Positions 1 to 64,000 of a stretch of DNA of 64,000 bases are shown here, piece after piece. Positions within the stretch are counted from its first letter, which is position 1; each line of letters begins with the position of its first letter. Below the pieces are notes generated by a model that saw only the letters and a program-made list of their open reading frames with translations, was not told the DNA's origin and searched no databases. The stretch is from Felis catus. Its lineage: Eukaryota. The stretch spans positions 87,112,001 through 87,176,000 of the forward strand of contig NC_058368.1 in NCBI RefSeq assembly GCF_018350175.1. Direction: 5' to 3'. The translations under genes and the position numbers were made by a program.

Positions 1-620
1 TTCATCCAGCTAAATAACATCTTTCAAAATATATAACTAAATTTGGTATAGTACAAGTGGAAATTGACAAGCTTATCGTCATAATGAGAGATTATGAACA
101 CATTTCTCAGTAATTGGCAAATATAAAGAAAAAACAATAAATGTATAGAAGATTTGAACAACATAGCTAACCATATTTACTTAATGGAAATATAGAGAAC
201 AAAACTAAAGCACTTTATTTTTTAGTTCAATATGGAATAATTTTTAAAATTGTCCACTATTACACCATAAAACAAATCCCAACAAATTTCAAAGAACTAG
301 ACATCTTTATCCAACAATGATTAATTAGAAATTAACAATAAAAAGTTAAAATAGTAAAAAAGATAAAAGAAAAGTTTTTGTTAGAAATTGAAAATGTGCT
401 ATTAGAGAACTCAGTCAAAAAGAGATTATAATGAAAAATAGAAAATATTGAAAACTGAACAATAATAGACATTCTGTATCTTAAAATGCATGGAAAACAG
501 GTTAAACCTCACTTTAAAATTTTTAACTTTAAATATTAGAATTATAAAAGAAGAAAAAAATAATTTATGAATAATGAATATTAGGAAATTAGTAAAAGAA
601 CAATTAAACAAAATTATACT
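1..620 (+). mobile_element. Old degenerate LINE-1 fragment (ORF2 endonuclease-side region)
   Basis: A-rich sequence with decayed L1 ORF2-like stretches (gatttgaacaac...gacttaatggaaatatagagaac; aaatttcaaagaact). Confidence 0.6.
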
Positions 621-629
621 TTTGCTTAT

Positions 630-3234
630 TCTGTGTACAACCAAAACTGCACTATTTTTTTTTCCTGAAATTCACTCTCAGTTCACATGGCTGCAGCTGA
701 TATTTAGAATTACCTTATTTTACTACACATTACATATTCCCTTTGCCTTCAGCAAGTACCTCAGCTGGTTGAGGTTCTTTACTTTCATTCCTGAAATTTG
801 TGGGCCATTTGTAGTTCTACCTAAATCGGGTTGTTGTAGTTTTCCATTGACTTTAATCGTATGGCATGTTAGTATTAAGGAGACACCTAAGGAATCTCCT
901 GGATTCTAGACATATTTTTCCTTACCTCCACTCTGGAGTAGCAGACCAATTTCCCGTTGGTAGTCAGGGTAACTACCCCAGCCAGCACCAGTAATTCCCT
1001 TCTCTGCCTGTTGATCCAGAGATATGAGACTAAAGTGGTTAGATGGTAATCTTACCTACCAGTTCATTGAAAATATTGTTTCTCCTGGTCAAAGCATTCC
1101 TTCTTTTGGAATCTCTGACCCAGCAGAGCATAAGTTTTTGAGGATAGGAAGCAAAAATGTTGCCAGTGGGTCACTGGGGGTAATAGTGAGTGGTGTCACC
1201 TCCATTTACACTTTTGTGTATGGAACTGTGGGATCTGGGACTGTGAATACTGGTTATGCAAGAAACAATACCATATACTAGACACTGATTTAAAGCATGT
1301 ACAATCTTCTGGAGAACCTTTCCTCAAAACTGAAAGGTACTGCCACATAACTGGCACTGTAATCGAGTCTTCAAAAGACATTCTCAATTTTTTATCAATC
1401 CAACTACTTCAGGAAAGTAGGGAACATGGCTAGTGAATTCCATTATCATGGGCCCACTGCTACACTTCTTTCTCTATGCAGTAAGTTTCTTGATTAGAGG
1501 CAATGCTGTGTAGAATATCATGATGGTGGATAAGGCATACTATAAGTCCACAGATGTATATTGGGCAGAAGAATCGCATGCAAGAAAAATTGATATCCAA
1601 AGTGTGAATTCCAGTAATGACAAAACACTTTCCCTTCCATGATGGAAATGGTCCAATGTAATCAACCTGCCACCAGATAGCTGGATGATTACCTTTGAAA
1701 TTATACCATATTAGACTCTCACGGTTGGTCTGTTGCTGGCAGACTGCACTCAGCAGTGACCATAAAGCGGTAGACCTTCATAACTGGAAGTCTGTGTTGA
1801 TGAGTACATGCATAACCTCCATCCTTTCCATCATGGCCACTTTGCATGAGCCCCTAGGGCAATGGCAGGGTGGTTGGGAAAATAGGCTGAATGGTGTCCA
1901 CAGAACAGGTTATCCTATCCACTTGGTAATTAAAATCCTCCTCTGCTGAGGTCACACTTTGCTGAGCACTCATTTGGAACATAAATATCTTCACATTTTT
2001 AGGCTTTTCACATAGGTCTATCCATATACCTTTTCCCTGACCTCTTTGTCACCAATTTTCCAATCATGTCCTTTCAAAGTCCCTAACAATGCAGGCAAAC
2101 CATTGGCCACAGCCCATAAATTGTAATACAATAGCACATCTGAACATTTGTCTTTCCAAGCAAAGTGCACTACTCAAAGTTCTGCCCACAGGAAGGATTT
2201 CTTTTCACCGTTGTCCTTCAGGGATATTCCAGACAGGGGCTATAGTCCTGGAGCTGTCCACTTTGGGGTAATACCCGCATATTATGCATAACTATCTGTA
2301 AACTAGTCTAAGTTCTTTCCTTCTCTGTCACCTGGTTATAATGAAGTCCCCATGCTGCAATAGGTACAGGTTGAGAGAGAGAAGAGCCTATGGCACGAGT
2401 GGGGACCATGGGCATGTGAGCTACTTCATGTAATCTACTTTGGCCTTCAGGGCATGCTTGGCTCAAACTCATATATACCACTTCCATTTGATGATTGAGT
2501 GCTGTTACGTATGAGTAAATTAATGGCTTGGTGGGTCAGATTACACCCAGTTCATAATGCACAGCTCAGTTTGCAAGAGAACTTGGTAACCCATGGTTAA
2601 GTCTTCAGTCTCTACCAAGGCTCATAACAGTCAAAGAGGGCTGTTTCTGAAAAAAAGAATACTATCCACAAAGAATGGGATTTGTTCCAAAATTCTACAG
2701 GTTTGCACTATGATTCACCACTGGGTCTGCTGAATCATATTGTCCAAGTGGCAAAGAAGTTTGTGCAGTAGCCTGGACCTATTTCACATATTTCTTTTAT
2801 TCTGGGTCCCACTCAAAATCAGCAGGTTTTTAGGTTACTCTTTACTTTTTTAAGTTTTTATTTAAATTCCAGTTAAGTAGCATACAATGTAATATTAGTT
2901 TCAGGTGTACAATATAGTGATTCAACACTTACATACATCACCCTGTGCACATCACAAGTGCACTCCTTAATCCCCATCATCCATTTAGCCCATTCCACCC
3001 ACCTCCCCTCTGGGAACCATCAGTTTGTCCTCTATAGTTAAGAGTCTATTTCTTGGTTTCCCTCTCTCTCTTTTTTTTCCTTTTGCTCATTTTTTTCTGT
3101 TTCTTAAATTCCACGTATGAGTGAAATCATATATGTGTCTTTCTCTGAATGACTTATTTCACTTATACACTCATTTCCATCCACATTGGTGCAAATGGTA
3201 AGGTTTCATTCTTTTTGATAGCAGAGTAATATTC

Positions 3235-3282
<48 letters not shown>

Positions 3283-3570
3283 CCACTCTTCTTTATCCAT
3301 TCATCAGTTGTCAGGTTACTCTTTATATGGGTCAGAGCATCACACGCAAATAAATAATATGTTGTCTGAAAAATCCAAAAAGGCCCCCAAGTATTGTGAA
3401 TCATTTTTTTGCTTAAAAGAGGGTCACATGCAGTTATTTATCCTTTACCTTACAAGGATATCTCAACATGCCCCACACTACTGGACCCCTAGAAATTTCA
3501 CTGGGGTAAATGATCTCTGAATTTTAGTTGGATTTATTCTCACCCTACTGCTCAGCACATAAATGACTTA
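630..3570 (-). mobile_element. ERV-L internal region relic (RT/RNaseH, integrase, dUTPase), disrupted
   Basis: Minus-strand reading gives integrase-like WWQVDYIGPFPSWKG (~1630-1690), a dUTPase-region segment ...PLTITP/SDPLA.FLLP (~1140-1205) and RT-region KFLGVQ (~3480-3540); many stops and frameshifts. Confidence 0.85.
2845..3312 (-). mobile_element. Carnivore L1 3' end fragment inserted in the ERV-L, containing (GT)n
   Basis: tttaaattccagttaagtagcatacaatgtaatattagtttcaggtgtac is the reverse complement of a carnivore L1 3' terminus; (GT)n at ~3236-3280. Confidence 0.85.
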
Positions 3571-3599
3571 ACAATAAGTCTAAAAATAACAATAAGTCT

Positions 3600-3785
3600 G
3601 TAAAATCATCAGAACCCAGAAGAGAGGCATGAAACAAACTTCCCCTTATCAGCCCAAGAAAAATCCAACTCTCTGACACTTTGATCTCACACTTTAATCT
3701 CAGACTTTCCAGCCTTTAGAATTGTGAGAAAATTAATTTCTGTTGTTTAGGTCATCTAGTCTGTGGAACTAGCAAACAAATACAC
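3600..3785 (+). mobile_element. MaLR (MLT1-type) LTR 3' portion
   Basis: Typical MLT1 end: actttgatctc...ccagcctttagaattgtgagaaaattaatttctgttgttt...ctagcaaacaaataca. Confidence 0.75.
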
Positions 3786-6700
3786 CTGATTATCCAAGCA
3801 TATTTATAATAGCTTTATTCATACTGTCAAATATCCATCAGCAAGTGATTATATTAATAAATCATGGTATAATCATCGAGTAATATACTACTGAAAAAAT
3901 ATATTGACTACTAATGTAAGATTAAAAAATGGATGAATCTCAAAAGCATGATGAATGCAAGATGACTTATGCATTAAAAAAAAATACTGAAAGGGACAAT
4001 TTCTATGAATCTCCAGCACAAACAAATATAATGTATAGTTATACTATGCAGATCATAGGTTGCCAGGACTGGAAAAATTGACTGAAAAAAGAGCACGATA
4101 GAGTACAAATGCTCTATCTCCTCATAGGAAAGTGATTACTGGGTCAATACATTTGGAAAAATTCTTATAACTCTGTCCTTAGGGTGGTTACATTTTGTTG
4201 TATACAATTATATTTCAGGAAATTTTACTTAAAATATAAATTATAAAGTTCCAAATATTTAGATGCATAAAAAATTAACGATGAGAAAACAGCTTATGGA
4301 TTAAGAAACACTTTTACAACAATAGTTCTTTGCTTTTGCAGCTGCATAAAATAGGAATTCTTTTTTAATTCTGCTTTGATGAGAAACTGAATCTCAGAAA
4401 GATTAATTGGTTTATCCATGACTTATGATTAAGGAACAGGTCATATTTAAGCATTTCAATTTTAATGTTCTTTCTACTAAACAAGACTATTCATTAATCG
4501 ATTACCTGACCCTTCTGTAATACCACACCTTTTTGTTTTATTGATGGTTTCCTTTTCTGTGCATAACATATTTATTTGGATACAGTCTCAAAGAGTAAAA
4601 ATTTGTATAAAACATCTAAGTTAGTGATGTCTATCAATTGATGTTTGTCAATGGCCAAAAGGTCAATATGTCATAATTGTATAGAAAAACGAATCCTAAA
4701 TGTTTTGTCAGTTTTAAAAAGTTGACATTTTATTTGTTTATATTTATTTATTTATTTTTAATAATTTATTGTCACATTACCTAACATTCAGTGTATACAG
4801 TGTAATCTTGGCATTGGGAGTAGATTCCCATGATTCATTACTTACATACAAAAGTAGCCTTAGTAATAAAGGTAAAAATAGAGGGATTATTTACCAATTT
4901 GCATGAATTTTATTTATTTTTATTATTGAGGTAAATTAATATACAGTGTTTTATTAGTTTCCGGTGCACAGTATAATGATTCAACAATTCTATATATTTC
5001 TCAGTATTCATCAAGGTAAGTGTACTCATAATTCCCTTTATCTTTTTCACCCATCCACCCCACCCACCTCCTCTCTAGTAACCACCAGTCTGTTCTCTGC
5101 ATTTAAGAGTCCATTTTCCTTTGCTTCTTTTTTCTTGGTTTGCTCATTTGATTTATTTCTTAAATTCTGAATGAGTGAGACTACATGGTACTTGTCTTTC
5201 CCTCTCTAACTTATTTCACTTAGCATTATATCCTCTTTTCTGTTGTTGAAAATGGCAAGATCTCATTCATTATTATGGCTGAGTAATCTCCCATTGTTTA
5301 TATTTAACATGACTTTTCTATCCATTATCTACTCTCCAGTATCTATGCGTGGACAGTTAGGTTGCTTCCATATCTTGATCATATATCATATATATGCTAC
5401 AGTAAATATACAGATGTATATAATCATACATATATGTATATAATCATATATAATGCTACAGTAAATATACAGATGTATATATCTCTGTGAATTAGTGTTT
5501 TTTTTTATCCTTTGGATAAATACCCAGTCATGGAATCACTGGATCATATCATAATCTTATTTTGAATGTTTTCAGGAAACTCCATAGTGTTTTTCCAAAG
5601 TGGCTGCAGCAGTTTGCACTTAAATCAACAGTCCATGAAAGTTCTTCTTTCTCCATATTCTTGCCAGCACTACTTATTGTCTTTTTGATTTAGTCATTTT
5701 TACAAGTGTGAGGTAGTATCTCATTGTGGTTTTGATTTTCATTCCCTGGATGGTTAGGGATGTCAGGCATCTTTTTATGTATCTGTTGACAATATTTATG
5801 TCTTCTTTGGAAAAATATCTTTTCAAGTCATCTGCCTATTTTAATTGGATTATTTGGGGTTTTTAGGTTTGAAGTTGTATAAGTTCTTTATATATTTGTG
5901 ATATTAACCCCTTATTGAAAATATCATTTGCAAAAATGTTTCTCTTATTCTGTATGCTGCCTTATTGTTTTGTTGATGGTTTCCTTTACTGTGCATAAGA
6001 TATTTATTTTGATAGAGTCCCAAAGTTTAACTCAGCTTTTATTTCCCTTGTCTAAAGAGGCATATCTAGATAAATAGTTCTACAGCTTATGTCAAAGAAA
6101 TTACTGCCAACAATTTCTTCTAGGATTTTTATGGTTTTCAGGTCTCTGAATGTATGTATGTAGGTCTTTAATCTATCTGAGGTTTATTTTTTATGTATGG
6201 TATAAGAATGTAGCTTTTAAGTTTTCCCACACCACTTATTGAAGAGACTATATTATCTGCATTACAAATTGTTGCCTCCTTTGCCCTAGATTAATTGACC
6301 ATATATATGTGGGTTTATGTCTGACTCTGTATTCTGCACCATGGATCCATGTGTCTATTTTTGTGCCAGTACTCTACTGTTTTTATTACTACTGCTTTGA
6401 AGTATATTTTGAAATCTGGGATTGCAGTACCTCCAGCTCTATTCTTCTTTCTCAAGAATGCTTTGGCTATTCAGGTTCTTTTGTGGTCCCATACAAATTT
6501 TAGATATTTGTCCTAGCTCTGTGAAAAATGCTGTTGGTATTTGGATAGAGATTCCCTTACATCTGTAGACTGCTTTGGGTAGTATACACATTCTAACAAT
6601 ATTGGTTCTTCCAATCCATAAGCATGGTGTATCTTTCCATTTGCTTGTGTTGTCTTCAATTTCTTTCAGCAGTGTTTTATAGTTTTGAGAGCATAAGTCT

Positions 6701-7649
6701 TTCACCTGCTGGGTAAGTTTATTCCTAGGTGTTTTATTCTTTTGGTGCAATTGTAAATGAGAGTGTTTTCTTAATTTCTCTGCTATTTCACTATTAGTAT
6801 ATAGAAATGCAACTTATTTCTTTATGTTAATTTTTATCTTGTGGATTTGCTGAATTCATTTATCAGTTCTAATATTTTTTGGTGGAGTCTTTAGGATTTT
6901 CTATGTATAGTAGCATGTCATCTACAAAAAAGTGACAGTTTTACTTATTCCTTATCAATTTAGATGGGTTTTATTTTTTTGTCTTGTCTGATAACTGGGG
7001 CTAGGACTTCCAATAATATGTTAAATAAAAATGGGGAGAGTGAACATTCTTTTCTTGTCTCTGATCCTAAAGTATCTTAGCTCTCAGTTTTCCACCACTG
7101 AATATAATGTTAGCTATGGGTTTTTCACATATGGCCTTTATCACATTGAGTTATGTTCCCTCTAAACCTACCCTTTTGAGAGTTTTTTTAATCATGAATG
7201 GAGGCTCAATTTTGTCAAATGCTTTTTCTGTGTCTATTGAAATGATCATATTGGTTTTATCTTTTCTCTTGTTAATGTTACATGTCACATTGATTGATTT
7301 GCAAATATTGAACCACCAAATATTGAACCAGTTTCATCCCTAAAAAAATCCCACTTGATCATGGTGAATGATTTTTTTAATGCATTGTTGGATTCTTTTT
7401 GGTAATATTTTGGGCAGTTTTGCATCTATGTTCATCAGGGATTTTGGCCTGAAATTTGGCCTGATGTTTTCTTTGTTTGCAGTGTCTTCATCTGGTTTTG
7501 ATATCAGGGTGATGCTAGCTTCATAGAATGAATTTGGAATCTCTCCTATTTTTTTAAATAGTTTGAGAAGCATATTTATTCACTCTTCTTTAAAAGTTTG
7601 GTAGAATTAACTTGTGAAGTCAACTATTCTTGAACTTCTCTTTGTTGGG

Positions 7650-7872
7650 AGTTTTTTTTTTTTAATGTTTATTTGTTTTTGAGAGAGAGAGACAGAGACA
7701 GAATGTGAGGGGGGGAGGGCAGAGAAAGAGGGAGACACAGAATCTGAAACAGGCTCCAGGCTCTGTGTTTCTGTCAGCACAGAACCCGACACAGGGCTTG
7801 AACTCATGAACCACAAGATCATGACCTAAGACGAAGTCAGACACTTAACCGACTGAGCCACCCAGGGATCCC
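7650..7872 (-). mobile_element. CAN-SINE (SINEC_Fc family)
   Basis: Reverse complement of tRNA-derived head, (CT)n and A-tail. Confidence 0.9.
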
Positions 7873-9273
7873 TGTTTTTTGGGAGTTTTTATTATTATTA
7901 TTACTGACTCAACTTTATTTCTAGTAACCAGTCTGTTCAAATATTCTATTTATTCCTGAATCAGTTTTGAAAGATGACATATTTCTTGGAATTTATCTAT
8001 TTCTTTAGGTTGTCCAACTTGTTGGCAAACACTTTTTCATAATATTCTCTTACAATCCTTTGTATTTCTGTTATTTTTTTGTTTTTATAATGTTTATTCA
8101 AATTTCAGTTAGTTAACATACAGTGTGATATTAGTTGCAGTTTGTGTTGGTTTTTTATTTCTGCTCTTTTATTTCTGATTTTATTTATTTGACCCACTTT
8201 TTTTTTGTTGATGAATGTGATTAAAAGTTTATCAATTTTGTTTTTTTGTTGTTGATCTTTTCAAAGAACCAGCTCCTGGTTTCATTCTTGTGTTCTATTT
8301 TTTTTCTCTATTTTATACATTTCTGATTTAATTTTTATTATTTAATTTTTTTTTCTGCTGGCTTTGGATTTTGTTCTTCTTTTTCTAGGTCCCTTATCTG
8401 TCAGATTAAGTTGTTTAGTTCATGTTTTTCTTGCTTCTTGAGGTAGGCCTATATTGCTAAAAAATATCCCTTTTACAACAGCTGTTGCTACATCCTAAAG
8501 ATTTTGAACCATTGTATTTTCAATTTCATTTGTCTCCATGGCATTTTTTTTCATTCCCTTTTGATTTCTTGGTTAACTCATTTATTGTTTAGTAGCATGT
8601 AATTTAGCCTAAAGGTATTTTGTAATTTTCCCAGATATATTTCTGGGATTGATTTCTAGTTCCATACCATTCTAGTCAGAAAAGGTGTATGATATGATTT
8701 CTATCTTTTTTAATGTATTAAGACTTGTTTTGTGGCCTAAGATGTGATCTATTCTGAAGAATGTTCTATGTGTACTTGAAAGTAATGTGTAACCCATTGT
8801 TCTAAATGCAGTGTTTTGAATATATGTTAGATCCATCTGGTCCAATGTGTCATTCAAAGCCAGTTTCGTTGTTTTTCTGTCTGGATAATCTATCCATTGA
8901 TGTAAGTGTGTTTTTTAAAAGTCCTTTGCTATTATTGTATTTCTGTCATTTTGCCCTTTATTTCTGTTTTACATATTTAGGTGTTTTCCATGTTTGGTGC
9001 ATATATATTTATAATTTTTATATCCTTAGGTTACTTCTTTTATCATTATATAGAGTTATTCTGAGTCTCTTATTCCATTCTGTTTTCAAGTATATTTTGT
9101 CCAATATAAGTATTGCTACCCCAGGTTTCCTTTTGCTTCCATTTACATTAGTAAATATTTCTCTATCCCCTCACTTTCAATCTGCAGGTATCTTTAGGTC
9201 TGAAGTGACTCCTCTTGTAGGCAGCATATAGATGAGTCTTGCTTTTTTATCCATTCAGCCTCTCTCTCTGCCA

Positions 9274-10207
9274 TACAGTGTTATATTAGTTTCAGGTGTA
9301 TAATATAGAGATTCAGTAATTCTATACATTACTCAGTGCTCATCATGATAAGTATACTCTTAATCCCCTTCACTTATTTCACCCATCCCCTACCCACTTC
9401 CCCTCTAGTAACCATCAGTTTGTTCTCTCTACGTAGGAGACTGTTTTTTGTTTGTCTCTTTTTTCTTTGTTTATTTTGTTTCTTAAATTCCGCATATGAA
9501 TGAAATCATATGGTATTTATCTTTCTCTGATTGACCTATTCACTAAGCATTACACTTTCTAGATCTATCAATGTTGTTGCAAATTGCAAGATTTCATTAT
9601 TTTCTTGTATTAGTTTTATATATATATATGTTATATATAACATATATATACATAATACACCATATATCTAGTATCACTATATATGTTACTATATATATAG
9701 TATTACCATATATATTATACATATGTATAATACACTATATATATAGTATTTCTATATATATTACTATATCTATAGTATTACTATATCTATATGTCTATAT
9801 CTATATATCTATATCTATATCTATATCTATTCAAATTAGAGTCTTTGTATTCTTTAGGTAAATATCCAGTAGTGGAGTTACTGGATTATATGGTATTTCT
9901 ATTTTTAATTATCTGAAGAATGTCTATACTGTTTTTCAGTGGCTGCACCAATTTGCATTCCCACCAACAATGCACAAGAGTTCCTTTTTCTCCACATCCT
10001 TGCCAATATGTGTTTCTTGTGCATGTGTGTGTGGGTGTGTGTGTGTGTGTGTATGTTTCTTTTAGCCATTTCGACAGGTGTGAGGAAATATCTTATCATG
10101 GTTTTAATTTCAATTTCCCATAGATGAATGATGTTGAGCATCTTTTTATGTGTCTGTTGGAAATCTGGATGTCTTCTCTGGAGAAATGTTTGTGCATGTC
10201 TCTGCCA
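9274..10207 (-). mobile_element. Second L1 3' fragment nested in the older L1, with TA-rich and (GT)n microsatellites
   Basis: L1 3'UTR/ORF2-end sequence interrupts the host ORF2 5' region, which resumes at ~10208. Confidence 0.8.
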
Positions 10208-10967
10208 AACACCCTATGTCTTTTGATTAGAGCATTTAGTTTATTTAGATTTAAAGTAATTATTGATTAGTATGTACTTATTGTCATTTTATTTTCACTT
10301 TGTGGTTGTTTTTGTAATTCTTGTGTGTTCCTTTCATTTTGTCTTACTATTTTCACTATTTCTTTAGTGGAATGCTTTAAAATCCTTTAAAATTTTTGTT
10401 TATCTGTTATAGGTTTTTTAATTGTGTTTACCATTAGGTTCACATATAACATCTTATTAATATAGTAGTCTACATTATCACTAATGTTTGAACCCATTTT
10501 AAAAGCACTAGATTTTTACTCCACTCTGCATATTTTATGTATATTATGTCATAGTTTACATTCTTTATTTTGTGCATCCCTTGGCTGATTTTTGAATTTA
10601 TAATTTATTTTACTGCTTTTGTGTTTTAAGCACCATGCTGATTTTATAATGATTAATCTACTACCTTTTTATATGTTTGCATTACCTTTTAAAGGTTTTC
10701 CTTTTATAATATTCTTTCTCCTGATTATGGTCTTTTCTTTCCACTCAAATAATTCCCTATCATATTTTTTGTAAGGCTGGTTAAATGATAATAAACTCTT
10801 TTAACTCTTGTTTATCTGGGAAATTTTATAACCCCTTCTATTCTGAATAGTAATTTTTCTGGATTTTCTTGGCTTCAGGATTTTTTTTAATCTTTTGAGG
10901 GCTTTGAATATATCATGCTTCCTTCTTTTGGCTTGTAAAGTTTTTGTTAAAAGGTCAGTTGATATAG

Positions 10968-11190
10968 TTCACCTGATGGCTGAGTCAGTTAACTGTCCAA
11001 GTCTTGGTTTTGACTCAGGTCATGATGTCATGATTTGTGAGGTCAAGCCCCTGCATTGGACTCTGTGCTGACAGTGTGGAGCCTGTTTCACATTCTCTCT
11101 CTGCCCCTCCCTAGCTTACTTTCTGTCTCTCTCTCTCTCTCAGAATAAATAAATAAATTAATTAATTAATTAAACTAAAAGAAAATTTTT
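10968..11190 (+). mobile_element. Older CAN-SINE
   Basis: cacctgatggctgagtcagtt...ctcaggtcatgat...(CT)n...(TAAA)n. Confidence 0.85.
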
Positions 11191-13596
11191 TTAAAAATCA
11201 GCTGATAGCTTTATGGGATTTCCCTTGTATATAACTTTTCTCTTCTCTACTGCTTTTAAAGTTCTTTTATCACTACTTTTTACCATTTTATTTGTTATGT
11301 GTCTTGGTGTACATATCCTGGGGTTGATTTTTCTGGGGTTCTCTGTGCCTCCTGGATGTGGCTATCTGTTTTCTTCCCCAGATTAGGGAAATTTTCAGCT
11401 ATTATTTCTTTAAACAAATGTTTTGCCCCCATCTCTCTGTCTTCTCTTTCTGGTATCTTTATAATGCAAATGGTATTAGGTTTGATAATGTCACCTAATT
11501 CCCTTAACCTATTCTTATATTTTTTACAATTTTTTTCTCTTTGCTGTTTAGCTTCATTGCTTTCCATTACGCTGTCTTCCATATCATTGATCTGCTCTTC
11601 TGCTCCCTCTAATATGCTATTGATTCCCTTTACTGTATGTTTTATTTCAGTTATTGAGATCTTCATCTCTGGTTCTTTTTTATGTTTTCTCTCTCTTTGT
11701 TGAAGGTCTCACTGAGATTTTCTCCTCTTTCCTCAAGTCCAGTGAGTATCTTTATGACCATTACTTTGAATTTTCTAACAAGCTTATTGCCTATTTGTTT
11801 CATTTTGCTCTTTTGCTCTGGCATTGTGCTATTCTTTTATTTGAGACATATCCCTCTGTCTCCTCATTGTGTCTGACTGTCTGTATTTGTTTCTATGTAT
11901 TAAGAAAGTCATCTATGTTCCTGATCTTGAAAGTAGTGCTTTATGAAGAAGAGTCCTATGGTGCCTTGTAGCACAATATCTCCTATTCACCAGAACCAAG
12001 CACTTCAGGTGCATCTTCCATGTCAGTTGTATGTTCCCAACTCTTGCAGCTGAGCCATGTTTGTTTTCAGTCCAGTTGTCTGCAGTGACCCATTTTGCCT
12101 GTTATATGCACACTAAGCTGGGTTTGGTTCTAGTTCTGTTAATGGGCTTGTCTCCAGCTGCCATGGGCTTGTAGTTGGCAGTGTCAGTAGTCAGAGCTGA
12201 TGCCTCCCTCAGCCTATTTGCTGGGACTGCTGTCACAGTGAATGCAGGGCACTTTCACTATGCTGCCTCCTGAGAAACTTTTGTTGTTGGGATGATCTGG
12301 CCATCAGACCAGATGACTACTCTAAATCCATCTATTGAGACTTCAGTCACACCAACTTGAAAGGTGCTCTCCCTGTATTGTCCCCTGAAAAGCTTTCATT
12401 GGTGGGCAAGATCAGTTAGACTAGATGACTGCCCCCAGTTCATCCACTTGGGTTGAAATTGCACTGATCAGTCAAGCACTCTCTCTGTGCTGCCAGCTAT
12501 AAAATTCAGTTGCTGGGACTGCTGGTACACTGGTCTGATTATCTTCTCTTCTCCCCAGGGCAGGAGTCACTTCCAAGTGGTACTAGTCCCTGTTGGGGTT
12601 GCTCACAGGGTGTGTTGGGGCTTGAGGCACTTTGGAGGGAGGCCTACAGAGTGGGGTGGGTTAGAGGGTGTAGATCTATAGGGAAATGTGTGGGTGAAGT
12701 GCATGGAATTAGCAATGTGGAAGACATTCCTGCAAATATTATCTGGTTATTTAGAAAATGGTGACCACCAGTATTTTTATTCTTGGTGAAGCCTTTTAAT
12801 GATACCTGCCCCTCCAATACATGTTCTGAGATTAGTAAATAAATCTCTTGTACACTCTAGGCACTTTTCAAACTGCTGCTTCTATGCTGCATCTCAGCAG
12901 GGTTCACTCTTATGTTGTCTCCTTAAGGGTGGGCACTCAGTTTCCTATTGCCCTCCAGCTGTCCTAGAGATAAATCCACTGATTTTTAAAGTACCTGGAG
13001 TTAAGGCCCACTGACTATAGAAACCCACTTGTTTCCAAAGCCAAATGTTATGGGCACTTGTCTTAGTTCAGTGTAGACGTCTTATCTTCTTGTTTTACTA
13101 TGCTTGTGGTAGCTTTCTCATTTGTGATTAGTCTTGACAAGTATTTGTTTCCCAACTATGTATCTTCCTTTTCTACTTTTTTCAATATGGCCTCCTCTTT
13201 ATGATTAACTATGGAAGATCTGTTCTCCCAGTCTTCAGGACCTTTTCAGAGTTGGTTGCATTGATCTGTCTGTTATCTCAATGTCTCTGTGGGGCAAAGT
13301 GATCTCAGGATCTTCCTATGCCTTCCATCTTCCCAGAAATCCAATATACTGAATTTTAAGACTCAAAACTATTCACCTTCCTTCAGCAGAAGTAGCTAGT
13401 CATAGATTAAATTAATTAGTATGTTGTGAGCAAAGCTGTATGCACAAACCTTATATTTGTTTTTTACTAATCTTTGAATCTTGATTTACCATTGAAGGAA
13501 AATACAATAAGCAACTAAATTTGATACTTTTATTCTTTTATAATGACTCCCAGCTTCTCCTCTCAGAAAGGTCAATATCAAAACCTATGGATTTTT

Positions 13597-13819
13597 GGGG
13601 TGCCTGGGTGGCGCAGTTGGTTAAGCGTCCGGCTTCAGCCAGGTCACGATCTCGCGGTCCATGAGTTCGAGCCCCGCGTCAGGCTCTGGGCTGATGGCTC
13701 AGAGCCTGCAGCCTGTTTCCGATTCTGTGTCTCCCTCTCTCTCTGCCCCTCCCCCGTTCATGCTCTGTCTCTCTCTGTCCCAAAAATAAACGTTGAAAAA
13801 AAAAATACTTTAAAAAAAA
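13597..13819 (+). mobile_element. Young SINEC_Fc SINE with ~17-bp TSD
   Basis: TSD aaaacctatggattttt at 13580-13596 and 13820-13836; many CpGs retained. Confidence 0.95.
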
Positions 13820-13948
13820 AAAACCTATGGATTTTTGAACTGTGACCTCAAGTTAACAAGCAAAAACTTCCAATATGTGAAAACAGTCAAAATTTAAGTA
13901 AAAATCAGGTTAACAAATGGTCTGGTCATTGATCTTATATTTTAAAAG

Positions 13949-13954
13949 TTTATT
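13949..13954 (-). terminator. Candidate polyadenylation signal (AATAAA) ~300 nt after the GCSAML stop
   Basis: tttatt on + strand; another at 13529-13534; actual use unknown. Confidence 0.25.
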
Positions 13955-14253
13955 GAGTAGATTATACCTCAAAAATGAAATAGATTATGAGTGGAAATTT
14001 TGTCATTTGAAATTTGTAGAGCAGTGTTGGAATTGGATGTTAGGTCATATATTGATGGATGTTCAATGCCCTAGGAAGATTCCACCATTTCCATGTCCTC
14101 AAACCTTACAAAGAAATGTAGAATACTCTATAACCTTATGTCAATTTATATGGCTTAACCCAAACCACAAAGATGTCATGTTTCAGAGATGCAGAAACAC
14201 TCCTTTGGAGGCTACTGGTTTGTATCATCTTTTTTAATGGAAGCATGAGATTT

Positions 14254-14544
<291 letters not shown>

Positions 14545-15368
14545 TCATCTATCAAATTTGAGCTCAACATCTGCCCTTTGTTTCTTCTTGTCTGATGGTG
14601 ATCTTACATTAGGTACCCAAACTACTACTCATTATACTTTCATTTCACTTCAAATATTAAAAGGGAAAAGAAGGATACTATTATCCTTCTGAATATTTTT
14701 TTAAAAAAGTAATGATATACATTAAGTCACAGATATTCAGACATAATATATGCAATAATTATATGTCAATAAGTAGTTAGTCAAACTACATAAAAAATAA
14801 AGTGTCATAAGATAAAATACAATTAAAATTTTGACCTTAAATATATTTTTGTTGCATAGACCATGAAAAAAAATGGAAAACATTAAAATACTGCATTATA
14901 ATTAAATCAATAAAATGCTTGTGATATAGTATTAAAAGGAATAAACATTCTTTATGTGTCTATTAACCACCATGTGGTCCACCATGTTTGTAAATATAAA
15001 TGCTAATTCCTGGGTTTAAACATTAGAAGGCAATATGGAAAGCTGAAAAGAATTAATGTTTTTGGTGGTCAAATTATAAGTGTAAATTGACTTAATTTTG
15101 TTTTTGCTACAGTAGTTTTGAAAATTAAAATGATAAGCTTCAGTAGAATTAGGACAACAATAAGGACAACAACAAACTTGCCAATCATTTAAATCAGTTA
15201 AAATATATATTTTTTTAATTTTACAATTTTTGCATTAAAATATAAGGAAAATTATTTAAAACATAAAGTGCTTTACAAGTTCATTCAGAAATTATCAGAA
15301 GGACCTATAGCTACCCTTAAAGTCATCTGTATTTTGACATTTATCACACAAGTTAATATTTTCATTAC

Positions 15369-15397
15369 CTGATTAGAGGCAGATAAAACTTCTTTGC
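15369..15397 (-). CDS. GCSAML: GCSAML coding exon 4 (29 nt)
   Basis: atcctttag|GCAAAGAAGTTTTATCTGCCTCTAATCAG|gtaatg; (S)KEVLSASNQ, phases match neighbouring exons. Confidence 0.9.
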
Positions 15398-15769
15398 CTA
15401 AAGGATAAAAACAAAAATTGACATTTTTGGACTATCACAAGTTAGGGGGAAAAGGTTTTCAATACAGTGATCTAACTGCAAAGAAGCCCATCATCTAAGC
15501 ATGTGACACTATCTCATGTTGTTATGGAGGTTCTCAGACCTGAATGACAAGATCAAGAAAGAATATATGTTCAGGAAGCATTAATACTATGTTTCTGTGT
15601 AAGTGACCTGCACCATATTTGCTGAATAAATGTGGATTTTGGAATTGGGTAATAAAATTTTCTCCACAAACATGCCATAAAGTATGGAAAGTTCAAAGAA
15701 AAAAAAAACAATTATATATGAAATTTAGGATATAAATTTGATTAAAGTATGATAGGGAAATCATATGTA

Positions 15770-15991
15770 TTTTTTTAAATTTTTTAAAGTTTACTAACTT
15801 TTGAGAAAGGGAGAGACAGAGTGCAAGCGGCGTAGGAGCAAAGAGAGAGCAGGAGACAAAGAATCTGAAGCAGACTCCAGGCTCTTGAGCTGTCAGCACA
15901 GGGTCTGATGTAGGGCTTGAACTTGCAAACTGCGAGATCATTACCTGAGCCAAAGTCGGATGCTTAACCAACTGAGCCACCCAGACACCCC
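15770..15991 (-). mobile_element. CAN-SINE
   Basis: Reverse complement of SINEC head and body. Confidence 0.9.
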
Positions 15992-16194
15992 ATATAATTT
16001 TTAAAGATAAGCAATCATAGAGATAGATACTCAAATAACAAGATTAACTATTTCAAATTAAATACAAATATATTCAGGCTAATTATATCTGTCAATGCTG
16101 AAGTAGTTTGTATTTTTGTTGTTAAGATTAGATTCACAAGTACCATTTTTTAGATACTTACATATTCACTTGTTCATGTCAATTTTTAAGAGTT

Positions 16195-16680
16195 TATTTT
16201 GGTTTTTCATTTCCTTGCCTCAGGAGACATATCTAGAAAGAACTTGCTACAGACAATGCCAGAGAGGTTACAAAACTAAAAAGGTAACCTACAAAATGAT
16301 AGAAGATATTTACAAATGACATATTTGATAAAGGTTTAGTATCTAAAACATATTAAGAACTTATAAAACTCAATACCCAAAAAACATAATCCAATTACAA
16401 AATGGGCAGAAGACTTAAATAGACATTTTTCCAAAGAAGACATCCAGATGACCAACAGACACATGAAAATATGCTTAACATCATTCATTATCAGGTTAAT
16501 ACAAATTAAAGCCATGTTGATACCACCTCACACCTGTCAGAATGGCTAAAATTAACAACACACAAAACAACAGGTGTTGGTGAGGATGTGGAAAAAGGGG
16601 AACCTTCTTGCACTGTTGGTGGGGATGCAAACTGGTGCAGCAACTGTAGAAAACAGTACGGAGGTTCTCTAAAAAGTTAT
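16195..16680 (+). mobile_element. L1 ORF2 3' fragment with a short inverted 5' piece (~16195-16268 on minus)
   Basis: ttccttgcctcaggagacatatctagaaag (minus) followed by acaaaactaaaaagg...gacattttt ccaaagaagacatcc (plus). Confidence 0.7.
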
Positions 16681-18232
<1,552 letters not shown>

Positions 18233-18255
18233 AGACTCAGGGGGACAAAATTTCA

Positions 18256-21200
18256 GAGGCAGCTGGGAAGATGGCAGCGTAGGAGGGCGCTGGGCCCACT
18301 GCGTGTCCTGCTGATCACTTAGATTCCACTTACACCTGCCTAAATAACCCAGAAAAACAACAGAAGGCTAGCAGAATGGAGTCCACAGAGCCAAGTGCAG
18401 ATGAGAGGCCCAAAGAAGAGGGGCCCCTCCTGAAGCGGATCTCTGAAGGAAAAGCAAGCTGAGCCTGCCCCTCCTGGCTCTGTGCACTTTGCCGATCCAC
18501 CCCAGCTAATACGCCAAATCCCCAGCACCACAAGCCTGGCAGTGTGCAAGTAGCCCAGATGGGCCACACCACCCCACAGTGAATCCCGCCCCTAGGAGAG
18601 GGGAAGAGAAGGCACACACCAGTCTGACTGTGGCCCCAGCGGTGGGCTGGGGCAGACATCAACCTGACTGTGGCCCCGCCCACCAACTCAAGTTATTCAA
18701 GACAGAACGGGGGAAATGCCCTTCAGTTCCACAACACACCAGGGACTATCCAAAATGACGAAATGGAAGAATTCCCCTCAAAACAAACGTCCAGGAAAAA
18801 ACAACAGGTAACGAACTGATCAAAAACGATTTAAACAATATAACAGAAAGTGAATTTAGAATAATAGTCATAAAATTAATCGCTGGGCTTGAAAACAGTA
18901 TAAAGGACAGCAGGGAATCTATTGCTACAGAGATCCAGGGACTAAGGAACAGACAGGAGGAGCTAAAAAATGCTATCAATGAGCTGCAAAATAAAATGGA
19001 GACAACCAAGGCTCGGATTGAAGAGGCAGAGGAGAGAATAGGTGAACGACAAGATAAAATTATGGAAAAAGAAGAAGCTGAGAAAAAGATAGATTAAAAA
19101 ATCCAGGAGTATGAGGGGAAAAGTAGAAAACTAAGTGATGCACTAAAGAGAAATAATCTACGAATAATTGGTAATCCAGAGGAGGAAGAGAGAGGGAAAG
19201 GTGCTGAAGGTGTACTTGAAGAAATCATAGCTGAGAACTTCCCTGATCTGGGAAAGGAAAAAGGCATTGAAATCCAAGAGGCACAGAGAACTCCCTTCAG
19301 ATGTAACTTGAATCGATCTTCTGCATGACATATCATAGTGAAACTGGCAAAATACAAGGATAAAGAAAGAATTCTGCAAGTAGCTAGAGATGAACGTGCT
19401 GTAACATATAAAGGGAGACCTATAAGACTCGTGACCGATCTCTCTACTGAAACTTGGCAGGCCAGAAAGGAATGGCAGGAGATCTTCAATGTGATGAAGA
19501 GAAAAAATATGCAGCCCAGAATCCTTTATCCAGCAAGTCTGTCATTTAGAATAGAAGGAGAGATAAAGGTCTTCCCACACAAACAAAAACTGAAGGAATT
19601 TGTCACCACTAAACCAGCCCTACAAGAGATCCTAAGGGGGATCCTGTGAGACAAAGTACCAGAGACATGACTACAAGCATGAAACCTATGGACATGACAA
19701 TGACTCTAAACCCATATCTTTCTATAATAACACTGAATGTAAATGGACTAAATGCGCCAACCAAAAGACATAGGGTATCAGAATGGATAAAAAAACAAGA
19801 CCCATCTATTTGCTGTCTACAAGAGACTCATTTTAGATCTGAGGACACCTTTAGATTGAGAGTGAGGGGATGGAGAACTATTTGTCATGCTACTGGAAGT
19901 CAAAAGAAAGCTGGAGTAGCCATACTTATATCAGACAAACTAGACTTTAAATTAAAGGCTGTAGCAAGAGATGAAGAAGGGCATTATATAATAATCACAG
20001 GGTCTATCCATCAGGAAGAGCTAACAATTATAAATGTCTATGCATCGAATACAGGAGCCCCCAAATATATAAAACATTACTCACAAACATAACCAACCTT
20101 ACTGATAAGAATGTGGTAATTTCAGGGGACTTGAACACTCCACTTACAGAAATGAATAGATCATCTAGACACATGGTCAATAAAGAAACAAGGGCCCTGA
20201 ATGATACATTGGATCAGATGGACTTGACAGATATATTTAGAACTCTGCATCCCAAAGCAACAGAATATACTTTCTTCTCGAGTGCACATGGAACATTCTC
20301 CAAGATAGATCATATACTGGGTCACAAAACAGCCCTTCATAAGTTTACAAGAATTGAAATTATACCATGCATACTTTCAGACCACAATGCTATGAAGCTT
20401 GAAATCAACCACAAGAAAAAGTCTGGAAAACCTCCAAAAGCATGGACGTTAAAGAACACCCTACTAACGAATGAATGGGTCAACCAGGCAATTAGAGAAG
20501 AAATTTAAAAATATATGGAAACAAACAAAAATGAAAACAACAATCCAAACGCTTTGGGATGCAGCGAAGGCAGTCCTGAGAGGAAAATACATTGCAATCC
20601 AGGCCTATCTCAAGAAACAAGAAAATCCCAAATACAAAATCTAACAGCACACCTAAAGGAAATAGAAGCAGAACAGCAAAGACAGCCTAAACCCAGCAGA
20701 AGAAGAGAAACAAGAAAGATCAGAGCAGAAATAATATAGAATCTAAATAAACTGTAGAGCAGATCAACGAAACCAAGAGTTATTTTTTTTGAAAAAATAA
20801 ACAAAATTGATAAACCTCTAGCCAGGCTTCTCAAAAAGAAAATGGAGATGACCCAAATAGATAAAATGATGAATGAAAATAGAATTATTACAACCAATTC
20901 CTCAGAGATACAAGCAATTATCAGGGAATACTATGAAAAATTATATGGCAACAAACTGGACAACCTGGAAGAAATGGACAAATTCCTAAGCACCCACACG
21001 CTTCCAAAACTCAATCAGGAGGAAATAGAAAGCTTGAACAGACCCATAACCAGAGAAGAAATTGAATCAGTCATCAAAAATATACAGTCATCAACAAATA
21101 AGAGTCCAGGGCCAGATGGCTTCCCAGGGGAGTTCTATCAGATATTTAAAGCAGATAATACCTATCCTTCTCAAGCTATTCCAAAAAATAGAAAGGAAAG

Positions 21201-23742
21201 GAAAACTTCCAGACTCATTCTATGAAGCCAGTATTACTTTGATTCCTAAACCAGACAGAGACCCAGTAAAAAAAGAGAACTACAGGCCAATATCCCTGAT
21301 GAAGATGGATGCAAAAATTCTCAATAAGATACTAGCAAATCGAATTCAACAGCATATACAAAGAATTATTCACCATGATCAAGTGGGATTCATTCCTGGG
21401 ATGCAGGGCTTGTTCAACATTTGCAAACCAATCAATGTGACACATCACATTAATAAAAGAAAAGATAAGAACCATATGATCCTGTCAATCGATGCAGAAA
21501 AAGCCTTTGACAAAATTCAGCACCCTTTCCTAATAAAAACCCTCAAGAAAGTCGGGATAGAAGGAACATACTTAAAGATCATCAAAGCCATTTATGAAAA
21601 GCCCACAGCTAACATCATCCTCAATGGGGAGAAACTGAGAGCTTTTTCCCTGAGATCAGGAACACAACAGGGATGCCCACTTTCACCGCTGTTGTTTAAC
21701 ATAGTGTTGGAAGTTCTAGCATCAGCAATCAGACAACAAAAGGAAATCAAAGGCATAAAACTTGGCAAAGATGAAGTTAAGCTTTCACTTTTTGGAGATG
21801 ACATGATATTACACATGGAAAATCCGATAGATTCCACCAAAAGTCTGCTAGAACTGATACATGAATTCAGCAAAGTTGCAGGATACAAAATCAATGTACA
21901 GAAATCAGTTGCATTCTTATACACTAATAATGAAGCAACAGAAAGACAAAGAAACTGATCCCATTCACAATTGCACCAAGAAGCATAAAATACCTAAAAA
22001 TAAACCTAACCAAAGATGTAAAAGATCTGTATGCTGAAAACTATTGAAAACTTATGAAGGAAATTGAAGAAGATATAAAGAAATGGAAAAACATTCCATG
22101 CTCAGGGATTGGAAGAATAAATGTTGTCAAAATGTCAATACTACCCAAAGCTATCTACACATTCAATGCAATCCCAATCAAAATTTCACAAGCATTCTTC
22201 TCAAAACTAGAACAAGCAATCCTAAAATTCCTATGGAACCACAAAAGGCCCCGAATAGCCAAAGTAATTTTGAAGAAGAAGACCAAAGCAGGAGGCATCA
22301 CAATCCCAGACTTTAGCCTCTACTACAAAGCTGTCATCATCAAGACAGCATGGTATTGGCACAAAAACAGACACATAGGCCAATGGAATAGAATAGAAAC
22401 CCCAGAACTAGACCCACAAACATATGGCCAACTCATCTTTGACAAAGCAGGAAAGAACATCCAATGGAAAAAAGACAGTCTCTTTAACAAATGGTGCTGG
22501 GAGAACTGGACAGCAACATGCAGAAGATTGAAAGTAGACCACTTTCTCACACCATTCACAAAAATAAACTCAAAATGGATGAAGGACCTGAATGTGACAC
22601 AGGAAACCATCAAAACCCTAGAAGAGAAAGCAGGAAAAAACCTCTGACCTCAGCCATAGCAATTTCTTACTTGACACATCCCCAAAGGCAAGGGAATTAA
22701 AAGCAAAAATGAACTACTGGGACCTTATGAAGATAAAAAGCTTCTGCACAGCAAAGGAAACAACCAAGAAAACTAAAAGGCAACCAATGGAATGGGAAAA
22801 GATATTTGCAAATGACATATCGGACAAAGGGCTAGTATCCAAAATCTATAAAGAGCTCACCAAACTCCACACCCGAAAAACAAATAACCCAGTGAAGAAA
22901 TGGGCAGAAAACATGAATAGACATTTCTCTAAAGAAGACATCCGGATGGCCAACAGGCACATGAAAAGATGCTCAACGTCACTCCTCATCAGGGAAATAC
23001 AAATCAAAACCACACTCAGATGTCACCTCACGCCAGTCAGAGTGGCCAAAATGAGCAAATCAGGAGACTATAGATGCTGGAGAGGATGTGGAGAAACGGG
23101 AACCCTCTTGCACTGTTGGTGGGAATGCAAATTGGTGCAGCCACTCTGGAAAACAGTGTGGAGGTTCCTCAGAAAATTAAAAGTAGACCTACCCTATGAC
23201 CCAGCAGTAGCACTGCTAGGAATTTACCCAAAGGATACAAGAGTACTGATTCATAGGGGCACTTGTACCCCAATGTTTATAGCAGCACTCTCAACAATAG
23301 CCAAATTATGGAAAGAGCCTAAATGTCCATCAACTGATGAATGGATAAAGAAATTGTGGTTTATATACACAATGGAGTACTATGTGGCAATGAGAAAGAA
23401 TGAAATATAGCCCTTTGTAGCAACGTGGATGGAACTGGAGAGTGTAATGTTAAGTGAAATAAGCCATACAGAGAAAGACAGATCACTCTTATGTGGATTC
23501 TGAAAAACTTAACAGAAACCCATGGGAGAGGGAAAGGGAAAAAAAAAAGGAGGTTAGATTGGGAGAGATTCAAAGCAGAAGAGACTCTTAAAACTCTGAG
23601 AACAAACTAAGGATTGATAGGAGGTGGGAGGGAGGGGAGGGTGGGTGATGGGTATTGAGGAGGGCACCTTTTGGGATGAGCACTGGGTGTTGTATGGAAT
23701 CCAATTTGGCAACAAATTCCATACATTGGAAAAAAAAATAAA
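18256..23742 (+). mobile_element. Near full-length felid L1, inactivated, with a short (apparently spliced) 5'UTR
   Basis: 5' end gctgggaagatggc; ORF1 ATG 18755 to 19649 with in-frame TGA at 19326; ORF2 from ~19700 (MTLNPYLSIITLNVNGLN) broken into several ORFs; RT motif reads FGDD; G-rich 3'UTR and A-tail ~23730-23742. Confidence 0.97.
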
Positions 23743-25519
23743 GTAGATATATTGCCTACCTTTCTCAAGCTGTTCCAAAACATAGAAAGGGAAGGAAAAC
23801 TTCCAGACTTATTCTATGAAGCTAGCATTACTTTGATTCCCAAACCAGAGACCCAGCCAAAAAAGGGAACTACAGGCCAATATCCCTGATGAATATGGAT
23901 ACAAAAATTCTCAATAAGATACTAGCAAATTGAATTCAACAGCATATAGAAAGAATTATTCACCATGATCAAGTGGGATTCATTCCTGGGATGCAGGGCT
24001 GGTTCAACATTCACAAATTAACCAATGTGATACATCATATTAATAAAAGAAAAGAAAATAACCATATGATCCATTCAATCAATGCAGAAAAATCATTTGA
24101 CAAAATTCAGCATCCTTTCTTAATAAAACTCCTCAAAAATGTCGGGATAGAGGGAACATACTTAAACATCATAAAAGCCATTTATGAAAACCCCACAGCT
24201 AATATCCTCAATTAGGAAAAACTGACAGCTTTACCCCTGAGATCAGGAACACGACAAGGGTGCCCACTCTCACCACTGTTGTTTAACATAGTGTTGGAAG
24301 TTCTAGCATCAGCAATCAGACCACAAAAGGAAATCAAAGGCATCAAAATTGGTAAAGATGAAGTTAAGCTTTCACTTTTTGCAGATGACATGATACTATA
24401 CATGGAAAAACTGAAAGACTGCACCAAAAGTCTTCTAGAACTGGTACATGAATTCAGCAAAGTCTCAGGATATAAAATTAATGTACAGAAATCAGTTGCA
24501 TTCTTATACACTAATAATGAAGCAAAAAAAAAGAAATAAAGAAACTGATCCCATTCACAATTGCACAAGAATCATAAAATACCTAGGAATAAACCCAACC
24601 AAAGATGTAAAAGATATGTATGCTGAGAATTGTAGAAAGCTTATGAAATTGAGGAAATTCAAAGAAATGGAAAAACTTTCCGTGCTCATGAATTGGAAGA
24701 ATAAATACTGTTAAATGTCAATACTACCCAAAGAAATCTACACATTCAATAAAATCCCAATCAAAATTGCACCAGCATTCTTCTCAAAGCTAGAACAAGC
24801 AATCTTAAAATTTGTATGGAACCACAAAAGACCGCGAATAACCAAAGTAACTTTGAAGAAGACCAAAACGGGAGGCATCACAATCCCAGAGTATAGCATC
24901 TCTTACCAAGCTGTAATCATCAAGACAGCATGGTATTGGCACAAAAACAGACACATAGGCCAATGGAGTAGAATAGAAGCCCCAGAATTAGACCCACCAA
25001 AGGATGGCCAACTAATCTTTGACAAAGCAGGAAAGAATATCCAATGGAAAAAGTCTCTTTAACAAATGGTGCTGGGAGAACTGGACAGCAACATGCAGAA
25101 GAATGAAACTAGACCACTTTCTTACACCATTCACAAAAGTAAACTCAAATGGATGAAGGTCCTGAATGTGAGACAGGAAACCATCAAAACCCTAGAGGAG
25201 AAAGCAGGAAAAAAACTTCTCTGACCTCAGCTGCAGCAGTTTCTTACTTGACACATCTCCAAAGATAAGGGAATTAAAAGCAAAAATGAACAATTGGGAC
25301 CTCTTGCAGATAGCAAGCTTCTGCATTGCAAAGGAAACAATCAACAAAACTCAAAGGCAGCGAACGGAATGGCAAAAGATATTTGCAAATGACATATCAG
25401 ACAAAGGGCTAGTATCCAAATCTATAAAGAACTCACCAAAGTCTACACCCAAAAAACAATAATCCAGTGAATAAATGGGCAGAAAACATAAATAGACTCT
25501 TCTCTAAAGAAGACATCCA

Positions 25520-25735
25520 GTGGTGCCTGGGTAGCTCAGTTGGTTGGGCGTCCAACTTCGGCTCAGGTCATGATCTCGTGGTTTGTGAGTTTGAGCCCTC
25601 GCGTCAGGTCTGTGCTGACAACTCAGAACCAGGAGCCTGCTTTGGATTCAGTGTCTCCCTCTCTCTCTTCCCCTCCCCACTCATACTCTGTCTCTCTCTC
25701 TCCTTCAAAAATAAACATTAAAAAAATTTAAAAAA
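25520..25735 (+). mobile_element. CAN-SINE inserted in L1 ORF2
   Basis: Outer TSD aagacatcca at 25510-25519 and 25965-25974. Confidence 0.92.
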
Positions 25736-25950
25736 GGGGCGCCTGGGTGGCGCAGTCGGTTGAGCGTCCGACTTCAGCCAGGTCACGATCTCGCGGTCCG
25801 TGAGTTCGAGCCCCGCGTCAGGCTCTGGGCTGGTGGCTCAGAGCCTGGAGCCTGTTTCCGATTCTGTGTCTCCCTCTCTCTCTGCCCCTCCCCCGTTCAT
25901 GCTCTGTCTCTCTCTGTCCCAAAAATAAATAAACGTTGAAAAAAAATTAA
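25736..25950 (+). mobile_element. Young SINEC_Fc inserted in the A-tail of the preceding SINE
   Basis: ggggcgcctgggtggcgcagtcgg head; TSD aaaaaatttaaaaaa on both sides. Confidence 0.93.
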
Positions 25951-26784
25951 AAAAAAATTTAAAAAAGACATCCAATGGCCAACAGGCACATGAAAAGATG
26001 TTCAACGTCACTCCTCATCAGGGAAATAAAAATCAGAACCACACTGAGATATCACCTCATGCCAGTCAGAGTGGCTAAAATGAACAAATCAGGAGACTAT
26101 AGATGCTGGAGAGGATGTGGAGAAATGGGAATCCTCTTGCACTGTTGGTGGGAATGCAAACTGGTTCAGCCACTCTGGAAAACAGTGTGGAGGTTCCACA
26201 AAAAATTAAAAATAGATGTACTCTATGACCCAGCAATAGCACTGCTAGGAATTTACCCAAGGGATACAGAAGTGCTGATGCAGAGGGGCTCTTGTACCCC
26301 AATGTTTATAGCAGCTCTTTCAACAGTAGCCAAATTATGGAAAGAGCCTAAATGTCCATCAACTGATGAATGGATAAAGCAATTGTGGTTTATATACGCA
26401 ATGGAATATTACGTGGCAATGAGAATGAAAGATATATGGCCTTTTGTAGCAACATGGATGGAACTGGAGAGTGTTATGCTAAGTGAAATAAGTCATACAG
26501 AGAAAGACAGATACCATATGTTTTCACTCTTATGTGGATCCTGAGAAACTTAACAGAAGACCATTGGGGAAGGGTAGTGGAAAAAAAAATTTACAGACAG
26601 GGAAGGAGGCAAACAATAAGAGACTCTTAAAAACTGAGAATAAACTGAAGGTTGTGGGGGGGGGGCGGTGGGAGGGAGGGGTAAGTGGGTGATGGACATT
26701 GAAGAGGGCACCTGTTGGGATGAGCACTGGGTTTTGTATGGAAGCCAATTTGACAATAAGTTTCATATTTTTTTTTTAAAAAAA

Positions 26785-26915
26785 GTATACTTGTCATGAG
26801 GAGCACTGGGTAATGTATAGAATTGTTGAATCACTATATTGTACACCTGAAACTAATATACCACTGTATGTTAAATATACTAGAATTTTCAAAAAACCTA
26901 ATAAATAAATAAAAA
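26785..26915 (+). mobile_element. Isolated 3' terminus of an older carnivore L1
   Basis: gagcactgggtaatgtatagaattgttgaatcactatattgtacacctgaaactaatata...aataaa. Confidence 0.8.
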
Positions 26916-27361
26916 TGTACAATTCACAAGAAAACAAAAGAAATTCAGGCTACCCAAGAAAAACTTAAATATTTCTAATAGGGCATATAGCTAAGAATCT
27001 GTTTTTTTTTTTTTTCCTGTATGTTACATGTCATTTGGTCAACAGTCTTTGGATTATTAGATTTTTAACAAGGTAAATAAATTATATCTCTAATAAAAAA
27101 ATGACTACAAAAGTGTAAAAAAAAGTAAAAATCTAAGGAAAACAATATAAATAAAACAAAATAAATCATAAATAACTCATTACTGTCATACAAAAAGTAA
27201 TAAGATCAGTTTTGTTAGACAAAATAATTAATAATAATAATAATAATAGTGACACCAAGCAGTGCTTCCTTCAATCCTGTCTAACATAGTATCAGAACCA
27301 CTTTAGGTGTTTAAACTTACAACTTCCCTTGTATGAAAAATATCATGAAGCAATGACTTAC

Positions 27362-27411
27362 TTTTCTTATCTTGAACTGGATTTTCTCTCTCAAATGTAG
27401 CCATTTCCTGC
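27362..27411 (-). CDS. GCSAML: GCSAML coding exon 3 (50 nt)
   Basis: cctttgtag|GCAGGAAATGGCT...GATAAGAAAA|gtaagt; (W)QEMATFERENPVQDKK. Confidence 0.92.
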
Positions 27412-29214
27412 CTACAAAGGAAAGAGATAATAACATGATACACTCCAGTTATCTGAAGCTGAAAACACACTTGAAGGAAATGTTTCACTACTCTTAACAT
27501 AAAGTTATTGGTAGATTTAGAATTCAAGTGTTAATTGAAATTAAATCCTGCTTACTTTGTTTTGGAAAAACCATGAAATAGAGCTGATAACACTGTGAGA
27601 GTTGATGGTTATGTTGATGAAGGGGGTTCTTTACACAAAGTATACATAAATCACATTTGCTTTAAGTATTTTAAAATTTTGCCAATTATAACCCAATGAA
27701 GCAGGAAAGAAAAACCCAAAGTCTAGCAAAAGAGTAAGAAGCAGAGAATAAAACTCCATATTTTATGAAACTTAAAGAATTACTAGACTATCATACTAGG
27801 TATAATATCATATGTATGTGGAACATATGTGCAATTTAGTGAAATTTGGAACAACTTGAGGGAGAATATTGAAAGCCAATTTATTTCTCTGTTGTTCTTG
27901 ATGAGGGAGGTAAATAAGGTAAGAAAAAAAAAAAAGAAGAAAACAAAGGAAGGTAAACAAGAAGGTCCAAAAAATTCAGAACACAAATTTACAATGACCT
28001 AAATTAATAAGTGCAGACTGGTGATGAGAGAAATAGAGATTATCTCTACAGTGACACGATTCCACACCAGAACAGGGAGTGACTGGCTAAAAGGAGATTG
28101 AGTACCAACACATGGTCTACTATTTCTCTGTCTCCCAGTCTCATAAACTTGAGGGAAAATCTAGACAAAGAATTTTGTAATGACCTGCCCACCTCGAAGA
28201 GGGCAATATACACAGAACAGAGATGTGCCCACTGCAGAGGAAGAATTTTTGGTGAGGAGGCAGTCCGAGACAACATACCAAAAGCAAAGCCTGAATCTTA
28301 GCTTATTTCTCCTTTGTATCTTCCCTAAAGAAATACACAAAGGTAAACACACACCATGTTATCTCACCTACTTCCATTCAAAACACTAAGCACAAAGTTG
28401 CAAACATGAATTAGATAAAATAATAATAATAATAATAAAAAGAAAGCAGAAAATATATTAAAGGCAGATAGATGTAATATGTTAATTATTATTAAAAATA
28501 ATAAATGGATAAAGTAAGTGGCTATCATAAAGCAGGAAAACAATTGAAAGAAACGATAAAATATTTAGAGAGATTAAAACAGCACTAAAAGCATCAATAT
28601 GTAAAATCAATTATTTCTAAAACAAGCCAGCAGCATATGCTTGAAATAAACATTAACTTGTAGAAAATGAGAATGTAGTATGGTTAGAGAAAGGAAAATA
28701 AAACATAAAGAGATGATGTCAGACATACAGAATAGTTAATCTTGGAGATGAGAACCACATAAATGAAACAAAACCATTCAAAGATACAATAAGATACCTG
28801 AAATAAAGACTTCAGCCTGAAAATTGATTTTATGGAGAACTAACACAAATCACATGGAACATTGAGATATGCAATAGATTCTGCACTTCAAGAATAATGA
28901 TAAATTCTAAAACATCCATGAGGAAAACATTGTGAAACTACTTCATCAGTGAGGTGCGTTTAAGGTAGCCCAAACTTCCATCTGAAGGCAAGCCCACAAA
29001 ATGGTGAGGAAAATAGGATTACAAGAATCCTATGACTCTCCAATAAATGAAAATGGGTATTGTCAAATATATTAGTATTGAGGGGATATAAAACCTATGA
29101 ATTCTTTAGGAAAAAAGAACAAATCAGAAGATGACTGTAAAACCACATTTCAATTTTATAAAATGCAAAGTCATGTTATAAAGAAGTTGTTGAATGATGA
29201 ATCTAACCTGTGCA

Positions 29215-29500
29215 GCCAGCTCTGTGGTTGAAGGTCTGGCCATAATTCATCTAATTTGAGTTTTGTCCTTATAAGAAGAGGCAATTTCGACACAGATAGT
29301 CATAGAGCAAAGATGATATGAAGACACAGGGAAAAGATAGGGATATAAGCCAAAGTGAGAGGCCTGAGAAGAGACTCACTCCCTAGCACTTTGATCTTGG
29401 ATATGAGGCATCAAGAATTGTGACAAAATATATTTCTGTTGAATTTCCCAGTTTATGGAACTTCATCATGGTAGCCCAAGCAAAACGAATGCAGCCTAAT
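29215..29500 (+). mobile_element. MaLR (MLT1-type) LTR fragment
   Basis: gtccttataagaagaggcaatttcgacacag...taagccaaagtgagaggcc...actttgatcttgga...gtagcccaagcaaaacgaatgca. Confidence 0.75.
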
Positions 29501-29893
29501 ATGTAGAAATTAGTTCAGACAATATTAAGTGTTAATACATACTCACTCTTATCCTCTTTGTTTCCTGCAGGGGAGTTGCCTGTTATTCCCCAACCTACCT
29601 TGACCTTTCCACCACATCGGTCTACACACATATTACAAGATAAAGACAATAAACTGCTCTCATTTCAGAACAAAGATGGACAGGAAATGACATAGATAAA
29701 GACAAAACCACAAATACCTACAATTGTGATGAACTATTACTTACCAAAATAGAATCAATATGAAGGAAAGAAAAAAAAATGAACATGAACGGAAACAAAG
29801 TAGTAGTAGATTAATTTCTCTCAGACAGCAAGAAAAAAATCAAGAAAAATAAGAACAGAGAATATCTGAAATACATAATTAATCAAGTTTCCT

Positions 29894-30110
29894 GGGGCAC
29901 CTGGGTGGCTCAGTTGGTTAAGCGCTACCTTCAGCTTAGGTCAAGATCTCATAGTCTGTGAGTTCAAGCCCCGCATCGGGTTCTGTGCTGACAGCTCAGA
30001 GCCTGGAGCCTTCTTCAGGTTCTGTGTCCCTTTCTCTCTCTGTCCCTCTCCTGCTTGCTCTCTCTCTCTCTCTCTCTCTCTCAAATGAATAAACATTTAA
30101 AAAAATTTAA
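29894..30110 (+). mobile_element. CAN-SINE
   Basis: ggggcacctgggtggctcag head; imperfect TSD atcaagttt(t)cct. Confidence 0.9.
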
Positions 30111-31254
30111 ACATCAAGTTTTCCTAATAGATAAATTTCAAAAAGTATGACCCTTAAAAAAACCCATCATTGTAATTTTCAAAGTCTATGGGGCATAATA
30201 AACAAAATGCTAACTAATACTTATCAAATGCTGGTTCCACTCAGGCATTGTACTAACGTATGAATGTTAATTTTTAAAATGTTACCTTTACAATCTAAAG
30301 TTACAGTATTTTTAATTTTAAAATTATTTTCCACATGAAGAAACCACAATTTAAAGAATATAAGTAACTTGTTTCAATGTTGAGGCACAATAGATGGTAA
30401 AGAATTTTGATAAAATCCACAAGCAGAAATAACATTATAATGCAATAAAATCAGACCTTATTATCAAAAATAGAAAACAAATTTGGAATTAAAAACAACA
30501 CATATTCAAGAAAACATAAAAAGCAAAGTAACAAAATGTTGGAAAATAATATTTCCTTTAGCAACACATGGGATACATACAGATAAAATATTATTTAGAG
30601 AAAAATTTATATTCCTGCATGTCCAATTTTTAAATAAGAAAAAAAATAGAAAACACAAAATTTAAGTTTTGAATTCTAAGCAATTAGAAGAGCAACAGTG
30701 AAAAAATAAGGAAAGCAAAAATAAAAACCTCATAATGATAAAAGCAATGATACTGTGACATCTTGAGAAAAAAAGCAAAACAGAAATCAGATCAGTGGTT
30801 GCCAGGGGTTGCTGGTGAGGGGAAAAGTGATAAAAATATTCCATATCTTAATTGAGATGACATGAATATATGTTTTCCTAAACTTATCACACAATTTACC
30901 TAACAGTGTGAACTTTATGGTACTATAGCTCTATAAAACTATATTTTAAAAAATTAAGTGACTTGAAAGAGCTCATACTATCCTTAAACATATGTTTAAA
31001 ATAATGAATTAAATGATAATATTCTAGTGAAAATAAGATAACCAAAACTGACTCAGGAAGATGCACAGAACATAACATCATTCAAAGAACATCATCCTAT
31101 CAAACTAGCCAAAAATGAAACTGAATTTAATTCTAGCCCACTTAAGTCTTATATTATATATATGATTACAATTGACTTGGGTAGTCAAAACAATTGAAAT
31201 CTTCCTCACCAAGCTGACTGGTTAAAATTCTGAATCCTATTCATAAAATTTGCA

Positions 31255-31850
31255 GTCACTCTGGAAAATGGTTTGGAGGTTCCTCTAAAAGTTCAAAATA
31301 GAACTACACTGATGATCCAGCAATCACACTACTAGGTATTTACCCAAAGGATACAAAAACACAAATTCAAATGGATATATGCACCCTGATGTTTATAGCA
31401 GCATTATCTACAATAGCCAAGATATGGAAGCCCAAATATCCATGGAATATTACTCAGGCATAAAAAAAGAATGAGATCTTTTCATCTGCAATGACATGGA
31501 TGGAGCTAGAGAGTATTATGCTAAGTGAAATAAGTTGATCAGACAAATGCCACATGATCTCACTCATATGTGGAATTTAAGAAACAAAATAGATGAGTAA
31601 AGGGTAAAGAAAGAGAGAAAGAAAGGCAAACCAAGAAGCAGACTATTAACTATAGACAGCAAACTGATGGCTACCAGAGGGGAGGTGGGTGGGGGGATGA
31701 ATGAAATAGATGAAGGGGATTAAGTCCCCCCTTAGCATGATAAGCACTGAGTAATCTATAGAATATTGAATCAATATATTGTATGCCTGAAACTAATATA
31801 ACACTCTATGTTAACTAACTGGAATTAAAATAAAACTTTAAAAAAATCAT
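31255..31850 (+). mobile_element. Carnivore L1 3' fragment
   Basis: ORF2 C-terminal-like sequence, 3'UTR and A-rich end. Confidence 0.85.
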
Positions 31851-32559
31851 TTGGATGGGAACACCGTAGAACATTTCATTTTTCTTCATTTAGTTATTGT
31901 CTGTTTATAATAAAAACTTGCATGTATTTGAAAATGTCAACACTTCAATTCTTTTAAAAGGGAAAATTAGAAAAGAACAGTAGCATAGATCTCATTTCAG
32001 AGATGATAAAGCAAAAGCCGAGTTTAAATGACTTTGCGTTGTACAGAATGTATTTGTGGCAGCCTGAGAAAAGGATCTTGGTTCAATAACATCATCTCTT
32101 CAGCCACACACTATAAAGGGGGGTTCATCACAATGGCGGCATAGCCACCCTACTGTCTCTACCTTTTCCTCTGTTAAAAGAAAGCGTAAATTAAATACTT
32201 AGGGAATGGCTAATTACTCCAAACATCATTTCATATCACCAACAAATATGGGCCTTCCCCTCAATCCCTCATTGTTTCACACTTAGAGAAAAAGAAACCA
32301 TCTCATAGATAAAAACCCAGATGATGAGATGCAATGATTAGGAAAGAGGTTGAATACAAAGATATGAAAATCCCATGGTCAGCAAAGAAGGGAGGGTGTT
32401 TCTTTCTATATAAGCTGGGGCAAGTTATCAGTGTGAGAAAGCTGTTGTTTTTCCACTCTTTTTTTTTTTTTTTTTTACTTTGAGTATCTTGTAAAGGTTG
32501 GGCAACAGAGAGACAATGGCAAGTCAAGCAGTGGTCAGAGATCCAAAGAGCACATGGAC

Positions 32560-33030
32560 TATAAAAAGCTAAACTAACAAATATAAGATTACCAGTTGAT
32601 AGAAAGGTTTAATGCAGTACAGGAAATCCATGGGGTGTGGATGCAATGTTCTCACATCATGTACTTAAGGACATTTTTGGGAGAACAGTGTGAGAGTCAA
32701 AATTTCCAGGAAGAGATACTTTCAGGCATAAGGACAAAATAAAAACCATGAGTGCTAAAAGAGCAGTACTAGTGCACAGTAGGGCATTGACTTCAGGCTG
32801 AGCTTGGTGGCTTAAAGAACATTAAATGACAGCAGAATTCCTGGAAGATAATGGATGAGGATGGGGAGTGGGGAATGAGAGTAGAGAGGCATTCAGGGGT
32901 CAATCCTTATAAGATTGTAGTCCCTGGTGAAGAATTTGTATTTTATTCTGAATACAGTGGAGAACAATTGAAGGGTCTCGAGGAAAAAGCATGATGAGAC
33001 TTATATTTCCCAAAAATTATTCTAAGTGTG
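32560..33030. mobile_element. Ancient L2-like fragment
   Basis: gaatttgtattttattctgaatacagtggagaacaattgaaggg...catgatgagacttatattt resembles L2. Confidence 0.5.
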
Positions 33031-33345
33031 AAGAATAAGTTGGAAGTGTGTCCATTGTAAATAGCCAACCTGAAATAACCATCCTTTATTTCAGTTCTGT
33101 TTGTACATGTACTTTGTATAACCATGAAGAAATGAAACATATGTGCACCAATAGCCCATTATTTTTAGGGTCTCCAAATAAACTTCTGCCAAGTCTTAGA
33201 GGCAAAGACCAAAGAATTCTATCATTCTGTCCAGCTCTAAGAGGTCTCAAATAAGATGTTAACTTTTGTGAGACAGAGATTCTCAGTCTCTTGCGAGACA
33301 GAGATAAATCTCAGAGAAAAATACTCTGATATGCTGTGTTCTTAC

Positions 33346-33405
33346 CATTTTCTTTCCACATGTTGGTTTACTTTCTTGTGCTTCTTTTGATTGTTTCTCA
33401 GGCAA
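33346..33405 (-). CDS. GCSAML: GCSAML coding exon 2 (60 nt)
   Basis: tgtgtttccatctag|TTGCCTGAGAAAC...GGAAAGAAAATG|gtaag; (N)CLRNNQKKHKKVNQHVERK. Confidence 0.92.
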
Positions 33406-34974
33406 CTAGATGGAAACACATAGAAAAGAAAAGATTCTTATCTCCCTTCAAATGTCTTCACCCCCTTTTCTTGCTTTCCTTACTGTTAAAACAAAGTCTG
33501 CCTTTTCTTTTTGACAAACTTCTTTGTCCTTTAGAAAGGGCAGTCACAGATATAGAATGCAGTTCAGAAATTAACCACAAGAGGCCAAGCCTACAATAGG
33601 ATGAAATGGCTACAGTCTGATCTGTCAGAAGGTGGTGGGAGGGGCCAAGAATAGAGAAAGATCCTAACCACAGAAAGGCTTGACTTCTCTAGGATGACCA
33701 GAGGAGACCAGCATCTCAGGTGCATCCATCCCTGTGGAATACTAGCACTATCAACCTTGGTCATGTGATCCAGAGCAAGATTCTTCAAGCCTTGCTGTTT
33801 GGCCATACATATACATACAGAACATTATGATCCTCACCCACCTTCAGAGAAGTTGGTTGTGCATATTACTCTTGATGTTTTCCCACCAACTATCATCATC
33901 CTTATAAGAATCAAGCAAACACTCAGTGATGAAATTGAGGTGAGAGAAATCAGTGGCTTTCTTGCTTATACAATAGTGAGATACAGACCCAAGCTTGTGA
34001 TTCAGTGAATCAAATTTTCTTCTACACCAGTTGTCCAAATCGTATTTCTTTGAATGTTTTCTTTTCCTATATTATCACATCCCAAACATGTGTCTGTTCT
34101 CCTGCTTCTATATAGAAGATTGTATGCAAAATATCCCAGACTATGATAGCAAGATCCCCACTCTTGCTTGCCATCAATATTTACAGAAGATATTTCCTCA
34201 ATGTTCATGCTTAAAAGCTCAATATCATCATCATATATGGGCATATTTGACCAGTAAGCAAATAATAGAATACATATGTATTTGTTAAATACAAAGTAAA
34301 TCAGATTTTTGGAAGAAGAGTCCTTTGTGGAGATAAGTTCTGACATACAGATTTCTGGATAATATTCACTAACGGTTAAATTTGGATGTAATGATTACCA
34401 AATAGCATAGACTGCAAATCAGACAACATTTAATTTTAGTGTCCTATGTGCTCTCTTCTTTTTCCCTAGAGCCTGGTTTTCTCATAATTCCACTTTTCTA
34501 AACTGGCCAATGAAGAATCTTATAAAACAATTCTCCTTGAGATTATTAATAGTTCACTGACTTATCCTTCTAAGACATGTTTGCATTTTAAAGTTAAAAA
34601 AAAACATAAAATCCTTAACATTAGCAGGAACCTAATTGAAATTCCATGTCATTATTACTGAACAGAAATGAACACTAAATTCTGCTGTACACTAAGTATT
34701 TCTTTAATCAAGCAAAATTTAGATAATGTCAGGCCATAAACATTTGTTGACTTAATTAAGGAATCATTAAAACTAATAATTAAAACAATAGACATTAAAT
34801 TAACCTTAAAATGTATCTTGGTCAAAGTGTTGAGATCAAACGTAATTTTTCCATACTTTCTGTGTTTTTTGACAATTATTTTTTTTTACTTCCCAAATAT
34901 TTGGCATAAGTTTCAGACATTATAACTTCATAAAGGAAATCTAAATACCAAAAAATCAACAATTTTCACTTGAT

Positions 34975-35196
34975 TTCTTTTTTTTAATTTTTTTAACGTT
35001 TATTTATTTTTGAGACAGAGAGAGACAGAGCATGAACAGGGGAGGGACAGAGAGAGAGGGAGACACAGAATCCGAAGCAAGATCCAGGCTCTGAGCCATC
35101 AGCCCAGAGCCCGATGCAGGGCTTGAACTCACAGACTGCGAGATCGTGACCTGAGTTGAAGTCGGATGCTTAACCGACTGAGCCACCCAGGTGCCC
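34975..35196 (-). mobile_element. SINEC_Fc SINE
   Basis: TSD tttcac(t/c)tgatttcttt on both sides. Confidence 0.92.
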
Positions 35197-35634
35197 TTTC
35201 ACCTGATTTCTTTATGAAGTCAATCGAAAATCAAAAATTAAATATCTAAAAATGTACATATGTCGGGCACTGTATTGTAATAATTAATCCTTATTTTAAA
35301 GAAGGAAACAATAAAGAAAATTTCCTGAAATACTCTTAAAATGATTTGAAAGCCATAGAAGACAATTTTCAAGATATAAATAAAGGGAAATGTGAAGAAA
35401 ATGAGCTGTTAAAATACATTCATAAGAAGAAACAAATGATTGAAAATGACAACATAAGCAGATATCTCAAGAAGTTGGAAAAAAGAAAGAAGAAAGAAGG
35501 AAAGTTATGGAAAGAAATGAGGTAGAAAACTAAATATTAGAAAAGGATAAAATTGGCAGGATGAGCAAAAATCTGGCAAAGTCGATTAAATAAAAAGAAA
35601 AGGGGAATTAAACAAACATGAAAACACATTTCAG

Positions 35635-35806
35635 AGAGTTGCCTGAGTGGCTCAGTCAGTTAAGTATCCGACTCGCTTTCAGTTCAGGTCATGATCACAG
35701 GGTCGTGAGATTGGGCCCCACATTCTGTGCTGACAACATGGAACCTGCTTGGGATTCTCTCTCTTCCCCTCTCTCTCTGCCCCTCCTCTGCTTGCTCTCT
35801 CGCACT

Positions 35807-35846
<40 letters not shown>

Positions 35847-35848
35847 AT
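35635..35848 (+). mobile_element. Older CAN-SINE with (TAAA)n tail
   Basis: gcctgagtggctcagtcagttaag...ttcaggtcatgatc. Confidence 0.85.
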
Positions 35849-35943
35849 CAGAATAAGTGCTACAGAGATAAAAACAAATAGTATGAACTATTACATAATA
35901 AACATGATGACTTAAAATAGATATCTCAGAAAAACAAAGTGCA

Positions 35944-36111
35944 AGGGACACCTGGGTGGCTCAGTTGGTTGAGCGTCCAACTCTTGATTTTGGCTCAGGT
36001 CATGATCTCAGAACTTGTGAGTTCAAGCCCTGAGTCAGGCTCTGCTCTGACAGCACAGAGTCTGCTTGGGATGCTCTGTCTCCCTCTCTGTCTGCCCCTC
36101 CCTGGTTCATC

Positions 36112-36152
<41 letters not shown>

Positions 36153-36170
36153 AAAAATAAACATTTTTTT
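35944..36170 (+). mobile_element. CAN-SINE with long (CT)n
   Basis: gggacacctgggtggctcagttgg head. Confidence 0.9.
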
Positions 36171-36759
36171 AAAGTCTTTAAGAATTTCACAAGATTATCT
36201 CATTATTTTCTATAATTACTGTATGATGTGGTTGTTATTATTACCCTCATATACTATGATCATGAAATAAATAAACAGGCAAATAAATGTGGGTTGCACG
36301 GTTGGACATATTGATTAATTGGTAATGGGAGATATTTTATTCCAGTAAGTAAAATAAGGTAATTTCTGTCTAGAGCACCCCTTTCACTGGTGAATTTTTT
36401 TATTTATCCAGAATATTTTTTTTTACATTACAAAACAATTTTGTCAATTATATCTTAGTAAAGTTAGGGAAAAAATATGTACCTCCTAAGGAAAGTCTAC
36501 AAACTGCCTATGGAGTATCCCTCTCCGCCAACTTCAACCTTAGATTTGATCAAGCTAGATATAAGCATCAGTTTATAATTACAACTTATAAGAGACATAT
36601 TTGAAACAACAGCATACAAATGTAACCAATAAAATCCAGATCATTTCTTCAACAGATAAATTCCAAGAGGGATAAACAACAGTGGAAAAAATCCTAACAG
36701 TTCAAAGGAACTTTAGACAGCTATTACTTAACTGGAATATATGGGTAGTATTTGGATTT

Positions 36760-37310
36760 TTTTAAGTTTTTATTTTAATTTCAGTTACCTAATATACAGT
36801 ATTATATTAATTTCAAATTTTCAATATACTAATTCAATGCTTCCATATATTACCTGGTGCTCATCAAAACAAGTGTACTCCTTAATCCCCAACAATGATG
36901 TAATCCATCCCCACACCCGCCTCCCCTCTGGTAGCCATTAGTTTTTCTCTCTATAATTAAGAGGTCATTTCTTGATTTGTCTCTCTCTTATTTTTTTCCA
37001 TTGGCTCATTTGTTTTGTTTCTTAAATTCCATATATGAGTGAAATCATATAGTATTTGTCTTTCTCTGACTTATTTTGCTTAACATAATACTCTCTAGCT
37101 CCATCCATGTCATTGTAAATGGCAAGATTTCATTCTCTTTTGTGGCTAAATAATATTCCATTGTATATACATACCACATCTTTATCCATTCATCAATCCA
37201 TGGATACTGGGGTTGCCTCTATATCTTGGCTATTGTAAACAATGCTGCTATAAACAAAGGGGTGTATGCATCCCTTTGAATTAGTGTTCCTGTATTATTT
37301 GAGTAAATTA
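36760..37310 (-). mobile_element. Carnivore L1 3' fragment
   Basis: Reverse complement of L1 3'UTR and ORF2 end. Confidence 0.85.
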
Positions 37311-37908
37311 TTGGTGAACTTTGTAAAGCACATTAGCATCATTGCTTGGAGGTCATACAATTAGATAAAAAGGGAATAGATAGTTCCCAATAAATTTCAC
37401 CTTGGAAATCCCTTCTTGCTTTTCCTATAGTACTGGATACATTCCTTGGTTTCTTTGATTCCATATCCCCATATTCAAAGTAGGGGTATGAATATTGCCA
37501 GATCCTAGATTTAGTAGTGAAGATAAAATGAAACAATTCATATAAGCTAGAAAGAACATGGTAGGTGATTAATCAGTGATAGCTGTTTTTTAACTACTTG
37601 TTTTCAGGTTCTTGTGCTATATAGTGTATATTTTGTCTCAGTGAATCACTCACAGGAATTATGTGGTTCACAAGGAACATCATTCAATGAATATTCATCC
37701 TCTGACTCCTGGAAGTAATCACTGACTGCAGATTATTTTATCTATGCAGTCACAAACTCTCTAAGAGCCAAATATCTGCATGCGTGTTTTCTTCCCCAAG
37801 TTTAGAACTTCTTTAGAATTATTTTCCCTTTAGTTTCAAATTTAGTTGCATTATGACCAGACAACTGGTGTGGAGTTAAGTGCCCATGTTTCAAACGGTG
37901 TTATTATC

Positions 37909-38125
37909 AGAGTGCCTGCATGGCTCAGTCAATTAAGTGTCCAACTCTTGATTTTGGTTCAGGTCATGATCTCATGTTTTGTGACACTGAGCCCCACACT
38001 GGGCTCTGTTCTGACAGCATGGAGCCTGCTTGGAATACTCTCTCCCTTTTTCTCTGCTCCCCACTGCTCTTTATCTCCCTCCCCCACTCTTTCTCTCAAA
38101 ATAAACATTAAAAAATAAAATTTAA
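37909..38125 (+). mobile_element. Older CAN-SINE
   Basis: gtgcctgcatggctcagtc...ggttcaggtcatgatctc. Confidence 0.85.
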
Positions 38126-38999
38126 AAATCAATGCAAAAAGGGACACGACTAAAAATGGAAAACTCCTTTTAATCTCAGTATTCTGAAGCAGATCATCGT
38201 TCTGGAATGAGAATTATACACGCTTCTTCATAACAGCCAAAAGAAAAAATATATATATAGAAAGCCTACTTTCCATAGAACATAAGCACAAGTTTCAGGG
38301 GTTTTTCAGGTTTTAAAGGCACTGTCATTGTAATCAGAGGATCCATAATCTAAAAGACTTGTGTGTATAATCATGACACTAGGTAGAATGTGGTTAGCGT
38401 CATAAATGCACATAAACCATTTACAAGTCACAAAAAAGTGAAAGGATAACTTCTGGCAGAGATAAGAAAGATGTAGCATTTGGCCAGGGCATTGCAGAAT
38501 GAATATTTTGATAAGAAAAGGTGGTTGAAAATGTACTTTTGACTAAGAGTTCTGATAGCCAGTGCACACAAGCTTAAAATTAAAAGAGTAACCAGTGGTC
38601 AGATTGATAAGGATATAAGGTCCATAAAATATATTTATGGTAGAAAGGGCAGAAAAGTATATTTAACAAAATTAATTATACTTTCTTTAAATCCTTGCTT
38701 TGCGCTAAGCTCTAGAGAGACACAGAGACAAGGCAACAATTACCCTTGAGAGATTCCCTAGTAAATAGAAAAAAGTTGATTAGAGTTTGGTTGCTAAGTC
38801 AAGTGATGGAGGCAATGCCCAAAGTGATAAGAGAACAAGAAGGAGGGACTTAGTAAAACAGAATATATAAGACCTCAAATTGCAAAACAAGTGGTATATA
38901 ATTTACATGTTAGGTAGTGGGAAATGGATGTGCCCGCTGAAACACAGGAGTAAGGTGATTAGAGTTTTGCCATGGGCAGATTAACGCAGTTGTGTCAAA

Positions 39000-40090
39000 G
39001 AACACAACCAAGTGGCCAAAAGTTACATTAAATAGTGCTCAACATTACTAATCACTAGGGAAACACATATCAAAACCACTTACTCAAAACCAATATTTCT
39101 CCCTCAAAATAAATAAACTTAAAAAAAAAGTGGGCAGAGGATCTAAATAGACATTGTTCCAAATAAGACATACAGATGGCCAATAGGTCCATGAAAATAT
39201 GTTCCATGCCACTAATTAGTGGGGGAATGCAAATCAAAACCACAATGAGATATCACCTCACACCTGTTAGAATAGCTACCATCAAGAAGAAGAAATCAAG
39301 TGTTGGCAAGGATATAGAGAAAATGGAACCCTTTTACACTGTTGGTAGAAATGTAAGTTGACCTAGCTACTATGGAAAGCAATTTTTGAATTAAAAATTG
39401 AACTACCATATAATTCAACAATCCCACTTCTGTATATACAGCCAAAGGAAATGAAAACAGGGTATCAAAGAGATATCTGCACTGCAATGTTTATTGCAAA
39501 ATGACTTACACTACTCAGGATGTGGAAACAACCTAAGTGACTATCAATAGACAAGTATATAGAGAAGATGTGACAGATGATGGATGGATGGATGGATGGA
39601 TGGATGGATGGATGGATAGATAGATAATATATGTTATGTATTATATAATATAAGGCATGACCTTGAGGGCATTATGCTAAGTGAAATAAGCCAGACAGAG
39701 AGAGACAAATATCCCGTATCTGTGCAATTTTAAAAAGCTAAATTAGTACAAACCAAGAGTAGAATGGTGGTTACCAGGGCCTGGGGTGGGGAATTAGGGA
39801 GATATTATTTAAGGGCCCAAACTTGCAATGAATACATAAATATGTCCTGGAGATGTAACTCACAGTATAGTGATTATAATCAATAAGATTATATTGTAAA
39901 TTTCAAACTTGCTAAGGGACTAGATCTTAATTGTTCCAATCACAAAAAAAAAAGAAATGATAATTTATATGTTGTGATAGAGGTGTTTGTTAACACTATG
40001 GCAGTAACACAGTACAACATATATATGTATCAAAGTAGCAAGTGGTGCACTTTAAATGTGTACAATGTTACATGTAAATTATATCTTAAT
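39000..40090 (+). mobile_element. L1 (L1MA-like) 3' fragment with (GATG)n
   Basis: ORF 39176-39361 [15 protein letters not shown]; older-type 3'UTR. Confidence 0.8.
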
Positions 40091-40102
40091 TTTATTTTTA
40101 CT

Positions 40103-40323
40103 TTTTAAAATTTTTTTAATGTTTCTTTATTTCTGAGACAGAGAGAGACAGAGCATGAGTGGAGGAAGGGCAGAGAGAGAGGGGGAGACACAGAATCGGA
40201 AGCAGGCTCCAGGCTCTGAGCTGTCAGCACAGAGCCCGACGCGGGGCTTGAACTCACAAACCGTGAGATCATGACCTGAGCCGAAGTTGGTTGCTCAACC
40301 GACTGAGCCACCCAGGCGTCCCT
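40103..40323 (-). mobile_element. CAN-SINE
   Basis: TSD atatcttaatttta on both sides. Confidence 0.92.
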
Positions 40324-40699
40324 ATATCTTAATTTTAAAGATCTACTCGTGCTATATAACACAAGATAATAAGATTGTGTGGAAGGAGTTAGGGTAAGTG
40401 GATGGGAGAGTGAGGTACTGAAAAACAATCCTCTAAGATTAAGCAGAGTGATGACTATTATCCATATGTATTCTACAACTTCAAAAGCACTCAAAGAAGA
40501 TAAGGAAGGATAAAGTCACCACAAAAAGGCACTACTTAGATCAAAAGGATTGGTGTACATTATTTTGTATCCATGACTTTCAAGAACCTGACTGTTTATT
40601 CTCATACAGAGAGACCCCATGAAGTTGAAGAGTGGGAAGATAAATCCCATACCCAGATGAGAATAGAAAGGTGAAGAAAGATTCAAGTGACTACAGACC

Positions 40700-40899
40700 A
40701 AGGTTCCTGAATAAAATGCAAAATGCACAGTTAAATTTGAATTTCAGATAAAGAACAAATAATTTGTTTAGTATAAGTATGACCAAGCAATAATGCTCCA
40801 AATATTACATAAGGCATATATACACTAAAAAAAATGTTTATCTGAATTCAAACTTGAATTGGCATCCTGTGTTTTTATTTTCTAAATATGGTAACCTTA
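40700..40899. mobile_element. MER53-like non-autonomous hAT DNA transposon (palindromic)
   Basis: Imperfect inverted arms cagttaaatttgaatttcagataaa ... tttatctgaattcaaacttgaattg; termini aaggtt.../...aacctta. Confidence 0.8.
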
Positions 40900-41091
40900 C
40901 AACCTTTCCAAAGTAAGGCAAAAGAAGGAGTGAGTAAATTGAGGCAGCGAGAGGTCACTGTGAGTTCTTAAAGAATGCTGTCTTCAGGTACACACCTCTT
41001 AAAGCAAACTGTCTCATCATTCAAAATGTATACACCCAGTCTCCTTTTCCCTCTTCTTCCAAGAAACAGCCTTGCCCAGAGCCAGACTTAC

Positions 41092-41120
41092 TTGAGTTCT
41101 CTCAGTAGAGAATTCCCCAT
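41092..41120 (-). CDS. GCSAML: GCSAML first coding exon (29 coding nt)
   Basis: gagaaaATGGGGAATTCTCTACTGAGAGAACTCAA|gtaagt; MGNSLLREL; strong Kozak context (A-3, G+4). Confidence 0.92.
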
Positions 41121-41940
41121 TTTCTCACTGTGACCCTGTTTTTCAGCTCCTGAGTTTCACTCCACTTTCGGCAAAAATGGGCACAGTTATGAGCAGGACG
41201 TTGCATCTGACCACTGGCTTGTGTGGTCACAACCATGAGCTGCTAAGGGCTTGGCATGGTAGAGAAGGCAGGAACTGCTCTGAAGGGGAGGGGGAAAGGA
41301 AGACATGCGTGTGTGCTTGTGTATAAAGAAAAATCAAGCTGAAACATCAGAGATTAAACCTAACGTTCTGTGTTCACTTTGCTTCCAAGGAAATTCCAGA
41401 TTGGAGAGTCAGAAGGGGTAGGAGCTTTCCTATTCTTCAGAAATCTGAGATCTCCAAAATACCCATATTTTGTCCTCTTCCAAACACACAAAAAGAAAGC
41501 TTCTTGTAGGGAATGTGTAAAAAAAAAAGTGAAATTTGCTTGTTCCTGGGGTTGTAAAAGTTAAATCAAACATAAATGTTTTTCCTAAGAGGTCTAATAC
41601 TTCAAAAAAATAAGATGGAAAAAAGAGAGAAAAAGTATGAAAATAGAAGAGTACTGATGTTATTCAAGCTAGGTAAAGAAGCAAATGTGCTTCTTCCTGT
41701 TGTTCCAAGGCTAGTGTTGCAATGGGGAAAGAGAAGAGCCTGACAGACCCATCTCTACCATCTGGTCTCCCACTTCCTCCCCTACACCACCCAGCAGAGC
41801 CACAGAGTACAAGCTGGCCTCAGTGATAATTTCCAGACAGGCGATTAGCTGACTGCTGACCCTGAGTTGTTGCTGTTGGGGGAATGAAGTAGCTTACTCA
41901 CAATGTCTCTCACCCAACAGAGTGTAGAACAGATAAAAAC
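41121..41940 (-). promoter_or_regulatory. Probable GCSAML 5'UTR/proximal promoter with haematopoietic-type motifs
   Basis: E-box CATCTG 41204-41209, RUNX TGTGGT 41222-41227, ETS cores 41269-41276, 41693-41699, 41771-41779, GATA 41824-41829 and 41931-41936; apparently non-repetitive sequence. Confidence 0.45.
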
Positions 41941-42599
41941 TTCAGTTTTTATCCAACAAGGAATTGATTTGCTAACTTCAGAATTATATGCTCATCTATC
42001 CCAAAGTATTTTTTTAAACTGTATGATGACACCAAGACTGAGGAAGTTTGTTACTGCTCCCCATCAGCAGAGCTCAAGGGTTTCAAATGCTTTGCAATCA
42101 TTTCTAAATATTGTATTACTCTTTTTTGTTTCAATCAGAGCATGGGAAAACTGTATTTGAAGCAGGACTGTCACACACCGCATGCTGGGGTTATGCTTTA
42201 CCAAATTCATATTTGAGAACTTATGCACCAAACCCTGTTTCCCAGACTTTCACATCTTACCAATCATCAGAGGACTCTGTTAAATGCAAATTCTGATTCT
42301 GTCAAACTCAGCTCAACATTCTGCCATTCTAACAAGCTGCTGGTCATGCCACTCCAGCAGTTCCTTTGAGTAGCTAGACACTAGACCACCAATCCTCCAA
42401 GTGTTGTTATTGAATATAGTTACACTCTGGTGAATTTGGCTGTATATACACAGTCATGATAATACCATCATCACAATCAAAGTTATAAGGGTATATATCA
42501 CCTCCAAAAGTAGTTTCCTTATGTCCTTTTGGGCTGTGTGTGTGTGCTAAAAATACTTAACATGAGTTATATTCTTCTAACAATTTTTTAAGTTTTTAA

Positions 42600-42840
42600 G
42601 TGTGCTTTTGTCCCTTTACTTTACCTTGATAAGGTGGTATATAAGCTCTCATATTTTATTGCTCCATTAGAAATTCACTTCCTTGCTGTGAAACTCCATG
42701 AATGTAAAACTAAAAATTAATAAATTTGTAAGCTTTGTCTCGGTTAATCTTTCTGTTGTTAGTTTAATTCACAAGACCCCAGGAACCATGTTTTTACTGA
42801 AGCTTTTACTAAGTTTTATCTAAAGTTTTCTTCCCTTATA
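42600..42840 (+). mobile_element. ERV1-type LTR 3' fragment
   Basis: aataaatttgtaagctttgtctcggttaatctttctgttgttagtttaattcacaagacccc resembles an ERV1 LTR U5 end. Confidence 0.5.
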
Positions 42841-43909
42841 ATTTCTTGGCTGATGATCTCTATCATGATCATGATTGCTTTGTGCTTAAGAATTATATAA
42901 TTGGCCTAATTGGTCCTCATCAAGAATTTGTTGGGAATGTACCTACCTTGGTGGTCACAAAATATTTGCAAATGTAGAAGAAAAATTTCCTATTATGATG
43001 CCACTTGCCTGAATATGTCACAATGAAGTGTTGTGTTTCCTCCCGTGCTGTTGCCCAAAAATGACCAGAAATTTGAAGGCTACAAAAGTCAAAGTGTTGG
43101 AGGATTTGAGGAGGTCCTATCCACCATCCTTTTTAGGATCAGAACCTAGTTGAAAATATTTGCCTGAATGATGAATGTTGCAGTTTGGTTTGACAAACTG
43201 CACAGATTTGTGGCCTTACTGCATGTGTCCGGAATGTAAGTATTTAACCTTTCATTAGCACACCTGTTATAAATATTCTTCCTGTAACTTCCCGGGAACT
43301 TTTCTCTCAGCAGATTTCATGGTGCACTTTTCCCCAGGCATATTGTCTCTTGTCTGGACTACCTCAGCTGCCTTTAGTGCTCTGATACTCTGTTGTTTTC
43401 TTTGACACTAGGAATTAGCAAATTTTAAGGTTTCTAGTGCTTATGTTCTAACAATATTAGAGGTAAAGCTGTAGAAATTGATGTTATTATGCACTTATCA
43501 CTGATAGAAAAGCAGGTGGTTTTAGATTTGTTGTAAGTATAAAGTTAAAATTATATATAATTTAGTAATCTTAATTTTGTCACTGTAGAATAACATAAAA
43601 ATCTCTATTATTCAAAATGTTCTTAGAACAAGCTCTTTTGTCATTCTGCTATGTCCTCAATAATTAATAGGAAAAGAAGAAGAACAAGAAGAAGAGGAGG
43701 AGGAGGAGGAAGGAGGAAGTCAATAAAAATATTTTCACATATTCCTCAAAATAAAATTTGAACATTCTGCTTTCTTTTCCAGTAGAAAGACACATCATAC
43801 TGAGGACAATTAATCAGGTTTTATGGTTAAATTACATATGCATGGGCATTTCCTTCTCCTATTTTCTTTCTTTTTTAAATTAAGTCCATTTCTTTCTTTT
43901 TTTAAAGTA

Positions 43910-44120
43910 TGAGCCTGGGTGGCTCAGTTGGTGAAGCGTCCGACTTCGGCTCAGGTCATGATCTCGTGGTTTGTGAGTTCCATCCCTGCGTAGGGCTCTG
44001 TGATGACAGCTCAGAGCCTGGAGCCTCCTTTGGATTCTGTGTTATTCCTCTCTCTTCCCCTCCCATGCTTATGCTGTGTCTCTCTCTGTCTTTCAATATT
44101 AAATATACGTTTAAAAAATT
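43910..44120 (+). mobile_element. CAN-SINE
   Basis: gcctgggtggctcagttggtgaagcgtccgacttcggctcagg. Confidence 0.9.
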
Positions 44121-44299
44121 TAAGTATGCCAACACCTTTAATTTTTTACGAAGATATACTTGACATATAATATTGTAGAAGTATAAGATGTATAAGATAA
44201 TGTGTTGATTTGATACATTCATACAGCACAAAATGATTACCACCTGCATTGTCAATTAGCTACCAGCTCTATCCTATCACTGTGATTTTTTTTCACTTC

Positions 44300-45010
44300 A
44301 AAACAATTTTTAATTGATATAGTTGACATGAAAAGTTAACTTACATTCAGGTGTACAACATAGTGATTCAACAATTTTGTACATTACACTATACTCACCA
44401 CAACTGTAGCTACCATCTGCCCCATTACAAACTATTATAGTATAATTTACTACATTCCTTATGCTGTCCCTTTTATACCCATGACTTCTTCATTCCATAA
44501 CTGGAAGCCTGTACCTTCCACTCCCCTTAGCCCATATTACCCAACACCCCCCACTCTTTTCCCCCTGGGAACAATCAGTTTTTTCTTTGTACTTGTAGGT
44601 CTGATTCTAATTTTATATTTTGTTCATTGGGTGTTTTTTTTTAATTTTTTTTTCAACGTTTATTTATTTTTGGGACAGAGAGAGACAGAGCATGAACGGG
44701 GGAGGGGCAGAGAGAGAGGGAGACACAGAATCGGAAACAGGCTCCAGGCTCTGAGCCATCAGCCCAGAGCCCGACGCGGGGCTCGAACTCCCGGACCGTG
44801 AGATCGTGACCTGGCTGAAGTCGGACGCTTAACCAACTGCGCCACCCAGGCGCCCCTCATTGGGTTTTTTTAAGATGCCACATATGAGTGAAATCATATG
44901 GTATTTGTCTTTATCAGTTTGATTTTTTTCCCTTAGCAGAATACCCACTGGGTCTATCAATGTTGTCTTAAATGGCACAATCTCTTCCTCTGTATGACTA
45001 ATATTCCACT
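44300..45010 (-). mobile_element. L1 3' fragment containing a young SINEC_Fc (44635-44856, minus)
   Basis: L1 3'UTR reverse complement; SINE TSD tcattggg(t/g)tttt. Confidence 0.85.
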
Positions 45011-46019
45011 TAAACTAGACACAAAAATCAAAGTGAAAGAATAGAGGGCCCAGAAATAAACCTACAATTATATGGTCAATTAATTTATGACAAAGGAGGA
45101 AAGAATATACGATGAATAAAAGATGGTCAATTAATTTACGACAAAGGAGGAAAGAATATACGATGAATAAAAGACAGTCTTTTCAACAAATGGTGGTAGG
45201 AAAACAACAGCTACATGCAAAAAGAATACAACTGGATCACTTTTTGACAGCACACACAAAAACAAACTTAGAATGGATTAAAGATCTAAATGTGATACCT
45301 GAAACTATAAAAATCCTAGGAGAAAGCACAGGCAGTAATTTCTTTGAAATAGGCGAATGCAACATTTTTCTAGATATGTCTCCTGAGACAAGGGAAACAA
45401 AAGCAAAATTAAACCATTGGGACTACATTAAAATAAAAAGCTTTTGCACAGTGAAGAAAATCATTAAATAAAATGAAAAGGCAACCTATTGGATGGGAGA
45501 AGCTATTTGCAAATCATACACTTGATAAGGGGCTAAATCCAGAACATATAAAGAACTTACATAATTTAATGTCAAAAAACAAAAAACCCAAGTTTTAAAA
45601 ATGAGCAGACTTGAATAGACATTCTTCTAAGCAGATATACCAACGGTCAACAGGCTCATGAGACTATACTCAACATCACTAGTATCAGGAAAACCAAATC
45701 AAAACCACAATGAGATATCACCTCACATCTGTCAGTTTGACTATTATTATAAGACAAAAATAAAAAGAATTGGTGAGCATGTGGAGAAAAGGGAACATTC
45801 ATACACTGTTGGTAAAAATATAAATTGGTGTAGTATAGAGGTTTCTCAAAAAATTAAAAACAGAACTACCATATGATCCAACAATTCCAGTTCTAGGTTT
45901 TCACCCAAAGAAAGTGAAAACACCTATTTGAACTCATATATTCATTGCATTATTATTTATAATATCCAAAATATGGAAGCAACTAAGTGCCCATTAACAG
46001 ATGAATGGGTAAAGATGTG

Positions 46020-46117
<98 letters not shown>

Positions 46118-46535
46118 CTTGGATGGACCTTGAGGGTATTATGCTAAATGGAATAAGTCAGAAAAAGACAAATATGATTTAAGTTATATGTGTAATCTGA
46201 AAAAGAAATAAGCAAACAAAACAGAAACAGACTCCTAGAAACAGGGAAAAATATCTGTTGGTTATCAGAGATGGGAGGTGTTGGGAATGGGTAAAATAGG
46301 TGAAGGGGTTAAGAAGTATAAATTTTCAGCTATAAAACTAATAAATCTTAAGGATGTAAAGTACATCATAGGGAATAAAGTCAATAATAATTTAATAACT
46401 TTGTATGGTGACAGATGGTACCTGGACTCATGGAGATTGTTTCAGAATATAAAAAGATCTAATAACTATGATGTATAGCTAAAATTGATTGGATATTGTA
46501 TGTCAGTTATACTTCAATTAAAAAAAGAAAAAGAA
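45011..46535 (+). mobile_element. 5'-truncated older L1 with a 51-bp internal tandem duplication and (CA)n(TA)n
   Basis: ORF 45112-45471 contains WDYIKIKSFCT; 3'UTR and A-tail ~46520-46540. Confidence 0.88.
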
Positions 46536-47016
46536 AAGAAACAATATGAAAATACCTAATTGAATAGATTATTATCAAAATTGCCCTCTCTATGGGTCCC
46601 TAGATACATTGTAATAAGCCACAGAAAATGGAGCTCATCCAGTTGGGGAGCTGAGCCCTGCCTTATCCTGGAAATGAAACAAGCCCATAGAGAGTTATTA
46701 AAGCTACTGATGCAAACTTTTACTCTGGATAGTGGATCCAGAATCCCTGACAGTAAAGGGTCTGCATTCTTGAAGCACATCATGTCTGTGGTGCTCATGG
46801 TGCACAGCTCATGGGCTGTGCTTTGTTAGAATATATGTTGGTGAAAAGGTTCTCAGTAAGAATGACACAGAACTGGCTTTAGGATGTGGAGTACCCCATA
46901 CCCCATCTTCCTGGACCAGAGATCAGCATTCTTACTTTCTAAAAAAAAAATTAGTTAGTTAGTTAGAATTGCTTTTTTTAAAAAAAACTGTATTTATTTA
47001 AAGTATACAACATGAT

Positions 47017-50000
47017 GGGGGAGATCTCAGGAAGATGGCAGAGTAGAAGGACCCTGACCTCAGCATATCCTATATTTTCAACTAGATATCATCCACATTC
47101 AAGTTAATAAACCAGAGAGGGATCCCAAGACTGACAGAACAAACTCCACAACTAAATACAGAGACATTGAATCTGAAAGATTAAGAAAGGGGAGCTCCTG
47201 GGTGAGTTAGTTGGTAAGTATTCAACTCAGTTTAGGCTCAGGTCCTGATCTCATGGTCCCTGAGATCAAGTCCCATGTAGGGCTCTGCATAGTGCACAGC
47301 CTGCTTGGGAATCTCTTTTCTTCTCTCTCTCTCTCTCTGCCCTTCCCACCTTGTGCTCTCTCTCTCTACCTCAAAATAAATAAACTTTAAAAAAATAAAA
47401 TCTTAAAAAAATAATTCTTGAAAGGTTAGGAGAGTCAGATAGCCAAAGGGAGGTTGCTTGTAGGAGAGAGAGCAGGAGCTCTGCATTCAGAGAGGGCACA
47501 GAAATAGGCCTTCACCAGGGAGCCCAATCAGGAAGACTAATCTTCACAATATTTGTCTTTAACATCCAAAGGAGCTGAATTTCATGAGTTTTTTTTTTTT
47601 AACCAGTGAGACATGGAGCCTGGAACATTAAAAGTCAACTGACTCAGCACTGGACAAGTCAGGAAAGCAAGTGATACCTGAGTCACAAATCTAAGATACA
47701 GCAACCTGTGCAGAGAGGCAGTATAAAAACTGGCAGGTTACTCAATGTTGGGCACTAATGAGAGACAGATCTGTTCATACTGTTTCCAGAGCATGTTGGG
47801 GGACTTCTTTAAAAAGTAGGGAGATGGCAGATGCCATTTTCCTCCCCTGCCCGTCAGCATAAACACAGAGCCACCTGCAGGAAGTCAGGTTGCACAGACA
47901 TTTGTAGCCTAAATCCAGGTCTCATGTCACATTTTGTTAAATCTCCAAATGGGCCTACCCACCATCACAAACCAGGCCCAGCCATGCCCAGCCATGCCAT
48001 GGTGCACTGTGCTCAGCCTCACACACACCCACTGCCCCCTGTGAAATCCCCCAGCTGCTACAGTGCTTCAGGGGATCCAGCATAAGACTAGTGGCTAAAC
48101 ACAAATTCTGCTAATACCACATGCTACTCCCAAGTTCCCTGGCAGACATGGTTCCTTAGAGCTCATCTGGCAGGGTTTTATAATGCAACAAAGAGCTAGC
48201 AAGACCCACAACAGGCAGAGAGTCGGTGCAGAAAACCACACTCAAAAGAAAGGTGACTCAGACACAACAGCAGAGTGTAAGCAACACAGATAGGACACTC
48301 TCCTGAAGAGCCAGGTTCTGGTGAACAGGTGATAATGCACTGCAGGGCATGACAGGACCTCCTCTTCATAAAGTCACTACTGTCAAGAGCACAAGACACA
48401 GTTGAATTTCTCAACACAAAGAAACACACACACAACCAAAAACCGTAAGATACCTAGGAATAAACCTTAACCAGAGAAGTAAAAGATTTGTATTCTAAAA
48501 TCTATAAAACACTTATAAAATAAATTTGAGTTAAAAGAAATAAAGAAATGGAAAACATTTCATGCTCATGGACTGGAAGTACAAACATTTTTATATACTT
48601 TTATTTTTTTAATTATAGGTAATTACATTATGATTTATATATTCATAGTAAATAAGGGTGTTTTTGTAATTTACATACAAGTTCATTAGCATATAGTGCA
48701 ACAATGATTTCAGTAGATTCCTTAATGCCCCTTACCCATTTAGACCATCCCCCCTCCCACAATCCTTCCATCAATCCTCTGTTCTCCATATTTAAGTATT
48801 TTATGTTTTTCCCCCTCCCTGTTTTTTTTTTTTCTAATTTTTTTTTCAACGTTTTATTTTTATTTTTGGGACAGAGAGAGACAGAGCATGAACGGGGGAG
48901 GGGCAGAGAGAGAGGGAGACACAGAATCGGAAACAGGCTCCAGGCTCTGAGCCATCAGCCCAGAGCCCGACGCGGGGCTCGAACTCACCGACCGCGAGAT
49001 CGTGACCTGGCTGAAGTCGGACGCTTAACCGACTGCGCCACCCAGGCGCCCCTCCCCCTCCCTGTTTTTAAATTATTTTTGCTTCCCTTCCTTTATGTTC
49101 ATCTGTTTTGTATCTTAAAGTCCTCATATGAGTGAAGTCATATGATATTTGTCTTTCTCTGACTAATTTTGCTTAACATATGCCCTCTAGTTCCATCCAC
49201 GTAGTTGCAAATGGTATGATTTCATTCTTTTTTATTGCTGAATAATACTCCATTGTATATATACACCATATCTTCTTTATCCATTCATCCATCAGTGGAC
49301 ATTTGGGCTCTTTCCATACTTTGGCTATTGTAGATAGTGCTGCTATAAACATTGGGGTACATGTGCCCCTTCAAAACAGCACACCTGTATCCCTTGGATA
49401 AATACCTAGTAGTGCAATTGCTGGGTCATAGGGTAGTTTTGTATTGTTGTTGGGTTTTTTGTTTTTGTTTTTGTTTTTGTTTGTTTTTGTTTTTGTTTTT
49501 TAGGAAACTCCATACTGTTTTTCCAGAGTGGCTGCCCCTGGTTTGCATTCCCACCAGCAGTGCAAAGGAAATCCTCTTCCTCCACATCCTTGCCAATATC
49601 TGTCATTGCCTGAGTTGTTAACTTTAGCCATTCTGACTGGAGTAAGTGTTATCTCATTGTGGTTTTAATTTGTATTTCCCTGATGATGAGTGATGTTGAG
49701 CATTTTTTCATGTTGGCCTTCTGGATATCTTTTTTGGAAGTGCCCATTCATGTCTTTTGCCCATTTCTTCACTGGATTATCTGTTTCTTGGGTGTTGAGT
49801 TTGATAAGTTCTTTATAGATTTTGGATACTAACACTTTATCTGACATGTCGTTTGCAAATATCTTCTCCCATTCCATAGGTTGCCTTTTCGTTTTGTTGA
49901 TTGTTTCCTTCACTGTGCAGAATCTTTTTTTTTTTTGATGAGGTCCCAATAGCTCAGTTTTGCTTTTGTTTTCCTTGCCTCCAGAGATGTGTTGAGTAAG

Positions 50001-50985
50001 AATGCTGGGCCGAGGTCAAAGAGGTTTTTGCCTGCTTTCTCTTCTAGGATTTTGATGGCTTCCTGTCTTACATTTAGGTCTCTCATCCATTTTTTAGTTT
50101 ATTTTTGTGTATGGTATAAGAAAATGGTCTAGGTTCATTTTTCTGCATGTTGCTGTTCAGTTCTCCCAGCACTATTTGCTGAAGAGACTGTCTTTATTCA
50201 ATTAGATATTCTTTCATGATTTGTCAAAGGTTAGTTGGCCATACATTTGTGGGTGCATTTCTGGGCTCTCTATTCTGTTCCACGGATCTGAGTGTTTTTG
50301 TGCCTCTACCATATTTTTTTCATGATTACAGCTTTGTAATATATCTTGAATGGATGTACAAATATATTTTTTTAAGTTCATACTACCCAAAGCAATCTAC
50401 ACATTTAATGCAATCCCTACAAAATACCAATAGCATTTTTCACAGAGCTAGGACAGACCTATGGTACCACAAAAGATCCTGAATAGTCAAAACAAACTTG
50501 AAAAAGAGAAGCAAAGATGAGGCATCAAGATTCTGGACTTCAAGCTGTATATACACACAGATATATAATATATATACACACACGCACAAATAGGAATATT
50601 ACTCAGCCATTAGGAAGAACGAAATCTTGCCATTTGCAATGAATGACTTGTATGGTGCTAGACTTATTATGCTAAGAAAAATAAGTCAGTCAGAGAAAGA
50701 CAAATACTATATGATTTCAATTATGTGTGGAATTTAAGAAACAAAACAGATGAATATGGCAGAAAGAAGAAAAAGGAGAGAGCAAGATAAATCATAAAAG
50801 AGACTTTTAACTATAAAGAACAAACTGAGGGTTGCTGGAGGACAAGCAGATGGGAGATGAGCTAAATGCGTGATGGTCATTAAAGTGGGCACTTGTTGTG
50901 ATGACCACTGGGTGTTATATGTAAATGATGAATCACTGAATTTTACTCCTGAAACCAAAAACAACAACAGCAACAGCAAAAACAA
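47017..50985 (+). mobile_element. Older L1 with 5'UTR but large internal losses, carrying a SINE (47190-47410) and an inverted L1 (48655-50345)
   Basis: ggaagatggcagagtagaagg start; jump at ~48435 to ORF2 aagatacctaggaataaacc; ORF2 resumes ~50355; 3'UTR 50590-50960. Confidence 0.7.
48655..50345 (-). mobile_element. 5'-truncated L1 with nested young SINEC_Fc (48822-49052)
   Basis: ORF 49665-49949 [23 protein letters not shown] tccccctccctgttttt. Confidence 0.9.
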
Positions 50986-50989
50986 TAAA

Positions 50990-51299
50990 ACAATATTCAC
51001 CACGCTGTTCATTAGATCCTCAGAACTTAATTATCTAATAACTAAAAGTTTGTACCCTTTGAGTAGTATCTCCCAATTTTTCCCACTCCCTAGCCCTTAA
51101 CAACCTTCATTTTATTATCTGCTTCTATGAGTTTGAATTCCTTCCTTCCTTCCTTTACCTCTCATTTTCTTTCTTTCTTTCTTCCTTTCTTTCTTTTTTT
51201 CTTTCTTTCTTTCTCTTTCTTTCTTTCTTTCTTTCTTTCCTCTTCCCTTTTTCATTTCCACATGTAGATTACATTATACAGTATTTTTATGCTGTATTT

Positions 51300-51335
<36 letters not shown>

Positions 51336-51630
51336 TTTCTTTCTTTCTCTTTCTTTCTGTCTTTCTTTCTTTCCTTTTCCCTTTTTCATTTCCACATGTA
51401 GATGACATTATACAGTATTTTTCTCTCTGTATGACTTATTTCACTTAGCATAACACCCTCCAGTTTCACCAATGTTGTTTCAAATGGCAGGATTTCACTT
51501 TTATGGCTGAATAATATTCCATTATATATTTGTATATCCATATTTTCTTTATCTATTCACCCTCCAATAGACACAGGTTATTTCCATATTTTGGCTACTA
51601 TGAATAATGTTACAATGAACATGGAAAACC
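50990..51630 (-). mobile_element. L1MA-like 3' fragment with (TTTC)n and a local duplication
   Basis: attagatcctcagaactta...aaagtttgtaccctttg; block catttccacatgtagat(t/g)acattatacagtattttt occurs twice. Confidence 0.75.
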
Positions 51631-52399
51631 AGGTACATAAAAAGGGGGCTTAACACCACTCGTCATTAGGAATTGCAAATAAAAACCGTAATAAGATAGC
51701 ACTTCACACCTGCTGGAATCTTTATTTTCAAAAAGATAAAAGATAACAAAAATAAGTGAGAATGTGGAAAAAAGGAACTTATGTGCATTGTTAGTAGGAC
51801 TCTAAATTGATACAGATACTGTGGAAAACAGTATGGATGTTCCTCAGCATCCACAGTTTAAATCTCAATTAATTCCATAGATCATGATCAGTTAAGCAAA
51901 GAAACAGTAAAAAAAAATAATAATAACCCAGTCAAATAGCATCCTGCTTTTGTTTTTCCCAAACCAGCAAGCTGCTCTAATGTATCTGTGGTATTAGAAA
52001 AATTTCTTTTCTATTTCTGTAAGTAGACTGAATGATACTCAGATGCTAACCTGTGTTTCAGCAAAGATGGTGAACAATAATAGGATGTGTATTTGTGGGT
52101 GTATGTGTATGTGAATGTGTGCAGCCATGCACACAGGTATCATGAGTCTTTGCCTAAGTAAAATTTGTCTTCTCAAATTGTCTGGAAGGGATGTAAGAAC
52201 TCACATGCTAGCCTGAGAGGTGTCCTTTGTGACATTGTTTCTGTATTGCTTGCTTAAATGAGAGTTTTAGAATTTGTCAGAGCTAACTAACATGAGGGTA
52301 TAAGCTTTCAGCTATAGGATTCATAAGTTCTGGTGGTGTAATATACAACACAGTGATTGTAGCTAAAAATCCTGTTATATACTTGAAATGTGCTAAAAT

Positions 52400-52600
52400 G
52401 GGCACCTGGGTAGCTCAGTCAGTTGAGCATCTGACTCTTGATTTCAGCTCAGGTCATGATCTCATAGTCATGAGAACAAGCCCCATGTTGGGCACTGTCC
52501 TGAGTGTGGAACCTGCTTAATATTCTTTCTCTCTTCCTCTGTTCCTCTCTCCCACTCCCACTCTCACTCTCTTTCTTTTTGCGGAAAATTAAAAAAAAAA
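52400..52600 (+). mobile_element. Older CAN-SINE
   Basis: ggggcacctgggtagctcagtcag head. Confidence 0.85.
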
Positions 52601-52857
52601 GGAATGTGCTAAAAGAATAAGTCTATGTTCTCACCACACACAGAGGGGAAAAAAGGCAAAAATGTGTGGCGATGGATAGGTTAATTATCTTAATTAAGGG
52701 AATCATTTTGCAATGCATACATATGTAAAAATATTGCTATGCACACCTTAAATATATACATTTGTCAATCATGTCTCAATAAAACAGAAAAAAAAGTGAA
52801 CTTTTTCCTCTTAAGGCATTGACCATTGTTCTGAACTTTTAGAATTGAAAAACCACC

Positions 52858-53260
52858 GTGCTATGGACTGAATTATGTCCCCCCCCCCATTCATATTTTG
52901 AAGGCTTGATTCTAGTACCTTAGAATGCATATTTGAATATAGAATCCTTAAAGCAGTAACTAACTTGAAATAAGGCCAATAGGGTGGGTAGTAATCCAAA
53001 ATGACTGGTGTTATAAAAAGAGATTTGGACACGCAGACACCAGAAATGCACACATAGAGGGGAAAAAAAAAGCATGTCAAGACACAAAAAGGTGTTACCA
53101 TCTACAAGCCAAGGAGAGATGTCTCAGGAGAAACCAACCCTGATGGAACCTTGATCTTTATAGAACCGTATCCTCCAGAACAGTGAGAAATAAATTCCTG
53201 TTGTTTTAGATACTCATTTTTTTCATATTTTGTTCTACCAACATTAGCAAACTAATGCAT
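52858..53260 (+). mobile_element. MaLR MLT1A-like solo LTR
   Basis: tgctatggactgaattatgtcccc...ctacaagccaaggagagatgtctcaggagaaaccaaccctg...tagcaaactaatgca. Confidence 0.85.
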
Positions 53261-54289
53261 ATGTTCCCATCACAGTTTGCCACACACATATTAACTCACT
53301 AACACAAACACAAGGAAAGAAAAATTGAAAGTGCATTTCTTTCACTGTAGATGGGAGTTACACTGGAGATTGGGGGCAGGGGGACACAATTCAGTCCATA
53401 ACACCACCCAAACAAAGATTCAGTAGAGGCAGTTAGCTACATAAATCTGAAGTTTGGCATAGAGGTGCTGGTCACAGATATAATTTGGAAAGTCTTCAGG
53501 ATTTGGTTAGTATTTGAAGGGATTACACTAGGTCACTAAGGAAGTGCATGAAATATAAAAGAAACATCACTTAGAAGTGCAAGCTTATGTGCAGTCCTTG
53601 CTCTATCCTTTAATAGCCATTTGACCTTTAGCAAGCCCATTCAAAGCCCCAGGGGCCCCATTTCTAAGGTGGCATTCATAATAGCCCTTTACAGAGTTAA
53701 ATTAGGAGTAATTGGATAATTCAGGGATAATTCAAAAATCAGATAAAATTATTTTGGATGTAAAATGACTCATATTGAAGTAAATCATGTCAATTGCATA
53801 TTCCAATGACTATATTCCTGTGTTATATCAAATGCATTATGTACTCCTAAACAGAATAGACCCAGAATCATTCATTCATTGATTAATAATAATAATAATA
53901 ATGTATATGTATTGGATGCTGTCATATCAAGGCATATATTAGGATAAGGCACAATGTAATAGTAACTAGGGTAAATATAGCCCTTACCTTCACAGAATTT
54001 AAAAATTTAGAATTATATTCTGCAAATCTTTTAATATACATATCAAAAAATGGAAGGCAAGTGATTTAAGAGGCTAGACTAATAGCCAGAACTAGTTAGT
54101 TGAAGTGCAATGTGCAAATCCAGTCTTGACAAATTTCAAAGGCCAAATTCTTAGTAATTATGCTTACCCAAATGTTTACACAAACTGAAGAGTAAATTAA
54201 TCATGGTTCAGTTGGGGACCAGTGCTAGAGAAATAAGAAATACTATCCAGTGAAATTATTCCATAATATATGTAAAAGTGTATTGCTCT

Positions 54290-56880
54290 CAGATAAAGAC
54301 ATTGAAGACAGGAGAATTGCAGAACAATGTACTTTATGAATATAGATACAAAAATCTTCAAAGAAAATAGCAAATTAAATCTTTCAGAGCATACTGAAAA
54401 CATTATATGCCAAGTCAGATTTATTACAGGAATGCAAAGATGATTCAACATACAAAAATCAATTCATGTAATTTAAGAAGGAAACCGCTTCAACATAATA
54501 ACGTAATATGTTTTTAAAAACTCACAGCTATGGGGCACCTGGGTGGCTTAGTTGAGCATAGAACGTCAGCTCAGGTCATGATCTCACAGTTCATGAGTTC
54601 AAGCCCCACATGAGGCTTGCTACTGTCAGCACAGGGCCTGCTTCAGATCCTCTGTCCCCCCATCTGCCCCTCTCCTGCTCACCCTCTCTCTCTCTCAAAA
54701 ATAAATAAATATTTAAATAAAGTAAAGTAAAGTAAAAATAAAAACCCACAGCTAACATCATACTCAATTGTGAAAACCCAAGATTACTCCTAAATTCAGG
54801 AAGAAGTCAATGGTGTCCACTTTATCATCTCTATTCAACATTGTGTTGAAGTTCTAGCCTCAGTATTTAGGCAAACAAGAGAGATAAAAGACTTCCAAAA
54901 TGAAAATTGAGAAGTAAAATGATCTCTACTCACAAATGGCATGATTTTTAATGTGTACAATGCTGAGGAATCCACAAAATTATTAAAGTTAATAAAGGAA
55001 TTCATTAAAGTTGCAAGATATTTGATCAAACACAAAATGCAGTTGTATTTTTGTACACTATCAATAAACAATTCCAAAAGGAAGTTAACAGAATAATTCT
55101 ATCTACAACATCATGGGAGAAAAAAGATACTTAGGAATAAATTTGAGGATATTTAAGACTGAAAACAACAAACTATTAATGAAAAGAATTGAAGACCTAA
55201 ACAAATAGAAAGGCATCCATGTCTATGAATGGAAAGACCTAATATCACTACGATGGTAATATCCCCCAAAGTGATCTATGGGTTTAATGCAATGCCTATC
55301 AAAATACCAATGTTTTCTCTTGTCATTGCTGCAAAAATAGAAAAGCCAATCATCAAATTCATATTGAATTACAAAGGACCCAGAATCGCCAAAACAACAT
55401 TGGAAAAAAAAAATAACAAATTTGGAGACCTCACATTTTCCAATTTCAAAACTCACTACAGAGCTATAGTAATCAAAAGTGTGGTATTTACATAACTATA
55501 TACATGTAGACCAGTGGTACAGAAATAAACTCATAGATCTATGGCAACTGATTTTAGATAAAGGTGCCAAGACCACTCAATGGGAAAAGAACGGTTCCTT
55601 CAACAAATAGTTCTGGAACAACTGGATAAATATCTGTTTAAATAATGAAGTTGAATCCCTATCTTATGCCATATTTAAACAAGAATAATAAATACGTAAG
55701 TAAGTAAATAAGGATAAATGACCTAATAATAAGAGCTAAAATTATAAAACTCTTGGAAGAAAATACAGAAGAACCACTTCATGACTTGATTTGGCAATGG
55801 TTTCCTAAATATGACACCCTAAACATAAGAAGCAAAAGAAAAAATAGACAATTGGACTTCATAAGGAAAAAAAATTATCAAAACACACTACAAAAAAGAG
55901 TGGGGAAAAAAAGCGGCAACACAGAAGAAAATATTTGCATATCATGTATCTGATATAAGCAGAATATATAAATAACTCTTCTCTTAACAACAAAAAGACA
56001 CAAGTAATGCAGTTAAAAGTGGACAAAGGATCTGAATAAAACTGTTCTAAAAAAGATAAATTCACCAAAAGTACATAAATAGATGCACAATATCATCAAT
56101 CTTTAGGGTATGAAAATAAAAAACACAGTGGAATCTGATTTCACACTCACAGGATTATTACAAAAAAATGTTTAAGTGGCAAATAAAAAATATTTGCAAA
56201 AATGTGGAGAAATTAGAACATACAGTGCAGTACTTGTAGGAATGTAAATGGTGCAGTCACTGTAAAAAGTTTGGCAGTTCTCCAATAAGTTAAACACAGA
56301 ATTATCATATGACCCAGGGGTTCCACTCCTAGCTGCACACCTGAAATAACTGAAAAAAGACATTCAAACAAAACTTGTAGAGAAATGTTCACAGAAGCTC
56401 TATTCACAATAGCCAAAAGTAGAAACAGCCAAAATATCCATCAACAAATATATCCAATGTTCATCAGCAGATGAATAGGTAAATATAATATGGTGAAGTC
56501 ACACAATGGAATATTCATTCAGCTATCAGAACAAATGAAATACTGATATATGCTACAGTGTGGATAAACCTTGAAAACTTATGCTAAGTGAAAGAATCCA
56601 AACACAAAAAGCCATAAAATATCTGATTTCATTTATGTGGAATATTCAAAATAGGCAGATTCTTAAAGACAGAAAGCAGTTTAGTGGTTGCCAGAGCCTG
56701 GAGAGAGAAAGCAAATGAACAGTAACATCTGGGGTGACAAAAAAGTTCTGGAACAAGATGTTGGTGATAGTTGCACTATTTTGTGAATGCACATCATTCA
56801 CCTATTTGTATACTTCAAAAATTGTTAGGACAGTAAATTTATATGTTGTATGCATTTTAATACAATAAAAAATAATCTCA
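54290..56880 (+). mobile_element. Old L1 (L1MA/L1MB-like) 3' half with nested CAN-SINE (54532-54740)
   Basis: ORF 55229-55495 is ORF2-like; old-type 3'UTR ending caataaa; SINE TSD aaaac(t/c)cacagcta. Confidence 0.85.
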
Positions 56881-58775
56881 CTTTTAAAGAAAAGATGTTA
56901 GCTCATTGCTGTGGTATACAAAAATGATTATACAATTAAATTTTAAAAAAATCTATAGCAGCATGTACTAAAATTACTGTAATAAGAAAATATTCAGACT
57001 CTCTCCTCCACTGCATGATAAATCTTTGTGTAGAGAGACTTCATTCTTATGTTCTTATAAACAATGTTTGGCAGTATAAAAACAAAATAATGTTTTATTC
57101 ATAAAAATAATCAATTATTTTGATTACAATGAAATTGTAATTATTCAGTAGGGAAAAAAAATCCCCAAAGTTTCTTTCCTTCCAGTTTCACTCCCCTGAC
57201 ATATACATCACCCTCTGTCTCCCTCCTCAATGCTCCAGAGGATAAAATGAATGTCTCATGATTATACAGGTTTTATGACACACTTGGTCCTTTGAGGGTT
57301 GGCATGTATATCCCATTCTGGAAACACTGTGAGCCATCCTCATTCCTTTTGCTAACAGTTTTCATAGGGAAAAAAAAGTGTTTCTAATTTCAACCTATTC
57401 CGATTTTAAAACTCAAGAATGTGTTTTTAGACATGCATTTAAATAGAATCTAACATGTCTTCCATCAATGAGTTGGAGATTTACAATATTTTAGGGCTTC
57501 TCAAATCCCATGGCTATTTTCATACTTTTTAATGCCACATCCACTGAATTTATGGACTTTATCCATCTTTGAAGTAAAATACTCCCCATTATACAACATT
57601 TCCAATCTCCATACAGGGAGATGCTGCTGTTAAATCACCATCAGTAAGTGACATTCTTGGCTTTGTTTGTTTGTTTGTTTGTTTGTTTGTTTATGGTATT
57701 TAAGGTGAACCGGTGTCACAGAGTTTCTGTCAATTCCAGTTAAGATTGATGAACATTGATCTATTTCAGTAATCTGACTTGCTCTTCTTGAGGTCTTTGG
57801 TATTTTAGCAGGTTATCTACATCCAGAAGTAGAGTTTGTGACTGCATAATTGACTCAAAACTTGAACTCAAAACATTTTCATAACTGTCTCTATGCTACC
57901 TTTCTTTGTCATCATGTCAAAGACTTTGGGCAGGGATCACATTTTCAAGAATTATTATTTATTGTGACAGTTTTGGTGAATCTCTGTGAATAAACAAACC
58001 TTCTCCTCTACTTGGAATGCTATTTTTGTACTAAGAATCTGAAAGTCTCTGGTGTAGCTGCAGTACTAGCACTGAGCAGCTATGGAACTTTGGGTAAATC
58101 ACTGAAAAGTTCTAGAAATAGATCAGGTCACCATAAAGGTCTCTACTTCCTCAAAAATTCTACTGAACTGTTATGTCGTGACTGACCTTATGGCCACCAT
58201 CTCTGGTGATGTTCATACATTTTCTTCATATATGAGTCCATGTGCTTTCCCCATCCCCACAGAGGGTAAGCTAATATCCACAGGCAACAATATAGTTTTC
58301 TGTTTTGCCCTTTACTTTTGCATGTCCCCATGCTCACCCAAGGTGACTTCTGTAAGGGATAATCACTCTATTGTATCATGGTTCAGTTGCACACATCTGT
58401 CCTCATTCACTTCTCTTTCATATCCATATTATGAATCCATCTATGTTCTCACAACTCTCAATGTTTCCCCAGTTTGAAGGGGGTCCAAATCCATCTTCCA
58501 GATGCTTTTACAGAGCATCAGTTCTATACTGATCTACTATATAACAATCAGATAATTGTCTCCTAATGTTGGCTGAGTGTCCTCCACATTGGTACAACTT
58601 CTGCTCATACATTTTTGCAAATGGCTGAAGCTCTCTGAGCCCCATTTTTATATATTCATGATGGAAACTGTGTATGTATTTTTAAATATGTGAATGAACA
58701 TATGTGTTTAAGTTTATTTTCCTTGGTTAACCTCCAGTTTTAGAGATGAGTTTAGAGTTTTAAAACCCCTTGGGA

Positions 58776-59001
58776 TTTTTTTTTTAATTTTTTTTCAACG
58801 TTTTTTATTTATTTTTGGGACAGGGAGAGACAGAGTATGAACGGGGGAGGGGCAGAGAGAGAGGGAGACACAGAATCGGAAACAGGCTCCAGGCTCCGAG
58901 CCATCAGCCCAGAGCCTGAGGCGGGGCTCGAACTCACGGACCGCGAGATCGTGACCTGGCTGAAGTCAGACGCTTAACCGACTGCGCCACCCAGGCGCCC
59001 C
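58776..59001 (-). mobile_element. Young SINEC_Fc SINE
   Basis: CpG-rich; TSD-like ccctt(t)gggatttt. Confidence 0.93.
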
Positions 59002-59722
59002 CCCCCCTTTGGGATTTTAAAAGAGATGACAATTGAGTTTATAGCTGTTCTGTCCTTCACACCTGGATGGATTGTAGTTATAATGAATTTATTCTTCCTT
59101 GTAAAAGACAAGGAAGAAAAATATTGATGCTTTTTTTTTTTTAAAGAAGGACCTCAGAACTTTTCATGGACATCTGAAGCAGACTGGAATTGTCCATTTT
59201 TCTCTATGTGGATTCTGGCTTCCCACATTCTCCCTGCTAAGTCATGGTTTATTCTCTTCCACCCGTGTAAGAAGAGGGACTAATCTGGGTCAATAGTTCT
59301 TTCCTGAAAACACTGCTGTGAGATTACACTGAAGATTCCTTAATTATGCCTTTATATCATTCTGGTACTTCCTCCATCATGACCATAAGCATATTCTAAT
59401 GACCTGTTTCACAATTTTTCATTCAATTACTATTGATTAAGGGATTTTCATAAGCCACACACTGAGCTAGGCACTGGGGACCCAGAAGCAAAATAAACAG
59501 AGTCATGAGTCCACGGAATTTATACTCTAGCTGAGTTAGACAGGTACAAACATAATAAATTAGAATAGCATATTTGTTCTATGGTGATAAGTAATACAAA
59601 TAAAAATAAAGCAATAAAAGAAGAGAAGGGAGCTGGGAGGGTTTTCAGTATTAAATTACACCTTTGCTTCATTGTATGGAAGGGCTGAATCACTATCTTG
59701 TATACTTGAAACTAATATTACA

Positions 59723-59950
59723 CGGGGCGCCTGGGTGGCGCAGTCGGTTAAGCGTCCTACTTCAGCCAGGTCATGATCTCGCGGTCCGTGAGTTCGAGCC
59801 CCGCGTCAGGCTCTGGGCTGATGGCTCAGAGCCTGGAGCCTGTTTCCGATTCTGTGTCTCCCTCTCTCTCTGCCCCTCCCGTGTTCATGCTCTGTCTCTC
59901 TCTGTCCCAAAAAAAATAAATAAACGTTGAAAAAAAATTAAAAAAAAAAA
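59723..59950 (+). mobile_element. Young SINEC_Fc inside a short L1 3' terminus, within L2-like sequence
   Basis: TSD gaaactaatattacac on both sides. Confidence 0.93.
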
Positions 59951-60724
59951 GAAACTAATATTACACTATAGGTTAACTGATTGGAATTTAAATAAAAACT
60001 TAAAAAATATAACACATTTACCTCAATGGAAGATGACTTTTGAAAGGGTGAGAAAGCAAGTCTGTGGATGGATGTCTTGGGAGAAAGACACTGCACGCCT
60101 TACTCAAAGAAAATGAGGGTGTTAAGCAGTGGAGACATATGATCACATTGTATCTTAACATAATCTTCTGGCCTCTGTTCAGAATGCCCTGAAGGGAACT
60201 AATGAGAAAAGCAGGGAGGCAAGTTTAGATACTAGATCAATAATTCAGGTGATAAATGATGGCAGCATAGTCCAGGGGTGTAGCAGTAAGGCCACAAGAA
60301 ATGATGAGAACCTGAATTTTATGATAAAGCAAAAATTTGTTAATTGTGGGATTTAGGAAAAAGAGAAATGTCATGATGGATTTTATTTGGCCATTAACTG
60401 AGAGAGGGAATGGCAAGGGAACAATTTTAATGCCTCTGCAGTGTTTCATCACTTGAAATACCATCTGGTACTCAAGAAAAACCTGATCACTAAACACAGG
60501 TTGACTCCAGATGTTGCTACTGTAAGCAATATTTCAATAAAATAATCAGGGTAAAGATTTTTGTATCAATGTCCATTTTCCCCTAGGTTATGCATATTTT
60601 CATGTCTTTCCAAACTAGCCTTCAGGAAGATGATGTAACATCATCCACAGAGCAGTTGAGTAGATGGTTTCAAGAACAATGGATATAAAATTATGCCTAA
60701 AGTTTGCTAGCTGACAGAATCATT

Positions 60725-60760
60725 TTATACCTCATATCCTGTGCCCCCCACTCACTGCAG
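60725..60760 (+). promoter_or_regulatory. Splice acceptor of the OR coding exon
   Basis: Pyrimidine-rich tract ending ctcactgcag|gtgg, 33 nt before the ATG; OR genes usually have upstream non-coding exons. Confidence 0.65.
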
Positions 60761-60793
60761 GTGGTCTTTTAGTCTTACTTCTGGCTGCATGTG

Positions 60794-61774
60794 ATGATGG
60801 GAATAGCCAATGCAAGTTCTCCAGAAGTCTTTGTACTCCTGGGCTTCTCTGCACGACCCTCACTGGAACCTATCCTCTTCATCATTGCCTTAGGGTTTTA
60901 TGTGGTGTCTGTCTTGGACAATGGCATCATCATTCTGGTTTCCTGCATGGATGTGCACCTCCACACTCCTATGTATTTCTTCCTTGCCAATCTCTCCTTC
61001 CTGGACATTAGCTTTACCACAAGCATTGTCCCACAACTCCTGGTCAACCTCTGGGGACCACAGAAAACCATAAGCTCTGTAGGGTGTATGGTCCAGTTCT
61101 ACATCTCTCACTGGCTGGGGGCCACCGAATGTGTCCTTCTGGCAGTCATGTCCTATGATCGCTATGCCGCCATTTGTAGGCCACTACATTATACTGTCAT
61201 CATGCATCCACAGCTTTGTCTCAGCTTGGCCTTTGCTTCCTGGCTTGGGGGTCTGACTACAAGCATAGTGGGCTCCACACTCACTATGCTTCTGCCACTG
61301 TGTGGAAACAATCGCATTGACCACTTCTTCTGTGAGATGCCCCTCATTATGCAACTGGCTTGTGTGGATACCAGCCTCAATGAGGTGGAGATGTATGTGG
61401 CCAGCTTTATCTTTGTTGTCTTGCCTCTGGGTCTCATCCTGGTTTCATATGGCCACATTGCCTGGGCTGTAATGAAGATCAGGTCAGCAGAAGGACGGAG
61501 AAAGGCCTTCAACACCTGCTCTTCCCATGTGGCAGTTGTGACTCTATTTTATGGGAGCATCATCTTTATGTATCTCCAGCCAGCCAAGAGTAACTCTCAT
61601 GAACAGGGTAAGTTCATAGCCCTCTTCTATACTGTTGTCACCCCGATGCTGAACCCCCTGATTTACACACTCAGGAACAAAGATGTGAAGAAGGCTCTCA
61701 GGCACATTGCATCAGAGAATTGCTGTGGCTTTGCAGGATCATTGGGACATATTAGAGATGTGAGTAACTTGTGA
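60794..61774 (+). CDS. OR2C3: Olfactory receptor, family 2 subfamily C member 3 (326 aa, class II OR)
   Basis: Intact ORF with LHTPMYFFL, MSYDRYAAICRPLHY, HFFCE, KAFNTCSSH, PMLNPLIYTLRN; closely matches recalled human OR2C3, and adjacency to GCSAML fits human 1q44 synteny. Confidence 0.93.
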   Translation: MMGIANASSPEVFVLLGFSARPSLEPILFIIALGFYVVSVLDNGIIILVSCMDVHLHTPMYFFLANLSFLDISFTTSIVPQLLVNLWGPQKTISSVGCMVQFYISHWLGATECVLLAVMSYDRYAAICRPLHYTVIMHPQLCLSLAFASWLGGLTTSIVGSTLTMLLPLCGNNRIDHFFCEMPLIMQLACVDTSLNEVEMYVASFIFVVLPLGLILVSYGHIAWAVMKIRSAEGRRKAFNTCSSHVAVVTLFYGSIIFMYLQPAKSNSHEQGKFIALFYTVVTPMLNPLIYTLRNKDVKKALRHIASENCCGFAGSLGHIRDVSNL

Positions 61775-62049
61775 GAAGTAAGAAAAAAATTAAAGATGAC
61801 AAAATTGATTGGGGATACAGGATATTTGGGATGTAGCTTCTATTCCAATATTTCTTGAGTTCAAGGTAGGTGACAATCTGATATGAATGTGCTCATACAT
61901 CATTTTCAGGCTAAGAGAAAGTATTTTCTGTTTTAATTTTTTGTTAATAATCCTATTGTTTTGTTAGTTGTTTATGTTGTTATATATGTAATATATATGC
62001 TAATTGTCATATTGTTAATTGCTTGTATAGTTATATATATTCATTGTTA

Positions 62050-62289
62050 TTTTTTTATTTTTTTTATTTTTTTTTAATTTTTTTTCAACGTTTATTTACT
62101 TTTGGGACAGAGAGAGACAGAGGATGAACGGGGGAGGGGCAGAGAGAGAGGGAGACACAGAATTGGAAACAGGCTCCAGGCTCCGAGCCATCAGCCCAGA
62201 GCCTGACGCGGGGCTCGAACCCACGGACTGCAAGATCGTGACCTGGCTGAAGTCGGACGCTTAACCGACTGCGCCACCCAGGCGCCCCC
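62050..62289 (-). mobile_element. Young SINEC_Fc SINE
   Basis: TSD cattgttattttttt on both sides. Confidence 0.93.
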
Positions 62290-62489
62290 ATTGTTATTTT
62301 TTTAATTGCTTTTAGTAATTGCCTTTGGAGATGACTAATCTGTGTGAAGTGTTTTACATTTTTTCCTAATATTTGTAACAAATCCACAAGTTAAATATTA
62401 TGAATTTCATAAAGGTTAGGCAATTACAACACTACTAAGATTTTATGCTGAGATTTAACTCTAGATCTATCTATCCATAGACATGCTTA

Positions 62490-62640
62490 CCATTTTGTCT
62501 ATAACCCCTAACCATACAATAAGAAATATATAGGAATTTGGTCTTTGTGCCTGGTGGCACAAAGCTTCTAGGACCATTGGAATTTCTTGAGTGATTTGGA
62601 TGAGAGGTACGTCTTTTGTTATTCATAATGAGTCCATTTC
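62490..62640. mobile_element. MER21-like LTR fragment
   Basis: ggaatttcttgagtgat...gtcttttgttattcataatgag. Confidence 0.5.
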
Positions 62641-64000
62641 CCATATTTTCTCTATCCATTTAGTCGAACTACCTTTAGTCTGACCATTGGGAAAACTTCC
62701 TTTTACTATCATATTTTAGGACATTCATAGGGACTGTCCTACAATCTTGTTCTTTTCACTCTGCTGCTGGTATAAGATGCTGTTACAGCTGTAAAAATGG
62801 TACATACTTATTCTTTCTTTGTTAATGGCTAAATATTGTACAACTTTTATGGGCTTTTAGGTAGGGGAAGAGAAGCAAGAAAGGGCAGAGACACATGATA
62901 ATGTTAGTCCATGAGTCGCGAAGGGAGCAATGGAGTGCATTAACACTTTTAAATTTTATTTAGTACCAAAAAATGAAAAAGAAAAAATGAAGGAAAATAA
63001 TTTTTAAAGTATTATATAAAAATTTTCAATATCTGAAGAAAAAACTTTAATTTGAATATTAACTTTCCCTGACTACTCGGAAAGATGAATGAAAATCCTC
63101 CAAAGTTTAAAGGCAGTTGTTTTCCTTTGCCTGCTTGTGGTTGTGATCAAACTCAGTAGATAACGTTTTACAGATTCATAATATAGCAGCAAGGAAGGGG
63201 CAGGAGGACTCTCTGGTCTCCCCATTTCCCCAAACATGCAGTATCTTCCTGACCTCAAGTCTAGGTCTAACTTAGCACAGCAGTGCAGATTCTCATCAAT
63301 TTATTCAGAGAAAGCCGAGAACAGAGGTCGTCCCAAAACCATGAAGCATAGCACTGGGCTCTGTTCTGCTCTTCTCTCAAGCCCTGTCTTGTACAGAGGA
63401 TAATAATAAACATTACTCATATTTTCCTCTACTTTCCTTAAGTGCCTGGGCTGATGGGTCATTTACTATCCCAAATGTTACCTAAATGCTTAACATGAAA
63501 TTAAGACATCCTGTCTGGAATTCAAGAAGATATACTCAAAGTGTGATTGTGCCTCAGATTGATGTCCAAAATAACTGAAATTAGCACCAAGTATTTCACA
63601 CACTTTCTGGCCCCATGTCCATAGAACTTGGGGAAGCCTCCAACAGAGCTATTCTGAGGCAGTGCAGCCTGCCTGAGGAGAAGTGAGGAAAGGTCTCCCT
63701 ATTTAGGAAGAGTGAATGCCTATCCTATTTGAGTATATGTCCTATAGTCACAGTAACAGTAGAAAAGATGTTTACATGCTATATTGGAAAGCCAACCACC
63801 TACTTTTGTGTATTGAACCCCTTTTCTGCCCAATACATCAGACCTTCTAGATTCCATCATAACTCTTGTCGCTCCTGCCCCTCTTGCTGCAACCATTTGC
63901 ACAATCTTTGATAGTTTCTCAAAGAAGCCGAGAGGTCCAGGATCACCCTACTTCCTGTCTGGGTCTCCTTGCATACTGTTTGCTGTGAAGATCATGCTGA

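Follow-up and report, generated by a model that had tools for sequence, protein, structure and literature searches.

Results

A full-length felid L1 with a short leader

The window, which here means the whole 64,000-nt stretch of Felis catus DNA that was analyzed, is AT-rich and dense in L1 sequence. The only gene recognized in it is an open 333-codon olfactory receptor frame (60773-61774, PF13853), located 37 kb away from the element that is the subject of this report. This element is an L1 on the plus strand that runs from approximately position 18265 to a short poly(A) tract at 23730-23738. Its parts, and those of the L1 that adjoins it, are as follows, where L001 denotes a related L1 with an intact leader.

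18265..18421, plus strand: L1 5′UTR "exon 1" (before the donor), 87% to L001
18421..18422, plus strand: splice junction, at which a 416-nt GT..AG block of L001 is missing (~429 nt in most copies)
18422..18754, plus strand: L1 5′UTR "exon 2" (after the acceptor), 89% to L001 over 18421-19537
18492..18494, plus strand: second intra-leader acceptor position, CCG in the window and CAG in L001, used in P0102
18755..19649, plus strand: ORF1, dead, with a frameshift near 18785-18790 and stops at 19095 and 19326; Pfam PF17490 and PF02994
19682..23490 (ends approximate), plus strand: ORF2 (endonuclease and reverse transcriptase), in several open stretches, from reading frames and Pfam
21796..21797, plus strand: AG in ORF2, the position joined to the same leader donor in P0214; ~3.8 kb would be removed
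23730..23738, plus strand: short poly(A) of the spliced L1, abutting the second L1
23739..26785, plus strand: second L1, 5′-truncated, matching the first at 88.7% and 86.2% and interrupted by two SINE-like inserts (~25519-25959)

The 5′ end of the element is complete. Near this end, at 18268-18275, the sequence reads AAGATGGC, a YY1-like motif, and the alignments of other copies stop at this motif too (loose ends at L001 position 1697). Because ORF1, ORF2, and the poly(A) tract are also present, the copy is otherwise full-length, and its leader measures only ~490 to 500 nt before ORF1 starts at 18755. A first-pass annotation of the same DNA had described this short leader and the junction at 18421/18422.

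The copy is old and dead, as its ORF1 carries a frameshift and two stops and its ORF2 is fragmented, with Pfam matches to PF03372/PF14529 at 19975-20505 and to PF00078 at 21050-21955. Where L001 has 18 CpGs, the copy retains 10. It is a decayed fossil without evident function. Its ORF1 piece shares 91% identity with an entry from Panthera leo, 84% with a Felis catus cluster of 234 members, and 54 to 64% with Crocuta proteins; since the closest relatives are felid L1 proteins, the element in the window is a felid L1. The locus itself is real and common to sequencing runs, because 14 DNA-type runs, all from one organism and chosen as holders of this sequence, carry 0.88 to 0.91 of the words sampled from 17000-18800.

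The leader lacks a block bounded by GT and AG

The only intact leader available as DNA was the long leader of a felid L1 on L001, a 1,760-nt metagenome contig. This contig was the sole match when metagenome contigs were scanned with a sequence pattern, and no relative was found in the viral contigs or prokaryote genomes scanned. L001 aligns with the window on both sides of position 18421 (18265-18421 and 18421-19537, at the identities listed above), and between the two aligned parts it carries 416 extra nucleotides that start with GTAGGAAG and end with GCCGCAG. The first-pass annotation had placed a leader block of ~400+ nt here in the cat L1 and had proposed that its loss would correspond to an exact GT-AG intron. 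Both expectations are borne out by L001, in which the leader is not contiguous with the window copy and the gap at the junction has GT and AG ends. The window sequence equals that of the splice product. L001 lacks ~13 nt (12 nt plus 1 nt) that are found in most copies, and thus by arithmetic the usual intron would be ~429 nt.

In L001 the donor lies ~170 nt from the 5′ end and the main acceptor ~585 nt in. The donor, AGG/GTAGGA, agrees only modestly with the U1 consensus. A pyrimidine-rich run is present on the acceptor side, where the sole other AG of the last 80 nt is at −30. There is also a branch-like CTGAC at −23.

Two sets of DNA contigs aligned to L001 cover the block deeply, and therefore the intact leader is the rule. 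The window junction is not an assembly slip, because it is also present in a contig of the set X1, although this contig may represent the window locus itself.

The element lies among older L1 copies

Searches for a target-site duplication around the first L1, around both L1s taken together, and after the second L1 gave only chance matches; nothing in the 5′ flank resembled the ends of either L1 beyond the chance level. The second L1 occupies the place where the 3′ duplication would be expected. It directly adjoins the first and terminates (window 23739-26915) within the 3′ tail of an even older L1. At the boundary between the poly(A) tract of the first L1 and the second L1, the homologous ORF2 sequence reads TTT/AAAG, which is endonuclease-like. 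This 3′ junction fits priming within an older L1 with loss of the upstream part of that L1, and it fits recombination as well.

Such an arrangement bears on the strongest alternative to a fresh insertion of spliced RNA, in which the junction does come from a spliced RNA but was acquired by cDNA conversion of a resident full-length L1 or by recombination that fused the spliced 5′ portion of one L1 with the 3′ portion and flanking DNA of a second. In its favor, no target-site duplication was found, and the upstream and downstream flanks derive from older L1s but are not continuous with one another, in a region where L1 copies are dense. Against it, neither end of the element is damaged, and its 3′ junction coincides with an endonuclease-like site, which is what priming at this place would give. 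We consider conversion or recombination unlikely on balance, while ranking it above the other alternatives.

Two further possibilities at this site were set aside. A 3′ transduction by the second L1 was rejected since the sole candidate duplication is too weak, and a chimera with a 5′ host exon has no support, as no host exon is indicated upstream. At ~16800-17715, on the minus strand and within an older minus-strand L1, there is a broken intronless gene copy that looks to us like ribosomal protein SA; a 41-residue piece of it has no Pfam match.

The junction recurs, and the same donor is joined to other acceptors

We searched protein collections with translated leader sequence, including two antisense-frame queries that span the junction and one query confined to exon 1. 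The four informative spliced matches (P0102, P0117, P0150, and P0214) are each a single contig that was read only as protein and that may be DNA or RNA. Such searches reach leader copies because gene callers translate stray leader DNA. The counts are biased by ORF-length filters, and both cross-junction queries favor spliced matches.

With the first antisense-frame query, 67 of 70 matches enter the block, two stop before it, and one (P0102) is joined elsewhere; the exact junction of the window is present in none of the 70. The second yielded 16 matches, three of which are long proteins of low identity that were left out of the count. The remaining 13 are L1-derived and comprise one spliced match (P0117), one match with a different deletion that does not involve the donor (P0126), two that stop early, and nine that enter the block. 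With exon 1 alone as the query, 118 of the 120 matches listed (from 216 in total) enter the block, and two are spliced (P0150 and P0214).

P0117 and P0150 carry the window junction and align ungapped across it, and all three sequences are distinct. The junction is therefore not unique to the window copy; uniqueness would have counted against the proposal of the first-pass annotation. At two variable positions P0150 has RI and V, and the window and P0117 have K and E. Both variant types are common in intact copies (KT in 61 of 120 and RI in 30 of 120; E in 34 of 70 and V in 10 of 70), so at least two backgrounds gave rise to the junction.

The same donor also has other partners. In P0102, exon 1 is joined 72 nt past the main acceptor, at a place where L001 has CAG and the window has CCG. 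An extra piece of L1 leader lies directly upstream of the 5′ end of this spliced element, as in tandem or nested leaders. A DNA contig from set X4 joins the donor 45 nt before the main acceptor, where L001 has CGG. This junction would be canonical only if the source carried the CAG variant, which occurs in 5 of 22 informative translations. Indeed, both alternative sites vary among copies, with CGG, CAG, or TGG at L001 plus-strand position 1172 and CCG, CGG, or CAG at 1055, and acceptors could be switched on or off via CpG decay or subfamily change. A further joint in X4, 1081-1544, likewise begins at the donor, but with its far end undefined it is not counted as a new acceptor. A 10-nt direct repeat just past the main acceptor (window 18423-18432 and 18467-18476) may explain it.

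In P0214 the leader donor is joined to an AG within the reverse transcriptase of ORF2, ~3.8 kb downstream (window 18421 to 21798). A copy or RNA of this type, without ORF1 and half of ORF2, would need both proteins to be supplied in trans.

Recurrence by itself is also what one would see if a single spliced or deleted master had kept some activity and seeded a small subfamily with short leaders, in which case the recurrences would not be independent. The X1 contig that carries the junction has a depth of 49.6, versus 17 to 31 for most single-contig joints in X1, although depths near twice the single-copy value are not read here as copy numbers. Moreover, the literature describes one human SpIRE under the control of a host promoter (see Discussion). 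Against such a master stand the presence of the junction on two subfamily backgrounds, the use of other acceptors, and the rarity of such copies (the 2 of 120 among the matches listed). We regard it as distinctly improbable.

The block ends fit splicing better than template skipping or deletion

The junction is ambiguous by 2 nt, and there are three equivalent placements of the deletion, one of which is GT..AG. Among the 257,505 distinct deletions of at least 50 nt in the L001 leader, 944 (0.37%) are compatible with GT..AG ends. The 4-nt repeat AGGG occurs at both ends of the block. A product of microhomology would retain three G residues at the joint, whereas the window, like the splice product, has four.

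The reverse transcriptase might instead have skipped a folded, GC-rich stretch of unspliced RNA during insertion. The block is 63% GC, the leader is predicted to fold strongly, with the donor itself paired in a stem, and a fixed structure could make skips recur. Nevertheless, no stem is predicted between the two ends of the block (0.31 expected pairs from donor to acceptor), the junction ambiguity is only 2 nt, and skipping gives no reason for stopping at AG in two further places. This makes such a skip very improbable. An ordinary DNA deletion in an integrated full-length L1, by microhomology end joining or slippage and ending by chance at GT and AG, is the least credible explanation of all: old L1s are described as decaying through internal deletions, and DNA contigs contain many unrelated skips, with P0126 as one case, but the four G residues, the 0.37% chance, the identical junction in independent copies, and the joining of the same donor to other AG ends all speak against it.

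RNA reads on the intact leader

When two RNA read sets were placed on L001, no spliced RNA joint was seen among the joints listed (15 of 79) or the "letters between" entries listed (12 of 26). The ratio of block depth to exon 1 depth is 0.26 and 0.19 in RNA versus 0.51 and 0.66 in DNA contigs, a difference that is suggestive, the measures not being like for like. In read set X24, minus-strand first mates outnumber plus-strand ones over L001 1535-1711 (exon 1), opposite to the pattern in the ORF1 bins; depending on the strandedness of the library, this is a possible sign of an antisense leader transcript. Also in X24, 20 molecules start at one place in exon 2, L001 position 1088, beside which the depth is 90.

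Discussion

A spliced RNA as the probable source of the element

The precise loss of a GT..AG block, the recurrence of the junction, the use of one donor in all cases, and the low frequency of spliced copies together make it likely, as judged from sequence comparison, that the window holds an L1 of the SpIRE type in the felid lineage. The element almost certainly derives from a spliced RNA. We assign a probability of roughly 0.8 to the more specific reading that it is the direct insertion of an independently spliced L1 RNA. The proposal of the first-pass annotation that this is a SpIRE-like element thus gains support: the intact leader is interrupted at this place by a GT-to-AG block, the junction recurs in other copies, and one donor is joined to several acceptors, as in human SpIREs.

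The following course of events would account for the element. The source L1, a member of an older felid subfamily, would have been transcribed from its own internal promoter, and in a few percent of its RNAs the spliceosome would have joined the donor at ~170 nt to the acceptor at ~585 nt. Such a spliced RNA may then have been retrotransposed in cis, which was possible because the splice left both ORFs untouched. Priming probably occurred at an endonuclease-like site inside an older L1, and the 5′ duplication would have been lost by target-site deletion or later rearrangement. The resulting copy was probably a dead end with a weak promoter, and it would have decayed since. A weak promoter is expected because the missing block holds 24 of the 43 leader CpGs, as counted in L001.

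Comparison with known spliced L1s

As described by Larson et al. (2018, PMC5860796), human SpIREs account for 131 of 6,609 full-length L1s (~2%), and those spliced within the 5′UTR (SpIRE97/622, 97/790, and 97/853) belong to a set with one donor and four acceptors. The same paper describes reduced promoter activity of SpIREs and the appearance of new acceptors after a change of leader. The felid element resembles the human intra-5′UTR class in being an otherwise full-length L1 that lacks a GT-AG block of the leader. Likewise, several acceptors share the felid donor, and the choice among them is tied to leader sequence. The felid frequency of 2 in 120 among the matches listed is close to the human ~2%. 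Unlike in human SpIREs, the leader is felid; in L001 its donor falls at about nt 170 and its main acceptor at about nt 585. Human SpIREs "generally" have a target-site duplication (PMC5860796), which is a hallmark of insertion and not part of the definition, whereas none was found at the felid copy.

The junction of P0214 has a partial human counterpart. Human SpORF2 RNAs are reported to join the leader donor to far-downstream acceptors that leave ORF2 whole (Belancio et al. 2010, PMC2896524). P0214 is similar in that the leader donor is joined far downstream, but it enters ORF2 inside the reverse transcriptase. A leader-to-ORF2 junction of this kind is absent from the four human acceptors named in the discussion of Larson et al. 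(PMC5860796). A third comparison is with the RAP1GDS1/L1PA2 SpIRE chimera, which is said to have borrowed a host promoter and multiplied (bioRxiv 10.1101/2025.02.02.635956). The felid copy is likewise a genomic L1 with a spliced leader; unlike the chimera, it has no indicated host exon upstream.

The human donor is given as ~46 My old (PMC5860796), and the L1 survey literature describes a lineage split of 92 My and the frequent replacement of L1 leaders by unrelated ones. Since the human donor is younger than the split and leaders are often replaced, we infer an independent felid origin, and hence a convergence of leader splicing in the two lineages that rests on literature ages and not on alignment. 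Among the titles listed by searches of a mostly open-access literature, none concerned spliced L1 copies in carnivores; by word search, the text of a 2026 canine review does not mention SpIRE, and the texts of mouse and horse L1 surveys do not mention splicing.

What the felid case means

The mechanism is known from humans. What is new is the felid lineage, the set of acceptors, and an apparent leader-to-ORF2 class. More tentatively, and at somewhat less than even odds, felid L1 may have independently evolved a whole SpIRE system, with one donor, ~2% of insertions over several subfamilies, at least three acceptors switched by single-base changes (CCG/CGG/CAG, at two sites), and a leader-to-ORF2 class that moves in trans. 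If this were true, leaky splicing would burden mammalian L1 leaders in general, whatever the lineage, and a catalogue of junctions would amount to a dated record of germ-line L1 splicing. Counts of junctions by subfamily would provide a direct test of whether acceptors come and go with changes in the leader.

There is also a practical warning, in that some "full-length" cat L1s may have been promoter-damaged from birth. More broadly, the finding of a carnivore case with a probably unrelated leader suggests that L1s with internal promoters repeatedly pay for them through splicing of the promoter region, and that this is not a primate accident.
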